Source: a virus. Taken from it: DNA of 64,000 nucleotides. The position numbers and the translations under genes were made by a program. Position 1 is the first letter of the stretch. Each line of letters begins with the position of its first letter. The stretch is taken from IMG/VR virus record IMGVR_UViG_3300047510_001751, positions 126,249 through 190,248 of that record. One strand, given 5' to 3'. Shown piece after piece: positions 1-64,000 of this stretch. Below the pieces are notes generated by a model that searched no databases, was not told where the DNA came from, and saw only the letters and a list, made by a program, of their open reading frames with translations.

Positions 1-3000
1 TCCTTTAGCTAATTCGTTGTTTTGTGTGCTTACATTTGAAGAGCTAGCAACTAAAGCATTTGTTACAGATGATTGAATTTCTTCACTATTAATATTGGCA
101 AGTGATTCAATATTGTAGAAAGATTTATTAGTTCCTGTCCAATTAACAATAAATGAATTGTGTAAACTAGCAAATGATTCTTTTACATCTTCTTTGGCTA
201 AGAAAATTGTATTTAATTTTGTGTTCGTATCGTTTACTAATGGAGCTACAGTTGTGTCATACCATTGATCTATAGTGGGAGAAAGCGACCCCTCTCCAAC
301 ATATTGAATTACAACAAATGGATTTGGATTTAAAGTTTTTGTAGCATTATCATTGCCTAAAAATTTTAAGCTCTTGAATGGAAGAGTGATCACTCCATTA
401 TTATTAACATATCCAGCAACACTTCTTTGATCAGTTCTCGTATTAACTTCAACTAAACCAAAACAATCTTCTTTTGTTTGTGGTCTTAATACAGATTGCT
501 GTGAGTCAATAGCACATCTATAATCAATGGAAGATAGATTGCCTACTTTATGAGCTTCAAAGTTATCTACAATAAAACCGCTCTTAAATCTATCTAAACC
601 AATTTCATCCTTAACTTGCATATTTAATGCTTGCTGCTCAAGGATACTTAAAGTAGTATAATATTCTAGTCTTTCAATTCTTTTCTCAAGCTTTCCAATA
701 TCCTTCATTGTATAACGTCTATTGTTAACAGGGATAATTCTTACATCTTTACTGTTATTTGTGTAAGCAGGAATATGAAGATAGCATAAAGCAATAGCAT
801 CATCAACAGGATCTGGTTTCGATGGATTTAATGAAGAATTGCCTTGTTTTACGATAAAATCACCTTTCTTAGTTAAGAATACACCATCAATACGATCTAA
901 GTACTGAGTTTCTGTAAATGAAACTGTATATTCTAAATTACTATCGGATGCTGGGGTTAAGGAAGTTACACCACCAGATCCAACAAAGTTTACATAATCT
1001 CTTCCGTTTGGATTGGATAAAATTGAAATGTCTTGGAAACCAGTGACGGTAGTTTCACTGTCTACTTTTGGTCTAAAATCAATAGCATCCTTGAGTGAAA
1101 TTACGCCATTAACAGAAGAATTGAATAGTGGAATTTCATCTACAGAAACTCCAGCTTCGTGTAGATAAGAATCTACAGTACAAAAATCTCCTTGTGAATG
1201 TTCAAAATAATCAAACGCAACTACCAATTGTCCAGTTGGGGGATCAAAACCAGGCTTCAATACAATTCTAGAAACATCGTAGAAAGTATCTCTTTGACCA
1301 TCATCAAAAGTAAATTTGTATGTAATGTCAGTACCACTTACTAGGTTGCCATTGGCATCCACATTAGGTGGGTTTGTTGTTGTGCCTTCGTAAATATATC
1401 TTAATTTGTAAGCATCTGAATATGAGAAAGTTTCAATGGTTTCTCCGTCATAATCCTGCCCCCTCAAAGGAATTACTCTATCTCCACTAGAAATCACTAC
1501 AACTCTTTTATTTCTTATAGCAGTTTTTAATCTAGGTCTTGCTTTATCAATTTCGATAGTAGCAGTTAACTTAAGTTTGGGAAATGTGCCACCTAGAGGA
1601 ATATCCCCAAAGTAATTTGTTGGTAAATTAATTACAAAAGCTCCAGCAGAAACTTGATTAGCACTAATTTCCGATTGAATAATACTTACATTATCTGGAG
1701 AAATGTAAACAATATCACCATTATCAACTACAGTAGAAGAACCTCTATCTAAAACAGTTACAATATAATTATTTTCGTTAAAGTTTACAAACCTTTGTGT
1801 TCCTATTGGTAATTGAGCAGTAAATGTTATATTTCCACCACTGGAAGAAAGATCAGTAATAAAATCTTTTCTCACATAATACTTGAATTTTGTATCACTA
1901 GTATCTTTAATTAAAGAACCAACTTGCTTAGAGCCTGTTGGAAATACTAATGTGGAACTATTAGCATTTTGAATGTTTGGTCTTAGTCTAATAATAGAAG
2001 CATTACTAATATCATCTGGAAGAGCATAATCTAGATAAATTCTAGATTTGATAATTCCTTCTGGATCAGTTACGTACTGAACAATATTTCTAATCACATT
2101 GTTATTCACATCGGTGAATTGAATAAGATCACCTTGAACTAAATCCTTGGATAAATTAGCACCAAAACCATTACACTCAATATATTTTCTTCCTCTATAT
2201 CCAAAGAAAGTGAAATCTGTTATTTGAGTATATGTAGAATATTCTGTATTTGAAACGTCAATATCAGCAGTGAATTTGTAATTATTGTATGTCGAAGAAA
2301 ATGATTTAATATTTTGTGGCGTGTAAGTTAAAACAGAATTTTTATTTAAAACTGGAACTACTGTAGCAGCATTTGTTGATATAGATGGTGCTGGGGTTAC
2401 TGTAACTATGGGTGGAGATGAATAAGTTGAGGAAAGTCCATTTCTATCGACGATAGAAACTGAATAAATTGTCCCTCCGTATTCTTTTACTAATACTTTC
2501 GATTGATCAATTTCTTGTCCATTTACAACAATTTTTGAAGTTGATGGATATGAATTTCCTCCATTAGTAACAATAAAGTGAGAAATTGTATTATCTTTAG
2601 CAATTTTAAGTGAGTTACCATCTTCATCAAGAATTGTTTCTCCTGAAACAAATGTACCAGATAATGTGGTTACAAATAATGTATTACCAAAAGTATAATT
2701 TGCTGTTGTATCTGATTCAATAACACCATAAGCACCACTAGTTCTGCCAATGATATATTTGCCTGTAGTAAACCCAGTATCTACTAATGTATCAGTTTTA
2801 ATTTTAGTGAAAAATACAGGATTAAAATAAGAAAAATTAAATGTAGCATCGTAAGGTCTGGTGTTAGAACCAGTCCTTCCCTTGGAAATAATAATATCAG
2901 TATCGTCGTTAAACCCAGATGCTCTTTTTACCAATGAAAAATCCTTTGGTTTGGCAATACCAATAATTGGGGTAATAGTTTCGTTGTAGTCAACAATTAA

Positions 3001-4770
3001 TCCATAAACTGATTGACCTGAATTTGATAATGCTTCTACTTCAGTTAAATATAAAAATCTTTTTTTCGAAGGACTGCCTTCATCATATTCAAGAAAATAA
3101 GAATCTAGTAACGCTTTTTCTCCTACAACAGTAAATTCAATATAAAATTGACCGCTTGATTCGGAAACTTCTGGTCTTCTAACCACCGAATGACCAATAA
3201 CATCAGCATAATCAACAGTTGATGCTAGTCCACCACTTCTGGTTTTAATAAACCAAAGTCTAGTTGGAAAATCAGTTTCCAGAGAGGGAAGTTCTCCTGT
3301 TACTTGTACGTAAATAGTTTTAATAGCATCACTTAAGGTGAAAGGAATAGATCTTCTATTTTTAGTTTGTTTAAAATATAAAGAAGATTCTTCGTTATTT
3401 AAACCAATAGTTCCATCATTAAAAACAGAATTTAATAGAATGTTTGGCGTTGAAGTAATTTCATCGCCAATCGTGTTTAACGGAACAGTGCCATATAAAT
3501 TAGTAATTTTAAATTGAGATAATCCTTTAGTTTTAATAGTTACATTATCTCTAACTATAGTATCTCTAGCTTTGTCAACAGTAATATTTTTAGTTTCTTT
3601 GTTTACAATTTCAAATCCTTTTACGTAAGCTTTTCCAGAACCTACACCAAGAATCATTTTAGCTAAAGCTTCCGAAGGCTCTAGATCATTTACTTTATTA
3701 GTTGTAGAATTTAATTTATAAATTCCATTGTTGTTATCTTTTTGGTAGTATTCTCTTACATCAAAAGCAAAATTATCTACAACATAATCACCAGATTCAT
3801 CATAAGTTCTTCTGGCGAGAGTTTCTTCTAATAATGTATAATCAGCAGGTTTAATTTGCTTTTCAATTACTCCAGAATTAATTTGAAGTAATTGAATAAA
3901 GTTTTTATCCGTTTGAGCTAGATAATCAAATTTTTGTAGCTCTAAATCTATTTTTAATCTATGTGCTCCAGGAGAAGAAAAATTAGAATATCCTCTGGAA
4001 TTATCATACAAAGAGGCATCTTCTTCTGGAGTTACAATAGATTCTTTGATTACAAAACCAACTTTTGCTGATGGTTTATCGTAATATTTGTCAATAATTG
4101 ATATTTGAGTTTTATTTTGTACAAAATATCCATTTACAAAATACACACCCTGGTTTACTTCCACAGCAGAAGCAAAGCCCATAGCAGGGCTTTGTAGACT
4201 AGTTGTTTCTTCTGTGATGGGATTAGTTACAAAAATACTAGTTGGAAGAACACTACCATCTGTTCCTACAACTAGTAAAGGAGTATTTACGCCACCAACA
4301 ACTTCTAGAGTTTCTCCTTGTCTAAAAGTAGTTTCGTTATTGGCGTCACCACTTGTTAAATAATTGACAAAAATTGTATCTGCTTCTGTTTCTGAACCAT
4401 AAGAAGTTTCGATAACAGAAGCAACCACGCCCGAATTAATGCCTCTTAATTCGGAGCCAATTAATTGTTTAATATCATATTTTTTGTATACAATATTGCC
4501 ATTCTCGTTAACAGCAACTTCAGATACAGAAGACAATTTAACATAGTTTAGTTTGTTGTTTAAACCAACTTCACCTGGAATTACTAATTCCCCTTGCTTA
4601 AATTGAAACTTTCCGTAATTCTCAATTTGATTTTGAAGAATAGACTGGAGGGAGGTTAACTCCCTCGTCTGAATTGAATATCCAGGTCTAAAAAGAACTT
4701 TATAAAAATTCTTTGAAGGATCAAAATCGTCATAATATGGCGCTACATTAAGATTTGTCTTCTGTGGCAT
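1..4770 (-). CDS. Large virion structural protein, VrlC/DUF4815-like (truncated at left window edge; absent from ORF track)
   Basis: ATG at 4770 reads MPQKTNLNVAPYYDDFDPSKNFYKVLFRPGYSIQTRELTSLQSILQNQIE, the characteristic N-terminus of this cyanomyovirus family. Follows gp8. Frame continuity to base 1 was not checked codon by codon. Confidence 0.85.
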   Translation of the reverse strand, partial: MPQKTNLNVAPYYDDFDPSKNFYKVLFRPGYSIQTRELTSLQSILQNQIENYGKFQFKQGELVIPGEVGLNNKLNYVKLSSVSEVAVNENGNIVYKKYDIKQLIGSELRGINSGVVASVIETSYGSETEADTIFVNYLTSGDANNETTFRQGETLEVVGGVNTPLLVVGTDGSVLPTSIFVTNPITEETTSLQSPAMGFASAVEVNQGVYFVNGYFVQNKTQISIIDKYYDKPSAKVGFVIKESIVTPEEDASLYDNSRGYSNFSSPGAHRLKIDLELQKFDYLAQTDKNFIQLLQINSGVIEKQIKPADYTLLEETLARRTYDESGDYVVDNFAFDVREYYQKDNNNGIYKLNSTTNKVNDLEPSEALAKMILGVGSGKAYVKGFEIVNKETKNITVDKARDTIVRDNVTIKTKGLSQFKITNLYGTVPLNTIGDEITSTPNILLNSVFNDGTIGLNNEESSLYFKQTKNRRSIPFTLSDAIKTIYVQVTGELPSLETDFPTRLWFIKTRSGGLASTVDYADVIGHSVVRRPEVSESSGQFYIEFTVVGEKALLDSYFLEYDEGSPSKKRFLYLTEVEALSNSGQSVYGLIVDYNETITPIIGIAKPKDFSLVKRASGFNDDTDIIISKGRTGSNTRPYDATFNFSYFNPVFFTKIKTDTLVDTGFTTGKYIIGRTSGAYGVIESDTTANYTFGNTLFVTTLSGTFVSGETILDEDGNSLKIAKDNTISHFIVTNGGNSYPSTSKIVVNGQEIDQSKVLVKEYGGTIYSVSIVDRNGLSSTYSSPPIVTVTPAPSISTNAATVVPVLNKNSVLTYTPQNIKSFSSTYNNYKFTADIDVSNTEYSTYTQITDFTFFGYRGRKYIECNGFGANLSKDLVQGDLIQFTDVNNNVIRNIVQYVTDPEGIIKSRIYLDYALPDDISNASIIRLRPNIQNANSSTLVFPTGSKQVGSLIKDTSDTKFKYYVRKDFITDLSSSGGNITFTAQLPIGTQRFVNFNENNYIVTVLDRGSSTVVDNGDIVYISPDNVSIIQSEISANQVSAGAFVINLPTNYFGDIPLGGTFPKLKLTATIEIDKARPRLKTAIRNKRVVVISSGDRVIPLRGQDYDGETIETFSYSDAYKLRYIYEGTTTNPPNVDANGNLVSGTDITYKFTFDDGQRDTFYDVSRIVLKPGFDPPTGQLVVAFDYFEHSQGDFCTVDSYLHEAGVSVDEIPLFNSSVNGVISLKDAIDFRPKVDSETTVTGFQDISILSNPNGRDYVNFVGSGGVTSLTPASDSNLEYTVSFTETQYLDRIDGVFLTKKGDFIVKQGNSSLNPSKPDPVDDAIALCYLHIPAYTNNSKDVRIIPVNNRRYTMKDIGKLEKRIERLEYYTTLSILEQQALNMQVKDEIGLDRFKSGFIVDNFEAHKVGNLSSIDYRCAIDSQQSVLRPQTKEDCFGLVEVNTRTDQRSVAGYVNNNGVITLPFKSLKFLGNDNATKTLNPNPFVVIQYVGEGSLSPTIDQWYDTTVAPLVNDTNTKLNTIFLAKEDVKESFASLHNSFIVNWTGTNKSFYNIESLANINSEEIQSSVTNALVASSSNVSTQNNELAKG

Positions 4771-4829
4771 TTTACCCCGACATTATACTAGTATCTCGTA
4801 GTATTATTTAGAAGGGTAAAATGTATAAA

Positions 4830-6659
4830 TCAGAACTCAATAACTAGCTTGATATCTTCGATTTGGTCAGGGGCTCTTGTGATGAGTCTTCTGTTTTCTA
4901 CGTAGATAATTTCGCCAGAATTGTTTTCGATTTCTGGAGTAGCAACACCAGAAGCAAAAGTTACACCAGCAAGAACAGCATTGTTAGCTGTATCTACATT
5001 ACCAGAAGATAGAGAAGAAACACCAGTTACAGCATTAGCACCATTTGATTCAAATGCTCTTACTACTCCATTATCGGTATGTAAATCAGGGGATTGGATA
5101 TACTTAAGAACACCTGATGTGGTGCTTCCAGAATCCAATGTCCAAGAAACTACAGTACCAAAAGCAGTGCCACCAGTAACAGTCTGTGAAATAACTTCGT
5201 CAGATTGATAATCAGCCGTAGCCCCAGTAATTTTAAGAGCACGTACACCACTCAGAGTCGAAGTGGTAGCAAAAGTAGTAGTACCAAAAGCATATGGATC
5301 CTTGATAATACCAATTCTACGGAAGTCGTTATCTACAGGGAAATCGCCATTTCCTTCGGCATAAGTCAAACGAATGTTTGTCATTACACGCTTTCCGTTA
5401 AGCTCCATTTCCATGTCAGAACCATGACCACCCTGAGGTGAAATGATAGGCTCTAGAGCGCCAGTAGCAGTGCCACCAACGCTCACAGAAGCTGTTAAAG
5501 CACTATCGCTGAATAATCCATAAGCAGTAGCTCCAGAACCAGTACCAGTTTTTAAAGGAACTGAAGCATAAGTATATCCAGTGCCAGCATCAACTACTGA
5601 TACGCTAGTTACAGCACCGCCACTAACTACTAATGTAACTTTACCACCAGAACCATCGCCAATAATAGGAGCAAAGTGTGTTCCAGTTGGGAGGTTAGCT
5701 CCAGCATTTTCAATTAGAGCAACATGTACAGCACCATTTACGGCACCAGCTTCTACAGCAACTCTAGAAGGCTCTGTAGGAGCTACGATAGGCATAAAGT
5801 CAGTTGATAGGAAACGTAGTACGTCATCAGTTGGGATGGTGTACATGTACTTCCAAACATAGCCAGCGGTTCCCGCCTCTTCGGTGAATAAACCACCACT
5901 ATAAGTGCCTTGGCCAGCTGAAGGAGTTGTTTTTGGTTCGTTTGTAGCGTTTTGGCCAGTTGTGTTTGCTGGAGTTTCACCATTATATAAACACTTAAAT
6001 ACTTCGTAATTTGAGTTAATTACATAGAACTTAGCATCAGCAATAGAAGTAGCACCAGTAGCTGAAGCCTTACCAATTAGACCACCACTACCTGGGGTAG
6101 CAGAATAGTCAGGTTTCCACATGTCAAACTTAGGATTGGCAACCAAATCCCAGTTATAACGTCTAATTACAGTTCTAGCAAATTCCGAAGTAACTCTTTT
6201 AGCAGCAATAATGTCATCATAGACATCATACTTTTCTTTTTGGTTGTCTAGTGGTACTGGGGGAACATCTTCCGTAGCGTAACGATATACCCCAGTTAAA
6301 GCTTGGGCACCAGTATCAGCAACACCATTCCAACCTTTTAGTGTAGAACCTACAGCAGGAGCAGAGCTAACGGTAGGTCCAATGCTATAAAGTAAAAGGC
6401 TATTTTCGTATACTTTTCTTACAACTGCTTTGAATGTGGCAGCGCCATAAGAAGAGCCAACATAAACCTCATCGCCATCAACAAAAGCGGTGGCATTTTT
6501 GTTATAAACTTCTAGGTAAGCATCCCAACGCTGAGGACGACCTACAAAAAAATACATTCTAGTTCTTTCGGCGCTGGTGTCTGTACTGCCTTCCGAAAGA
6601 GATTCTAGAAACTGTTTAGCATTAAAAATTCTAAACTTATCTGAAATAATAGCAGCCAT
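4830..6659 (-). CDS. gp8: Baseplate wedge subunit gp8
   Basis: MAAIISDKFRIFNAKQF start, KVFKCLYNG-like and GYVWKYMYTI motifs, C-terminal GEIIYVENR...DQIEDIKLVIEF; position after gp7. Confidence 0.9.
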   Translation of the reverse strand: MAAIISDKFRIFNAKQFLESLSEGSTDTSAERTRMYFFVGRPQRWDAYLEVYNKNATAFVDGDEVYVGSSYGAATFKAVVRKVYENSLLLYSIGPTVSSAPAVGSTLKGWNGVADTGAQALTGVYRYATEDVPPVPLDNQKEKYDVYDDIIAAKRVTSEFARTVIRRYNWDLVANPKFDMWKPDYSATPGSGGLIGKASATGATSIADAKFYVINSNYEVFKCLYNGETPANTTGQNATNEPKTTPSAGQGTYSGGLFTEEAGTAGYVWKYMYTIPTDDVLRFLSTDFMPIVAPTEPSRVAVEAGAVNGAVHVALIENAGANLPTGTHFAPIIGDGSGGKVTLVVSGGAVTSVSVVDAGTGYTYASVPLKTGTGSGATAYGLFSDSALTASVSVGGTATGALEPIISPQGGHGSDMEMELNGKRVMTNIRLTYAEGNGDFPVDNDFRRIGIIKDPYAFGTTTFATTSTLSGVRALKITGATADYQSDEVISQTVTGGTAFGTVVSWTLDSGSTTSGVLKYIQSPDLHTDNGVVRAFESNGANAVTGVSSLSSGNVDTANNAVLAGVTFASGVATPEIENNSGEIIYVENRRLITRAPDQIEDIKLVIEF

Positions 6660-6708
6660 TGAAGAATCTCTCTATTGAAATTATTTGTCTGATTTATTTA
6701 TATTTATA

Positions 6709-9700
6709 TCAAACCGAGTAAGGAATGACATCATTTCCTGAATCTATAACATTAGATCCAGATATTACTGTACAACCAGTAAAGGATGTTGAAGTTTTTC
6801 CTGTATAGGAAATAACAGTGTATTGAGTAGAAGAACCTTGGAATAATCGGCCATTTGTCGGGAACTTAGAAGTATTGCCAACTACAGTTAAAATATTTGT
6901 TACTGAAAGATCAGTTGAAACAGATAATACAACTGGATTTTGAATTGTTGGTATTGCTAAATTAAAACGATCTCCAGATAAAGTAATTGCTGAATTTTCT
7001 CTTTCTATAAAATCATTTATAGTAACTAATGGATACATCATTGAAAGTTCTTCAATTGTATTGGCAGTAGATAGCAAACCAGTGTCAACAAATCTATTTC
7101 CTTCGTATGTTCCAAAATTAAATCCAGCATTTATTGAATAATATGAAGTATAAAATTCATCAATTATAATAGCTTTATTTTGTACTTCTACTATTCCGCT
7201 GTTTCTGGTCAATACTTCATTTATAGGATCTTCTAAAATTACTTCTCCTGTTCTTGTAAGAATAACATTATCTAATATAATTGATTCCAAATAATAATCT
7301 AAAGTTCCTGTTTTATAGAACCTAGTTACATCAGCATTTTTAGCTAACTTAGAAGATAATAGATTTGATAATGTGTATACAGTTAATGGAACGTCTAATT
7401 CAGTTGTAATTGTATTAGACGATTGAATATATGTATTATCAGCATATAAATTATGATTTAATTTTATTTCCCTAGAAATAGGATCAGATAAAATAGTAGT
7501 TAATGTAGATACTACAGATAAAGCATTTGCTGCTAATATAGTAATATTAGTTGATTCCACTAAATTAGTGTTATCTAAACCAATATTAACAAAGTTTGTA
7601 ATTAATCTATCGCTAGTTACTAAAGAAGTGCTAAGTACACTAGATACAGAGCTAAAGGTATAATCAACTTCTGTTGTAATTGTGGAAGAAGTAATTATAT
7701 CTAATTCTAAGTTAATCGATTGTACTGTTGTAATTTCTTTGTCTGTCTCACCAGACATTTGAACATTAACAGCATTCGATACATTTAATACTCCTGCTTC
7801 AGCAAGTGTAGAAACATAACTTTGAGTCGAGTAAATATTTGTGACAATATTATATGATGTTGGGGGAATTATAATTATTTCCTTAATAACATCAATTTCT
7901 TTTACATTAGGTATTTCAAAGTTATGTTGAGTATTAATTTCTCTCGAAACATCCTCTACTACATTTACTTCAGCAATTAATGAAATTGATTGTATTAATA
8001 CAGTAGGTTGTGGAATGACCGTAGAAGTAACTTCGGTAGTAAATATAGTTGTAGGTCCAACAGGAACTATAGAAATTAGTTCTGGTAAATGTCTCAAATA
8101 ATCACCAGCTTGGTGAGTTATTGCTGTTGTTCCAGCAGCTCCTCTCTCCACTCCAAGAAAACGATCAGAAAGCTTTTTAGCATATCTAACAATTTCCTTG
8201 CCGATAAGAAGCCTACTAGCATCAGGGAATCTTCTGGTATCAGGAATATAAACAATAGTATCTGTTAAAGATAATGGGGCGTCTAAGAAAGCACCAATAT
8301 CATTTGTAGCATCGGAAGGAATTTCAATAATAGCATTATTTAAAATTTTATTAATGTTTAAAGTAATTTCTTTATCAATAGAAGATATTGTGGAAGAAGA
8401 AACAATATCTGCTGGAATATCAATAATAGAAGTAATTTCTCTTGATACTGTATATTGAAGAGCCTCAGCAATCAAAGTTTTCGAATCAATTAAAATTTCT
8501 GTATCAAATTTTTTCTGAGCAGTTGCCAAAATTTTTGGCTTTGGTGTTATAATTTGAGTAACAAATCTTTGTAATTCTTGATTATCTACTAACCCACTGA
8601 GAGTAATAAGAGAAAAGACTCCGATTGCTGCTGGACCATCACCAGAAATAGTTATAGTAGAAATTGTACTATACTCAGTTGTAATAGTTACACTAGAAGA
8701 AATGTTTAGTACAGTTGATGAATCAATTTTTCTACCAAATTGTTTAATTCTATTATATCCTCTAGCTACAACAACCTTGGGCGGTTGAGTATACCCAGAA
8801 CCCCCATCAATTAATACAATATCAAGTATTTGGCCCCCGTAAGCTATTACCTCGGCCTTAGCTCCTCCGCCATTTCCGTCAACTGGAATAAAGTAAACTT
8901 TTGGTGTTGTGTAATATTGATACGCTGTTGGTTGTAATAAAACACCCTTCTCAAAATAAAGTTGTAAATCTCTCTTATTATATTCAATATCTGAAACATT
9001 CAAGGAACTAATTGAGCCATCTTCAAAATCTACATTAGCAGTAATACTTAATCCTTCGCCCCTTGTAATGCCTTCATAATTTGTAGACCTTACTTTAGTA
9101 TAAATCTGATTTGAAATATATTCTGACGGATTGTAATTTCGTGTGTTAACAAAATTAGGCAAAGATACTATTTCACGGTAATCAAATTCTCCATCAATTT
9201 GAATTTTATCTCCAGGATATAAATTAGCATTTAATACATTTTTTTCCAACCAAGCATCATCGCCTAATTTAGTATCAAACAACCAAGCTGGAATATTTCT
9301 TTTTAATATTCTAGTTCCTTCAGAATCAACTTCGTAACTATACTCAATAGAATCTACATTGTTTAATGGATACTCTTTATATTGTGTAGTTACTTGGGGA
9401 ACAAAAACTGGATCACTTGACAATACATTAATTTCTCCATAATAAGGACCAAAAACATCGACATAATAATATTTTTGTATATTTGTGGATGCCGATAATT
9501 CCCAAGTAATAATATTGTTAAAAGATCCATTATTTTGAACAGGATCGACCTCATAGTTTTGGTTGTAATATGTTCCTGTGTAATCAGTAACAAAAATTCT
9601 TCCAAAAACAGAAGGATTTGAATCTAATTGATAATAATATAAAGATGTAGTATCGTTTGGAACAATCCAAGAAATTGTTCCTGTAGATTCTCCATTATTG

Positions 9701-12700
9701 GTAATATTTTCTGTTACAGCGATTTTATTTCCAAATCCATCGTCTTTAACAATAGATACAGAACTTGGAGAAGTGATATTTAAATCTAATGTATTATAGG
9801 CAGCAATAAAAATAATTGGATTTGGATCTGTAGGTCTTCCTACATCAATAAATGAAGTTCCATTATATGAAATATTATATGGGGTAGTCTCAATATTTTG
9901 TGGTTCTAACCTATCTAAAATATAGAAAGGTCTTCCATCAGAATTTACATTAAATGATACTGTGTTTCCTTGTCTAAGTGTTATTGTAGAAGAAGCCAAA
10001 TTTTGTGTTGGATTTGCTGGATTGGTGACAACCCAATCATTTACATCGACAGGAAAAGCAACATCATAATTATAACTAGCTGTATCTAATTGTTCAACTA
10101 AAATAACAGATTCTGTAAATTCTTCGGTGTTTATAATTTTTAAATCAGGATCCGACAAATCTATAGTATCAGATAAATTATGATTTATCAAATATACAAT
10201 AATTTCGTCATTTGATATTTTATTATATCCTCGTATATAACCTAATGTATTTTCTCCTTCATTTAAAATAATTTTATCGGTAGATAAAAATGTATATAAA
10301 TCACTAAACGTCTGATAAACGTTATTGCCAACAATCGTTAGATTAATTGAATTATAGTAAGTATCTGGCTCAAAATCATAGAACGTTAATGTTTTTGGAA
10401 GATCTCTTCCATAAGCCAATATAATAGAAACTTGTTGATAAATTATTTCGCCAGATTCAGAAATATATTTTTGAAGAGGATTTGTGAATGTAATATTAGG
10501 TCCTACAATTTGATAGGCATCTCCCTCTCTTTGTAAAACACCATCAATAATAACAAAAGCATATAGTGGCTCATCAATTTTCTTTACTCGATTTTCTATT
10601 TCATCTAAAATTAAGTATGGACCACCACCTCTAAATTCAATCAGTTTATTTTCAATCGTAAATCTTTCGTAATTGCCAATTGTGTAAATAAAACACTTTT
10701 CATTTCCTTTTAGTTCAGAGGGAACATCGTTAACATATGGATCTTCTTGATCTATAGGAGCGGAAGAAAAAACAATCTTATCTGTTACATTAAGATCTTC
10801 TGATCTTAAAATATAATATGAATTGCCAAACTGAGTGTCTGCCGAAGACTTAGCATTTTGAATAACACCATTAAGAGTTACAATTAAATTTTCATTTTGT
10901 TCGGTTTTGACGATATTATTATCTTCATAATATAAATCAAATTCTTTCTTGATACCATCAAATTGATTAGCTATTGATTTAATTTTTTTAAAATAGCGAG
11001 AATTTAAAGAACTATTTTTGAATTTAATTGCTCTTCCGTAAAATCTTTGAGCAGCAACTTCCTGCCCCTCAACAACTCTAGTTCCAAATGGAGGTTGAGA
11101 AAATTCAATATTAGTACCAGAAATAGTATATGATTTTCCTGGCTCTTGTAAGACCCCATCCAGAGTTACAATCAATTGCTGAGAATTGTTTAAAAATAAT
11201 GGTAAACCATTTTTAGCATCAATTAATGTAAATTGTGTAGTTCCCACAACTTTGCCAGTATTGGGATCAAAATCTCCGTTAAATTCTGGAGATAATGTTA
11301 CTTCGTAAGCTAATGTTTCAGATGAATCAAAAGTATCTACTGAAACAGCACCCAATCCTCTTTCTACAAGTAAAGACTCGTATTTTATGTAAGAAGTAGT
11401 AATATATTTTTTAGTTTCGATTACTGTAATATTAATTGGACCAAGACTGATAGAACTATACGTTTCTATAGTTTTTTGTTCGGATGGCATCGTTATTGAG
11501 CTATCCGTTTCAATTAATACTTCACCAAATAATTGGAAACCAGCTGGGTGAGTAGTTTCTTTAATTAAATCTTTCCATATTTGAATTGGAGTTTTAGATT
11601 TAATTACATAAGAATAATCTTGATAAAAATAAGAATCTAATAATTTTTGTGAGTTAGCTCCAATTTTTCCTTTATCAGAAGAATAAAATCCTAGATTATC
11701 GTAATACGATCTGATATCAGAATTAAATTCTGTAGAAATTTGAGCAACTAATGTAGCAGTTCTATTATTATCTTTTCCTACAATAGTATAATTATCTTCA
11801 AATATACCCTCAATGTTCTCTACTTTTAGGAGATTGCTACCTGCTCTCCAACCATTTTTTGATACTTTTGCTTTTGCTCCTGTAAATGGTTGAACAATAA
11901 ATTCTCCAGGGTAAAAATCATAATCATTAAAATCTTTTAATAGAAATGTTGTAGTTGATTTATATAATGGCGTGGTTGTTTTATCAGCATTAAAATAATA
12001 TCCATTATTTACAATTGTGATATTTTGAGGTACGCCAATGTTGTCAGATTCTAAAAAGACATTCAAATCAGATTCAACTATTTTTACTGAAGGTTTTTGA
12101 TCAAATTTGCCTCCATTTAAAACAATAATTGAAGTTATTTTGCCACCTTCTTGAATACATTTAAAGTTGTATTCAGAAGATGAATTAGTAATAATTGCTT
12201 TTGGTTTTGAATAATTTATTCCAGGTTCAATAATATTAAAACCAACAACAGTATTGTTTAAGGTATCGTAAATGGGATCTACGATACACTCGTATACAGA
12301 GGAAGGAAGAATACCATCAATAGTTGGTATTCTTTTATAATTTTGTCCAGTGTTGGTAATTTTTATGCTATTGATTTTTCCAATAGCAAAAGGAGATGTG
12401 GTTGTATATGTAATTTGTCCTGAACCATCATATTCTGGTGTAGATGATAGAGTATAAACAATTTTATTATTAGTTACATAACTTACTGATTTTTCTCCAA
12501 TTAAAGGATCATCTACAATTTTTAAAAATGAATTATTGGTATTAACGTCGGGAGATACTTTGATGAAATAAAAATAATTACTAAAATTAATTCTTTTTCT
12601 TTCTGTAAAACTATTATTAGATATATTTGGACCAAATCCTAATTTTATAGTTACAAAAGACCCAGGATTTCCTGGGGAAATAGTACTTACAAATTTTTCT

Positions 12701-15700
12701 TCCGTGAAAATATTGTAATTTGAGCTAGCAGAAAAATCTAAATAAGTGCTAGCCATTGAAAAATGACTAACATCAAATTTATATTTGTAGTATTTTTGAA
12801 TCTGTATAATAGGATTAGTTATTAAATTATCTTCAGATCCCTTAGAAAATTCCAAATTAAATTCTGGCTCTTCTACAGTTTTGATTGTTACCAGTTTAGC
12901 TGGTGTACTAGAATCAAAGAAAATAGAACTTTGTAATATTTTTACTGGAGATGTTGTTCCGTAATCATAAGATACAAAAATTTGCTTCTTAAATTCATCA
13001 TATGAAATAATATATGGAGTATTAACTTGATCACCAAATGGTCTGTAATTTTGATCAAATCTATAATTTCCTTCAAATAAAGAAACTGATAACCCGTCAA
13101 AATGATTTGATGGTCTTGTTCCTTTTTGTCCTCTTTCTACTCGAACAAGTTTTTCTTCTATACTAACGCTACTAATTTTTACAATTTCTTCGTTTAATTT
13201 TAAATAATCTCCAATTGATAAATTATTAATATTAGATAATTTTAACAAAGAATTACTAGCAGAAAAACCTACGTGATCGACAGCAATGTAAAGTCTTTGC
13301 TCATTACCTGTATTAGATAATCTATTAAGATCTTCATCCGATACAGTTAAAACATCTCCAGGTAAGTAACCAATACCTTTATTTGTTATAGTTACTTTTC
13401 TAACTGGACCATAGCCTAAACCATCAATATTTGAAATTTCTATTGTTGCTCTGGCATTATTTGGATTACCTGAAAGTCCCAATCCATCTCTTGCTTTCGT
13501 AGAATCTTGAAAAATTAATTCTACATCCTCGTAAGTAGCAAACGAATAATCTGCTCCGCTGTTTAAAATGTCAGCACTTCCTATTCCTTTATCAATAATA
13601 CGAGAAGAATGTGTTACCGAATTTAAAATAGCTGTTTGATATAATCTTTTTCTTACAAAATAAGTCGTTTCAGTTAAATTATCATTTGGTAAAACATCAA
13701 CATTAATTTTATCGCCAATAGCAACATTGTGATTTTCGTTAGTTTCTAAAATAGCAACTTTATCGTCTATTTCAAAAATGTTCAGATTTTTGCTTAAAGA
13801 AAATTTACTTATAATTTTTGATCTGGAAGTATCTCCTAAGTTACTACTTTTTAAGAAATATGTGTTGTCAACAATAAACTCTCCACTAATTACTTTTATT
13901 TTTAATGAATTTTGACGTAAAATTCCTTCTAAAACTTCTCCTACAGCAATGTTAGAATTACTCTTGCCTTTGCCGTCAGTTAATGTTAAAATAGATCCTT
14001 TGGTAAAGGTAGAGTTTTTATCTAAAATTAATGTTAATACTTCAGTAGAAGACGAAATAGGATCAGTTAAATTAAATTCGCCAGAAACATTTCGTAAGAC
14101 AAATTCATCGTCATTTAACACATCTCCAATTAGTACACCACCAGCTTCATTTCCATCACTGTGGAGTTGAGTAATTGTATCCCCTTCAAACAAATATGCT
14201 ATATTGGTAGTTCTTATTTGAATTGCTTTTGTTTGTTCTGATTCTAAAGAAACAACATCTTTACCTTCTACCGAAGAAACAATAGCTTCAGCTCCAGAAC
14301 CTTCCGTTAAAAAGTCATTAATTGAAACAAATGAATTAACAGAGAAATTTTCTGGTGAGTTGTAAATAGTGGCTTTAGAAACATTACCCGATTTTACGTC
14401 TTTAATAAAGCCAAAAAATTCAGCGCCATTTTCTTCAAAATCAGAAGTCTTTAATCTTTTTACATTTACTGGAATATCATCTTGAGAAATTTTAGAATTG
14501 TAATTAGAATCTACTGGCAACGAGTAATAATTGCTTCCCAAAACATAAGGGAAAATGGGAGTATTATTTGAATCTATTGAAAGGAAATAAGCATATACTC
14601 CATTTGGATAATCTGGGGTTACACAAAATCTTCCATTATTTTGATCTAACTCAAGTTTTCCTGATTGTACACTAGGAATCCATACATAATCATCAATAAA
14701 AGATCCTAATGGATATTGAGAAATGGCGGGGCCGTTTAATCTAGAATTTCTTAATTGATAGCCACTAGATAACCTAGCAATAGAAGAACTACTGTTTACT
14801 GGATTAGAATAACCATACGGACCATAAATTGGATTGCCATCATAAGCATACCCAATAATAGGAGAATGCTTCAATGTAGCGGTTTCTTCATAAACAGAAG
14901 TTAAGTTATCACTCAACCTTCTTCTTAAAACTACAGGATTTGCTACTACACCATAACCATAATTTTTTGAACTGTCAAAATTTGGGAAAGCACCTGAATT
15001 ATTTGTGTCTAAAGATGTTTTAACATTTTCATATCTATTTTTTACCCATCTTTTAATTTTTGCTGATGCTTGGGCACCTTTTCCTATCGGATCAACAAAA
15101 ATAGTTACGGATCCTCTAGTGTAAAATCTTCCTCCACTAATTCTTCTACAGGAATCGATTTTTCCTTCGTTGGTTAAAATAGCTTCATACTCAGCAAAAT
15201 TGCCTTTTCCTAGTTCATCAATAATTCTAATAATCGGAGGAGAAGAATAATATTGTCCAGAATTAACAACATTAATACTGGTAATTCTGCCATCAGTAAC
15301 AACAGCAGAAAGTTTTGCTCCTTCACCAGAAGTAATTCTAATTACAGGATCATCTTCATAATTATCATTTGAAATTAAATTTATGGAACCAACAGTTTGC
15401 CCAGATAACGTTGACAATGCTTTATTTGGTTGCTCATTAACTAAAACATAAGGAGGTGCTTCGTAACCATTTCCTTTACTGTCAATATTAATGGTTTCAA
15501 TGCCACCAAATTTTACTGAATCAAAATCTTTATAACCAAAAATTGGAGAACCATCGACTAAAATACCAACATCTCTAGAAGTAGTCTGATATACTTCAGT
15601 TGTAGTAATTGGTTGTTTTCTTATTAGCTTTAAATGTTTTTGATCAGATAATATCTCAGTAGTTTCTAAAGTTAATAGAACAGAAGCAGACGGATATGAA

Positions 15701-17136
15701 GATGAACAAATGTAATAATACTGCTCGTCCTCATAAATGGCAGAAATATCTGCATTTAAATCACCTACCTGTGAATTTACTCCAGGAACAATTGAATTTA
15801 CTTTTGTGAAATCCGTATTTACAAACCAGCGGATTGAATCAGTTTCTGTACTATAAATTATTGGATTTCTAGTTTCGACGCCAGAAGTTTTAACCTGGAT
15901 TAAATCTCCTGTTTCTGAATATGGATACCCTTGTTTTGGTAAAAGATTGTATAAAATTCCTAAAGTAATTAAAGAAACTCCAGATCCCTCTATTGTCGAA
16001 TAGCTGTATACCTTTTGTCCTTCTGTATGTAACTGTTGAGCAGAACGATCATCTATTACGAATTGATTGAGATTTTTTTCGGTGTATTCAAAAATTTCCG
16101 AACCAATTTGAATTTTTCCTTGTTTTGGAAATCCTTGGGTGGAAAATACATCAATTCTATTTCCATTACCATAAGAAGGAGAAATTGTACTTCTTAATGT
16201 TGTTTTACCAGCAACTTTAAAAGAACCATTCACTGATGAAGGTTCTAAAACAATTTCGTAAATCTCTTCGTTATCTACTTTTCCTACGTATGAAACACTA
16301 TCAACAACAGCAGAAGCGAATGTAATTGATTTATCAAAATCGTCAATAGATTGTGTAATTATATTGCCAATTAAATTATTTACATTGCCAGAAACTACCT
16401 TGACTTTTAAGGCATATTTGTTGACCCAATCAGATGTAGAAGATTTTAATGTAAAATCCTTGGGATTGTAAACAGATACTGTTTCTTCTGGGTCTTTTGA
16501 AATTATCGAGTTAAAAATAAATTTTATAGATCTCTCAGTACCTTTTGCTTTATAAAAATCACTAATATTTTTAATTAATGTTCTTTTGTCTACATTGCCC
16601 TTGAGATATTTTTCTGGGAATGCACCAAGATACTCCTGCTCAAAGTTTTTAACAAAAGCATACAAAAACAAATTGCTAATGTTGAAAACTTCATCTCCAG
16701 TATAATGTGGAGCTGATTGTGTAGTGACAAATTCTGAAGATGTGTATAGATCTCCTAGCGTAGTGTTGCCACTTACACCTCTCGATACTTCTAAAAATTG
16801 TGTGTCTGTTCTTTCTTTGTAAAAACAAATTTCATCACCAATTCGTAAATATCCATTTTCTACTGGAAAAGATGTAGCATCTTCTACAACAATAGTTGTT
16901 ACTGAATTGGAAATTGATGAAACTAATTTTGTTTTTTGGTTTAATAAATTACTTTCATAATAATTAATATCACGGTATTTTTCGATATTATGAAGTATGT
17001 CTAATGGCTTTCCAGTAGATTCTAACTGCTCGTAGTATTTTTCTACGAACGTGCTAAATTTATCGTATTCAGATGATATAAACCCTGGTAATTGATTTTC
17101 AATTAGGGTTGAAATTTTTCTTATCTTTTCGGCCAT
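6709..17136 (-). CDS. gp7: Baseplate wedge initiator gp7-like, 3475 aa
   Basis: N-terminal LIENQLPGFISSEY...FVEKYYEQLE, FYKAKGTERSIKFIF, HSPIIGYAYDGNPIYGPYGY, DSYFYQDYSYVIKS...HPAGF motifs; between gp6 and gp8. Confidence 0.85.
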   Translation of the reverse strand: MAEKIRKISTLIENQLPGFISSEYDKFSTFVEKYYEQLESTGKPLDILHNIEKYRDINYYESNLLNQKTKLVSSISNSVTTIVVEDATSFPVENGYLRIGDEICFYKERTDTQFLEVSRGVSGNTTLGDLYTSSEFVTTQSAPHYTGDEVFNISNLFLYAFVKNFEQEYLGAFPEKYLKGNVDKRTLIKNISDFYKAKGTERSIKFIFNSIISKDPEETVSVYNPKDFTLKSSTSDWVNKYALKVKVVSGNVNNLIGNIITQSIDDFDKSITFASAVVDSVSYVGKVDNEEIYEIVLEPSSVNGSFKVAGKTTLRSTISPSYGNGNRIDVFSTQGFPKQGKIQIGSEIFEYTEKNLNQFVIDDRSAQQLHTEGQKVYSYSTIEGSGVSLITLGILYNLLPKQGYPYSETGDLIQVKTSGVETRNPIIYSTETDSIRWFVNTDFTKVNSIVPGVNSQVGDLNADISAIYEDEQYYYICSSSYPSASVLLTLETTEILSDQKHLKLIRKQPITTTEVYQTTSRDVGILVDGSPIFGYKDFDSVKFGGIETINIDSKGNGYEAPPYVLVNEQPNKALSTLSGQTVGSINLISNDNYEDDPVIRITSGEGAKLSAVVTDGRITSINVVNSGQYYSSPPIIRIIDELGKGNFAEYEAILTNEGKIDSCRRISGGRFYTRGSVTIFVDPIGKGAQASAKIKRWVKNRYENVKTSLDTNNSGAFPNFDSSKNYGYGVVANPVVLRRRLSDNLTSVYEETATLKHSPIIGYAYDGNPIYGPYGYSNPVNSSSSIARLSSGYQLRNSRLNGPAISQYPLGSFIDDYVWIPSVQSGKLELDQNNGRFCVTPDYPNGVYAYFLSIDSNNTPIFPYVLGSNYYSLPVDSNYNSKISQDDIPVNVKRLKTSDFEENGAEFFGFIKDVKSGNVSKATIYNSPENFSVNSFVSINDFLTEGSGAEAIVSSVEGKDVVSLESEQTKAIQIRTTNIAYLFEGDTITQLHSDGNEAGGVLIGDVLNDDEFVLRNVSGEFNLTDPISSSTEVLTLILDKNSTFTKGSILTLTDGKGKSNSNIAVGEVLEGILRQNSLKIKVISGEFIVDNTYFLKSSNLGDTSRSKIISKFSLSKNLNIFEIDDKVAILETNENHNVAIGDKINVDVLPNDNLTETTYFVRKRLYQTAILNSVTHSSRIIDKGIGSADILNSGADYSFATYEDVELIFQDSTKARDGLGLSGNPNNARATIEISNIDGLGYGPVRKVTITNKGIGYLPGDVLTVSDEDLNRLSNTGNEQRLYIAVDHVGFSASNSLLKLSNINNLSIGDYLKLNEEIVKISSVSIEEKLVRVERGQKGTRPSNHFDGLSVSLFEGNYRFDQNYRPFGDQVNTPYIISYDEFKKQIFVSYDYGTTSPVKILQSSIFFDSSTPAKLVTIKTVEEPEFNLEFSKGSEDNLITNPIIQIQKYYKYKFDVSHFSMASTYLDFSASSNYNIFTEEKFVSTISPGNPGSFVTIKLGFGPNISNNSFTERKRINFSNYFYFIKVSPDVNTNNSFLKIVDDPLIGEKSVSYVTNNKIVYTLSSTPEYDGSGQITYTTTSPFAIGKINSIKITNTGQNYKRIPTIDGILPSSVYECIVDPIYDTLNNTVVGFNIIEPGINYSKPKAIITNSSSEYNFKCIQEGGKITSIIVLNGGKFDQKPSVKIVESDLNVFLESDNIGVPQNITIVNNGYYFNADKTTTPLYKSTTTFLLKDFNDYDFYPGEFIVQPFTGAKAKVSKNGWRAGSNLLKVENIEGIFEDNYTIVGKDNNRTATLVAQISTEFNSDIRSYYDNLGFYSSDKGKIGANSQKLLDSYFYQDYSYVIKSKTPIQIWKDLIKETTHPAGFQLFGEVLIETDSSITMPSEQKTIETYSSISLGPINITVIETKKYITTSYIKYESLLVERGLGAVSVDTFDSSETLAYEVTLSPEFNGDFDPNTGKVVGTTQFTLIDAKNGLPLFLNNSQQLIVTLDGVLQEPGKSYTISGTNIEFSQPPFGTRVVEGQEVAAQRFYGRAIKFKNSSLNSRYFKKIKSIANQFDGIKKEFDLYYEDNNIVKTEQNENLIVTLNGVIQNAKSSADTQFGNSYYILRSEDLNVTDKIVFSSAPIDQEDPYVNDVPSELKGNEKCFIYTIGNYERFTIENKLIEFRGGGPYLILDEIENRVKKIDEPLYAFVIIDGVLQREGDAYQIVGPNITFTNPLQKYISESGEIIYQQVSIILAYGRDLPKTLTFYDFEPDTYYNSINLTIVGNNVYQTFSDLYTFLSTDKIILNEGENTLGYIRGYNKISNDEIIVYLINHNLSDTIDLSDPDLKIINTEEFTESVILVEQLDTASYNYDVAFPVDVNDWVVTNPANPTQNLASSTITLRQGNTVSFNVNSDGRPFYILDRLEPQNIETTPYNISYNGTSFIDVGRPTDPNPIIFIAAYNTLDLNITSPSSVSIVKDDGFGNKIAVTENITNNGESTGTISWIVPNDTTSLYYYQLDSNPSVFGRIFVTDYTGTYYNQNYEVDPVQNNGSFNNIITWELSASTNIQKYYYVDVFGPYYGEINVLSSDPVFVPQVTTQYKEYPLNNVDSIEYSYEVDSEGTRILKRNIPAWLFDTKLGDDAWLEKNVLNANLYPGDKIQIDGEFDYREIVSLPNFVNTRNYNPSEYISNQIYTKVRSTNYEGITRGEGLSITANVDFEDGSISSLNVSDIEYNKRDLQLYFEKGVLLQPTAYQYYTTPKVYFIPVDGNGGGAKAEVIAYGGQILDIVLIDGGSGYTQPPKVVVARGYNRIKQFGRKIDSSTVLNISSSVTITTEYSTISTITISGDGPAAIGVFSLITLSGLVDNQELQRFVTQIITPKPKILATAQKKFDTEILIDSKTLIAEALQYTVSREITSIIDIPADIVSSSTISSIDKEITLNINKILNNAIIEIPSDATNDIGAFLDAPLSLTDTIVYIPDTRRFPDASRLLIGKEIVRYAKKLSDRFLGVERGAAGTTAITHQAGDYLRHLPELISIVPVGPTTIFTTEVTSTVIPQPTVLIQSISLIAEVNVVEDVSREINTQHNFEIPNVKEIDVIKEIIIIPPTSYNIVTNIYSTQSYVSTLAEAGVLNVSNAVNVQMSGETDKEITTVQSINLELDIITSSTITTEVDYTFSSVSSVLSTSLVTSDRLITNFVNIGLDNTNLVESTNITILAANALSVVSTLTTILSDPISREIKLNHNLYADNTYIQSSNTITTELDVPLTVYTLSNLLSSKLAKNADVTRFYKTGTLDYYLESIILDNVILTRTGEVILEDPINEVLTRNSGIVEVQNKAIIIDEFYTSYYSINAGFNFGTYEGNRFVDTGLLSTANTIEELSMMYPLVTINDFIERENSAITLSGDRFNLAIPTIQNPVVLSVSTDLSVTNILTVVGNTSKFPTNGRLFQGSSTQYTVISYTGKTSTSFTGCTVISGSNVIDSGNDVIPYSV

Positions 17137-17140
17137 CTAA

Positions 17141-18943
17141 TTACTCGGGATAAGCAGTAAATTTACTTCTAGCAATATCTACATCCAAATAAACATTACG
17201 TAGGGCATTTATGTCGTTAGACAAAGGTTTTGCTCTAACTTCTATACGATTGTCGTCAAAACTACCTTTTATGATAGTCAAATTATATAAAAGAACTTCG
17301 CCTTTTTCATAATTAATAATCCCCAATGAATCATTGAGTGTGATTTTATCACCTGTTATAGAATCTAACTTATATAGGACAATTTTTCCAGCTGAATCTT
17401 CAAAATACACAGTATCATTAGGATATTCGCTTACGACAAATCCAGATGACATCACAGAAGGTCCTTCACAATCAAGATCAAATTCATTTTGATAACAAAT
17501 TTCATAGAAAAATGTTGAGTTTAAAGATGGAAAGAAATCTTTCCTCATTATTACTGAAGTTTGATTTGAATTAATAGATCTATCAGAATCATCTATTACA
17601 GAAATAAACTTACTGTATCTAAATTTACCATTAAATTTTTCGGTATCTGATTGACGAAGATATTGATCTAATCCAGAAATAACTTTGCTACGAATCTCTT
17701 CAGGAGACTGAGTAGTTTTTGATCTATCATAATAAATTTTACTAATCATTTCGACATAAACAATGGAAGGATCTTCAATATCAGCAGTTACAGATCCAAC
17801 CATATACGGCTTTAATTTTCTAATTATTTCTTGTTTTGTTGTATTTGAGAGAAGAGCAGTATTTTTTGGCTTAACAACAATTTTGACTTTGCCATATTCT
17901 GGATTTCTTGCTTCTTCTCCGCCATATGTTATAATATCAGCAACTGCTGGATAAATGTTTTTAACAATGGCACCATAATCTTGAGCAGTTACCGCTCTGT
18001 CCTGAGTTCCAAAATACTTAGGAGCATTGTATTTAATTTCATTAATTGTTTCAATTTCTTCTCCGCCAGCAGCAGCTACTGTATTTGTATTAAAAATACT
18101 TATACTTACTGGATAATTACTGTTACGATTAACATCTTCTAATACACCAGCAAAAGTAAATGATTTCGAACCATTTGTTAAAGAACCATTAGTAATTAAA
18201 TAACTAACTTCAATAAATTCTCCGTTATCTAACTTCCTACCTAAACTACCATCTCCAAAAAATATTTCGTATCTTTCATCTTCAATTTCTTCTACAAAAT
18301 ATACTTTAGAATCTTTTGTTACATTTAAAATATTATTGGAAAATTCGTAAAATTCAAATGATGTGCTGTTTTGTGATTCAAAAACTTTAACTCTAATTGT
18401 TGATATATCCGCTCCTGGGTTATCAATAATAAATCTTTGAGACTTTACAGCAGTATTAACTGTATATGAATTTGTTACTAGACTTCCTTCGTAGATAGGA
18501 ATATTTCTAAAATTAGCAATGTTATTAACTACAGGAGCTTCTTGATCTTCTACAACAACATATTGATATAAATTATTATCAAAAATTGTAGTAAACCCAG
18601 TTCCTTTCTTCAGAAAAATAACACTTGGGCTACTTCCAGTAAAAGTAACATCAAAATTGACGTAAGCAATTGGAGCAGTAATTGATTTTGGTTTGTACCC
18701 TAATTGCTTCGCTAGAGCCACCACGTTGTCCCTCAAGGTGGCTGAAGACAAGAATAGCTCATTTACCACCATGTTGGTGTTAAACGCCGTGTAGTAGGTA
18801 TTATAAGCGAGCAGATCAATAAGAACGCTCAGAGTCGAACCTTCAAAGTCGTAATCGGTAAAGTCAGACTGCGCTCTCATGTATTCTATGAGAGAAGTTT
18901 TAATCTCGTTAAAATCTAGATTGTTAACTTGAACGTAAGACAT
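17141..18943 (-). CDS. gp6: Baseplate wedge subunit gp6
   Basis: LDFNEIK...SDFTDYDFEGS...LLAYNTYY...FLSSATLR and QDRAVTAQDY motifs. Confidence 0.95.
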   Translation of the reverse strand: MSYVQVNNLDFNEIKTSLIEYMRAQSDFTDYDFEGSTLSVLIDLLAYNTYYTAFNTNMVVNELFLSSATLRDNVVALAKQLGYKPKSITAPIAYVNFDVTFTGSSPSVIFLKKGTGFTTIFDNNLYQYVVVEDQEAPVVNNIANFRNIPIYEGSLVTNSYTVNTAVKSQRFIIDNPGADISTIRVKVFESQNSTSFEFYEFSNNILNVTKDSKVYFVEEIEDERYEIFFGDGSLGRKLDNGEFIEVSYLITNGSLTNGSKSFTFAGVLEDVNRNSNYPVSISIFNTNTVAAAGGEEIETINEIKYNAPKYFGTQDRAVTAQDYGAIVKNIYPAVADIITYGGEEARNPEYGKVKIVVKPKNTALLSNTTKQEIIRKLKPYMVGSVTADIEDPSIVYVEMISKIYYDRSKTTQSPEEIRSKVISGLDQYLRQSDTEKFNGKFRYSKFISVIDDSDRSINSNQTSVIMRKDFFPSLNSTFFYEICYQNEFDLDCEGPSVMSSGFVVSEYPNDTVYFEDSAGKIVLYKLDSITGDKITLNDSLGIINYEKGEVLLYNLTIIKGSFDDNRIEVRAKPLSNDINALRNVYLDVDIARSKFTAYPE

Positions 18944-19336
18944 TTATCGGGTTCTCTCTAAAAAGAAGGTAATGGATACAGGAACATCATCTCTTCCAGT
19001 AATTTCAAATACTAATTCTACATCAAATCCGTTATTATCAAAATTTGGATTTGTTGATAATGAAAGTATACTAATTCTAGGTTCGTAAAATCTCAACGTA
19101 TTTTGTATTTCAGTATTTACCAAAGAAGCAGTACCAAAATCTAATGGTTCAAATAATAATTCGGACAGAGAAGACCCAATACGAGAATCAAAAAATCTTT
19201 CTCCTCTATTTGTCAACAACAAATTAATAATCGCCTGTTTAATGGCAGCCTCATCCTTTAATACAGTAAGGTCTCCTGTAATAGGATGAGGCTTAAACGT
19301 AATATTCAGATCTTTGAAAGTCTGAAAAGTAGGCAT
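18944..19336 (-). CDS. gp25: Baseplate wedge subunit gp25 (GPW/gp25 family)
   Basis: FKDLNITFKPHP, NLLLTNRGERFF, FYEPRI motifs; abuts gp6. Confidence 0.92.
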   Translation of the reverse strand: MPTFQTFKDLNITFKPHPITGDLTVLKDEAAIKQAIINLLLTNRGERFFDSRIGSSLSELLFEPLDFGTASLVNTEIQNTLRFYEPRISILSLSTNPNFDNNGFDVELVFEITGRDDVPVSITFFLERTR

Positions 19337-19340
19337 AATA

Positions 19341-19360
19341 GGAGTTTTTTATTATTTATA
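19341..19360 (-). promoter_or_regulatory. T4-type late promoter TATAAATA upstream of gp25
   Basis: Plus-strand TTATTTATA just upstream of the gp25 start. Confidence 0.7.
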
Positions 19361-19552
19361 TTACTCCTCAAACCTCTCCACAAAGTCATCAAAACCACCA
19401 GCACCACCACACGGCTTTGAAAGCCTGTCTTCGGGAACCTGATATTTTTTCTTGTGTACTTTTCTTAGGTACTTATCTGAAGCAGGGTCTGAAATCAGAG
19501 TCATACCTGATTGAATAAACGCCTGACTTTTATCTACTGGACTCATAGCCAT
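19361..19552 (-). CDS. Conserved cyanomyovirus hypothetical protein
   Basis: MAMSPVDKS...MTLISDPASDKYL...CGGAGGFDDFVERF; internal start chosen over the track's 19609. Confidence 0.65.
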   Translation of the reverse strand: MAMSPVDKSQAFIQSGMTLISDPASDKYLRKVHKKKYQVPEDRLSKPCGGAGGFDDFVERFEE

Positions 19553-19637
19553 CTGTTTTCTCCATGAAGGTTTAAACAGAACTTTTAAAGGGGTTGCTAT
19601 CCCTTTCACACTATTTACACAACCTCAAATAAACAAC

Positions 19638-19663
19638 AAAAAAGCGGCTTTCGCCGCTAAAAA
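19638..19663 (-). terminator. Intrinsic terminator
   Basis: Minus strand GCGGC-GAAA-GCCGC followed by T6. Confidence 0.85.
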
Positions 19664-19807
19664 TCAATTACCTTGTCCACGATAACGCTTACGAGCATTG
19701 TTTCGACTTGTGGAGGCATACTTGGTATGCTTTCCAGCTCCCTGACGGGATTTCTTAGGTTTGGACTGAATACCAGGATTGCCAGTAAACGAAGGACGCT
19801 TAGCCAT
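19664..19807 (-). CDS. Small basic protein, 47 aa (not in ORF track)
   Basis: MAKRPSFTGNPGIQSKPKKSRQGAGKHTKYASTSRNNARKRYRGQGN; resembles the small basic protein typically found next to gp25 in cyanomyoviruses. Confidence 0.75.
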   Translation of the reverse strand: MAKRPSFTGNPGIQSKPKKSRQGAGKHTKYASTSRNNARKRYRGQGN

Positions 19808-19844
19808 AGAATTTAACCTTAACTACCCTCCTAGTATACCCCAT

Positions 19845-20174
19845 TTACTTCTTCGTGTCAACAAAGACGGAGGTGGCACCAAATGCCGCTACCTGCCCAG
19901 CAGGACCGTATTGGCAGGTAAGTAAACTACCAATTACTGCCATGGGTTGCTTATTCACGAAAACAGTCGGAGATCCAGTGGAAATCCTATCTGTGTGAAC
20001 ATCAGGTGGCAAGTGGAAGTGGGGTAGAGTCTCATTCCCTACATGGTGTACTTGCTTGCTATTGATGTAGACGCTTCCAGAAGCCCCTGTAGGGGGCACC
20101 GAGTACCCTACAGGTGGCCAAGGTCCATGTCCGCTTGTCATGTCATCTGGGGTGTACAGAGCAGGTATATCCAT
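19845..20174 (-). CDS. PAAR-repeat spike tip protein (gp5.4-like)
   Basis: SGHGPWPP, SGSVYIN, H-x-D-x-ISTGSPTVFVNKQP, GS-x-LTC motifs. Confidence 0.8.
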   Translation of the reverse strand: MDIPALYTPDDMTSGHGPWPPVGYSVPPTGASGSVYINSKQVHHVGNETLPHFHLPPDVHTDRISTGSPTVFVNKQPMAVIGSLLTCQYGPAGQVAAFGATSVFVDTKK

Positions 20175-21037
20175 TATTCCTCTTCGAAATTATCCCCTTC
20201 AATATTTAGAATAGCATTTCTTCTTCTACGTTTTAAAAGAAACTTTAATCTTTCGTTTGCTGCCTTCTGATTATACTGTACAATCATATAAGCAGTGAAA
20301 GGATACACTCCCAATGTTGAAGTGACTGTAACATCAAAGTAAAATCTAAGTTTTTTGATGTCTGTACCTTTATATGATATAACTTGACCAATACTATTGA
20401 AATATCCTTCAAGAATCTCAGATTCTGTCTTATAAGCAGCAGCAACTGTTAAAGGATAAAACGTGTTAATGTTTACACCAGATGGTAAAGGAATATTAAT
20501 CTTTTTTAAATCAAATGGTAAATTTGCTGGAAAATTCTCTAAAGGAGCATAAAAGAACCCGTTACTTGTAAATTTAGTAATAGCATTCAAATATGACACC
20601 ACAATCTCTCGGTCATACCAGTTTCTCTCCGTGAAATACCCAGAGATCGTTGCTGCTGGTCCAGGAGTACACACAACCAGAGGTTCTAAGAACAATCCAG
20701 GTGCCCAAAATGGTGACACAGGTATCTTGAGTTCTTTGTTTAATGATTTCGTTGTGTCACTTCCAGGTAACGGATCTTCTAATATACACTTATTTGGACC
20801 AAGTATCACAACACTCGTAATCACTTCAAGTGGTGCCGTGGGTATGGCACTCACAGTTAATGTGAATGGCTGGTAAGTGCTGATATAATTGGCATTAGGT
20901 CCGCCTTCACCATCAGGTAACTTATTTGCTACTGGACGAAACTCAAACGCTGCTGGAGGCAACGTAGGGTTCGCTGTCGGTGGTCCTGGAAGTGGTGCTG
21001 GTCCTACTGTGAGACCATCAACTAGTAACGTTGCCAT
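20174..21037 (-). CDS. Hypothetical protein (late operon, Pro-rich N-terminus)
   Basis: 287-aa ORF coupled to neighbours. Confidence 0.7.
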   Translation of the reverse strand: MATLLVDGLTVGPAPLPGPPTANPTLPPAAFEFRPVANKLPDGEGGPNANYISTYQPFTLTVSAIPTAPLEVITSVVILGPNKCILEDPLPGSDTTKSLNKELKIPVSPFWAPGLFLEPLVVCTPGPAATISGYFTERNWYDREIVVSYLNAITKFTSNGFFYAPLENFPANLPFDLKKINIPLPSGVNINTFYPLTVAAAYKTESEILEGYFNSIGQVISYKGTDIKKLRFYFDVTVTSTLGVYPFTAYMIVQYNQKAANERLKFLLKRRRRNAILNIEGDNFEEE

Positions 21038-21221
21038 TTTCTAATTTTCTAAGTCTTTCATCGAGTTCATCCAGAAACTCAACAATATTTACATATTCTT
21101 CCCGTTGGGGAGGCTTGTACATCATTTTGAATGGCACTGGAAGTTGATCGAGTTTAGCCTTGAGGCTCTGGACCAGTTTCACCAAGGAATTCCATTCCTC
21201 TAGACTCACTTTGTTGTTCAT
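21018..21221 (-). CDS. Hypothetical coiled-coil protein
   Basis: 67-aa ORF, FKMMYKPP motif, overlapping operon arrangement. Confidence 0.65.
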   Translation of the reverse strand: MNNKVSLEEWNSLVKLVQSLKAKLDQLPVPFKMMYKPPQREEYVNIVEFLDELDERLRKLENGNVTS

Positions 21222-21402
21222 TAGTAACTCTCTCCTTTCTTACCATATTATCATAGATCGTCTCCACCGAAATCTCGGGCTTCATGCCAGCATAGAAATT
21301 CGTGGCGACCTCTTCAATGCTATCGGCAAATTCATTGAAGCTGTCAAACATTTTCTCTTGTAATACCCCATCGGGGGTTTTGAAAGTAACTCTGTGTTCC
21401 AT
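21154..21402 (-). CDS. Hypothetical protein
   Basis: 82-aa ORF downstream of the late promoter at 21478-21483. Confidence 0.6.
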   Translation of the reverse strand: MEHRVTFKTPDGVLQEKMFDSFNEFADSIEEVATNFYAGMKPEISVETIYDNMVRKERVTNEQQSESRGMEFLGETGPEPQG

Positions 21403-21477
21403 AGCGACTTTTTGAGTGATTTTTTCTGGGGGAAATTTTTTGAAATCGAAGGATTTGAAGTTTCGAATTTCTTTTAA

Positions 21478-21483
21478 TATTTA
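21478..21483 (-). promoter_or_regulatory. Late promoter core TAAATA heading the structural operon
   Basis: Plus-strand TATTTA about 75 nt upstream of the 21402 start. Confidence 0.5.
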
Positions 21484-21530
21484 GAGGGCTCTGGGAAACG
21501 TTTATAGCTTATAACAATGGGTCCCCTTTT

Positions 21531-21654
21531 ACGATTAACTGTTATTATTAATAACGAACGATTACGATTAACTGTTTATTCTTTATACTCAAACATACGA
21601 TTACCTGTTTATTCTTTATATCGTGTAATCCTAATTAATTGTTTATTCTTTATA
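21531..21654. repeat. Four direct repeats, 33-34 bp period (consensus ACGATTAACTGTTTATTCTTTATA)
   Basis: Copies start at 21531, 21564, 21597 and 21631; no convincing ORF across them. Confidence 0.85.
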
Positions 21655-21663
21655 TTTACAAAT

Positions 21664-21693
21664 AAAAAAAGAGAGTGATAATAATCACTCTCT
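21664..21693 (-). terminator. Intrinsic terminator ending the early region
   Basis: GAGAGTGAT-N4-ATCACTCTC stem followed by T7 on the minus strand. Confidence 0.85.
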
Positions 21694-21753
21694 AATAAAT
21701 CTGTGATTCTATTAATAATAGAAACAGATGTTTTTTATGAAATACTTTCTCCC

Positions 21754-22032
21754 TCAATCTTCAGGAAATTCGATAATCTGAAGATCGCCAATCTTCCGTG
21801 CTTTCGCTATCACCGAACCGAGGGAGAATCCCAGGAGATCGGGTGATTTAATGATCTCGGCAAGGTGTACAGCAAAGCGGGATGTAGCGTCGAAAGCGTA
21901 TGCTTTCTCTGTGTTGCTGTGGAAGATGATTTCGACGCAATTCTCGTCGATCTCGATGTTGTAAATTGCCGAGGATTCGTCAATAGTGAAAGTCCGAAAA
22001 ATCGGGGCTTTTGAGATAACGAAGGAAGGCAT
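21754..22032 (-). CDS. KTSC-like small protein
   Basis: ESSAIYNIEID...EIIFHSN...YAF...SLGSVI pattern resembles KTSC; paralogous to 26330..26566. Confidence 0.5.
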   Translation of the reverse strand: MPSFVISKAPIFRTFTIDESSAIYNIEIDENCVEIIFHSNTEKAYAFDATSRFAVHLAEIIKSPDLLGFSLGSVIAKARKIGDLQIIEFPED

Positions 22033-22101
22033 GGTTTCTGTAAAGAATTGGGGTTGGGGTGGGGGGCTGGAGTGCCCCCCGTTGCTCGCTATCCTAGCAC
22101 A

Positions 22102-22398
22102 TCACAGGCGGCTGTTCCGATCCTGTGCCCACATGGCGAGGCGCTTGGTGCTCGCCTTGCTGAACACCCGATCGGTCTGGGTGATGCTGCCGTCGTCGTG
22201 GCTGACACGGTGGCGGTTGGCAGCCTTGGCACACTGCTGGAGGGCACGGCGTCCCTGGGCGTTGGTCTGGGCGAGGTTCAGCAGCAGGGTGGCACGGTGA
22301 GCGCCGATCACCTGGGGGCGGTTGATCAGGATCTGAGCGACTCGCTCGGCGTCACCCATGAAGGCGGCGAAGCGGGAGGAGGGGATGATCTTGAGCAT
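22102..22398 (-). CDS. Early hypothetical protein (basic)
   Basis: MLKIIPSSRFAAF... start downstream of a TATAAT -10 at 22444-22449. Confidence 0.65.
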   Translation of the reverse strand: MLKIIPSSRFAAFMGDAERVAQILINRPQVIGAHRATLLLNLAQTNAQGRRALQQCAKAANRHRVSHDDGSITQTDRVFSKASTKRLAMWAQDRNSRL

Positions 22399-22500
22399 GG
22401 ATCTCGGTGGTAGTGGGGGGCGGTGGTGCCCCCCGATGTCGTAATTATAGCGGATCGGGGGTGGCTGTCGAGGGTCGGCAGCCAGTTCCCGAAGTGGCAC

Positions 22501-22686
22501 TCAGTGGCGGTCGGAGATGTTCCAGGTGCCCCAGCCTCCATGCTGGCGCTCGTGCTCCAGCTGGCGGGTGTCGATCGCTTCGAGGCGCTGGGCGCTGCTG
22601 TACTTTGCCCAGCCTTCGGCGGTCTCGCTAGCGAGGCAGCTGCCGTAGCAGGCGTTCCAGATCAGGTTCGCTTCGTCGATGGTCAT
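22501..22686 (-). CDS. Early hypothetical protein, 61 aa
   Basis: MTIDEANLIWNACYG...; ATG follows the repeated leader CAAGTCAACCACCGACACCGACCG. Confidence 0.65.
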   Translation of the reverse strand: MTIDEANLIWNACYGSCLASETAEGWAKYSSAQRLEAIDTRQLEHERQHGGWGTWNISDRH

Positions 22687-22726
22687 CGGTCGGTGTCGGT
22701 GGTTGACTTGATCAGTATAGTGCCCC

Positions 22727-22903
22727 TCAGGGCATCTGGCAGCTGCCAGGTGTGACAGAATTGTAGGTGGCACAGCGGGCAGCGGTTGCTTGGTTGACCG
22801 CTGCCACGGTGTCAGCAGCGAACCCGATGGCAGCACCGCCCACGGTGGCGATGGGAGCGTAGAAAGCAGCACCGAGGGCGAGGAGGGCGATGGTCTTGAT
22901 CAT
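22727..22903 (-). CDS. Early hydrophobic/signal-peptide-like protein, 58 aa (not in track)
   Basis: MIKTIALLALGAAFYAPIATVGGAAIGFAADTVAAVNQATAARCATYNSVTPGSCQMP, behind a repeated promoter-leader. Confidence 0.6.
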   Translation of the reverse strand: MIKTIALLALGAAFYAPIATVGGAAIGFAADTVAAVNQATAARCATYNSVTPGSCQMP

Positions 22904-22966
22904 GGGGTGTCGGTGGTTGACTTGATCAGTATAGCATGGAAAGGGGGCAGATGCCCCCCTGGTGGT

Positions 22967-23242
22967 TCAGAACATCTCCCCGATCGGCATGATGTCGGGG
23001 GTGGGATCGTAACCGTCGAAAATCGCCTTTACGATGTCATCGTAGGATCGCTGGCTGAGAATACCCTCCACAGCGATCTCCTCTGCCCATTCATAGAATC
23101 CACCCGAGAGAAAATCACAGGGGAACAGATACGGATGGGTTTGATCCATCAAGTCTTCGATCTTACCCAGCTCGGTGTTCAGATCGGTGGGGATCTCCCA
23201 AGCTTCGTCGATCTGAACGGTGTCGGTGAAGGCGTAGGTCAT
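22967..23242 (-). CDS. Early acidic hypothetical protein
   Basis: 91-aa ORF behind a repeated promoter-leader. Confidence 0.7.
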   Translation of the reverse strand: MTYAFTDTVQIDEAWEIPTDLNTELGKIEDLMDQTHPYLFPCDFLSGGFYEWAEEIAVEGILSQRSYDDIVKAIFDGYDPTPDIMPIGEMF

Positions 23243-23317
23243 CGGTCGGTGTCGGTGGTTGACTTGTTCAGTATAGGGGCAGGAGAGGGGGGCTGTGTGC
23301 CCCCCGTGTGTAGGTTG

Positions 23318-24046
23318 TCAGGCTGGCACAGCTGCCCGAACCTTGACCTTCTGGACCTTACGATTCGCCCTCGATGCCTTGCCCCACTCGCTGCCAGCGG
23401 GTTGGGTGCCGTGAACCAGCAGAGCGAAGGGACCATCCTCAAAGCAGGAGCGATCCTTTACATCAACCTTGAAACCTGCTGCCATAGCGTCATCCTCAGT
23501 CATGAACACTTTAGCATAACGAGGGAACACACCTTCGTCGATGAGATAATCAAACTTGCCACCATAGCTGGCGGTGAAGTAGAAATTATCTGGCAGGTTG
23601 AGTCCTACAAACAGGGGCAGATTCTTGCTGTAGCAGTAGAACTTGATCGAAGGATTAGCGTGAGCAACCAACAACCAAGCGAGCAAATACTCAGCAGAGA
23701 AGAAGTCACCACTCTCGTGAATCCTCACTTTAGTGATAGATTTAGTGAGATTCTGGCGGAGTTCGGTGTTGATGAGACCAGCACAGTTACCCTCCTTGAG
23801 AGCTTCACGGATCGCCTGAAGGTTACGCTGGCGGGATTCATAAACTTTCGTGTACTGTACTTCACTGCTAGCAGCAAAACAGCGAAACTCAGTTTGAGGA
23901 CCATCCCAGATCTTGCGTTTGCCGTTAGAATCAATCCGAACCATAGAGAGGCACTGATTAGCACCTGGGCAGGTTGTGCCTGCTGGCAGGTTGAAAATCA
24001 GGGTGTGCTTGTCGAGCTTGTCGTTGCCTTTAGAGAAGCTGAGCAT
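23318..24046 (-). CDS. GP88-family protein
   Basis: FNLPAG-x-TCPGA, CFA, RIHESGDFF, FYCYSK motifs typical of phage gene product 88. Confidence 0.75.
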   Translation of the reverse strand: MLSFSKGNDKLDKHTLIFNLPAGTTCPGANQCLSMVRIDSNGKRKIWDGPQTEFRCFAASSEVQYTKVYESRQRNLQAIREALKEGNCAGLINTELRQNLTKSITKVRIHESGDFFSAEYLLAWLLVAHANPSIKFYCYSKNLPLFVGLNLPDNFYFTASYGGKFDYLIDEGVFPRYAKVFMTEDDAMAAGFKVDVKDRSCFEDGPFALLVHGTQPAGSEWGKASRANRKVQKVKVRAAVPA

Positions 24047-24133
24047 CGGTCGTCTGTGGTTGACTTGTTCAGTATAGGGGGCAGGTGGTGCCCCCTGGTG
24101 GTGCTGGTGGACAGTGCCCCAACTGGCACAGGG

Positions 24134-24325
24134 TCAGAAGTCTACTGCCCAGTGTGGGTCATTCTTTATATCAACCCAGAAGAAGTTTTTCCCATTGTGA
24201 GAACGAAGGAACACACGGTTCTCTTTAATTTGCTCCACAATACACTCTGGGTTGTTGTTCATCAGGTTAGCGAATCTGTTCTTCGCTTTGTTAGATTTAG
24301 GAGTGACAAAAGCGAGGTCAAACAT
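24134..24325 (-). CDS. Hypothetical protein
   Basis: VTPKSNKAKNRFANLM...FWVD...DPHW, 63 aa. Confidence 0.7.
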   Translation of the reverse strand: MFDLAFVTPKSNKAKNRFANLMNNNPECIVEQIKENRVFLRSHNGKNFFWVDIKNDPHWAVDF

Positions 24326-24334
24326 GTTAGAAAC

Positions 24335-24514
24335 TCACAGAACGTAGTAACCTTGAGCAGCAAACAGTTGGGGTTGATTCTGTTGCCAACCCACCAGCAT
24401 CTGCTGGAGTTGTTGATCAGAATAGTTGTTCACCCAGAGATACTCAGCGGTGGGTTGAGTGTTCACAATCCGAAGGAAATTAACGATGGTTTGAATAGCT
24501 TTGAGGCGATTCAC
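24335..24514 (-). CDS. Hypothetical protein, GTG start, 59 aa (not in track)
   Basis: VNRLKAIQTIVNFLR...AQGYYVL directly downstream of the -10 at 24537-24542. Confidence 0.5.
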   Translation of the reverse strand: MNRLKAIQTIVNFLRIVNTQPTAEYLWVNNYSDQQLQQMLVGWQQNQPQLFAAQGYYVL

Positions 24515-24549
24515 GTTGTTTGTTTCAACTGAGGTCAGTATGGCACCCC

Positions 24550-24807
24550 CTAGGCACGTTTGGGGGTGTTAGTGGACAGTTCAGAAAGTGTCACATCACA
24601 TACCCAATAGTACGCTTTCTCTGTGCTAGAACTCACAAACAGCAGAAACTGTTGGGTATATTTTAGGAGGGTTTCTCGCCCACCTGAATTATACCAATCG
24701 CTGACACGGTTAGCAACAAACAATGTCACACCTACGATGATAGCAACCACTGTTGCTAGATTATACATCAGGGTGGACACGAAAGACTTCACAAACTCGT
24801 TGTTCAT
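24550..24807 (-). CDS. Membrane-anchored hypothetical protein
   Basis: 85 aa with a hydrophobic N-terminal segment; TTGACT-N17-TATGCT promoter upstream. Confidence 0.6.
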   Translation of the reverse strand: MNNEFVKSFVSTLMYNLATVVAIIVGVTLFVANRVSDWYNSGGRETLLKYTQQFLLFVSSSTEKAYYWVCDVTLSELSTNTPKRA

Positions 24808-24863
24808 GGTTGTTGTTAAGAATTGTTTGGTGGGTTGAGTATATTTCCCTCAACCACACACCA

Positions 24864-24958
24864 AGCATAGCAACAACAACCCCACCAGTCAAGGGGCAGT
24901 GGACACTAGACAAACTGGCACACAACCCCTTGACAAACACTAAAATACCCTCTAGATT
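24864..24958. promoter_or_regulatory. Divergent sigma70-like promoter pair sharing one palindromic operator
   Basis: Minus: TTGACT (24887-92)-N17-TATGCT (24864-69). Operator 24899-24922. Plus: TTGACA (24930-35)-N17-TAGATT (24953-58). Confidence 0.7.
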
Positions 24959-24980
24959 GTAGTCTAGAGGGTATAATATA

Positions 24981-25109
24981 CTACTCTTGAGTAGTATAAT
25001 CTATATCTACTACTATACTATAATCATCATACTCTAATTCTTTATTCTTTATATCATATTCTTCTAATTCATTCTTTATATAATCTTGAAAGGTTAATGT
25101 ATTAGACAT
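24981..25109 (-). CDS. Small acidic protein, 42 aa (not in track)
   Basis: MSNTLTFQDYIKNELEEYDIKNKELEYDDYSIVVDIDYTTQE; very AT-rich. Confidence 0.4.
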   Translation of the reverse strand: MSNTLTFQDYIKNELEEYDIKNKELEYDDYSIVVDIDYTTQE

Positions 25110-25154
25110 ATGATTAAAGATTAAAGTTTAATTTTGAAATTATCTTAAAATTGA

Positions 25155-25203
25155 AAAAAGTGAAAAATCTTAATTATTGAGTTTTTAAGATTTTTCACTT
25201 TTT
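25155..25203 (-). terminator. 19-bp perfect AT-rich inverted repeat (terminator/attenuator-like)
   Basis: AAAAAGTGAAAAATCTTAA (25155-73) / TTAAGATTTTTCACTTTTT (25185-203), 11-nt loop. Confidence 0.6.
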
Positions 25204-25210
25204 GGGATTC

Positions 25211-25387
25211 TCAACTTTCCAGCAATTCTGGATAATAGTCCTCCACCTCAGTCATCAGCTCTTCATCACTATACTTATCATAACCTTCATCAAGATAATC
25301 ATAACACAGTTGTGTCATAGTCTTGAGATCCATGTCATCAATCAGTTGTTGAATGAATTGATCTTGAAGTTCAGAACGATTAGTCAT
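25211..25387 (-). CDS. Small acidic protein, 58 aa (not in track)
   Basis: MTNRSELQDQFIQQLIDDMDLKT...EVEDYYPELLES; ATGA-coupled to the upstream ORF. Confidence 0.65.
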   Translation of the reverse strand: MTNRSELQDQFIQQLIDDMDLKTMTQLCYDYLDEGYDKYSDEELMTEVEDYYPELLES

Positions 25388-25512
25388 TTCCGAAGGGGGG
25401 AGTTGTTGTAACGTCGAAAGGCAGTGGTGATGATTAGAAGGGTGCTCAGCACCCCCACAAATCCTAGAACAGTGATAGCATCACCTTGAAAACCGAGTGT
25501 GTCAACAGTCAT
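25384..25512 (-). CDS. Small membrane protein, 42 aa (not in track)
   Basis: MTVDTLGFQGDAITVLGFVGVLSTLLIITTAFRRYNNSPLRK; overlaps both neighbours at start/stop. Confidence 0.6.
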   Translation of the reverse strand: MTVDTLGFQGDAITVLGFVGVLSTLLIITTAFRRYNNSPLRK

Positions 25513-25679
25513 CATACATCATAGCAAAGGTACTGAGCCATTTCATCCTTGTAAGAGTCAATCTCATCATCATTCAACCAAGGCATAGTCAACACAAAAT
25601 TGAAGTGTTCAACCATCCAAGCATTGAGTGTCATGTGTTCATCATGACGGCTGATGATGTTGCTGTTGAAGTAATCCAT
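25512..25679 (-). CDS. Small acidic protein, 55 aa (not in track)
   Basis: MDYFNSNIISRHDEH...; directly behind TTGACA-N17-TATTCT (25727-32/25704-09). Confidence 0.55.
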   Translation of the reverse strand: MDYFNSNIISRHDEHMTLNAWMVEHFNFVLTMPWLNDDEIDSYKDEMAQYLCYDV

Positions 25680-25750
25680 GGTGGATCTCTCAGGAACAAA
25701 TTAAGAATAACATGGGTGGGGGCTGGTGTCAACCCCCTTGTGCCACTTAA

Positions 25751-25930
25751 TCAGATGGCACTCGTGCCCTTGCTCACCCACAGGGCAAGCCTCATGGTGC
25801 TAGCCTTGCCCACCTGCTCCTTGCTACGACCCGCTGCCATAGCAGCAGTCCGAAGGGCGGGACGACCCGAATCGGTCTTGGTGGCGGTCAGCACGTTACG
25901 AGCGGCTTGGAGCAGTTGCTGTTGGGTCAT
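25751..25930 (-). CDS. Early basic hypothetical protein
   Basis: MTQQQLLQAARNVLTATK...; behind the -10 at 25976-81. Confidence 0.6.
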   Translation of the reverse strand: MTQQQLLQAARNVLTATKTDSGRPALRTAAMAAGRSKEQVGKASTMRLALWVSKGTSAI

Positions 25931-26091
25931 GATCCTCTGGGATAGTGTTGGTCGGGGTGTTCCCCCGATGAACATAGTATGGCACCCACCAGAGCCACCT
26001 GGAAGCCCCTCTGTGCCACCTCTAGAACTGTCACAGTGTCACAGGCTCAAATATTCTGAAGTGTGCTAGGAAGGGCTTCTGGACTAGGTAT

Positions 26092-26116
26092 AAAAAAAGG
26101 GGCTCATTGAGCCCCC
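26092..26116 (-). terminator. Intrinsic terminator
   Basis: GGGGCTCA-A-TGAGCCCC followed by T7. Confidence 0.75.
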
Positions 26117-26125
26117 GAGTATACC

Positions 26126-26290
26126 TTAGTCCCAATCCCCATAGTCATCGTAATCCTTGAATTTAGACTGACGTTTATTCCTTGTTGAATAACGTTTCTG
26201 ATTTTGGACATCATAACCAAAATCTTCAAAGTCTTCTTCAAGGGTCAGATCCTTAACAGAATCTGTGTACTTACGAGTGCTTTTTGCCAT
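26126..26290 (-). CDS. Small charged protein, 54 aa (not in track), late promoter upstream
   Basis: MAKSTRKYTDSVKDLTLEEDFEDFGYD...KFKDYDDYGDWD; ATAAATA near 26320. Confidence 0.6.
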   Translation of the reverse strand: MAKSTRKYTDSVKDLTLEEDFEDFGYDVQNQKRYSTRNKRQSKFKDYDDYGDWD

Positions 26291-26329
26291 TTTTAACTGA
26301 AATTACTCCTGTTTTCGGTTATTTATTGC

Positions 26330-26566
26330 TCAAACGGTCACAATTTGAAGAGTTTGGTCTTCTTTGAGTGCTCGATTGAACAAACGACCCACACTTTGGT
26401 GGTTTTCGATAGCATTTTCCACAGTTTCTACAAAATTACCGTTCATATCACGGTAGTTATAGCTATTACCACTCTTAAATGTAATAGTGACAATGTTATC
26501 ACTATCTACACTAACAGTCTGAATAGCAGTAGAATCAATGTTGTTAATGGTTTTCATGTTTATCAA
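26330..26566 (-). CDS. KTSC-like small protein
   Basis: IDSTAIQTVSV...ITFKSGNSYNY...SVGRLFN resembles the KTSC consensus. Confidence 0.55.
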   Translation of the reverse strand: MINMKTINNIDSTAIQTVSVDSDNIVTITFKSGNSYNYRDMNGNFVETVENAIENHQSVGRLFNRALKEDQTLQIVTV

Positions 26567-26689
26567 TTAAAGGTTAAAGTTTAACTTTGAAGTTTTTGGA
26601 AAATCTCAAAAACCTTAAATTTCAAGTTTTTGAGTTTTTTAAGTTTTTGGGATTTCTCGATTTCTGAGATTTCCGAACTTCATGAATAC

Positions 26690-26748
26690 AGTATAGGGCA
26701 TTTGCCCAGGGTTGTCAAGGGGGCTGTGCCAGTCCCTGAACTGTCCTC
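26690..26748 (-). promoter_or_regulatory. Consensus early promoter TTGACA-N17-TATACT with upstream operator
   Basis: -35 at 26713-18, -10 at 26690-95, operator 26725-26748. Confidence 0.85.
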
Positions 26749-26754
26749 CGAGAC

Positions 26755-27023
26755 TTTTCCACAGGGCTGTGGAAAACTTTGAGTGTCTTAGAGTGGTATC
26801 GGTGATACTGTCAAGCCCCTGTGTGCCACTTTGAGAACTGGCATATTTCGGCTTGACTTTCGAGTGGTGGCGGGCTTAGACAACAACACCTCCGTAGATT
26901 TCCATGCTTTCAGCAACATTTAACGAAAGCATTTGTCAGCGATTCAAAACACTCAACTATGTTTATTTTAACATTTATTAATAACATAGTTTTCCACAGG
27001 TTTTTCCACAGGGTTGTGAAAAA
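26755..27023. other. Cluster of five DnaA boxes with AT-rich core (oriC-like)
   Basis: TTTTCCACA at 26755, 26990, 27002; reverse TGTGGAAAA at 26768; TGTGAAAAA at 27015; AT-rich 26956-26990; intergenic. Confidence 0.7.
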
Positions 27024-27066
27024 CTCAAAGGTATCGTTGACAACAACCTAGTAATATCAATAGTTC

Positions 27067-27549
27067 TCATAATGCGGAAACTAAGAGTGTTTTCTCATTA
27101 ACTTGCTTATACAATTCAATTAAATCATTTTGATACCAGTATCGTTTATCATGATTGCCCATCTGTTCTTTCATTTGAATACGAATCTCTTCCCATTGTT
27201 CAATAGTAGTATTCATATCAACTTCATCAACGTAATTAATTACAAATCCAATAAACTGATGAATATAGTCCATTACATGATGAAAGTCTGTATCTCTCCA
27301 ATACTCACAAAGAATAGTATTAATTGTTTGTGGAGTTTTAAGAAGATCAATAAGATGATAGATCTCAATACGTTCAAACTTATATTGATAGGTAGAAGAA
27401 TACCCATTATCTTCATACCGTTTAACTGTATCTTTCCAATCTTTTAGTTCACGATCATAAAGACGAAAAGGATTGTAGTCTTGATAAGAAAGTTCATTCG
27501 TGATCATTTCCCATTGAGGGAGGCTGAGCCAGATGTTACGACGAGACAT
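27067..27549 (-). CDS. Hypothetical protein
   Basis: 160-aa ORF behind the TATACT -10 at 27573-78 plus operator. Confidence 0.7.
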   Translation of the reverse strand: MSRRNIWLSLPQWEMITNELSYQDYNPFRLYDRELKDWKDTVKRYEDNGYSSTYQYKFERIEIYHLIDLLKTPQTINTILCEYWRDTDFHHVMDYIHQFIGFVINYVDEVDMNTTIEQWEEIRIQMKEQMGNHDKRYWYQNDLIELYKQVNEKTLLVSAL

Positions 27550-27639
27550 GTGAAGTTGTTTGAACTGAAGTTAGTATATGGTGTTTTGTGTGGTGATGGT
27601 GGTCATGTGTGCCAGTTTAGGAAGTGGCTGGTGGTAGTA

Positions 27640-28209
27640 TTATTCCGCTGTTCCTATATTAACATCAAACACTACTACCCAACGAGGTGTAGTAATAGGT
27701 GTAGTCCAATGGAGAATCTTACCTGGGAAGATCATCACATCACCTTCTTTACATTGTGTCGAAGATACAATACCATCAAAGAGAGGATAAGTATTTGATG
27801 AATTGTTTGTTGGTAGGAATTTGGTTGGATTAGGTTCTTCTAGATGTAGGAGATAGATCCCTGTGAAATCTGATTGATAATGCCTATGAGGATTACAGAC
27901 TTCATGGGGATCATAATAATTCCACCAGATAGTTTTTACATTAGATTTGACCAGTTTAACCTTGTTTAGATTAGAATCAAATTCTTGTAGCATCTGGTTA
28001 AATGGATTCCAGATAGCATCAGTTACAAACTCTTTGTGGAATAGATCAAAATTAACTAGACCACTGGTTGTAATACCTGTACCATTAACTTCACCACGAT
28101 GAGCACGTTCTTTATCCTTTTCGAGTTTAGGAAGAAGAATATCTTTGTGTTGTTGGTGATTAGGTACAGATTGATAGAAGAAAAACTCTGGTGTGAATGT
28201 GTGAATCAT
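27640..28209 (-). CDS. 2OG-Fe(II) oxygenase family protein
   Basis: WWNYY...NPHRH...FTGIYLL...EGDVMIFPGKILHWT...RWVVVFD. Confidence 0.8.
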   Translation of the reverse strand: MIHTFTPEFFFYQSVPNHQQHKDILLPKLEKDKERAHRGEVNGTGITTSGLVNFDLFHKEFVTDAIWNPFNQMLQEFDSNLNKVKLVKSNVKTIWWNYYDPHEVCNPHRHYQSDFTGIYLLHLEEPNPTKFLPTNNSSNTYPLFDGIVSSTQCKEGDVMIFPGKILHWTTPITTPRWVVVFDVNIGTAE

Positions 28210-28451
28210 TTTGCTTTTCTTTCTTTGTAATCTTTTTTAAGTTCATGCTCATTGTAATACAAGAACACTTCATCAGGATACTGACCAATCCATTCAATGT
28301 ATTCATCACCAATGGCAATGGCATCATCCATACGATTATCTTCCATGAGTTCTTGGAAGCGATCTTGCATGTATAATAAGATCTGGTCTGATTGCTCAGA
28401 CACAGATTCATATTCTCTTTCTTGAAGTTGTTGTAGTTCGTGTTCGTTCAT
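28206..28451 (-). CDS. Acidic hypothetical protein
   Basis: 81 aa, ATGA-coupled on both sides. Confidence 0.7.
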   Translation of the reverse strand: MNEHELQQLQEREYESVSEQSDQILLYMQDRFQELMEDNRMDDAIAIGDEYIEWIGQYPDEVFLYYNEHELKKDYKERKAK

Positions 28452-28684
28452 ACAATCTCCACGGTAATACGATTTGATAAGTGATCATACGAGACAAACT
28501 TGTATGGTTGAGGGAGAGATTCTTGAATTGCTTTGGCGAAGTCATTTGGAAAATGCCCATGATAACGCCAAAAGAGATTAGCTTCTCTTAACGAGAGGGA
28601 TTCTTTAGGTGATGGTCTGTAGGTGGACTCATCTAATTGTGTCAGACAAAGAAGTTGCTTGACATGATCTGCTACGATGTTCAT
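28448..28684 (-). CDS. Hypothetical protein
   Basis: 78 aa, ATGA-coupled. Confidence 0.7.
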   Translation of the reverse strand: MNIVADHVKQLLCLTQLDESTYRPSPKESLSLREANLFWRYHGHFPNDFAKAIQESLPQPYKFVSYDHLSNRITVEIV

Positions 28685-28899
28685 TTGACGTACATGGCTT
28701 TAGTGTTTGCTTGAAGAAAATCAACTGCTGCTTTGAACAGGTCATAATCATTAGGCAGGAGTTCCATCCAGTCAATTAAATCAAATGAATCCCAGTCTAC
28801 TGTACCATCTGGATTCATGTCACAAATAACTGGTGTACCCATTTGATCAATCATAATAGCTTGACCATTAATTACGAAATACATTTCGTCGTGTTCCAT
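28681..28899 (-). CDS. Hypothetical protein
   Basis: 72 aa behind TTGACA (28947-52)-N17-TACACT (28924-29). Confidence 0.7.
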   Translation of the reverse strand: MEHDEMYFVINGQAIMIDQMGTPVICDMNPDGTVDWDSFDLIDWMELLPNDYDLFKAAVDFLQANTKAMYVK

Positions 28900-28955
28900 G
28901 TTCCTCCGTTGTTGTGTGATGATAGTGTAGCAGGGTTTCAGGCAGGTGTCAAGCG

Positions 28956-29216
28956 TTATGCTTCATACTCTTTGATGACCACATTCTTTTGTGCTGGATA
29001 CATTTCTTGTTTGTGTAGCACAAAATCAATAAACTTCTCCACACGATCCAAACAGGTATCATGTGATTGCATCATCATTTCTTGTGAATACATCAATGGA
29101 AGAATTAGATCTTTGTTACAATCAATCCAAATACCGAGTCGTTTGATCTGAGCATGATACCAAAACACATTCGATTGACCCAAAAGTGATGGACGTTGCT
29201 GAATTCTCAGTTTCAT
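28956..29216 (-). CDS. Hypothetical protein
   Basis: 86 aa, ATGA-coupled. Confidence 0.6.
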   Translation of the reverse strand: MKLRIQQRPSLLGQSNVFWYHAQIKRLGIWIDCNKDLILPLMYSQEMMMQSHDTCLDRVEKFIDFVLHKQEMYPAQKNVVIKEYEA

Positions 29217-29506
29217 GGCTGTGTTTCAGTTGGTGCTTGTGGGGCTACTGGAGGGGCTGGAGGGATTTGTGGCGTGGGTGGCAGCTGAGTTGCTGCTGGA
29301 GCCTGTTGTAGGGGCTCCTGGATGGGTGTGGAGAGCTTTTCTTCTAGTTTCTGCTCCAACTGTGTTAGTTTCTGCTCAATAGCAGGCTGTGGCTCCTCTG
29401 GTTTGTAGTCTGGTTGAGTTTGTGCTAGTTTCCAACCAGCAGCACCAGCACCAAAGATACTAGCCAGTGCTGCTACTGTTGAAATAGTAGATTGAAACTT
29501 ACTCAT
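29213..29506 (-). CDS. Membrane-anchored Pro/Gln-rich protein
   Basis: Hydrophobic N-terminal segment, PQ-rich tail. Confidence 0.65.
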   Translation of the reverse strand: MSKFQSTISTVAALASIFGAGAAGWKLAQTQPDYKPEEPQPAIEQKLTQLEQKLEEKLSTPIQEPLQQAPAATQLPPTPQIPPAPPVAPQAPTETQP

Positions 29507-29690
29507 TTTTGTTGTTAATGATTGCTTTCAGTTCATAGATGGCGTTGCTTACAGTCGCCTCAAGATAACCATAACAATAGGGATAACCATGCTCATTTTG
29601 AATGGCAGGGTTCTTTGTCACCTTAAGAGCATCCTCAAGACCTTCCAGAATGGTTTCCAGATGCCAGGTGGTGACTTTGGTGGTGCTCAT
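29499..29690 (-). CDS. Hypothetical protein
   Basis: 63 aa behind the TAGACT -10 at 29713-18 plus operator. Confidence 0.7.
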   Translation of the reverse strand: MSTTKVTTWHLETILEGLEDALKVTKNPAIQNEHGYPYCYGYLEATVSNAIYELKAIINNKNE

Positions 29691-29862
29691 GTCTGTTGTG
29701 TGAACTGAGATCAGTCTACAACGCTCAGGTCATCCAGCAGATCCTCTGGGACAGTTTCAAAACTGGTCTCCATCCATTGATCCTCAGCATTCCGTAAGAT
29801 ATTCTTACGAACGCTGTAATCATCATAATAGTATTCAGTTGTTTCAAAATCAGAAAAATAAG

Positions 29863-30054
29863 TCATGATTCGTGGGAATGATTACCGTTTACAAGTTCAA
29901 GTTCGTGTTGTTGATTTTTATAGACGAGCATACAAACATCTCGTCTTGGATCATCAGGAAAATGGCGAACACATACAGTCATGTATTCGTCACAGGTAAA
30001 TTTTACTTTACCATACAATCCTCTATAATATACCTCTGTTCCTTCTGGCAGCAT
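29863..30054 (-). CDS. Hypothetical protein
   Basis: MLPEGTEVYYRGLYGKVKFTCDEYMTVCV... Confidence 0.6.
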   Translation of the reverse strand: MLPEGTEVYYRGLYGKVKFTCDEYMTVCVRHFPDDPRRDVCMLVYKNQQHELELVNGNHSHES

Positions 30055-30286
30055 ATTCGTACTCAGTAACTGGTGTTTCATTTACACTGCTGCCAACATT
30101 ATCAGGATACATGGTTTGTACAATGTACAATGCTTGGTAATAGCTTGCTGCTACCACATACACATCAGCATCAATGGTGCTTGGTGCTTCATCTGGAGCA
30201 TCTTGTAAAGGTAATGATACCTCCGCAAGATACACATGCCCATTTCTTAGGCTATTATCAAAATCAACAACCATATCAGACATCAT
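30023..30286 (-). CDS. Hypothetical protein
   Basis: 87-aa ORF, DVYVVAASYYQALYIVQTMYPD. Confidence 0.65.
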   Translation of the reverse strand: MMSDMVVDFDNSLRNGHVYLAEVSLPLQDAPDEAPSTIDADVYVVAASYYQALYIVQTMYPDNVGSSVNETPVTEYEYAARRNRGIL

Positions 30287-30485
30287 ATTCTTTGTTTAAT
30301 TGAGATGATAGTTCAAAACGTATTTCTTCAAGCTCTTCACGAAGATGCTTGATTTCTTTTTGAAGACCAATGATCTCACCTTGCTGTGTCTTGATTAACT
30401 CAGCGTACTCTACGATAAGAGCTTCTGCTTGTTCTAGACTAGTCATGTTAGTTCCTAGAGGACAAATGATATTTAGTGTGTTCAA
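30276..30485 (-). CDS. Coiled-coil hypothetical protein
   Basis: 69 aa with heptad pattern. Confidence 0.55.
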   Translation of the reverse strand: MNTLNIICPLGTNMTSLEQAEALIVEYAELIKTQQGEIIGLQKEIKHLREELEEIRFELSSQLNKEYDV

Positions 30486-30560
30486 TGTTACTGATTTGTG
30501 ACTCTCGTTGTAGTGTATATTGTGCTACACCAAGAGCAATCAAAGCAATCATGATTGATT

Positions 30561-30770
30561 TCATCCCATACCTCGTGGAAATTGATGCTTACAATCAGGA
30601 CACAGCCAATAGGCAATACGATCTTCGTGAATAGGTTCTACACCAATCACTCGTGAAAAGAAATACGGAGCTGAATAGTATTGTCGATACTCTTTGGGGA
30701 TAGGTTTATCCACCCAGTTTGCCCCACATTCAGGACAGTTCCGCATTTTGGTAATACATGTGTATTTCAT
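30561..30770 (-). CDS. Zinc-ribbon protein
   Basis: CPEC...CPDC pairs. Confidence 0.65.
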   Translation of the reverse strand: MKYTCITKMRNCPECGANWVDKPIPKEYRQYYSAPYFFSRVIGVEPIHEDRIAYWLCPDCKHQFPRGMG

Positions 30771-30890
30771 TTACATAAACTCCGCCATGTAATAATCAAC
30801 AGTCACCTCAAGTTCCGCGGCTTTCTCCTCAATGGCAGCCATGAATGCGGAATCAATGTCCAGTTGATCGTGCTTTTGTTGTTCAGTCAT
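30771..30890 (-). CDS. Small acidic protein
   Basis: MTEQQKHDQLD...AAELEVTVDYYMAEFM. Confidence 0.6.
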   Translation of the reverse strand: MTEQQKHDQLDIDSAFMAAIEEKAAELEVTVDYYMAEFM

Positions 30891-31095
30891 TGGTTTCAAG
30901 AGCTTCCCAAGCAGTAAATAGTTTAGCATGGAGTTCGTTTCCGTCAACTTGTGTGTGATTTTCGAGATGAACTTGGACAAGTTTGTTGAGGTATTGGAGA
31001 GAACCGATAAGATAGTTAAGTTCTCCAGCACTGAGACGTACATCAACCTCAGGCATCGTATCCAGCATAGCGTAGCATGGCTCGGCGGGCATCAT
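30883..31095 (-). CDS. Hypothetical protein
   Basis: 70-aa ORF, start uncertain. Confidence 0.5.
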   Translation of the reverse strand: MMPAEPCYAMLDTMPEVDVRLSAGELNYLIGSLQYLNKLVQVHLENHTQVDGNELHAKLFTAWEALETND

Positions 31096-31240
31096 AAGCA
31101 GTCAACTCATTGGGGTAGACTCCAAGGCAGTGGCGAGTCTCACGATCAATGATCTCCCACTTGCTGGTGCCAATCCTACCACGAACGATCATGGGGTTGT
31201 CAATGCCCAGGGGGTAGGGCTTCTTGGTGGTGGTGCTCAT
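31049..31240 (-). CDS. Hypothetical protein
   Basis: 63 aa behind the promoter/hairpin at 31266-31299. Confidence 0.65.
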   Translation of the reverse strand: MSTTTKKPYPLGIDNPMIVRGRIGTSKWEIIDRETRHCLGVYPNELTAYDARRAMLRYAGYDA

Positions 31241-31306
31241 AGGGATCTCCCTTGACTACCCTCGTATCATAGCACAAAAAAGGGGCTGGTCAAGCCCCCG
31301 AATCAT

Positions 31307-31528
31307 TTAAAATTTTAATGTATACAAATGTGTATGATCATGATAATGTTGGGATGCTGTAGTTGTATCAAAATGTGTCAATTCATAATTGTTTTCGACA
31401 CACCATTTCTTCACTCGATTGTAGACAGTATTTGCTTTTTCGCATGTGCTCTCACCATATTGTATCAGTTCGTTGTTGTCTTGATCAAGATAGTGAAGCT
31501 CGAAATACCAATGAAAGGGAATTGCCAT
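31307..31528 (-). CDS. Hypothetical protein
   Basis: 73 aa behind TTGACA (31573-78)-N17-TAAACT (31550-55). Confidence 0.6.
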   Translation of the reverse strand: MAIPFHWYFELHYLDQDNNELIQYGESTCEKANTVYNRVKKWCVENNYELTHFDTTTASQHYHDHTHLYTLKF

Positions 31529-31599
31529 TGTGGTAATTTGATCTGATTTAGTTTACCAATGTTGTTGGTGGTTGTCAACCGACATAAGTTAATTTAATA

Positions 31600-33624
31600 C
31601 TATTCAGCGTTTCCTATTAGATAATATGGGGTTGACCTAAAACCAAGAGCATCTGATATACTGCCATACTTCTTCTGACCAGCTTTCTTTCCAGATTTAT
31701 AGAGACCAGCTGGCTCTAGTGTAAAAATCTTAGATCCTTTCTTTGTAATTAGACCATATATGGTCATTGCTATTTGTTTCTTAAAATAATGATTTAATTG
31801 TGATGTGCCACCACTCATGAAAAACCACAACGCTTCTAGTTTTGCTACTCTATTCTCTTGATGAGTGACCTTAGAGTATTGTTTTATTGCTCTTCTTTGT
31901 TTACCTGATTGTGTCTTTGATCCATAATTATAAGCATCTCTAGTTGATTTTGGTAGTAAGCTTTCAATCTTTTCATTTGATATATCTCTACCAAATTGAC
32001 CTAAAGCAGCCCAGATTTCTTTGATTTCTTTTTCATCACTATTAGAAGATCCTGTTATGCTCTTGTCTATTAATAACGAATTTAATGTCACTAAGTACAA
32101 TCCATAGATGTTATTCTTTAATGTATTGTCAGCAATGTTTTTGGGTAATAAACTGTTGATAGACAATTTTATTTGCTCTTGATCTCTAGACTCATTGATA
32201 ATTGTTTGTTTGTTTAATACTTGAGGAAATTTGTTACTTGGAACCGTGACACCAATGGCAGCCATAGCAGCAGCAAATGCCATCTTTCTCTTTTGTATTA
32301 TTTGATTGAATATAGTTCTTGTGCCTGGATACTTTTTCAATATATCTGCTACCAGAGTAAAACCAGCCCCACCTGTGTATGCTCCAATAACTCTACCTTC
32401 TCTATTAGTTGGTAAAGCATTCCATGTCATAGAAGCAGTGACAAGACTATAATGTTCATCTGTTAATACTATGTTTCTATCCTTTAATCTTGGTATGTTT
32501 TGTGATAGATTTGAATAGTTAAAACTAAAATTTACAGCGAAAGTTTCTATAGTATGCTTGTAATCTATTTTATTAATTGTAACAAGTGTTTCAATCTCTT
32601 TCTTCAATGTGTTTGGATCATTGATACCAGAAAAGTAATCAATTATCTCAGTATATTCATCAACTAATTCATCCAACTCAGGTGGAAGATTTTGTGACAT
32701 TCCAGTAAGATATACTGTTGGATTTTCTGATATACTTTTCTTCAATGAAATTGGTATGACAGCTTTTGTTGTTATCAGTCTACGGGTTAATAAATTAAAA
32801 CTGGCGGCATTTGAAACTTCTCCACTAACAATCTTATCAGTTTCTTTCTTATATGAATCGATTGTTGATTTAAATGAGGATGTTTTGATAGCATAAATGT
32901 CTGCTGGGTTGAGCATGTCAGCTCTAGTATTAATTCCTTGCTCAGCAATGATTCTCAAACATGCTTCAGTCAGTGGAATGTCTTTAACAAGTCTAACATG
33001 ATAACTTGTTGAATGACAATAAATGTATGAGGCATATCCTCCTTGTATTATATTTTTGCTTTTTAGTGCTTTGGCTGTCCAGAAAGCACTCTTGACCCAG
33101 CTCAAAGCATCTTCGTTCTCGCCAGAGAAAATGTATAACTTATTTTGGAGAGAAGATTTTGATGTTGACCTACCACCAACCAAAGATGATTTTTTATTTT
33201 TAAATGTATCTATTTTCTTAACTAATCCTTCTTGTTTCTTTTTAAATGATGCTAAATCTCGTAAGTCTTTTTTTGTTCTTGTATCAACTTTCTTTCTTGT
33301 GATTGTCTTTATGCTTTGCTTCAATTGATGTAATTCTTCTAATGTAGATAATATAGAAGAATTGAGCAATGGTAATGCTTCGTGTATAGATCTCAGATGT
33401 TTCTTTTGTGTGTCGCTTAAACTAGATGAGATTAGAGGATATGAAATATATCTATTGTATTTTGTGTATTTGTCTTCACACAAAGCATCTATTAATCCGT
33501 CTATTGATGGCTCTTGTCCTCTGGTTTCACATACAGCAAAATAAGCCAAGGCAAAACAATGAACCATTTCCTTGGCTGTAGTGTCTCTGCTTAAACTAAA
33601 ATCACCCTGATATCTTTCTCTCAT
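31600..33624 (-). CDS. 674-aa protein with a probable PD-(D/E)xK nuclease-like core
   Basis: DMLNPADIYAIK...IPISLKK motif; AT-rich; late promoter ATAAATA at 33644-50. Confidence 0.5.
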   Translation of the reverse strand: MRERYQGDFSLSRDTTAKEMVHCFALAYFAVCETRGQEPSIDGLIDALCEDKYTKYNRYISYPLISSSLSDTQKKHLRSIHEALPLLNSSILSTLEELHQLKQSIKTITRKKVDTRTKKDLRDLASFKKKQEGLVKKIDTFKNKKSSLVGGRSTSKSSLQNKLYIFSGENEDALSWVKSAFWTAKALKSKNIIQGGYASYIYCHSTSYHVRLVKDIPLTEACLRIIAEQGINTRADMLNPADIYAIKTSSFKSTIDSYKKETDKIVSGEVSNAASFNLLTRRLITTKAVIPISLKKSISENPTVYLTGMSQNLPPELDELVDEYTEIIDYFSGINDPNTLKKEIETLVTINKIDYKHTIETFAVNFSFNYSNLSQNIPRLKDRNIVLTDEHYSLVTASMTWNALPTNREGRVIGAYTGGAGFTLVADILKKYPGTRTIFNQIIQKRKMAFAAAMAAIGVTVPSNKFPQVLNKQTIINESRDQEQIKLSINSLLPKNIADNTLKNNIYGLYLVTLNSLLIDKSITGSSNSDEKEIKEIWAALGQFGRDISNEKIESLLPKSTRDAYNYGSKTQSGKQRRAIKQYSKVTHQENRVAKLEALWFFMSGGTSQLNHYFKKQIAMTIYGLITKKGSKIFTLEPAGLYKSGKKAGQKKYGSISDALGFRSTPYYLIGNAE

Positions 33625-33762
33625 TGTAGAAGCGATTTTTAGTTATTTATTTTTCTTTCTGGTTCTTGTGGGTTTATTCAGTTTTTCTCTATGTTTCTTT
33701 AGTGCTTCGATAGCTTGCTCATCAGTCTTGTGATCACTGATTTGAAAGCCATTGTGTATTAA

Positions 33763-33788
33763 AACAAAACGGTTCCCCCAGGGAACCG
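33763..33788 (-). terminator. Intrinsic terminator
   Basis: Minus strand CGGTTCCC-TGG-GGGAACCG followed by TTTTGTTTT. Confidence 0.8.
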
Positions 33789-33802
33789 TAGCATATCCAT
33801 CT

Positions 33803-33970
33803 TTAGTTATCATATCCTAATCGTTCTCTACAGTATTTAAACCTCCCCCATTCCTCGTCAGTGAAGTTATCGCTAGCATATGGGATACCCACTACATAAG
33901 CACAGAATCGGTTGATTTGCTCGGATTGATTGCTAGAAGCAATAACAGCACTGGCGAGGAGTTCAATCAT
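33803..33970 (-). CDS. Small protein, 55 aa (not in track)
   Basis: MIELLASAVIASS...FCAYVVGIPYASDNFTDEEWGRFKYCR. Confidence 0.6.
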   Translation of the reverse strand: MIELLASAVIASSNQSEQINRFCAYVVGIPYASDNFTDEEWGRFKYCRERLGYDN

Positions 33971-34374
33971 TTGTTCATTTGGAGAGTAGGGACGGGCATT
34001 CCACCTTCGGTGGGCACATAGATGGTCACGTTACCTTTCTGTGAACCTTCTTCAATACCAGTGATATACAGATACTGAAGATACTCACGATTGTCCTTCA
34101 GACTATCACCAATGATTTGGTTTGCCTTAGCAACACCACCAGCACGAATAATCTCTGCTTCAGCAAGTTGTTGAGCAGAATCTTTCTTTGCTTGTGCTTC
34201 AAGCACTGCTACCTGACGGGTATATTCTGCTTTCTGTAGTTCTGCTTTACCAGCAAGAGATTGTGACCACACATTATAGATAGGACCACCCAAAAAAAGA
34301 ACGGCGGCACCAACAATTACAATTGCACCTACAACAACAGCAGCAGGGTCAATAAATCCGTTTTGTTTGTTCAT
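33967..34374 (-). CDS. Membrane-anchored protein, SPFH/band-7-like coiled coil
   Basis: N-terminal TM segment, AEAEIIRAGGVAKANQIIGDSL...YLQYLYI. Confidence 0.65.
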   Translation of the reverse strand: MNKQNGFIDPAAVVVGAIVIVGAAVLFLGGPIYNVWSQSLAGKAELQKAEYTRQVAVLEAQAKKDSAQQLAEAEIIRAGGVAKANQIIGDSLKDNREYLQYLYITGIEEGSQKGNVTIYVPTEGGMPVPTLQMNK

Positions 34375-34489
34375 TTGTCATCCTCCAGAGTAGATTTCAG
34401 TAGTTCGTCCACAACACGACGAGCACGATAGTTTTGAATAATATCCATCACACAATAGCCAAAGGCAAATCCTGCCATAATACTAGTAA

Positions 34490-34756
34490 TCATAGTGCTT
34501 GTACCTCTTCCATAATGTTTTCCACATCTATCTCATCACGATGACCCATAACGTCATCAGTGACAGTAGTATCATAGCACAGATCGTAGCCATCCTCGTT
34601 ACCTTGAATGACTGCTACCTCGTACAAATCTTGCTCGTAACCATATGAACCAGGAAAACGAACAACGCTCACGCCATAACCATTAGGAAAGAAATGACGA
34701 GCTTGAACACCACCATCAATAGAATGTGGTTTGAAATTAAGATCAGTGAATTTCAT
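34490..34756 (-). CDS. Conserved phage hypothetical protein
   Basis: FPNGYGVSVVR...SYG...LYEVAVI motif. Confidence 0.75.
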   Translation of the reverse strand: MKFTDLNFKPHSIDGGVQARHFFPNGYGVSVVRFPGSYGYEQDLYEVAVIQGNEDGYDLCYDTTVTDDVMGHRDEIDVENIMEEVQAL

Positions 34757-35036
34757 TGTCAGAATTAATGTTGAAACGATCAGACCAAGCAGTGTTGAAC
34801 CTCTCTCGGAGGTTCTCGATCATAGTATAGCGTTGAACCAGCTCGCTGTCAATAGGCATGTCACCGATGCCATACGGACAGGCAAAATCTATCATGGTTT
34901 CTGCTTGACACAAAATGTCACACATCATCTCATGCTCAGCGTAAGTGAGAGTCACAATAACATCATTTTGATCAATGTGACTATCATCTGTGGTATCCTC
35001 AACAACAGGATAGTTGGCAACAGAAAGGGCAATCAT
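34743..35036 (-). CDS. Acidic hypothetical protein
   Basis: 97-aa ORF in the operon. Confidence 0.6.
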   Translation of the reverse strand: MIALSVANYPVVEDTTDDSHIDQNDVIVTLTYAEHEMMCDILCQAETMIDFACPYGIGDMPIDSELVQRYTMIENLRERFNTAWSDRFNINSDNEIH

Positions 35037-35038
35037 GA

Positions 35039-35194
35039 TCAGAAAGAAATTTCGTCGAGAGTGGGCACGTTCATGTCGCTGGTAGCGTCAAGAATTTCAG
35101 TGACACTGTTGCTGGTGATAGCATCGAGAATGTTAAGGATTTGCTCGCCGTTAGCACCTTTACGAAGCATGGAAATCAGAACTTGCTTGCTCAT
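35039..35194 (-). CDS. Small hypothetical protein
   Basis: MSKQVLISMLRKGANGEQILNILDAIT... Confidence 0.6.
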   Translation of the reverse strand: MSKQVLISMLRKGANGEQILNILDAITSNSVTEILDATSDMNVPTLDEISF

Positions 35195-35219
35195 GGTAAT
35201 AAAATAATAAGGTTTACAA

Positions 35220-35381
35220 TCAGTTTTCGATGGGGAACAGCTGCCAGGTGTCTGGGTGAATTCCCATTTCCTCACAGCGAACCTCGTAGGCAATACGTTG
35301 GAGCAGACGTAGATCCATGTTCATGACCGCTTTACGGATCGTGTGGCGGATCTGGGCGTCTTGGGCGGTGTCAGTAACCAT
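35220..35381 (-). CDS. Early small protein, 53 aa (not in track)
   Basis: MVTDTAQDAQIRHTIRKAVMNMDLRLLQRIAYEVRCEEMGIHPDTWQLFPIEN, behind the TATACT leader at 35407-12. Confidence 0.65.
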   Translation of the reverse strand: MVTDTAQDAQIRHTIRKAVMNMDLRLLQRIAYEVRCEEMGIHPDTWQLFPIEN

Positions 35382-35453
35382 TGTCGGTTCCGTTGTTGAC
35401 TTACTCAGTATAGGGGTGGAACCACCCCGATGTGGGGTGGTTTGGGTCAGTTG

Positions 35454-35918
35454 TCAGGCTGGCACAACCTCAGGCATTTCCAGCTCGTGAGTGTTGCCAC
35501 TGCCCCAGCCGATCCTGTAGGCTCGCCACTTGCCCTCTGTGGTGTAGAGGTAGGCATACTCTTCCCCAGAGTCACCGCTGGTGAACTCCTCAAAGGTGCC
35601 ATGCTGAACCCACAGCTCTTCGCCACGCTCAGTGTGGTAGAGAGGCTGAGGGGCACGAGTGGGGGAGTAGACCCAGTTGCCGTCCATGTCACGAGCGATG
35701 TCACCGTTCACATCACGAACCACCGAGGTGATCCACAGATGAGTGGTACGAAGCGAAGACATGCTGCCACCGTCGATCAGCTCACGAACAGCCTCACGAT
35801 CCTGGTAGTGCTCAGCCAAAACACGCCCGTTGCCCTCCAGGTAGCCATCGTAGTGGCAGTAGGTGCTGACGATGCTGTTGTCAGGAAGTTGGTAGCCGAT
35901 CCGAGAGCGAGTGCCCAT
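35454..35918 (-). CDS. Conserved phage protein (MGTRS...YCH-x-DGY family)
   Basis: MGTRSRIG...YCHYDGY...EEYAYLY...W; behind TTGACG-N17-TATATT. Confidence 0.75.
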   Translation of the reverse strand: MGTRSRIGYQLPDNSIVSTYCHYDGYLEGNGRVLAEHYQDREAVRELIDGGSMSSLRTTHLWITSVVRDVNGDIARDMDGNWVYSPTRAPQPLYHTERGEELWVQHGTFEEFTSGDSGEEYAYLYTTEGKWRAYRIGWGSGNTHELEMPEVVPA

Positions 35919-36018
35919 GGTTGTTTCTGGTGGTGGTGGAGGTCCGTTTGCCTCCGATGAACCTAATATAGGGCAAAGCAAAGGGGGCGTCAAGCCCCCT
36001 GTGCCACTCTGTCAACTG

Positions 36019-36180
36019 TCACACACCATGTTCTCTCATGCTTCTCACAAGATACGATGTAAATTGTTCCATTTTTTCTGGTGATACTGATTGAGGACAA
36101 TAATGAATGGCATTCCGTAGAGCGACCATTTCATTGTATTCTTCCTGAGTCAGTAGATCTTTTTTGTTTGAATAGGTCAT
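36019..36180 (-). CDS. Small protein, 53 aa (not in track)
   Basis: MTYSNKKDLLTQEEYNEMVALRNAIHYCPQSVSPEKMEQFTSYLVRSMREHGV. Confidence 0.6.
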   Translation of the reverse strand: MTYSNKKDLLTQEEYNEMVALRNAIHYCPQSVSPEKMEQFTSYLVRSMREHGV

Positions 36181-36268
36181 CTTGTGTCAGCGTTTCAACA
36201 CATTATACTAGTATTTAACTAAAAACTACTAGTTCTTAATGTTGTGTTTATATTTGTGTGTAGTAATG

Positions 36269-36490
36269 TTACGCTCCAAATGGACCCCAACTACCTTTAT
36301 CACCACCCATACGCTGTTCAAGTTTATCAATCAACTCATCGATTTTCATGAGTTGATCAATATCACCAATCATAGCAGAGATAGTTTTACATACCAGTGG
36401 TCGTTCTTGGCGAGCAGCATAAGCAAGAGCATTACGAAGTGATGCTTCAGCTTCTTTCAGACTGGATTCAACAGATTCAGACAATGCCAT
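36269..36490 (-). CDS. Conserved cyanomyovirus hypothetical protein
   Basis: MALSESVESSLKEAEASLRNALAYAARQERP. Confidence 0.7.
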   Translation of the reverse strand: MALSESVESSLKEAEASLRNALAYAARQERPLVCKTISAMIGDIDQLMKIDELIDKLEQRMGGDKGSWGPFGA

Positions 36491-36492
36491 AA

Positions 36493-36738
36493 TTAACTCC
36501 AAATTTGAATAAGTTTAATAGTTTCTACAGTAGCAAAAAACCCACGAATAGCTAATATATCATACATTTTAATTTTTTGAAAGTACGGCCACGAAAGAGC
36601 ATTGCCTACCAATCTAAACATGATGCCAACTTCTACGCTGGTAAACAGCAGTACACCATATCCAACAATAAACATGGAATTACCAATAATTCTGCCGTAA
36701 CTTAATAACTTATATTTCGGATCTATAAACTGATTCAT
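36493..36738 (-). CDS. Small membrane protein
   Basis: Hydrophobic, RIIGNSMFIVGY. Confidence 0.65.
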   Translation of the reverse strand: MNQFIDPKYKLLSYGRIIGNSMFIVGYGVLLFTSVEVGIMFRLVGNALSWPYFQKIKMYDILAIRGFFATVETIKLIQIWS

Positions 36739-37010
36739 GTCATTGTCTCATAATGTTTAGCGAGAGTGTCAATCAATTTTTTAGTTTCTTTTTTTGTAAA
36801 CAACACCTCAGCAAATGCCCCACAACCATACCTGGATTTCTTTCCCAAGACATACAAAAAGGCATACTTAATACGATTCCACAGCCCCATGTCAGACAGA
36901 TGAACATGAAACCAAATAGTATCATTAAAGTCTGGGTCTGGATCAAATGACAAAACAATTTGGTGATCAATCTCACCACATTGACAAACAAATAGAGTAT
37001 TATTTTCCAT
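36735..37010 (-). CDS. Hypothetical protein
   Basis: CQC...H, WNRIKYAFLYVLG. Confidence 0.65.
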   Translation of the reverse strand: MENNTLFVCQCGEIDHQIVLSFDPDPDFNDTIWFHVHLSDMGLWNRIKYAFLYVLGKKSRYGCGAFAEVLFTKKETKKLIDTLAKHYETMT

Positions 37011-37272
37011 GATTGCTAATAGTAGTTTGCCAAAATGTACTAGTCATGTGTTGTGATCCTGCCATTTTTGCTACAATGTTGCCATCAATCAACGCCACAA
37101 GCGTTGGTGTTGCTTCAACGCCACATTGCTTAGCAAAATCAGACCACACACCGTCAACTTTAGCAGGAGTGATGTTTACTACATCTTCCCACCCAGAAAC
37201 TTTTTTCAGTTGAGTTTCGGCGTACAAGCAGGGACGACATCCCTCTTGTACAAATAAATGAATTTCTTTCAT
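37000..37272 (-). CDS. Thioredoxin/glutaredoxin-like protein
   Basis: CRPC active-site motif, GVEATPTLV cis-Pro loop. Confidence 0.75.
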   Translation of the reverse strand: MKEIHLFVQEGCRPCLYAETQLKKVSGWEDVVNITPAKVDGVWSDFAKQCGVEATPTLVALIDGNIVAKMAGSQHMTSTFWQTTISNHGK

Positions 37273-37625
37273 GATAGCAGTTCTTTAATAGTCATGTCAT
37301 TGGTCATTGCTTCCATTTCCTCCTCAGTATATTGAGGATTTTCAGGATTCTTGAGGCGAGAGAGTTCAGCTTTCACACTATCAAGTTCTTTTCCTGCTTG
37401 AATAGTAGTTTGAAAAGCATCAAGAAATTTATTATGATACTCATCAGCAACAAAGTTTAGATACTTGTAGGTGATGTTGAGAAGATCTCCTGTCTCATTT
37501 CGCCCAGGATAGTCATTCTCGAACGAATCCAAGCAAGTAGAAACAAGAACCTTGAGTTCATCGAAAGAGCACTCACAAAGAGAAAGTTCGTTCATCTTAT
37601 CCCAAACTTCACGGTAGCTGGTCAT
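37269..37625 (-). CDS. Hypothetical protein
   Basis: MTSYREVWDKMNEL..., internal start chosen. Confidence 0.6.
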   Translation of the reverse strand: MTSYREVWDKMNELSLCECSFDELKVLVSTCLDSFENDYPGRNETGDLLNITYKYLNFVADEYHNKFLDAFQTTIQAGKELDSVKAELSRLKNPENPQYTEEEMEAMTNDMTIKELLS

Positions 37626-37809
37626 GGGAGGTCTCCTGGTTGACGATGGGTGTATTGTAGGACGCTTGCTCCAACCTGTCAAGCCTGTTCAGGATCTCAT
37701 ACACAGTATTATCTGTCTCAACCAATTCAGTTTTGAGACGTTCTACTTCATTTTCAAGATAGTTAATTCTATCTTGTAAGGATTCATATTCAAAGTTGTA
37801 TTCACTCAT
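37609..37809 (-). CDS. Coiled-coil protein
   Basis: 66 aa with heptad pattern. Confidence 0.6.
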   Translation of the reverse strand: MSEYNFEYESLQDRINYLENEVERLKTELVETDNTVYEILNRLDRLEQASYNTPIVNQETSHDQLP

Positions 37810-37810
37810 G

Positions 37811-38323
37811 TTATGCTACCCATTCTGGTTTACGTTCTGGCATACGAAGATAATTAGATGCAACCCAAGGTTTGGACGAAATATACATTTTGTAAGCAGT
37901 AAAAGTGTCAATGCTTGTGTCAAGTTTAAATTCATCTGGCATCGCTCGTGTAAATTCTGTTACTTCTGTGATCTTACCCTTGGGAAACAAATAATATGCT
38001 TCAACTAAAGTATTATAACATGAATGAATTTTATTGTAACGAATAGCATATTCATCACAAAGGTTCATGCCATGTTTAATCAGCCAATAGGCATTGTGAA
38101 TAGATGCCGCTGCCCACTGTGTACAGGGATGATTACGAAATGCTCCTTTTGCTGTAGCATATGGAGTTTGATCTATTTTGTGAATATCGCCATAACTATG
38201 ATACCATTTAGATGCTACAATAGAGAGCATTTGACAGCATTCAAGAGGCATCTTAACAATATGCTTGTCGGGAAGACAAATAGCAGATTCAGCTGGCCAT
38301 TGAGAAGTAACAAAAATGTTCAT
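37811..38323 (-). CDS. Pyrimidine-dimer DNA glycosylase (DenV-related)
   Basis: MNIF...DKHIVKMPLECCQML...NHPCTQWA...TEFTRAMPDEFK motifs. Confidence 0.8.
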   Translation of the reverse strand: MNIFVTSQWPAESAICLPDKHIVKMPLECCQMLSIVASKWYHSYGDIHKIDQTPYATAKGAFRNHPCTQWAAASIHNAYWLIKHGMNLCDEYAIRYNKIHSCYNTLVEAYYLFPKGKITEVTEFTRAMPDEFKLDTSIDTFTAYKMYISSKPWVASNYLRMPERKPEWVA

Positions 38324-38443
38324 AGGATTCCAACTTCCTTTAAGTAATTACGATAGCGCATAAATCGACCAAGACTGGGTTGGTTCACAACTTGTAACTG
38401 ATGGCAAATTTCACAATAGCACAACCAATCATACCATGGTGTG

Positions 38444-39862
38444 CTAGGATCTAATACGTGATACTTTATTTCTGATTGCTTCGACATAATCAAGATGATG
38501 TGTTGTGTCAGTTTTGTATTCTGGTTGCTTGAAGGGTAATACCTCAGAAGATATGTCCCAATTATGATCTTTAGCCGCTATAGTGTGCATAAACATAATA
38601 TAATCATCATGATCAATATATTGATCACCTAAAAGATTTATAATATGTTCTTGATAATCATATTTTACATTTTTATGGTCTATCCAAAATCGAGTATCAT
38701 CACGTTGACATGTTTTATATTGAGTTAAAATAAAAGCTGCCCAAAACTTGTATCGACTTTCAATCCTATCATTAATAACTTCCCTCAAACTATTCACAAT
38801 ATTTTTATCTGGAATATCTTTCCATTGTTGTAAAATAGGTTTTAAATGATTAATGACATCAATTGTCAATGTTAGCCCAGGAGCATCTAATGGTTCTAGA
38901 AATCCATTAGCTAAACCAAGAGTACAGTAATTTTCGTGATATGTTTTTTTATTATATCGAGGATAAAAATTAACGAGCCTCGGTTCTATATCTACACCAA
39001 CATCATTAATAAACTCTTCTCTGGCTCTATCTTCACTGACATAGTTAGAACTAAATGTATACCCTGTACCAATTCTCGAATAAGTTGGTGTTATCCATCT
39101 CCACCCATACTTCATAGTTTTTGCTACTGTGTATGGATGAAATTGATTTCTTTTATCAGTATATTCTAGTGGATATACAAAAGCTTTGTTTGTTAACAAT
39201 ACATCAGACAAATCAACATATTCTTCATTCAAAATATCATTGTAACCAGTGGCAATAATATAATAATCTGCTGTGATTACGGTGTCTTTATCAGTAATAA
39301 GTCTCTCAATTTTATCATTTGTTTTTTCTACTTTAACAATAGTTTCTGCTAATGTAGAAACATGTTTGTGCTTCTTACAATGCTTAGAAATAAAATTAAT
39401 ATACTTACCAGCATCAAAATGCCATGATTTTGGATAAAAGAAATCAGATTTAAATACGTGATTATCTTTTACTGTATCATTTAAATTACAGGCAATAAGA
39501 TCATTGATTGAAACATCTTTCGGTTTATTTGCCAAAAGTCTATAAAACATAGTTGTATGAATGCTCATGGCATTCGATGACCTATTGTTTTTGAAATTGT
39601 GAATAAAGTTGTTTTTAGACCAGTTCTTATAATAGACACCATACTTCACAGCAGCATCGGATTCGGCAATAAAAATATCATGGTTTACACCAATTTCTTG
39701 ATGAAAACCATTTAACTTAATTGTATTGGATTCCCCAACCCCAATGCTAGGAATATGGGGAGAACCTACAATTATAATTTCACTAAAAAACTCTTTTTTA
39801 ACTGCCATAGCAGCACAAGCCATCCAGCCTGCTGCCCCAGTTCCAACAATACAGAGTTTCAT
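38444..39862 (-). CDS. Tryptophan halogenase-like flavoprotein (PrnA family)
   Basis: IVGTGAAGW Rossmann motif, IGVGES, K-x-GVYYKNW, GWRWITP, GFLEPLDA; start at MKLCIV. Confidence 0.85.
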   Translation of the reverse strand: MKLCIVGTGAAGWMACAAMAVKKEFFSEIIIVGSPHIPSIGVGESNTIKLNGFHQEIGVNHDIFIAESDAAVKYGVYYKNWSKNNFIHNFKNNRSSNAMSIHTTMFYRLLANKPKDVSINDLIACNLNDTVKDNHVFKSDFFYPKSWHFDAGKYINFISKHCKKHKHVSTLAETIVKVEKTNDKIERLITDKDTVITADYYIIATGYNDILNEEYVDLSDVLLTNKAFVYPLEYTDKRNQFHPYTVAKTMKYGWRWITPTYSRIGTGYTFSSNYVSEDRAREEFINDVGVDIEPRLVNFYPRYNKKTYHENYCTLGLANGFLEPLDAPGLTLTIDVINHLKPILQQWKDIPDKNIVNSLREVINDRIESRYKFWAAFILTQYKTCQRDDTRFWIDHKNVKYDYQEHIINLLGDQYIDHDDYIMFMHTIAAKDHNWDISSEVLPFKQPEYKTDTTHHLDYVEAIRNKVSRIRS

Positions 39863-40080
39863 AGTTTTCCGCCTACTGTTCCTTCGTGTTGTTTGGTTTC
39901 TGGAAATCCTTCTTGAAGCCATTTAAGATAGCATCGAGTAGCATTAACACATTGTTCTTCTGTGAGAGAAGTGATGATGGGTTTCTCGTCTTTGTCAAAA
40001 GAATGCCAAAGTCCATAGTTAGTTTGTTTTAAATAAAACGCCCCCTCGTCATAAAAAATTGGCTCTTGCTGGTTGCTCAT
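39859..40080 (-). CDS. Hypothetical protein
   Basis: YGLWHS...YEGTVGGKL-type C-terminus. Confidence 0.65.
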   Translation of the reverse strand: MSNQQEPIFYDEGAFYLKQTNYGLWHSFDKDEKPIITSLTEEQCVNATRCYLKWLQEGFPETKQHEGTVGGKL

Positions 40081-40276
40081 CTGGTACTCCTTCAATAATA
40101 ATTTGTGCTGGTTTATCATTCCAATGACGAACTACTCCAGCAATGATAAAACAGTTAGTAATAAGATACGTAACAAAAATAATAGTTCTAACGATTGCCA
40201 CTCGGTCTGCCACGTCGTCTTTTTTGTGTGCTTTCTCCCCCAGTGCTAGTGCCCACAGATGCCACAGGTGTTTCAT
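40049..40276 (-). CDS. Small membrane protein
   Basis: WALALGEKA...ADRVAIVRTIIF...NCFIIAGVVRHW. Confidence 0.7.
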   Translation of the reverse strand: MKHLWHLWALALGEKAHKKDDVADRVAIVRTIIFVTYLITNCFIIAGVVRHWNDKPAQIIIEGVPDEQPARANFL

Positions 40277-40565
40277 TTGGTTCAAAAAATTGATCGAGAG
40301 ATGAGAATAGTTGTTGTTTGGGTTTCCTGCCACGTTTCTTTGGTGTTTCTACTGGTTCTTCCTTGTCCACTACAGGAAGTGGCACAGCAAGAGTAGGATC
40401 TTGATAATGGATGGTAGCATCCTTGGTCTTGATGCTGTAACGAGTCAGATGTTTATCAAGGTGATTCTGGCATTGAAACCAGCAGATTTTATGTTCCTTC
40501 CCGTCCTGATACTCTAGACGAATCGGAAACCCAGTGTGAGGGAACAGGTCTTGGTCTTGCTTCAT
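40188..40565 (-). CDS. Hypothetical protein with basic tail
   Basis: FPIRLEY...KICWFQCQNHLDKHL. Confidence 0.6.
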   Translation of the reverse strand: MKQDQDLFPHTGFPIRLEYQDGKEHKICWFQCQNHLDKHLTRYSIKTKDATIHYQDPTLAVPLPVVDKEEPVETPKKRGRKPKQQLFSSLDQFFEPNETPVASVGTSTGGESTQKRRRGRPSGNR

Positions 40566-40911
40566 AATGTTGTAGTTTGCCGTTAAGGAAAGTAAGAGAG
40601 CATTCTGGCCAGTCATCCCACTGACCTTTGTGAGTCTGTGGATATACTACCACAGTTTTGGACAGTTGGCAAGCCTTGACCCTGCCATGGTTGCCGTTGA
40701 GGATGTATTCTAATCCTAGTAGGTTTTCATCTGAATCTACAATGTCATAAATGTCTTCATCTTCGATCACCCACAACCTACCAGATGGATCCAACCAATA
40801 AAGATCTAAGAATCCCCTGTATTTCTCATTGAATGTCTTAGATTGACACACAGTTTCAGTAAATGGTTCGCCCAGATCGTATGATGAGCGAAAGTAATCA
40901 AACATTCCCAT
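40489..40911 (-). CDS. Conserved phage hypothetical protein
   Basis: MGMFDYFRSSYDLG...YWLDPSGRLW. Confidence 0.7.
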   Translation of the reverse strand: MGMFDYFRSSYDLGEPFTETVCQSKTFNEKYRGFLDLYWLDPSGRLWVIEDEDIYDIVDSDENLLGLEYILNGNHGRVKACQLSKTVVVYPQTHKGQWDDWPECSLTFLNGKLQHYEARPRPVPSHWVSDSSRVSGREGT

Positions 40912-41079
40912 GGTATTATGTGGTAGTGATTCTAAAGTTAAAACTATCTATGAAGGTTTGCCATGCCCCATCATTAAATTCTTTTGTCTCATAAGAAAAA
41001 CGATACCCGTTTTCTTCTTGTATAGCATAGTCAATCTCACACTGAATGAGTGCTCGGAGTTGTTCGATTTGTTCTTTAG

Positions 41080-41616
41080 TCATCCCAGTTTCCTCTTAAT
41101 AGTTTCAAGACAGTCATTCCAACCTTCTACCAGTTCTTCAACACCAATAGATTGAGAACCTTCAGCAGATTGTGGTTTAGGCAACCACTTCTTGATACGC
41201 TCAATCAAATCATCAATTGATTCATTGGATGACAAACTGGATTTAACTGTGAAGATATCACTCCACCAATCATCAATCACATCACCAAGAGTGGGACCAA
41301 AGGTGAATTTGAGTGATCCTTGTGGATTAGCAGAAATGTCAGCAGCAAACATCTTCTCAAGCAGTCGGAATGTTTCAGCATCATCTACACGAGTTAGAAT
41401 GCCACCTTCATCGTTCTCACGCCACCACTTGACCCAACCATCACTATGACGATAGTGATTACGATAGTATGTGGTATTGTTGTAATCAACACAATACACC
41501 GTGCCTTCTTTCAGCGATTCCATTTTAGGAATGGGTGTCTTCTCAATCTCTTCAAGCAGTGCTACTTTCTTTTCAAGTAGTTTGATTTGTGCTTTTACTT
41601 CTTCAATTTCAGTCAT
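41080..41616 (-). CDS. Hypothetical protein
   Basis: 178 aa, N-terminal coiled coil. Confidence 0.65.
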   Translation of the reverse strand: MTEIEEVKAQIKLLEKKVALLEEIEKTPIPKMESLKEGTVYCVDYNNTTYYRNHYRHSDGWVKWWRENDEGGILTRVDDAETFRLLEKMFAADISANPQGSLKFTFGPTLGDVIDDWWSDIFTVKSSLSSNESIDDLIERIKKWLPKPQSAEGSQSIGVEELVEGWNDCLETIKRKLG

Positions 41617-41818
41617 TTTTTTCTACCCAAGTACAAGCAAAACAAATCTTCATCATAAACCTCACAAATCTATTAGGAACAGTTCCTTCGTTTGGTGTCC
41701 ATTGAATACCATTACCAGGAGAACCACCAAACATATAACAAGTCCAGTCAGATAGCTTTGGATTGTGAATTTGTAATTGATAGTCAGGGAATTTAGTTTC
41801 GTAGAATTTATCAGTCAT
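41609..41818 (-). CDS. Hypothetical protein
   Basis: 69 aa, coupled. Confidence 0.6.
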   Translation of the reverse strand: MTDKFYETKFPDYQLQIHNPKLSDWTCYMFGGSPGNGIQWTPNEGTVPNRFVRFMMKICFACTWVEKND

Positions 41819-42000
41819 AGGTCAAAAGGTTGTTGAGGGTCTCGGGTCCACACTTTCGTATACACTAACCACTTCTCTTGTTTGTTATCCATCTCAGCAG
41901 TCCAGTGATACCCATTCTCATCAATAGCATCAAGGTAATGAATACCTTTACGGTCATCAATCACACGAGTGACTGATACAAACTTTACTTTTTCAACCAT
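41815..42000 (-). CDS. Hypothetical protein
   Basis: 61 aa, coupled. Confidence 0.6.
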   Translation of the reverse strand: MVEKVKFVSVTRVIDDRKGIHYLDAIDENGYHWTAEMDNKQEKWLVYTKVWTRDPQQPFDL

Positions 42001-42121
42001 AGTCAGTTACCGTTAATGATGTTCCAGAATTGTTTAGAATTAGCACCAGGAAGATGTGGTAGTTTCTTCTCCCAGTATCCTGTGATGTGATAATACCACG
42101 ATTTTAGCACATATGGGAGTT

Positions 42122-42448
42122 TCATACTCCATCTCCAGTTTCTTGCCACAAAGCAACAGGACTATATTTTTGCTCTACTTCTTTCACACGTTCCATGAAA
42201 CTATCATCACCATGATCACCACTATACAGATAATCAATATGCCTCATAATTTCTGACATCTTACGAAGTTTAGGCAGTTGCTCTTTCAAATACTCAATCA
42301 CTTCATCAGGATAGTTTGAATAGTAATAAGAATGGTCTCCATCTGTGCCTGCTTTACCATTGTGTCGGATTTCTTCCTCCAACTCATCAGCAAATTGTGA
42401 TACCTTGTAATAATCGTAACCGCAGTTACCGAAATGTCCGCCGCTCAT
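42122..42448 (-). CDS. Conserved phage hypothetical protein
   Basis: MSGGHF...IDYLYSGDHGDDSF. Confidence 0.7.
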   Translation of the reverse strand: MSGGHFGNCGYDYYKVSQFADELEEEIRHNGKAGTDGDHSYYYSNYPDEVIEYLKEQLPKLRKMSEIMRHIDYLYSGDHGDDSFMERVKEVEQKYSPVALWQETGDGV

Positions 42449-42648
42449 TGTTGTGCCTCAATAATAGATTTGATTTGTTGAAGATCTTCTATGCGTTCTT
42501 TGGTAAGATCATACTCTTCACAATACCAATCAAGATCAGGATTTTCCTGATTGGTTTCCTCCCGAATGTCCCATTCAATACACTGAAGATGTCCTTCTTG
42601 GTCTCGAATGAAATAGTTTAGAGTGTCAAATAAAGTCATGATCTTCAA
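42445..42648 (-). CDS. Hypothetical protein
   Basis: 67 aa, coupled. Confidence 0.6.
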   Translation of the reverse strand: MKIMTLFDTLNYFIRDQEGHLQCIEWDIREETNQENPDLDWYCEEYDLTKERIEDLQQIKSIIEAQQ

Positions 42649-42808
42649 AAGTAAAGTAATCAGTAATGGCAGACATCACAGCATCATTAATACGATCAAA
42701 AATAACATGTTCTTCTGGGTTTTCTACATGTTTGTGGGCAAGACGCCAACCACGTTGAACACCTTGTTCAATTGCCATTTCAAGAATAACGTGTGTTTTA
42801 GGTTTCAT
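42626..42808 (-). CDS. Hypothetical protein
   Basis: 60 aa, coupled. Confidence 0.6.
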   Translation of the reverse strand: MKPKTHVILEMAIEQGVQRGWRLAHKHVENPEEHVIFDRINDAVMSAITDYFTFEDHDFI

Positions 42809-43051
42809 TAGTCTTCAGGGTCGTTGTGGTGAATAGCATAGTTAAACACTAATGCAATAAAAGCAAGGGCAAACCAAGATCCAAAAAAAGTAATCATCGG
42901 ATGTAAAGATGTTTTTTGTTTTCAATCATATGATCCAAAACTTGTGCTAGTTTTTGTTCATATGTGGCATTGTTATGTTTCATACACTCCACATAAGCAT
43001 CATGAAGGCGAGCGTACAAGTCATCCCAATGAGTTTTGTCGATAGGTTTAA

Positions 43052-43255
43052 TCATTTCCAAATGCCAGAAACAACAGCAATACCAAGAATAATAGCAAGA
43101 AAACCAAGAGCGATCAGGAAACTAATCCAAATAGGAGAAATAACCCAAATCCAAGGCCAAGAAATAAATCCAGTGAGTTTTAGACCAACAAACAGAATAG
43201 TCAACCATCCAGCAAATCCCATGCCAGAGTTGACGGTAGTAGTGTTGCTAGACAT
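43052..43255 (-). CDS. Small membrane protein
   Basis: LTILFVGLKLTGFISWPWIWVISPIW; behind TTGACG-N17-TATACT (43301-06/43278-83). Confidence 0.7.
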   Translation of the reverse strand: MSSNTTTVNSGMGFAGWLTILFVGLKLTGFISWPWIWVISPIWISFLIALGFLAIILGIAVVSGIWK

Positions 43256-43322
43256 GTGTTTTGTTTGAACTGAAGACAGTATAGACCATAAAAAAGGGGG
43301 CGTCAACCCCCTTGTGTCGGTT

Positions 43323-43793
43323 TCAGAACTGTCCATTTCCTTGACCAACATCAAACACCCAGATGCCACGCTCAATCCACATGTTCACCACACGCTGGCG
43401 GTCATCAAAGACACCCAGAATCCTATGAGTTTTAATGATTTCATCAGCAATCTCACCTTTAACAATAGCATCATCACGGTGATCTTTATACTTTCTCATA
43501 TACAACCCATCCCATTTGAAACCAAATTTGGTGAGCCACTCTTCTGTTTGATCACGATAATCATCTGACCGACCAGATACAAAGAACAGATCAGCATTCA
43601 TAATTCCCTTACTGGCATGTAGAGATTTGTATACAAGTTCTACTGCTAGGTTGGGAACATCTTCACTCAGTCCTTTGTTCCAAGCATCCCAGTTACGGGG
43701 TTTGGTTGCCACATACTGACGACGATGGCGAACATCACAGATAGTTCCATCGAGATCGAAAACGAAGCACTTCTTTTGTTCCACATTCAACAT
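43323..43793 (-). CDS. HAD-family polynucleotide 3'-phosphatase (PseT C-terminal-like)
   Basis: FDLDGT, FVSGR, RDDAIVK, FDDR...VVNMW. Confidence 0.85.
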   Translation of the reverse strand: MLNVEQKKCFVFDLDGTICDVRHRRQYVATKPRNWDAWNKGLSEDVPNLAVELVYKSLHASKGIMNADLFFVSGRSDDYRDQTEEWLTKFGFKWDGLYMRKYKDHRDDAIVKGEIADEIIKTHRILGVFDDRQRVVNMWIERGIWVFDVGQGNGQF

Positions 43794-44244
43794 AATCAAA
43801 TCCTTCAGATACAGTTGGTTTTTCAAATTGATGATACATTCTTTTCAGAATGTCTTTGGGAATGAACTTACCTTCACGATGATTATTTCGTTCCAGTGCT
43901 TCTTCTAAAGGAATCTCAAAGTAAACTGCTCCTCTGTGACAATGTGACGGCAGTTTATTGAGTTTTTTCTTTCGTGCTTTGACACTGAGATTCGTCTGAT
44001 CCCATATAATATTTTTGCCATTGTCAATGGCATATGGGATCAGTTTCTCCATCATCCGTGTTGCTTCTGTGATATACTGATCGAACACTTCATTATATGT
44101 TTTGCCTTCTTTTTTGGCATAATAATCAATATAGTAATCTGTCGAGAGAACCACAGAATTTTTCCAATAGTCCAGAGCAAGAAGTTTATCCACATAGGTA
44201 GATTTCCCACTGGTGGGTATACCACAGAGCATTACACATTCCAT
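43735..44244 (-). CDS. P-loop polynucleotide kinase (PseT N-terminal/AAA_33-like)
   Basis: LCGIPTSGKST Walker A, LSTD, IIWDQTN...R, ALERN..R. Confidence 0.85.
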   Translation of the reverse strand: MECVMLCGIPTSGKSTYVDKLLALDYWKNSVVLSTDYYIDYYAKKEGKTYNEVFDQYITEATRMMEKLIPYAIDNGKNIIWDQTNLSVKARKKKLNKLPSHCHRGAVYFEIPLEEALERNNHREGKFIPKDILKRMYHQFEKPTVSEGFDYVECGTKEVLRFRSRWNYL

Positions 44245-45410
44245 GACAAACCTCCAAACAACCAGCGATTCTGGTCAATTTTAGTTTGAGTGGTGAGTAA
44301 TTTGCTGATCATGTCAACAATGGTCTGGCGAGACCCTTTACCACCTTTCATAGCATACATGATCGGGGCGTGGATTGGCAAGATTTTGGTCTGGACAAAC
44401 TGGGTAGCAAAATCCTTTCGGTCAGGATACATGATACAACCAGCATTATACATGTCTGCCATCTCACTGGCAAGGTCGTCTACAGCCAGCCAGAAGGCGT
44501 TCTGGAACGCTTTAAGGCGGGTAGCGTCGTCTGGGGTCAGCAACGGCACAAGATCGTCTACAGAGTCACTGAGGATGGTCTGGAGGACGTTTTTCTCCTG
44601 ACTGATCTGGTCTTTTGATTTGTGACGAAGCACATACTCATCTGCCTTGACTTTGACCATGTGACCATTATCAAAACGGAGAACAACACCTTCTCCATCA
44701 TCCCACTCACGAACTTGTTTCACAAACAAATCAATGTTTTGAACAGCAAGACCATCAACTGCTTTGACTACAGGAATATCCCTAGCAGAAGCATAGTTCT
44801 TCATAGCATCATAATGTACATAATTACCATCAGATACATACCTCATGGCAGTCAGAATGAGTTGATCTTCAGGATAATCAACCACAATACGGTTCTTACG
44901 AGAGCACCACTCAAAAATAGGAGTGATGTTTCGTTGGAAGCACTTGTGAATAAACTGAGAATAATGTTTTTTATCCGCAATAAAATACTCAGCATTCATT
45001 GCTACATCAGTAACACCAGCCTTTGTACCTAAACGAAAACCTTCTTTGGTTGGAATAGGACGAATCATAGACCCATCCAGTTTCTCCAACACCACATGAG
45101 GTTCGTATAGATTGATCTTGTTGATTGCTGTCTCTTCACGCTCACCAGCATTAAAGAACTTGTGATACGGACGGGAGATAAGATTACCAGTGGCAGTATC
45201 AAAGATCAGACCACGACATTCACGACGAATCTTCATGTTGTAATGAGATCGCTCACGAATAAGTGAGAAAGTATCATCAAACGCCACCATGTAGTTAACA
45301 ACGGTATACCAATCCTTCACCATCACCTTGAACTCGGGACGATCTTCAATGTGAGGGATCACATCATCAATATGTTTGATCTCAGGAAAATCATAGTTCA
45401 TAGTCATCAT
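44232..45410 (-). CDS. rnlA: RNA ligase 1 (T4 Rnl1/RnlA-like)
   Basis: RECRGLIFD, RPYHKFFN, EKLDGSM (motif I), FEW, EGVVL, VKVKADEY. Confidence 0.85.
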   Translation of the reverse strand: MMTMNYDFPEIKHIDDVIPHIEDRPEFKVMVKDWYTVVNYMVAFDDTFSLIRERSHYNMKIRRECRGLIFDTATGNLISRPYHKFFNAGEREETAINKINLYEPHVVLEKLDGSMIRPIPTKEGFRLGTKAGVTDVAMNAEYFIADKKHYSQFIHKCFQRNITPIFEWCSRKNRIVVDYPEDQLILTAMRYVSDGNYVHYDAMKNYASARDIPVVKAVDGLAVQNIDLFVKQVREWDDGEGVVLRFDNGHMVKVKADEYVLRHKSKDQISQEKNVLQTILSDSVDDLVPLLTPDDATRLKAFQNAFWLAVDDLASEMADMYNAGCIMYPDRKDFATQFVQTKILPIHAPIMYAMKGGKGSRQTIVDMISKLLTTQTKIDQNRWLFGGLSWNV

Positions 45411-45747
45411 CCCAGGGTGCTTTACGATCTAATAGTTTACGAATGCTTTCTACTGCTTCTGGATCTGGTGGTTGATTTAATCTTTCCGTAAGAGCATCAA
45501 AATCTGTTTGTGATAGAACAATACGCTCTGGAGGATATGATCCTTTACCCCAGAATGTCTCAAATGCCCACTTATAATTCATGTCTTCCCACCCACCATT
45601 CAGTGAAGACCAGAACGATCCCCAGATATGATAATCATCAAATCTAAACCCTTCATGGCACATCAACCTGAACCACCACCACAATGGAGTGTACATAATC
45701 GGTTTAAATCCGATTAACCTTTTGTATATGAACACTGGAATGTACAT
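45391..45747 (-). CDS. Hypothetical protein
   Basis: 118-aa ORF in the operon. Confidence 0.6.
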   Translation of the reverse strand: MYIPVFIYKRLIGFKPIMYTPLWWWFRLMCHEGFRFDDYHIWGSFWSSLNGGWEDMNYKWAFETFWGKGSYPPERIVLSQTDFDALTERLNQPPDPEAVESIRKLLDRKAPWDDDYEL

Positions 45748-45993
45748 TTACCGATACCAACTCAAGTCACGTTGACGATAGGCAAGGAAGTCAAATGAAA
45801 TTGTGAGTTTATAAACACTCAAAGTGAATCCACACAAACTTTCTCCAAGCACATTAATGAGCAGCAAAGGTCTACCTGACCATTCGGACCAATCCACATT
45901 GAATTGAAACAGATTAAACACCCTAGTACAAAATATGTTTAAATACCATTCATGTCCAAAATCGTACTGGTGAAAATAATCAACGAGTTTCAT
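45748..45993 (-). CDS. Hypothetical protein
   Basis: 81 aa, coupled. Confidence 0.6.
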   Translation of the reverse strand: MKLVDYFHQYDFGHEWYLNIFCTRVFNLFQFNVDWSEWSGRPLLLINVLGESLCGFTLSVYKLTISFDFLAYRQRDLSWYR

Positions 45994-46196
45994 GGTAGGT
46001 TCTCAATTTCTTTGGATAGAGTCATCATATCACCCTTGTCCAGCACTGTCAAGTTATTCATCTTGGCTGCTGTCATGGTTTTCACATGTTCCATTGTCTT
46101 ACGAATGACGGCAGCAACGAGTTTCTGTTCTGTATCTGCCCATGTGTTACGCTCATTCCAAATGGAATCCATGAGTTTTTGTGCTCTTTCACTCAT
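45990..46196 (-). CDS. Hypothetical protein
   Basis: 68 aa, ATGA-coupled. Confidence 0.65.
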   Translation of the reverse strand: MSERAQKLMDSIWNERNTWADTEQKLVAAVIRKTMEHVKTMTAAKMNNLTVLDKGDMMTLSKEIENLP

Positions 46197-46393
46197 TCTG
46201 CTAACCTCAGTTTACGTTCAGGTGAAATGGTAGGATTGTACCAATCATCATAGTCATAGATGTACATTTGATACCAACCATAGTTCAGTTCTTCAAAGAA
46301 AGCAAGTCGGTCTATGTTGTCATTGTATTCATCAAATCTAAAATAGAATACATTACGCCAATGCCAATAGGCATCTGATATCCACTCTTTCAT
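46193..46393 (-). CDS. Hypothetical protein
   Basis: 66 aa, ATGA-coupled. Confidence 0.65.
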   Translation of the reverse strand: MKEWISDAYWHWRNVFYFRFDEYNDNIDRLAFFEELNYGWYQMYIYDYDDWYNPTISPERKLRLAE

Positions 46394-46692
46394 TTGAGAA
46401 TCTCCTGTACATTTACCTCACTGTAATCTTTAAAGTCAAGCATCTCCATCACATATCCGTCAAAGTCAGTAGCATCACATTCGTAAACATAATGACCGTG
46501 ATTGTTGTCACTCTCAGTGTAGTTACCAAGATAATCAGCAAAGGTGAGGAAGATTGCCATAGCACGAGCTTTGTCGTGCTGAGTGATAGAAGTATGGGGG
46601 TGTGCTACGATTCGTGTGATACAATCAAACAACTCTTCACGGGTGTAAGAGAATACTTTGGCGTTTTCATCAAGTTTGTAGTTAGCCATCAT
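46390..46692 (-). CDS. Hypothetical protein
   Basis: MMANYKLDE...; internal start chosen. Confidence 0.6.
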   Translation of the reverse strand: MMANYKLDENAKVFSYTREELFDCITRIVAHPHTSITQHDKARAMAIFLTFADYLGNYTESDNNHGHYVYECDATDFDGYVMEMLDFKDYSEVNVQEILK

Positions 46693-46873
46693 ACACCATT
46701 TCAAATTCTTCAAATTGGTCAACAGATACTTCGTGCTCGCCAGCAACAAGATACCAATGCTTGCCATCTTCACGAACACCAAGATATTTCATCTGGTCTT
46801 CATCAAAATCATTTTCTCTCATGGCAGCTTGAATCTTGTAGTGAATAAGATCAGATTTACTTGGTGTCATCAT
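46682..46873 (-). CDS. Hypothetical protein
   Basis: LIHYKIQAAMREN...HWYLVAGEHEV. Confidence 0.65.
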   Translation of the reverse strand: MMTPSKSDLIHYKIQAAMRENDFDEDQMKYLGVREDGKHWYLVAGEHEVSVDQFEEFEMVYDG

Positions 46874-47060
46874 TGACCCATTCCTCATAACGTGTATTGA
46901 TCTTACCACAGTTGCGGAAGATATTCAAGTGTCCTGTGTTACCATTCTCAAAATAGAATGCCATCCACACGTGCTCTCCTTCATCCATCACCTCATAGTG
47001 ATAGGATTTGATGTTATCAAGCAGGAACTCATCAGGGTTGTAAAGTTCTTTGTCAGTCAT
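46857..47060 (-). CDS. Hypothetical protein
   Basis: 67 aa, coupled. Confidence 0.6.
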   Translation of the reverse strand: MTDKELYNPDEFLLDNIKSYHYEVMDEGEHVWMAFYFENGNTGHLNIFRNCGKINTRYEEWVNDDTK

Positions 47061-47359
47061 TGGTATTTCATCTCCTTAATAAGAGCAGTGAAGAATGCTA
47101 TTCGGTCTTTTGAGTATTCAATGTCTACACCATAATTTCTACAGAAGCTTTCAAGTTGTCGCTCAGTATGTGTAGGATAACTGAGATTACTAAACTTAGA
47201 GTAAGTAATGTGTTCGATGAACTCTTGTTTCATAATTTCAAACAGACGCACTTGGTCATCTTTATCAAACTCTACCTCACATTCAGTGGGAGAGTGTCCG
47301 TTAAATTTGATTTTCATGAGAAGTTGTAATGAACTCGGGTGTAGAAATCTTTGAAGCAC
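47057..47359 (-). CDS. Hypothetical protein
   Basis: 100 aa, start uncertain. Confidence 0.55.
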   Translation of the reverse strand: MLQRFLHPSSLQLLMKIKFNGHSPTECEVEFDKDDQVRLFEIMKQEFIEHITYSKFSNLSYPTHTERQLESFCRNYGVDIEYSKDRIAFFTALIKEMKYQ

Positions 47360-47826
47360 TTGGCGTTAGACAGTTTCATCATCACAGGTGGGATGAAATA
47401 GGCACATTCAGTATAGAAATCTTCCCTACTGAGAAACTTCAGACCATAGAGATACCAAGTGCCAAACTGCTCATGGAATGCTCTCACGGCACGATATTGC
47501 TTAGAGTTAACAGGCACATACTTATTCTCACCAGAATAATCATCACCATATGGTGTTGCTTGTGTCATCATAATACAAGTGGTTTGACCTTCACCTGTGC
47601 CGAAGTATTCACCAATCATATACACCCAATGCTCATCCACTGGGAATACATCACGCTGATACTTCTCCTCATACTCTTTCATACAAGCATCAGCAACCAG
47701 TTGGAAGTTTTCTTTCTTTTTTGCTTCCAGTTCTGCTCGTAGTTCTACCTTTTCAGTTTGATCCAGTTTCTCCAGTGCTTCAGTACATTTACCAATAGCA
47801 CTCACAGCAGTTTGAATTTCAGTCAT
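47314..47826 (-). CDS. Hypothetical protein
   Basis: 170 aa, EYFGTGEGQT motif. Confidence 0.65.
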   Translation of the reverse strand: MTEIQTAVSAIGKCTEALEKLDQTEKVELRAELEAKKKENFQLVADACMKEYEEKYQRDVFPVDEHWVYMIGEYFGTGEGQTTCIMMTQATPYGDDYSGENKYVPVNSKQYRAVRAFHEQFGTWYLYGLKFLSREDFYTECAYFIPPVMMKLSNAKCFKDFYTRVHYNFS

Positions 47827-48077
47827 GATAAAAATACCTTGAGTGTTTGCCCTTTATCTTGTATTGAGACTTGTACATTAGAGCAGTCATATTCGGTATA
47901 CTCTCTTCCTTTTTTACCAATCACTTCCACACGGGTGACATTTGGAAATGATTCAATGGAATCGCCATCGGGGTAAACTTGTTTGTTTGCTGCTTCTCTT
48001 CGTGCTGCTTCTTCAAGCATTTCTTCGTGTGTCATAAATCCATCCATACAATTTAACCAAGGGGCATCATCAGACAT
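47823..48077 (-). CDS. Hypothetical protein
   Basis: VTRVEVI...GREY...SIQDKGQTLKVFL. Confidence 0.7.
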   Translation of the reverse strand: MSDDAPWLNCMDGFMTHEEMLEEAARREAANKQVYPDGDSIESFPNVTRVEVIGKKGREYTEYDCSNVQVSIQDKGQTLKVFLS

Positions 48078-48304
48078 TATACACCTGCCATCAGATCACT
48101 GACAATAAGGTTGACTTCCTCAAGAATTTCTTCTTTAAGCTGTTCATATTCAGTTTTGGGAACTTCTACGGGTTGAGTTTCTGGAGTTTCAGAAATCATC
48201 TTAAATTCCAACTTACTCAGTTTAGCATCAATCTCCATGACTTTGGAGTACAAATCTTGAAGATAAACGTCAAGAGCTTTGTCGTCAATAGTAACGTGAA
48301 TCAT
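48077..48304 (-). CDS. Hypothetical protein
   Basis: 75 aa, coupled. Confidence 0.6.
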   Translation of the reverse strand: MIHVTIDDKALDVYLQDLYSKVMEIDAKLSKLEFKMISETPETQPVEVPKTEYEQLKEEILEEVNLIVSDLMAGV

Positions 48305-48320
48305 AATAAAAATCCTTTGG

Positions 48321-48611
48321 TTAGATTACTTCAAAGCAAACGGAGTTAAACTTGCCTTTGACTCCTCTCAGCTCTATCTTAGTATGCTGAGAGTGGATGT
48401 CAACTCTTTCGACATAATACTTATCGCCCACAAACAGATGGGGATTTGGGTCATCACAATTTCCCCAATTGATTTGTGTCTGAGAGCAACCCAGAAACTT
48501 TACGGTATTTCCTGCTCTAATCATTTTCTTTGCCCACCCTAAATTTGGCCAAGTATCTCTATATATTTCGTTGAGTTTTTCGTTGTCATAATTCATCATC
48601 AAGCTCAACAT
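48321..48611 (-). CDS. Hypothetical protein
   Basis: QINWGNCDDP...HSQHTKIEL...FNSVCFE. Confidence 0.65.
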   Translation of the reverse strand: MLSLMMNYDNEKLNEIYRDTWPNLGWAKKMIRAGNTVKFLGCSQTQINWGNCDDPNPHLFVGDKYYVERVDIHSQHTKIELRGVKGKFNSVCFEVI

Positions 48612-48960
48612 CTTCTACAAGGTCTTTAAGACGATCAAAGAAATCTTCATCGAGTGGAATCAGTTTTTCTTCGCCACGATCAATACGATCCATCATTTGA
48701 AGAAGATCCTCAAGAAAAAACTTAGGATAACATTCATCTTCGCCAAGACTTACCCAAAACCATTCATAACATTCTGTAAAAGGGTCGTCAGTATGAAGAA
48801 GAGAATAATCTTTAAAATTATCCGTCATGAGATCACGCCAGATTTTAAATGCTCCATGAATGCTTTGCCAGCCACTCATCCAACAATGACCGATCCAATA
48901 TTCCCACCAGTTAAGCGTGAGTTTTTTCTTATCAGTACCAAGAACTGCTGTACTAAACAT
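48586..48960 (-). CDS. Hypothetical protein
   Basis: 124-aa Trp-rich ORF. Confidence 0.65.
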   Translation of the reverse strand: MFSTAVLGTDKKKLTLNWWEYWIGHCWMSGWQSIHGAFKIWRDLMTDNFKDYSLLHTDDPFTECYEWFWVSLGEDECYPKFFLEDLLQMMDRIDRGEEKLIPLDEDFFDRLKDLVEDVELDDEL

Positions 48961-49114
48961 AATTAGTTTTGAGTAGAAATAATTTTGTACATTTTCTCAT
49001 ACTTAACTTCAAGAAGTTCAATTAGATCAGAATCATCATATTCTTGAATTTCGTTGAGAATTTTTTTAGCATCTGATAAAGCTGTAAGTAACTTCAACAT
49101 TTTAAGGTGTTTCA

Positions 49115-49297
49115 TCAGTCCGAAGCTCTCCATTGTGTTGATAATGGAGAGCTTTGAAACTGCTCAACAGCTTCAAGAATCATTTTAGCAGATTCTTGAG
49201 CATCTGCTTCGTCCCAACCATCCTGTTGTTGCCCACTGATATAGTAAGCATACAAATGGTCTTTGATTGCATCCATTAGCTTGTCGTAACGAGTCAT
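49115..49297 (-). CDS. Hypothetical protein
   Basis: 60-aa ORF. Confidence 0.55.
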   Translation of the reverse strand: MTRYDKLMDAIKDHLYAYYISGQQQDGWDEADAQESAKMILEAVEQFQSSPLSTQWRASD

Positions 49298-49330
49298 AAC
49301 GAAATTTGCTGGTGTTCTTATTATAGGGGG

Positions 49331-49588
49331 CTATTGGTCGTCTGTCAAGGCGTCTCGTTCGATGTTGAGACGCTTTTCTAACTGTCTGGTCATTCGCTCG
49401 ACTCTCCATTTGAGAGTCCAACGTGGGATTGGGTTGATAGGGTGAAACCTGATGATCCACCACGCTCGCTTGAGTTGAACTCCAGCATAGCGAAACATCA
49501 GGTCTATAAATGTAACCACATTTCTATCTACTACCATCATATAAGCAATGATAGCAAAAACAGCAAATATGAGGTAGTAGTAAGTCAT
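49331..49588 (-). CDS. Membrane-anchored hypothetical protein
   Basis: N-terminal TM segment, HPINPI. Confidence 0.65.
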   Translation of the reverse strand: MTYYYLIFAVFAIIAYMMVVDRNVVTFIDLMFRYAGVQLKRAWWIIRFHPINPIPRWTLKWRVERMTRQLEKRLNIERDALTDDQ

Positions 49589-49589
49589 T

Positions 49590-50015
49590 TTATCTATTAT
49601 AGAAACGTCTATCGAATTTATCTTTCATCAAAGATGCTATATTTTCGAACCTAAGTTGACAAACATTAATCCACGATTGAATGTCAGTCAAATATTGGTT
49701 CATGTTTGAAATATTATCAACATACCATTGATTAGTTTCTTGTATATCAAAATACATTACATTATTTTTTGTAAATATTTGATTTAATTCAGAAGTGTAG
49801 TATATTTTACGATAACGGTAATCAATAAACTGAGTAAAGTTGTCAATTAAAATTTCAGATTCTACAGCTAATCTTAATCCTGTTAAATGATTAATAATAG
49901 CAATAGAATTATTTTCTACTATTTTATCATAACCAGAATAATCATACCCATTAATAGCAGATTCCAAATCTCTGGAAAATCTTTCTAATTTTTGTAATCC
50001 TTCTATTAGGGTCAT
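49590..50015 (-). CDS. Hypothetical protein (AT-rich)
   Basis: 141-aa ORF. Confidence 0.6.
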   Translation of the reverse strand: MTLIEGLQKLERFSRDLESAINGYDYSGYDKIVENNSIAIINHLTGLRLAVESEILIDNFTQFIDYRYRKIYYTSELNQIFTKNNVMYFDIQETNQWYVDNISNMNQYLTDIQSWINVCQLRFENIASLMKDKFDRRFYNR

Positions 50016-50030
50016 TTGATTGTTTTTTTA

Positions 50031-50288
50031 TTATTTATTTTGGGCTCCAACCTTTTTCATTTCCTTCGAGCAATCATTACAATAATAAGAAAATCCAGAT
50101 TTAAAAGCCTTTACTATTTGGTAATGATCTTTATCAAGTGGCTTTTCAATTCCACATCGAGAACAGATTCTAGTATCACCACTCATCTTTTTCCAACCTA
50201 CGAAGAAGTTTGAGTTCTTTATAGAGTTCTTTGATTTGCTGATAAGCTTCTTCTGGAGAAATTTTATCAGACACTTCAAGACCAGCAA
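50031..50288 (-). CDS. Small zinc-finger protein
   Basis: CSRC...YCNDC; true start probably the internal MSGDTRIC. Confidence 0.55.
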   Translation of the reverse strand: MLVLKCLIKFLQKKLISKSKNSIKNSNFFVGWKKMSGDTRICSRCGIEKPLDKDHYQIVKAFKSGFSYYCNDCSKEMKKVGAQNK

Positions 50289-50361
50289 TAAGAGCTACTT
50301 TATCCCCGAAGCGAGCAAGGGCTCGTTCGAAATGGGAAAGATTTTCGTACATAGAGTTACC

Positions 50362-51201
50362 TCAATCAAAAAACAATTCTAGCACACTTTTGGGTTTTGG
50401 CTTCGGATGTTCTGGTTTCTTGACAATAATTAGCTCTGTCTTGTCGTACCGTTTGGTTCCAGACATCTGGTAAGGAAACGTAAGATACTTAAACTCGGTC
50501 CAACCTTCATACAAGTTACGAACACTTTCGCTATTGTCATACGACATAACAAAGCCACCACGATGAGACTTTAAGATCTCAGCAAACTCTTCGTGATCAA
50601 ATGTTTTGTGGAGTTCGCCATCTTTGCCATAATAATGACTCACGGTTTCGTAGTATGGTGGATCGAGATACATGAAATCATCTACATGCTTAGGGATAGT
50701 ATCAAAGCAACTACCGTGACTGAAGCTAAAATTAGGATTATAGAACTTCCTGAGCTTCTCAATACCAACAAGACGAAACTCGGCACGAGAACGTACAGTG
50801 GAACATCCAATCTTACCGCTATAAGAACCCTTAATGGCAATATAAAATGCCCAAGCACGAGTAAACTTGTCCTCGTGATCAAGCAGTGGCAGGAAAGATT
50901 TGTAGTGATCGCTGTCCTCCAAGGGATAATGTTTGGACACTTCATCAGCAAGACGATCCCCCCCTTCACTTGTCAAAATTTCCCAGAAATCAGCAAGAGA
51001 ACGGAAAATATCATATGCTTGTACTTTGATTCCACGAGACGCTAAAAGCATCTCAACAGAACCACCTCCAAGAAAAGGAGAAACAACATAGTCTACCCCA
51101 GGATAAACATCCTTGATAATGTCAATGATCTCATTTTTCATCCTGTTCTTGCCACCAGCGTAGCGATACAGGGAATGGTTGGTCACTTTAGATGGGGCCA
51201 T
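50362..51201 (-). CDS. DNA N6-adenine methyltransferase, D12/Dam class
   Basis: YRYAGGK, SPFLGGGS, YLDPPY motifs in alpha-class order. Confidence 0.9.
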   Translation of the reverse strand: MAPSKVTNHSLYRYAGGKNRMKNEIIDIIKDVYPGVDYVVSPFLGGGSVEMLLASRGIKVQAYDIFRSLADFWEILTSEGGDRLADEVSKHYPLEDSDHYKSFLPLLDHEDKFTRAWAFYIAIKGSYSGKIGCSTVRSRAEFRLVGIEKLRKFYNPNFSFSHGSCFDTIPKHVDDFMYLDPPYYETVSHYYGKDGELHKTFDHEEFAEILKSHRGGFVMSYDNSESVRNLYEGWTEFKYLTFPYQMSGTKRYDKTELIIVKKPEHPKPKPKSVLELFFD

Positions 51202-52169
51202 GAATAGTTGTTTCGAACGATGCTGTTGTAAAACTTTTCCCTATTATAACCTGGATTGATGTGGTTTGACAACTCAATGATCTCCATGTTAAACAGGGCG
51301 TAGTCCTCACGCTGGATTTGACCGTTGAGGTAGTTGCTCCTGAACAGTCTAGCACACTGGTAAATCTCTCGTGCTAGGTCAGGATCTCCGAACAGGTGCT
51401 CGGCAGCTACGGTGTTGAGAATGTCCACATAGTTGCCTTGAGTGCCGCCTGCTCTTTTAATGCCAGAAGTTTTTCCAATACGAAATTCACTCAACGAAGA
51501 CATACCAATGTTACGCCACACATACTTATCGTATTTTGCTGTGGTACGAATGAGCCAATACTGACACAGTTCATGCTCACTCATCGAAAGAATTTCGGCT
51601 TTCATCTTATGATTACGCTTCACAGCGTCTTTCATAGATTTATACCAGATGTTATATTCCATCTCTCCCATTTCATATCGACGTTCACAACGTTCAATGA
51701 AATTTTTGGCAGACTGCTTCTTGTTTTCGTTGATGTTGGCAAGAACAAGAACAATATTCTCTGGACGATCTCCAGCAGCAGAATCAATATGCTCTACCTG
51801 AAAATCAAGAATGTGATACGGACCATCGCCACTGTAAGCACAGCAACGATCCTGGTTCAAATACATCTGAGTAATCATGATGCCTCTGGCTTCTGTAGGG
51901 TTAGCACCAGGAGCACTAATTGTGTCTGTAGCAGGATCGTAGTACCCAGCCAAAAGTTGCTGACCAGACTTACGAATATCTGCTTGCTCTTCTTTGGTGA
52001 AGGTAGCGTATGCTTGAGCAGCAGATTCCCAGGAAAAATCATTAACCTTAGCCTGGGAAATAATAGCATCGGCAGGACCAGTGATAATGTCCTTACGAGC
52101 AACTACACCTTCAAGTTGTTTGAAAGTAAGTAGCTGATCCTTGTAATCAATTGAACGTTTGAGAGTCAT
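51183..52169 (-). CDS. HNH endonuclease domain protein, 328 aa
   Basis: QDRCCAYSG...EHID...GD...NIVLV...N..K beta-beta-alpha-metal motif. Confidence 0.65.
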   Translation of the reverse strand: MTLKRSIDYKDQLLTFKQLEGVVARKDIITGPADAIISQAKVNDFSWESAAQAYATFTKEEQADIRKSGQQLLAGYYDPATDTISAPGANPTEARGIMITQMYLNQDRCCAYSGDGPYHILDFQVEHIDSAAGDRPENIVLVLANINENKKQSAKNFIERCERRYEMGEMEYNIWYKSMKDAVKRNHKMKAEILSMSEHELCQYWLIRTTAKYDKYVWRNIGMSSLSEFRIGKTSGIKRAGGTQGNYVDILNTVAAEHLFGDPDLAREIYQCARLFRSNYLNGQIQREDYALFNMEIIELSNHINPGYNREKFYNSIVRNNYSWPHLK

Positions 52170-53392
52170 CGTACATCAATGGCGGGTTGACCTTGAACAA
52201 AAATGGTGTCCACGACTTCTTCCAGACGACGCTGGGTTTTCTTGCCGTAGTTCTTGAAGACTGGCACAGTGACGAAACCAGTGGGCTTTCGGTACATAGC
52301 GAAGTTTCCTGCCTCAATCTTACCACAGGCAACGTCCTTGGCGTCGTCCTTGTTAAGACGGATGACACGACCAATGGTTTGTGCCATTTCCACAATTGGC
52401 AGGTTACGAAGCAGGATGGTGTGGGTCAGACCATGAACATTGATACCTTCAGACAGGATGCTGTAGTGAAAAATGATAAACTTACGGTTAGGATCTTGCC
52501 CCCAGGTGTTGAAGGTGTCGAAGAAAGTCTCACGATCAACTTTAGTTTGATTTACATAAGCACCAAACTTACTGGTGATATGAAGCACATCAAAACCACG
52601 CTCAGCCAGCTCAGAAAGGACGCTGGTACGGGCCAGCATCTGCCACAGTACCTTGCTGCTAGGAGCAGCCACAAGCACCTTCTGGGCGTTCCTAGAGTCC
52701 AGTCCGTCGATCATATCAATCAAGGTGCTAGCATCGTTGTCAGCAGCACTCAGACCCTTCTGGCGTTCAAAGTCAACCTCATGAATTTGAATCGTGGGAG
52801 GAAGGATGTTGCCTTGCTCAACCAGTTCAGGAGCAGAAATATTGGAGATAACCTGACCAAACACAATCTTGTTGTTCATGCCAGTGCCCAGCGAAGAACG
52901 ACGATGCTTGGGCGTGGCAGTAAAGTAATAGTAGTTGGTAGCATTACAGGATGCTACAGAATCAAAAAAGTCTACCCGTGTAGCGTTGTGTGCCTCATCG
53001 TAGTAAGCAACGTCAACATTAATTTCTGACTCGTTTACACGACGAAGCGAATTGTATGTAGTAAAAATGAGCTTATGATTATCAACAACTTTATTCCAAG
53101 CAGCAATCACACCAGGATTAGTAGTGCTCTTGTGGTGAGTCTCGCCACTGTGAACGTGAAGAACATTAGCGAAATCAATGTGCTCCAAAAACTCGCTAGA
53201 CAGTTGCTCTGCCAGGAGAATACGGGGGGCACAAATAAGAATGGTGAGAGGAGTGCTAGACTCGTTCATACGACGAATAGCATCATAAATCATGATGAGA
53301 GTCTTGCCAGCGCCAGTAGGAGCGATGATCTGCCCAAACTGGTGCTTGATCATGGCGGCAAGGCTCTGCTCTTGTTGAGGGCGGAGTTTCAT
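52166..53392 (-). CDS. SF2 (ResIII/DEAH-type) helicase
   Basis: APTGAGKT, YYDEAH, FTATP, ILSEGIN, QTIGRVIR. Confidence 0.9.
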   Translation of the reverse strand: MKLRPQQEQSLAAMIKHQFGQIIAPTGAGKTLIMIYDAIRRMNESSTPLTILICAPRILLAEQLSSEFLEHIDFANVLHVHSGETHHKSTTNPGVIAAWNKVVDNHKLIFTTYNSLRRVNESEINVDVAYYDEAHNATRVDFFDSVASCNATNYYYFTATPKHRRSSLGTGMNNKIVFGQVISNISAPELVEQGNILPPTIQIHEVDFERQKGLSAADNDASTLIDMIDGLDSRNAQKVLVAAPSSKVLWQMLARTSVLSELAERGFDVLHITSKFGAYVNQTKVDRETFFDTFNTWGQDPNRKFIIFHYSILSEGINVHGLTHTILLRNLPIVEMAQTIGRVIRLNKDDAKDVACGKIEAGNFAMYRKPTGFVTVPVFKNYGKKTQRRLEEVVDTIFVQGQPAIDVR

Positions 53393-53415
53393 GTCAAAGG
53401 CGTTTCAATACAGAT

Positions 53416-53474
53416 AGTATCTTATAAAAAATGGGGGTGGTCAACCCCCTTGTGCCAGTTAAGCAGGTGGTTCT
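53416..53474 (-). promoter_or_regulatory. Terminator-promoter-operator cassette at the late/early boundary
   Basis: Operator 53451-74; GGGGG-TTGACCA-CCCCC-ATTTTTT; -10 GATACT at 53416-21. Confidence 0.7.
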
Positions 53475-53848
53475 ACTGGGAGCGGTATCCTGTCAGAAAA
53501 TGATCGTAAATTATCATTTGAGTAAGCCAAATTGCCATTAGAAAATACTACAACTTGAACAAAATAATCTGGATCACCATCTCTGTTCATGGGAAAGTTT
53601 TCCACAGCAAAATCATAAGCAGTTTGCTCATCAGGAAATTCTACAAAGGTAAATTCGTTATAAAGAAATTTATCAAAAAGTTCTGGTGATTCTGGCTGAA
53701 AATTTTGATAATACATTGAATAAATTTGATTTGCTTTTTCAGCATCATCTACATTATCTGGTCCGATGGTTCTAAGAATCATCATGGTCTTTTGTTGTGA
53801 TTCTGTATAATATTCAATCCATCCCAAAAAATCTCTAACTACCATCAT
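53459..53848 (-). CDS. Hypothetical protein (tail-fibre associated operon)
   Basis: 129 aa, ATGA-coupled to the upstream gene. Confidence 0.65.
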   Translation of the reverse strand: MMVVRDFLGWIEYYTESQQKTMMILRTIGPDNVDDAEKANQIYSMYYQNFQPESPELFDKFLYNEFTFVEFPDEQTAYDFAVENFPMNRDGDPDYFVQVVVFSNGNLAYSNDNLRSFSDRIPLPVEPPA

Positions 53849-54786
53849 TCTGCCTCCTGTATTTTAACTTTTTTAAACTCTTCCATATCTTTAATTAAAT
53901 TATACTTTGTAACGAGGTTGGACATTGTTGGACTGAGTTTAAATCCTTGTTCTTCATATTCATGTACCAAATCACCAAATTTAATGTATTGATTCATAAG
54001 TTCTTGAGACTTTTTAGGATCCAAGAAATCAGGATTAGAAACAAACTGATCGTCTGTTTCCAAATACTTCACTTCAAATTCAGGATATTTTCCATAGTAT
54101 TGATCTGGTCTAATCGGCCATTTCATTTCTTCCAGCCAAATAAGATAATCTAGAGAATCTTCAAAGTCTGATGGCAATTTGTTTAGTTCACGAATTTTAG
54201 ATCTCCACAATACCCACATTTTACGCTCATTTTCAAATACTTCTGGAGCATCTGGCAAAATTCTCCAGTCAGTGTCTCTTAATAGTTTTTCGATAAAATC
54301 AATATTTTCTTTATTAAATTGTGTTAGATAATATGATTTCTTTGATAGTTCAAGATAGTCTTTTAAATTACTATAATTTTTAACTTCAGTATCAACAACA
54401 ATTGCTGTATTTAAAACATTATATAATTCTTTTGCTTGTTCTACAGTTAAAAAATCTGAAGTATATTGAATCCATTTTGTACTTTTAGTGGGAAAATCAT
54501 ACTTCATTTTTTCCTTTTCAAGAATATATTCGCCACTTTCGTAAATAGCAAATAATATAATTCTATCGTTATCATTAGACCATTCGTTGGGAATGTTTGC
54601 TAAAATATTTTGATTGATAGCATCACTAATTACTACAGTATTATATACATACTGACCATCATCATCTTTTGTTCTCAAAAGAATCAATCGATTTTTAGCA
54701 TCATACTCTAAGATTGTTTTTTTCTCGTCTGGAGAAGGCAATCTTTCAAACACAAAGTCGTCAGGATTAAATTTTAATTTTCCCAT
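53845..54786 (-). CDS. Tail fibre assembly chaperone-like protein
   Basis: LLRDTDWRILPDAP...W..WRSKIRELNKLP, phage tail assembly chaperone motif; directly after the fibre gene. Confidence 0.65.
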   Translation of the reverse strand: MGKLKFNPDDFVFERLPSPDEKKTILEYDAKNRLILLRTKDDDGQYVYNTVVISDAINQNILANIPNEWSNDNDRIILFAIYESGEYILEKEKMKYDFPTKSTKWIQYTSDFLTVEQAKELYNVLNTAIVVDTEVKNYSNLKDYLELSKKSYYLTQFNKENIDFIEKLLRDTDWRILPDAPEVFENERKMWVLWRSKIRELNKLPSDFEDSLDYLIWLEEMKWPIRPDQYYGKYPEFEVKYLETDDQFVSNPDFLDPKKSQELMNQYIKFGDLVHEYEEQGFKLSPTMSNLVTKYNLIKDMEEFKKVKIQEAE

Positions 54787-54811
54787 TGCTGTAGTTTTTT
54801 TAATATTTAGT

Positions 54812-57800
54812 TTAATATGCCTTGATCATCCACCTTACTTTTGTATATGGCGTCACCAAAGGAACTAAATCATTTGGAGCAAATGCTGGGGTAGGAATCA
54901 ACTGCTTACCAAATCCTAAAGTAAAGGTTCCAGGGAATACTTCAAGACCAACCTGACCAGCTGTAAATGTAACAGCTACAGAAGAATCTGAAGGAGCGCC
55001 ACCAAACGATGTTCCACCGCCTGAGCTATTGCCATAAGAAAATACACCATTGATATTAGTAATAGCAGAAAGAGATAGATAGTGTGAGTGAGATAATTTT
55101 TCAACTGGACTAAATTTACTAACACTCACAAATCTTCTTGGAATTGTTACAGATCCGATCCATCTCAAATTATTTCCAGATGTGGTATCTGCTGGTAGAG
55201 CATTTTGATCTACATAATTATAAATTTCAGAAAATTGTGCTGAGTTAGGTTGTTGAATAGTGATACTGTTCCATATTTCAGCCTCTTTAGGACTACCACA
55301 ACTTACAGTAAAGACAAAGTTAAACAAACACTCAACTGTGCTGCTTGAAGGACCAGGATCTGTATTTGGATTTAAGAAATTTCCTCTATAAGTGCTTTCA
55401 GCACAATTTCCATACTCTCCAATTTCTCTACCCCAAACAGTTCCATACGTAGCAATTGGATTTGTTGTTCTAATAGTATTCGCTGAATCATCACTATTAG
55501 ATGGGTCTCCAATTAATTGATACGATGATCCAGTATGGTATCCCCACAAATTAAGTGAGGCTGATCCTTCTAATGGAGGAAAAGCATCAGTTCCAGATTT
55601 TTGCCCAATATTAACTGCTCCTGGAGCACCACCTTGGCTTCCCCAAGAAACACGACCTTTGAAACTACCAGCATCTGCTTGTCCAGCTACAAGATCATGT
55701 GTGTGGAATGGAGCACTAAACAGTTTTGTTTCTTTTAAAGAAACATTTCCTGATACTTGTCCGCTGGTTAAAAATTCAACGGTATCACTAACTTCGCTAT
55801 ATCCAGTGGTTGTAATTTGAGCGATAGCAAAGAATTGGCTATCTTGTGCTGGCTGACCTGTTGCTGGGGTTTCTACTTGCTCAAGTTCATCAACACCAGG
55901 ATCAGCAATAGTATCAATATACCACATACCACCAAATGATCCAGGAACAAAAGCAGAACCATTACCTTTTTGTTTAGCTGGTCCATACTCAGGGGTAACA
56001 ATAGGAGAAGCAGGAGATTGATTATCTACGTTTCCAACACCCAAAAGTTTCCTGTTTCTCATATCAGGAACTCTAAATTCTCCACTAAGGTTAGCTCCAA
56101 AAGTATTTCCAATTACATCATACAACAATGGATAATCATTTGGAGAAACAAATCTACCATCACAATAAATCCAACTTGGAAATCTAGAATTTGCTTTACC
56201 ATTTAACTTGTCGTCAGAAATACCCCACCCGTCTTCTTGAGTATTATCTCTAAAGACAGGCATGATAGAGCCAACGGGCATACCATCAAATTTGGTATTA
56301 AACTTAATTTGATCACTTCCTAATACCTTGATAACAAAAGGACTACTGTAGTATTGTCCAAAAATTGGCTCTGGTGCTGGTCCTGGTGTAGTTACAGCAA
56401 AAGAAGTATTATATGATCCAACATATACATTTGTTGATAATGTAAAAGCATCAATCTCACTAGATTTTAATCTGACTTGAACTGTATTTCCATTAGCTAC
56501 AGTACCAGGATTTGTTGCTGTTAATAATTGGAAACTTCCTCCGTTAATACTAATCAAACCACCACCAGTAGAAAAAATACTAACAGATTGTCCCAATCCA
56601 CTAATAGTAATAACTTCCGAATCCGTAAATACACCTGGACCAGTGGCTAAAATAGGAGTAAACAAGAATGGAACTGGAGAAGTACCAAGCTGACCTTTGT
56701 TTGTAACAGTCCAAGTAGTGCTATAAGTTCCTACCGTCACCACAAATTGTTTTGCTTCGCCAGTAAGACTACTAGTAGTATATTGTAATTGAATACTATC
56801 TAAATTATTTACTGTAAATGTTGTTGTGTTACCAACTGGTGCTATTGGATTAGCCGTATCAGCATTGATAATTACCGAAGCTCCCCCCGTTACTGTAGCA
56901 GTAATAGGTGTATCAATACCCTGAATAGTTCTGGTGTTACTAGAAACTAAAGTATTTAATTCTTGATTTGATAAATCAGTAAAAATAAATCCAATTGGCG
57001 TAGTATCTTTTTGTTTTTCTGTTCTAACTTCCCATTCCACTGCTGATCCAGTGCCAACGATAACATCAGTAAACAATGATGTCAAATAATCTGGCGACGA
57101 TAATAATCTGACTCTAAATCCCTGTCCATTAGAAATTTGTCGAGGAGAATTTTGATAAGTATCACAAACTCCTCCAGTACAAATAGCAATTTGAGCAGAA
57201 TTTGAAGCAGTTATACTTACAGCAGTGTTAATTCCAGATATTGTTACAATATCACTTTCAACTAAAGTATTAATTAATTGATCTATTTTATCAGGAATAA
57301 TGAAAGGAGCAGGTGTATTGTCTGGTGGTTCCCCAGTATTAACATTAAAGAATGACGTTACATTACCAATAGTTACGTTTGCTCTATAGGTAGTAAAGAA
57401 ATCATTGCCAGTTGTGAACCTTACTTGTACGTAACCTTCATTGAAAATTGTAGCAGATTGCCCCCATGCTCCACAAGTGTTTGGATCATCTGGATTACAT
57501 GTTCTTACTTGAGCATTATTTCCAGACAATGTGGATACAACTCCACCAGTAATACCAAAAATTTGAACTTTTTCTGAAGTGTATTGAGTAGCAGGTAAAG
57601 CATTATCTACTTCAGGGAAAAAGAATGGTTCTGGTGTAATATCTTGTGGAGCATAATTCAACATTACATAACCAAATTCTTGTGGTCCAGCGCCAAAGCT
57701 TAAGTTGGTAGTTTCAGTAATAATCGTGTATGCTGAATTATAATAAGCACCGCCAGTAGTGCCACCTAGAGCATCAAGGTCTGTAGTTTGAATTACATTA

Positions 57801-60286
57801 CCAGATTCATCTACTTTATTTGCTGGGATTGTGCCTCCAGCACCCCAACCGCCACCGCCACCACCGCCGCCGCCACCAACGGTAGCGTTATCTTGACCAT
57901 CAGAACCAGCAAAGTTTAATCCACTTAAATTAGTTCTTAATGTTGCCTGACCAGTGTAATTTCCATTTTGTGTTGATGTAGGAACTGTAGTGTCATTACC
58001 AGCACCAGCGCCACCGCCGCCACCGCCAGCGAGAACTAGCAAAGTTCCATCTCCTAAAGTAATGGCAGAAGCGCCGCCACCGCCGCCGCCACCTCCAGAT
58101 CTATCCGAAGGTCCAGCATTCCCGCCATCTCCACCGATAGCATATCCCCAACCACCGTCTCCTCCAGCAGCACCATTTAAAAAGCTAACACCAAATCGAC
58201 CAGCATCTCCTGGGAATAATTTCAATTTTCTCAAATTTTCATCATTCAAAACTTCTTGAGGAAGATTAATGACTCCTTTCAAAATGGTACTAAATCCACC
58301 TTGGCCACCAAAACTGCTCGGAGCATCATCACCACCATTTCCTCCACCCCCGCCGTATAATACAAAAGTCAATTGTTCTACATAAGATGGAAGATTATAC
58401 TCAATAAATTCTGTAGCACCAGAACCAGTAGTGGTAAAATAGATATTTTCTTCAATTTTTGTTAAAATTTTCCAAGTATCTGTATAAGTTCCTATTCTAT
58501 AAACAGCATTAACTAAACCTGCTTGAGCAGCAGATGCTGTAGCTCTTACATAAACTACTTCAGCAGTTGCTGGGACTGTTACCGATTTAGCAAATGTTAT
58601 ATTATCGACACTAACTTGTACGTTTGCCCCTGCTGTTGATTGAGCGTCTACAGCTTGTGCTGTTGTTGAAACATCAAGACCTTCAATAGGAACAGCAACA
58701 ACATAAGTTTGTCCAGGTAAAGCGGTGTAATTATCTCTTGCTCTAAATGGATATGGAGTGCTCCTAGAAAGTCTAGTTTTAATTGTAATTGTATCTGTTT
58801 TGTCAGCAAAAGTTGGTGTAGTTGGACCAGCAGTTGGATTTCCATTTGGACCACCAGAAGGAGGACCAGCTAATCTAATAGAACTTGTTTTTGTAGTATT
58901 AAAATTAGGAGAAGATGTGATTCGTAAATTTACTTGATCTCCGTTTTGAACATATAATTGCTGTACCCAATTTCCTGTATTATTTTTTCTAATCTCAGCA
59001 TCTCCACTAGTTACACTACAAAGAACTTGTACTGTTTGATTTGATGTATTAGTGGTTAAAATGGGTAAAATACCAGAAATATAAGAAGGGTTAATTGGTG
59101 CCGCTGCTTCTGAGTAAGTACCACTTCCATATTCTGTTCCTAATCCAGATATACTAAAATTGGCATAATAAACTCTAGATGGATCAGCATTATTGAATGT
59201 GTTTGTAGAACTAACAGTTACATTATCTGGTATTCCTGTTAATAGCTGAATATTGTCGTCAGATGGAGTAAAAATAGGAGATAAAGAAACAGTGTTTGGA
59301 TATCTATCCACTTCTGTCCAAACATACCAACTGTCTGTCCTAGTGCCAATAGATTGAACAACCTGGAAAGTTCCAGATCCATAAGTTCCAGCATCATTAT
59401 TTTCAAATCCACCAGCAAGAGTATCTTGGTCGTTTGAAAAAATAGTTACCGATCCCGAAGTTTTAGTTGTATATGTAGAACCAATAGCAATTCTTGTATA
59501 TAATGTGTTGTTTAAAACAAGCCCAGTGACAGATTGAGACCAAGTTGAATTATCTTTGGAAATTTGTACATTGCCTGTAGATGTAGCTCTCAAAACAGCA
59601 TCGGTATCGATACCAGTGATAGGTATATTTTGTGTTTTGTATCCGCTAAATTCGGTAGCAATAACATCGACAAAATCAGTAAACTGCCAAGAATTTACAA
59701 GTTGATCCTGTGCTCTAGTATTGATTGTCCATGTATCTGAAACAACAGAACTTGGACGACCTACATTAGTTCCCCAAGTTTCATCTGATAAAGTAAGAGT
59801 TACATTAGTTCTGGTAGTATACCAATTTTCTGTGGTAAGTCTAAGTCTAATTTTATCTCCTTGTCTTACTGTTCCACTAGTAATCCAAGGACCTATAGAA
59901 CCACCACGATCTATTCTAAAAGCAGCGGCGGAATTTGTTCCTGTGGTAGAACCTTTCGGTCCCGTAGTAGAAACAGAAATAGAGGCAGGAATCTCAATTT
60001 CAATACCATTAACTAATATTTCATTAGAATAGTATGTCGTTGATTTTTCAAATGTGGTCGTTAATGTTCCGCCAGTAGAGGTTAAAAATCCTTGTTGATC
60101 ATTAAAAGAAAAAGTATCTGGACGAGAATCTGGAATTCTAGTTCCAAAGATAATGCCATCGGGATCATTGCCAGTACCAATCCTGACATTAACTGTTACT
60201 TTTGTATTCCATGTTGATGGAGTTGGGTATCTTACTTCTACCTGATCTCCTAGTCCAACAAATACTGGCGTACTACTAAATGGCAT
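54812..60286 (-). CDS. Tail fibre protein, 1824 aa: tandem ~100-aa beta-rich repeats, Gly-rich domain, tail collar domain
   Basis: Repeats D-x-TP-x-x-F-x-F...I-x-GI...NG-x-x-V-x-VR...V-x-IG; GGGGG tracts; collar GMPVGSIMP...WIYCDG...YPLLYDVIGNTFG...FRVPDMR. Confidence 0.8.
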   Translation of the reverse strand: MPFSSTPVFVGLGDQVEVRYPTPSTWNTKVTVNVRIGTGNDPDGIIFGTRIPDSRPDTFSFNDQQGFLTSTGGTLTTTFEKSTTYYSNEILVNGIEIEIPASISVSTTGPKGSTTGTNSAAAFRIDRGGSIGPWITSGTVRQGDKIRLRLTTENWYTTRTNVTLTLSDETWGTNVGRPSSVVSDTWTINTRAQDQLVNSWQFTDFVDVIATEFSGYKTQNIPITGIDTDAVLRATSTGNVQISKDNSTWSQSVTGLVLNNTLYTRIAIGSTYTTKTSGSVTIFSNDQDTLAGGFENNDAGTYGSGTFQVVQSIGTRTDSWYVWTEVDRYPNTVSLSPIFTPSDDNIQLLTGIPDNVTVSSTNTFNNADPSRVYYANFSISGLGTEYGSGTYSEAAAPINPSYISGILPILTTNTSNQTVQVLCSVTSGDAEIRKNNTGNWVQQLYVQNGDQVNLRITSSPNFNTTKTSSIRLAGPPSGGPNGNPTAGPTTPTFADKTDTITIKTRLSRSTPYPFRARDNYTALPGQTYVVAVPIEGLDVSTTAQAVDAQSTAGANVQVSVDNITFAKSVTVPATAEVVYVRATASAAQAGLVNAVYRIGTYTDTWKILTKIEENIYFTTTGSGATEFIEYNLPSYVEQLTFVLYGGGGGNGGDDAPSSFGGQGGFSTILKGVINLPQEVLNDENLRKLKLFPGDAGRFGVSFLNGAAGGDGGWGYAIGGDGGNAGPSDRSGGGGGGGGASAITLGDGTLLVLAGGGGGGAGAGNDTTVPTSTQNGNYTGQATLRTNLSGLNFAGSDGQDNATVGGGGGGGGGGWGAGGTIPANKVDESGNVIQTTDLDALGGTTGGAYYNSAYTIITETTNLSFGAGPQEFGYVMLNYAPQDITPEPFFFPEVDNALPATQYTSEKVQIFGITGGVVSTLSGNNAQVRTCNPDDPNTCGAWGQSATIFNEGYVQVRFTTGNDFFTTYRANVTIGNVTSFFNVNTGEPPDNTPAPFIIPDKIDQLINTLVESDIVTISGINTAVSITASNSAQIAICTGGVCDTYQNSPRQISNGQGFRVRLLSSPDYLTSLFTDVIVGTGSAVEWEVRTEKQKDTTPIGFIFTDLSNQELNTLVSSNTRTIQGIDTPITATVTGGASVIINADTANPIAPVGNTTTFTVNNLDSIQLQYTTSSLTGEAKQFVVTVGTYSTTWTVTNKGQLGTSPVPFLFTPILATGPGVFTDSEVITISGLGQSVSIFSTGGGLISINGGSFQLLTATNPGTVANGNTVQVRLKSSEIDAFTLSTNVYVGSYNTSFAVTTPGPAPEPIFGQYYSSPFVIKVLGSDQIKFNTKFDGMPVGSIMPVFRDNTQEDGWGISDDKLNGKANSRFPSWIYCDGRFVSPNDYPLLYDVIGNTFGANLSGEFRVPDMRNRKLLGVGNVDNQSPASPIVTPEYGPAKQKGNGSAFVPGSFGGMWYIDTIADPGVDELEQVETPATGQPAQDSQFFAIAQITTTGYSEVSDTVEFLTSGQVSGNVSLKETKLFSAPFHTHDLVAGQADAGSFKGRVSWGSQGGAPGAVNIGQKSGTDAFPPLEGSASLNLWGYHTGSSYQLIGDPSNSDDSANTIRTTNPIATYGTVWGREIGEYGNCAESTYRGNFLNPNTDPGPSSSTVECLFNFVFTVSCGSPKEAEIWNSITIQQPNSAQFSEIYNYVDQNALPADTTSGNNLRWIGSVTIPRRFVSVSKFSPVEKLSHSHYLSLSAITNINGVFSYGNSSGGGTSFGGAPSDSSVAVTFTAGQVGLEVFPGTFTLGFGKQLIPTPAFAPNDLVPLVTPYTKVRWMIKAY

Positions 60287-60314
60287 TTATTTTATGACAA
60301 TTTCCGCTATTTCT

Positions 60315-60322
60315 TATTTATA
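60315..60322 (-). promoter_or_regulatory. Late promoter TATAAATA for the fibre gene
   Basis: Exact consensus 29 nt upstream of the ATG. Confidence 0.8.
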
Positions 60323-60323
60323 T

Positions 60324-60500
60324 TCACTCTAGTGGTCTTACGTCTTGCCAAGGACCACCATTAATTCTAACTTGTATTGGCTGGGTAGCTTTTATTTCTG
60401 CTTTTTCATCTTCCTCGATATGATCAACCGAAACAATTTGTGATTGATAATATTTTTGTTTTGGCGACATATCAGGAGCGTCTAAAAATTTTCTTTTCAT
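60324..60500 (-). CDS. 58-aa mini-protein homologous to the C-terminal module of the upstream paralogs (not in track)
   Basis: MKRKFLDAPDMSPKQKYYQSQIVSVDHIEEDEKAEIKATQPIQVRINGGPWQDVRPLE; own TATAAATA at 60519-26. Confidence 0.7.
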   Translation of the reverse strand: MKRKFLDAPDMSPKQKYYQSQIVSVDHIEEDEKAEIKATQPIQVRINGGPWQDVRPLE

Positions 60501-60521
60501 AACATCAATTTATTTTTGTAT

Positions 60522-61727
60522 TTATATACTCCTAACATCTCTCCAGCTTCCGAAACTAGATGCTCCAGCAGATTTTATTCTTACCTGACAATTACTATTA
60601 TTAGTTTTAATTTCAACAGGAATTTCAATATCATCTACACTTAAAGTATTTGTAGAGATATATTGTTCAGCTGGATTATCTGGAGGAGTTGTAATTGTAT
60701 CAATATCTGGAAATGGAACCCTATCATCTTCATTAGAATAATTGAATGTTTCATTTACATCTGGTGCTCTAGTGGTTAAACTAAAGGATCGTGTTAATGG
60801 TCCTACTGTAGCAGAAAATGTAGATGTGTTAGTCAATCCAGATGGATCTGTGTTAAATGGTGGTGATGTTGCTCTAACCCAAAATTGATTTCCATTAACG
60901 ATAGAAATAGACCCAGAAGACCAACTAGATCCATTTGTAGAAACTTGAACTCCCGCCCCACCAAATGCGGTAATTGGTTGATCAATGCCACTAATTGTTG
61001 TAACAAATATACTCGTTGAAGCATTTGGTTCTAAACCTGTTCTACTTCCAATAGAAAAATCATTTGGAGTTCCGTCATTAAAAACAGAAACAGTAACTGA
61101 TTCTGATACACAATTAGAACCATTACATGCTTGAATAGTATACGTTCTTGTGGCAGGAGAATTAGATCCAGCAGTAGATTGTAATCCTGTATTTTCTGTT
61201 CTTGTGCCGCCTGCTGCCACAGGAGAACCATTAATAGTAACACTAGTAGCACCAGACGAAGACCATGTTAAATTAAATACATTAGTCCCCGTCATTGTTT
61301 GTGGGGAAGCAGAAATATTACCAGATACTGTAATAGTAGTAGTAGTGGTAATATTAGTAATTTTATCTAAGCTAAATGTGGCGTTTGTATCATCGCCATC
61401 ATCATCAATCATGGTGATTGATTTATTATTAACCGCCTTAAAATCATTAAGAAGACCGCTAAAACTAATATCGTAATTTCCTGGCGTAAATACTCTATCT
61501 CTTGTTTGACTACCATTGTCTCCAGGACTATTGAAAGACATGCCATTCAAACCAATGCTACCAATAGCATCTCCAGCTACCCCAGGGTTATCACTCCAAT
61601 CTAATGTAAATTGTATATTGGCGCTGCCAGTTCCAGTTACTTGTACTCTAGCGTTTTTAGATCCTTGTTTGTCAAAATTAGCATTAATATTTGAAGGTGT
61701 ATTAATAGTGAAAGTTTGTGTTGCCAT
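60522..61727 (-). CDS. Fibre-associated paralog C (variable N-terminal domain + conserved repeat + C-terminal module)
   Basis: Shared GLQS-x-x-GSNSPAT-x-TY, ND-x-TP and PDV-x-ETFN...FGSWRDVRSI blocks. Confidence 0.75.
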   Translation of the reverse strand: MATQTFTINTPSNINANFDKQGSKNARVQVTGTGSANIQFTLDWSDNPGVAGDAIGSIGLNGMSFNSPGDNGSQTRDRVFTPGNYDISFSGLLNDFKAVNNKSITMIDDDGDDTNATFSLDKITNITTTTTITVSGNISASPQTMTGTNVFNLTWSSSGATSVTINGSPVAAGGTRTENTGLQSTAGSNSPATRTYTIQACNGSNCVSESVTVSVFNDGTPNDFSIGSRTGLEPNASTSIFVTTISGIDQPITAFGGAGVQVSTNGSSWSSGSISIVNGNQFWVRATSPPFNTDPSGLTNTSTFSATVGPLTRSFSLTTRAPDVNETFNYSNEDDRVPFPDIDTITTPPDNPAEQYISTNTLSVDDIEIPVEIKTNNSNCQVRIKSAGASSFGSWRDVRSI

Positions 61728-61730
61728 TGA

Positions 61731-63035
61731 TTATATGCTCCTTACATCTCTCCAAGCACCAAATGTGGTAGATCCAGAATCTTTAATTCTAACTTGAACA
61801 TTTGGATTGCTAGTTTTAACCTCTACATCAATTTCTACATCATCAACAGTTACAGGATCTGATATTATATATTGATCAGGTGATCCAGGAAGTGTGTCAA
61901 TATCAGGAAAAGGTAATTTATCATCTTTATTAGAAAGATTAAAAGTTTCGCTCACATCAGGTGCTCTAGTAGTCACAGTAAATGATCTTCTAGTTGGTCC
62001 TACATCAACATAATATGAAGTAGAATTAGTCAATCCAGACGGATCTTGATTAAATGATAAAGAAAATACTCTTATGTAAAACTGCTGATTATTTGTTATA
62101 GTAATTGTATTAGAGTATGAACTTCCATTATTTGATACTTGAACTCCTGGTCCTCCTGTAACAGTTGTAATCATATCAATACCTTGTATATTAGGGGAGA
62201 GAATTACAACTGCTGAATTTGGTTCAACATTGTTCTGATTGGGTATTGTAAAATTATTAGGAGTATTATCATTATAAACAGAAACTGTAGTTTGGGAAGT
62301 AGTTGTTCCAGCACTATTTGTTGCTGTTAATGTATAAGTTTTAGTAGCTGGAGAATTAGAACCTTCTACCGATTGAAGACCCGTGCTAATTGTGCCAGTA
62401 GATCCAGAAATTGCTGAAAGGTCCCCAACTCCTTGATTAATATTTAAAGTCTCTGCTCCAAATGTAGACCAAGATAATTGTGTTGTATTGGAGGGTATTC
62501 CCAAACTTCCACTAGTTTGTGGATTTGGGCTGGCAGAAAAACTAAAAATTTCTGGGGGATCAAGTAAAGTAAAAGTTAAATTACACTGATAGAAACAACC
62601 TACGTGAAATAAATTATCTCTAGTGGTAAATGTTAATTGAAAAGAATTATTGCTATTTTTTGCTAAAAAATATGGTCCAGGAACTAAAATAGTTTGTGTT
62701 ACTGGTCTACCTATAGCACATCCCTGCCCCCCTCCTGGAGAAGTCGCCGTGATAATATTAGTTCCATTAAATCTCAATGTCATATTTTCAAAACCAGGAT
62801 CTTGACTTTCACCAAGACCTGTTAAAGAAACACTCATATTAAATCTTGCTTGAGCAGTTAAAGTTGCTAAAGCAGTTCCAGACTGAACATTACCATTAGG
62901 TCCACCGCAATCAGACGAGTTTTGTACATCAAACCTTATAGTGCTGCCATTATTAGAGACATTCCATCCAAATGGCGCACCAACACCAGCTTGTGATAAA
63001 TTCCAACCAACGGTTACTACAGGAGGTAATGGCAT
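61731..63035 (-). CDS. Fibre-associated paralog B
   Basis: Same C-terminal architecture (...FGAWRDVRSI), different N-terminal domain. Confidence 0.75.
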   Translation of the reverse strand: MPLPPVVTVGWNLSQAGVGAPFGWNVSNNGSTIRFDVQNSSDCGGPNGNVQSGTALATLTAQARFNMSVSLTGLGESQDPGFENMTLRFNGTNIITATSPGGGQGCAIGRPVTQTILVPGPYFLAKNSNNSFQLTFTTRDNLFHVGCFYQCNLTFTLLDPPEIFSFSASPNPQTSGSLGIPSNTTQLSWSTFGAETLNINQGVGDLSAISGSTGTISTGLQSVEGSNSPATKTYTLTATNSAGTTTSQTTVSVYNDNTPNNFTIPNQNNVEPNSAVVILSPNIQGIDMITTVTGGPGVQVSNNGSSYSNTITITNNQQFYIRVFSLSFNQDPSGLTNSTSYYVDVGPTRRSFTVTTRAPDVSETFNLSNKDDKLPFPDIDTLPGSPDQYIISDPVTVDDVEIDVEVKTSNPNVQVRIKDSGSTTFGAWRDVRSI

Positions 63036-64000
63036 TTATATACTCCTAACATCTTGCCAGGATCCAAAAGTAGTAGATCCTGCTTGTTTTATTCTAACTT
63101 GAGCATTAGAGTTATTGGTTTTTACTTCAACATCAATTTCGACATCATCTACAGTCAAAGGAGCTGTAGTAATGTATTGATTAGGTGATCCTGGTATGGT
63201 ATCTATATCAGGAAAAGGTACGCTATCGTCATAATTTGAAATATTAAATGTTTCATTTACATCTGGTGCTCTAGTAGTTAAAGTAAAAAATCTCCTTACT
63301 GTACCAATATCAACATAAAATTGAGAAGAATTAGTTAAACCAGATGGATCTTGATTAAATGCTGGCGAAACTGCTCTGACCCAAACATTACCATTAGGAG
63401 ATATCAAAGTAGTGCTAGACCAACTTGAATTATTATTAGATACTTGTACTCCAGGACCACCATTCACAGAAGTAACCATATCTATCCCTTGAATGGTGCC
63501 AACAGAAATGGCAGTTAGTGTATTTGGTTCTAAATTAGTTTGATTGGGAACAGTGTAGCTTGTTGGTGTATTATCATTAGAAACTTGTACTGTTACAGAT
63601 CTAGTTACACAAGTAGATCCAGCACAAGCCGTTAAAGTATACGTTCTAGTTGCTGGTGAGTTAGATCCTACCGTTGATTGTAATCCCGTATTAACAGTAG
63701 TCGATCCATTGCTACTAACAGTTCCAATTCCTTGGTTAATAGTAACTGAAGTAGCGTCAACTGTAGACCAACTAAGTGTTACATTTGTATCTGGAATTCC
63801 GTCATTGCCACTATTTTGTGGATTTGGTGAATATGAAAAATTAGTAATTTCTGGTGTTACTAATTGGTAATCAATTTGAATAAATGGAGTTCCAGAATTT
63901 AAGGAATCTCCACTAATATATTGTAAAACAGACGAGTTATATCCACTAGAGCCTCCGCCGCCTCCGCCGCCACCTCTATTTTGATCAATACCATCAATAC
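63036..64000 (-). CDS. Fibre-associated paralog A (5' end outside the window; track start at 63479 is internal)
   Basis: Frame reads open from the window edge (IDGIDQNRGGGGGGGSSGY...) to ...FGSWQDVRSI. Confidence 0.75.
   Translation of the reverse strand, partial: IDGIDQNRGGGGGGGGSSGYNSSVLQYISGDSLNSGTPFIQIDYQLVTPEITNFSYSPNPQNSGNDGIPDTNVTLSWSTVDATSVTINQGIGTVSSNGSTTVNTGLQSTVGSNSPATRTYTLTACAGSTCVTRSVTVQVSNDNTPTSYTVPNQTNLEPNTLTAISVGTIQGIDMVTSVNGGPGVQVSNNNSSWSSTTLISPNGNVWVRAVSPAFNQDPSGLTNSSQFYVDIGTVRRFFTLTTRAPDVNETFNISNYDDSVPFPDIDTIPGSPNQYITTAPLTVDDVEIDVEVKTNNSNAQVRIKQAGSTTFGSWQDVRSI

Follow-up and report, generated by a model that had tools for sequence, protein, structure and literature searches.

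The locus raises the question of why several genes stop in the middle of a repeat domain while the adjoining fiber gene begins with what resembles the remainder of that domain, and whether the two halves are brought together again in the virion. We analyzed a window of 64,000 nt from a T4-like cyanophage (positions 126,249 to 190,248 of IMG/VR virus record IMGVR_UViG_3300047510_001751); all features given below lie on its minus strand. The open reading frames (ORFs) described in an initial annotation of this DNA, i.e., a long fiber, a 58-amino-acid (aa) ORF, and three paralogs, are all present. We lettered the paralogs A, B, and C moving away from the fiber gene, and our A and C correspond to C and A, respectively, of the initial annotation. 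A megablast search of the region against phages returned zero matches.

The fiber gene (positions 54812 to 60286), delimited by the ORF call together with Pfam, PHROG, and repeat matches, encodes 1,824 aa with eight Ig-like repeats of ~105 aa each, as found with hmmsearch. From the N to the C terminus, the protein consists of a second half-repeat (residues 1 to 52, strands D to G; positions 60131 to 60286, by repeat HMM and hhalign), whole repeats R1 to R4 (residues 53 to 613; positions 58448 to 60130; hits at residues 53 to 193, 193 to 326, 327 to 505, and 508 to 612), a Gly-rich region, whole repeats R5 to R8 (residues 881 to 1304; positions 56375 to 57646; hits at residues 881 to 986, 989 to 1092, 1094 to 1199, and 1202 to 1303), and a C-terminal part that is gp12-like and includes a collar domain. 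The Collar family PF07484 matched residues 1371 to 1412 (E = 6 × 10−12; 45.8 bits against a cutoff of 24), and phrog_4924, “short tail fiber,” matched residues 1303 to 1824 (E = 4 × 10−115). Directly 3′ of the fiber gene lies a tail fiber assembly chaperone gene (positions 53845 to 54786; phrog_4697, E = 5 × 10−42), a position retained in all related loci, and the order of collar-fiber gene and then chaperone gene is common to the window, S-PM2, and S-CAM1. The fiber thus shares its collar domain, C terminus, 3′ chaperone, and second-half N terminus with a gp12-like collar-fiber family (phrog_4924; the S-PM2 p226 family). The half-ended proteins had been pictured as tail fiber tips, which is probably wrong: the gp12-like tip is the fiber's own C terminus, with the chaperone gene adjoining, so that modules on the N terminus would lie close to the baseplate.

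Upstream of the fiber gene, the three paralogs each carry one whole repeat and then a first half-repeat that ends at the midpoint. Paralog A (positions 60522 to 61727; 401 aa) has a PA14-like N-terminal domain, an Ig-like domain, a whole repeat (residues 217 to 322), and a half-repeat found with the repeat HMM (residues 323 to 401; positions 60525 to 60761) that ends in SWRDVRSI-stop. Paralog B (positions 61731 to 63035; 434 aa) has the same C-terminal architecture, with the half-repeat at residues 360 to 434 (positions 61734 to 61958). Paralog C (positions 63036 to 63998, by ORF and HMM) has its half-repeat at positions 63039 to 63263 and, upstream, the run of Gly that the initial annotation had described; its 5′ end is lost at the end of the record, and joining the contig ends did not complete it, as they share no overlap and only 4 residues can be read before the frame closes. 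Paralogs A and B had been described as having unrelated N-terminal domains; these show at most a faint likeness (E = 0.03). Between A and the fiber gene, the 58-aa protein (positions 60324 to 60500) is a first half-repeat alone (strands B to C′ and the Trp loop), matching an HMM of the C-terminal half with an E value of 2 × 10−5; both this HMM and the repeat HMM also identified the half-repeats of B and C. A match of the 58-aa protein to PF06820 (“prophage tail fibre C-terminus”) reached 17 bits against a cutoff of 25 and is unproven. The half-ended proteins belong with phrog_2155 (S-PM2 p223 to p225): their C terminus is the end of the profile, with the stop at the repeat midpoint, and B matches positions 1149 to 1192 of 1,193 and the 58-aa protein positions 1167 to 1191.

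To map the split, we built a repeat HMM of 111 positions from 11 whole repeats (eight from the fiber and one per paralog), with the half-repeats left out. Fiber residues 2 to 41 aligned to positions 53 to 101, the ends of A, B, and C ran from position 7 or 10 to position 55 or 56 (10 to 55 in A), and the 58-aa protein covered positions 18 to 56. The paralog C termini and the fiber N terminus hence occupy complementary halves of the repeat (positions 7 to 56 and 53 to 101), as had been proposed. With hhalign, the C-terminal half fell on repeat columns 10 to 64 of 116 (P = 10−5), and the fiber start, confirmed as the second half, fell on columns 57 to 115 (P = 2 × 10−7); in a shuffle control (2,000 per piece), 0 to 4 shuffles reached the real score. 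For scoring alone, a script concatenated the two halves, with the C-terminal half ending after its Trp and the N-terminal half beginning at residue 4. The joined halves aligned as one domain over positions 7 to 100 with 29 to 36 bits, compared with 16 to 57 bits for genuine repeats that were left out and 8 to 15 bits for reversed, doubled, or shuffled controls. The split observation itself is confirmed, and these coordinates, alignments, shuffles, and scores support a joint in which the two halves form one domain. The cut is not a clean one, however: each half retains the Trp/Phe loop and the beginning of the strand that follows it, an overlap of ~7 residues. This speaks against the joint, as one copy of the loop and of the start of strand D would have to be displaced or form an extra edge strand.

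A profile search of the 190-kb genome found the second half once and the first half four times, with no other partner carrying a complementary half. Several first halves per genome would also fit a scheme in which they associate among themselves, a pseudo-symmetric sandwich arising from two half-sandwiches of four strands each and yielding paralog hetero-oligomers, with the fiber start unrelated; the stand-alone 58-aa first half could then cap an odd one. This seems improbable to us, as the doubled first half aligned no better than a single one (9 to 10 bits, with half of the repeat model covered), the fiber's second half, which is just as conserved, would be left partnerless, and in some loci there is only one half-ended protein.

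The gene ends also carry DNA-level signals. The last codons, AGG AGT ATA TAA, include an AGGAG ribosome-binding site, and a T4-type late-promoter-like TATAAATA overlaps the stop codon of A, 5′ of the 58-aa gene (positions 60519 to 60526). A second TATAAATA lies between the 58-aa gene and the fiber gene (positions 60315 to 60322); the late promoter consensus of S-PM2 is NATAAATA (PMC2984593). Conceivably, then, the split is only apparent, the gene ends being such signals (a ribosome-binding site, a late promoter for the next gene, or a recombination linker) or the halves being rejoined by recoding (read-through, frameshift, bypass, or protein splicing). We consider this very unlikely, given that the intergenic stretches contain stops, the fiber and 58-aa genes are in different frames, every fiber homolog starts with its own Met, and the junction has no Cys, Ser, or Thr, which an intein needs. 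Moreover, synonymous substitution in the half-repeat approaches saturation, whereas the protein is conserved over ~75 residues, beyond the last codons. Constraint among the three paralogs is strongest in the first half (dN/dS, 0.09 to 0.24; dS, ~1), which indicates selection at the protein level and leads us to reject both gene conversion and a constraint on the DNA as the source of the conserved ends. No segment of the fiber is more conserved than the second half, whose mean pairwise identity is 0.70 to 0.80 versus 0.46 to 0.62 in the rest of the protein.

The split point is fixed among relatives. In all 57 homologs of A, the stop follows W-x-D-V-R-S-I or a near variant, and all 26 fiber homologs begin with MPFS or a near variant. 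The second half starts at fiber residue 1 to 5 in all 52 to 53 viral loci or contigs, with one to five half-ended genes upstream, and likewise in 18 representative clusters. An ORF of 55 to 65 aa occupies the site equivalent to that of the 58-aa gene in most of 53 related contigs and in Sf-FR1. The prediction that related genomes would show the same split point was borne out by the 57 paralog homologs, the fibers of 53 contigs, and four cultured cyanophages (Sf-FR1, S-CAM1, Sf-FP1, and S-PM2). No fused paralog-fiber protein was found among 26 word-indexed matches of up to 2,000 aa, in 53 loci, or among 1.84 billion representative proteins. Three internal matches among these representatives were weak (E = 3 × 10−6 to 6 × 10−4) and are presumed to be ordinary internal repeats.

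Among cultured T4-like cyanophages (Kyanoviridae), the clusters orthologous to that of the window comprise S-PM2 p223 to p225 with p226, S-CAM1 SXBG_00068 to SXBG_00070 with SXBG_00067, and Sf-FR1 genes 24 to 28. They share the split point and the order of collar proteins, half-ended “virion structural proteins,” second-half-starting fiber, and chaperone. The S-PM2 and S-CAM1 fibers are shorter than that of the window (1,037 to 1,085 aa), and these phages have no 58-aa gene. Cultured-phage records label the proteins only “short tail fiber” and “virion structural protein”; the latter, applied to the half-ended proteins of S-PM2, S-PM2d (d222), and S-CAM1, is annotation only, and the S-PM2 gene names are absent from the supplements of PMC3037559. 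The fixed split point, the missing fused form, and the same split in distant cultured phages support the joint. So do the 16 phage records in which a first half could be detected, every one of which has a second-half-starting fiber, and the concerted switching of junction types by clade (MA[K/R]xLVG with W..PN.., MPFSS.PV with W.DVRSI, and MPFLP..S.GVIV with W.D.R.IGTPP), although this covariation amounts to three or four independent events, which weakens it as support.

Fold predictions point the same way. In AlphaFold2 (AF2) models, in which whole repeats reach pLDDT values of 82 to 97 overall, the half at the end of A has no predicted fold (pLDDT, 38 to 77), compared with ~95 for the preceding whole repeat in the same 57-sequence alignment, and the half at the fiber start scores 57 to 73 versus 82 to 94 for R1, this pair likewise sharing one alignment. 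Neither half is predicted to fold alone, whereas the flanking whole repeats are; low monomer pLDDT is, however, also expected if the halves fold only as homo-oligomers. Together with the single second half per genome and the protein-level selection, the lack of a predicted lone fold supports the joint. The docking idea's predictions at the level of sequence were all borne out. The mirror-tree comparison does not add support: with the chaperone as phylogeny control, the partial r between the halves was 0.21, and that of a control pair (the second half and the neighboring whole repeat) was 0.19, so no signal beyond shared ancestry was seen.

This last result would fit a different history: an ancient fission cut the gene in mid-domain, and the halves are relics that act separately today and owe their match to one divided repeat to ancestry alone. 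The 52 N-terminal residues of the fiber would then attach to the baseplate or another virion protein, and the C-terminal half of the paralogs would be a separate attachment or oligomerization module, e.g., a trimerizing tail elsewhere on the baseplate. The ~7-residue overlap would be an inexact cut, and any conserved virion partner would give equally strong conservation. Up to six first halves occur per single second half, and in some paralogs the first half is followed by an unrelated tail of 40 to 57 aa, making other contexts possible; these tails gave no detectable match as a second half. Against such relics, a lone half sandwich would leave its core exposed and should not be stable, AF2 folds neither half, the genome has no other complementary partner, and complementary halves kept across S-PM2, S-CAM1, Sf-FR1, and the window's clade are hard to explain if they have ceased to meet. 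We regard separate relics as a rather unlikely explanation.

From sequence and structure prediction, we infer instead that the halves bind each other, and we put true cofolding at an even chance. A fiber gene would once have been split within an Ig-like repeat, between strands C′ and D, and its upstream piece would then have multiplied into a variable gene array, each product having its own N-terminal domain and a shared C-terminal stalk (an Ig-like domain, a whole repeat, and the first half-repeat). The first half-repeat of A, B, C, or the 58-aa protein would complete the second half-repeat of the fiber, giving one beta-sandwich from two chains and thereby a noncovalent C-to-N joint. The gp12-like end suggests a trimeric fiber, which would offer three sockets; a virion could bear mixed modules near the baseplate end of the fiber, and the 58-aa protein may be a cargo-less plug. 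The variable N-terminal parts of the half-ended proteins differ between members (PA14-like, SUEL lectin, or glycine rich) and include lectin-type domains, which fits the earlier idea of interchangeable adhesin modules. The mismatch of one fiber start with one to five half-ended proteins and a small protein speaks against the joint, as does its polarity: most phage receptor-binding proteins have the opposite arrangement to a variable N terminus and a docking C terminus.

We rate the proposed joint as a variation on known head-to-tail fiber joints and donor-strand complementation. In chaperone-usher pili (Fim, Pap, and CFA/I), an incomplete Ig-like fold is completed by the N terminus of the next subunit in a very stable, noncovalent manner. 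The likeness is an incomplete Ig-like fold in one chain with the rest supplied by the N terminus of the next. However, a single strand is missing in pili and supplied by a short extension, whereas here each chain would contribute about four strands, with the break at position ~55 of 111. Pili also need a periplasmic chaperone and an outer membrane usher; the window holds a phage late-gene cluster with no sequence homology to pili, and six scanned proteins, including the fiber's downstream neighbor, gave no Pfam or PHROG match to chaperone- or usher-type proteins. The locus thus differs from pilus-type complementation in both the missing strand and the machinery.

The T4 long tail fiber (gp34-gp35-gp36-gp37) is likewise encoded by tandem late genes with a chaperone gene nearby, and its proteins meet in noncovalent head-to-tail joints; we know of no description of these joints as one domain split over two chains. 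None of five proteins from the window matched gp34, gp35, gp36, or gp37 in Pfam or PHROG. Branched receptor-binding assemblies (CBA120 tailspikes 1 to 4, G7C gp63.1/gp66, and the K1-5 and SP6 adaptors) place several binding proteins on one scaffold, and the proposed likeness is the mounting of different binding proteins for wider or tuned host recognition. Those assemblies dock by folded N-terminal adaptor domains, whereas the docking module proposed here is a C-terminal half domain. In the literature on tail fibers and strand complementation, we found no description of a fiber domain split in this way. Solved structures searched by sequence with the A-family profile and the fiber gave nothing meaningful, and a Foldseek search with the model of A returned nothing more specific than strings of Ig or FN3 domains, with CFA/I pilin fusions among the top matches.

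The locus suggests a plug-and-socket arrangement for hanging different binding modules on one fiber. Tentatively, and as somewhat less than an even bet, we extend this to T4-like cyanophages as a whole: one Ig-like domain, split between two genes and rebuilt at assembly, may form a universal socket at the fiber N terminus into which one to five lectin-like cassettes or a blank 58-aa plug insert, providing mixed, evolvable host-binding modules without DNA rearrangement. If true, this would be a natural case of domain-fragment complementation serving as a modular connector and would offer a specific, testable account of the way in which these abundant phages build and vary their adsorption apparatus. 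It bears on which proteins form the tail fibers of marine cyanomyoviruses and how these are joined, since these phages have no recognizable g34 to g37 and structural proteins of other kinds are thought to replace them (PMC2984593). Phages ranging from S-PM2 to uncultured ones of the ocean have retained the cluster, with copy number and lectin-type domains varying, and the S-PM2 ortholog of the fiber (S-PM2d224) underwent parallel mutation during chemostat coevolution with its Synechococcus host (PMC9910659).

In this IMG/VR virus record (190,248 bp in total, of which the window covers the final 64 kb), the half-repeat genes lie on the minus strand, where they form the 5′ end of a late-gene cluster. 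The nearest named relatives of the record are T4-like cyanophages infecting Synechococcus and Prochlorococcus. Counted outward from the fibre gene (1824 aa; 54812-60286), the ORFs on this strand are a 58-aa ORF (60324-60500), paralogue A (401 aa; 60522-61727), paralogue B (434 aa; 61731-63035), and paralogue C (63036-63998), which is truncated at the record end; on the other side of the fibre gene lies a 313-aa tail-assembly chaperone (53845-54786, also minus). Our paralogue A is the C of the initial annotation, and our C is its A. The two ends of the record show no overlap, and a small amount of sequence is therefore missing, the start of paralogue C included. The tail-fibre cluster continues across both ends of the linear record (window positions 63998-64000 and G000:C1:1-11000), and the same strand at the record start encodes two collar-domain proteins (540 and 298 aa as stop-to-stop frames) beside an additional protein of >1696 aa. 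Positions 22001-24000 of the window have 57.5% G+C versus ∼35% genome-wide.

We built an HMM of the ∼105-aa Ig-like repeat (111 aligned positions) from whole repeats, eight of the fibre and one of each paralogue, with the termini excluded. In the 190-kb genome, it matched these eight fibre and three paralogue repeats and nothing further. Fibre residues 2 to 41 aligned to HMM positions 53 to 101, the C-terminal ends of A, B, and C to positions 7/10 to 55/56, and the 58-aa protein to positions 18 to 56. The genome contains four first halves and one second half. Profile-profile comparison agreed, placing the C-terminal half on columns 10 to 64 of 116 (P = 1e-5) and the fibre start on columns 57 to 115 of 116 (P = 2e-7), and 0 to 4 of 2000 shuffles per piece scored as high as the real sequence. 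The initial annotation had claimed complementary half-repeats at the paralogue ends and the fibre start, and this is what the two comparisons recovered (HMM positions 7 to 56 versus 53 to 101). The split is not clean, however: ∼7 residues occur in both pieces, as the Trp/Phe loop is retained in each, together with the beginning of the strand that follows it.

For scoring purposes only, the halves were joined in silico by cutting the first half after the Trp and continuing with the fibre from residue 4. The joined halves were recognized as one domain across HMM positions 7 to 100 with 29 to 36 bits, inside the 16- to 57-bit range of real repeats withheld from the model. The controls (reversed order, two first halves, two second halves, and a shuffled second half) reached 8 to 15 bits over half the model. 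That first halves pair with each other fits the data poorly, and we regard it as unlikely.

The split point recurs in related genomes. All 57 homologues of the C-terminal part of A stop after W-x-D-V-R-S-I or a close variant. Their N-terminal domains vary, among them Gly_rich_2 in 9 and a SUEL lectin domain in 3; that of A itself is similar to regions annotated as PA14 domain-containing protein in other cyanophages. MPFS.. or a close variant opens 26 of 26 fibre homologues. In every one of 53 viral contigs, the second half lies at fibre residue 1 to 5 and is preceded upstream by one to five half-ended genes (290 to 2067 aa), usually followed by a 55- to 65-aa gene resembling the 58-aa gene. 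When the fibre start was used to scan 1.84 billion representative proteins, it was placed at N termini only, save three weak internal matches (E = 3e-6 to 6e-4) that are probably ordinary repeats. The architecture extends to the cultured phages Sf-FR1, S-CAM1, Sf-FP1, and S-PM2, which have only distant sequence likeness; in S-PM2, the first half ends p223, p224, and p225, and the second half begins p226. The small protein is absent from S-PM2 and S-CAM1. A first half was detectable in 16 phage records, and all of these belong to the 49 that have a second-half fibre start.

Two further features were seen in the related loci. In a subfamily that usually opens the array, the first half is followed by a conserved 40- to 57-aa tail ending ..(I/F)NTR(N/S)SG.L.. 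(e.g., L023:2401-4095, L020:2305-3618, L015:3597-4985, and Sf-FR1 gene 22, L004:4791-6179); compared with the second half of the repeat, this tail gave no match. Most of loci L012 to L061 also carry a conserved 69- to 102-aa ORF after the last half-ended gene and before the ∼58-aa gene. The window lacks this ORF, as do the loci most closely related to it (L005 to L007 and L036).

We found no description of the split in the literature searched. Cyanomyoviruses lack recognizable g34 to g37, whose role presumably falls to unknown structural proteins (PMC2984593). In these genomes, the label "virion structural protein" derives from the S-SM1, S-PM2, and Syn9 proteomes (PMC3037559), and S-PM2d224, the S-PM2 fibre orthologue, gained a parallel mutation in a host coevolution experiment (PMC9910659).

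When A, B, and C are compared, the half-repeat is more constrained than any other region (64 to 76% identity; dN/dS, 0.09 to 0.24), with synonymous sites near saturation. This combination identifies protein-level selection, and not gene conversion or a DNA signal, as the cause of its conservation; recoding or DNA-signal explanations of the split itself fit the data poorly and are highly improbable. The first 52 residues are the most conserved fibre segment. Judged by these sequence comparisons, the split arose long ago, is fixed, and is under selection. Junction types shift together by clade, with three sequence classes at both termini and few independent events. In a mirror-tree analysis of 28 loci with the chaperone as the phylogeny proxy, the partial correlation was 0.21 for the halves and 0.19 for the control pair and hence carried no signal specific to the two halves. 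The main rival reading, that the halves are relics now binding other partners or self-associating, appears possible but doubtful.

AlphaFold2 was run on A (57-sequence alignment) and on fibre residues 1 to 193 (43-sequence alignment), the whole repeat beside each half serving as an internal control on alignment depth. In A, the whole repeat (217 to 322) had a pLDDT of ∼95, and the half-repeat (323 to 401) had 38 to 77 and nearly no secondary structure; in the fibre, R1, the whole repeat nearest the N terminus, had 82 to 94, and the first 52 residues had 57 to 73 and only a partial hairpin. In these models, monomeric folding is predicted for neither half. The order of strands in the modelled repeat suggests a break between strands C′ and D, and in a standard Ig-type sandwich, each half would hold two strands of each sheet.

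The simplest account, to which we give roughly even chances, is that the fibre gene underwent fission in the middle of one repeat domain and that the fission was kept because the two halves still form the domain together. The C terminus of a cassette protein would then join the fibre N terminus in a putative C-to-N joint, for which the 58-aa protein may be a blank plug. The fibre matches the cyanophage "short tail fiber" family over its final ∼520 residues and also contains a Phage Tail Collar domain, so its C terminus is the distal, receptor-side end. Should the joint prove real, the modules would sit at the proximal end of the fibre and not at the tip.

The fibre gene and the 58-aa gene are each preceded by a late-promoter-like TATAAATA box, in keeping with the S-PM2 late promoter, NATAAATA (PMC2984593). 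The final paralogue codons, AGG AGT/AGC ATA TAA, include an AGGAG ribosome-binding site serving the next gene (63030-63045, 61725-61745, and 60519-60530); the ATG of B immediately follows the stop of C, and the stop of A falls within a TATAAATA box. Because of these overlaps, the R-S-I ending may in part be doubly constrained. Within the fibre, a glycine-rich block matching phrog_30655 (residues 614 to 880; window 57647-58447) breaks the repeat array. Pfam Gly_rich_2 occurs in some fibre homologues, and the same domain type is found at the N termini of several cassette proteins.
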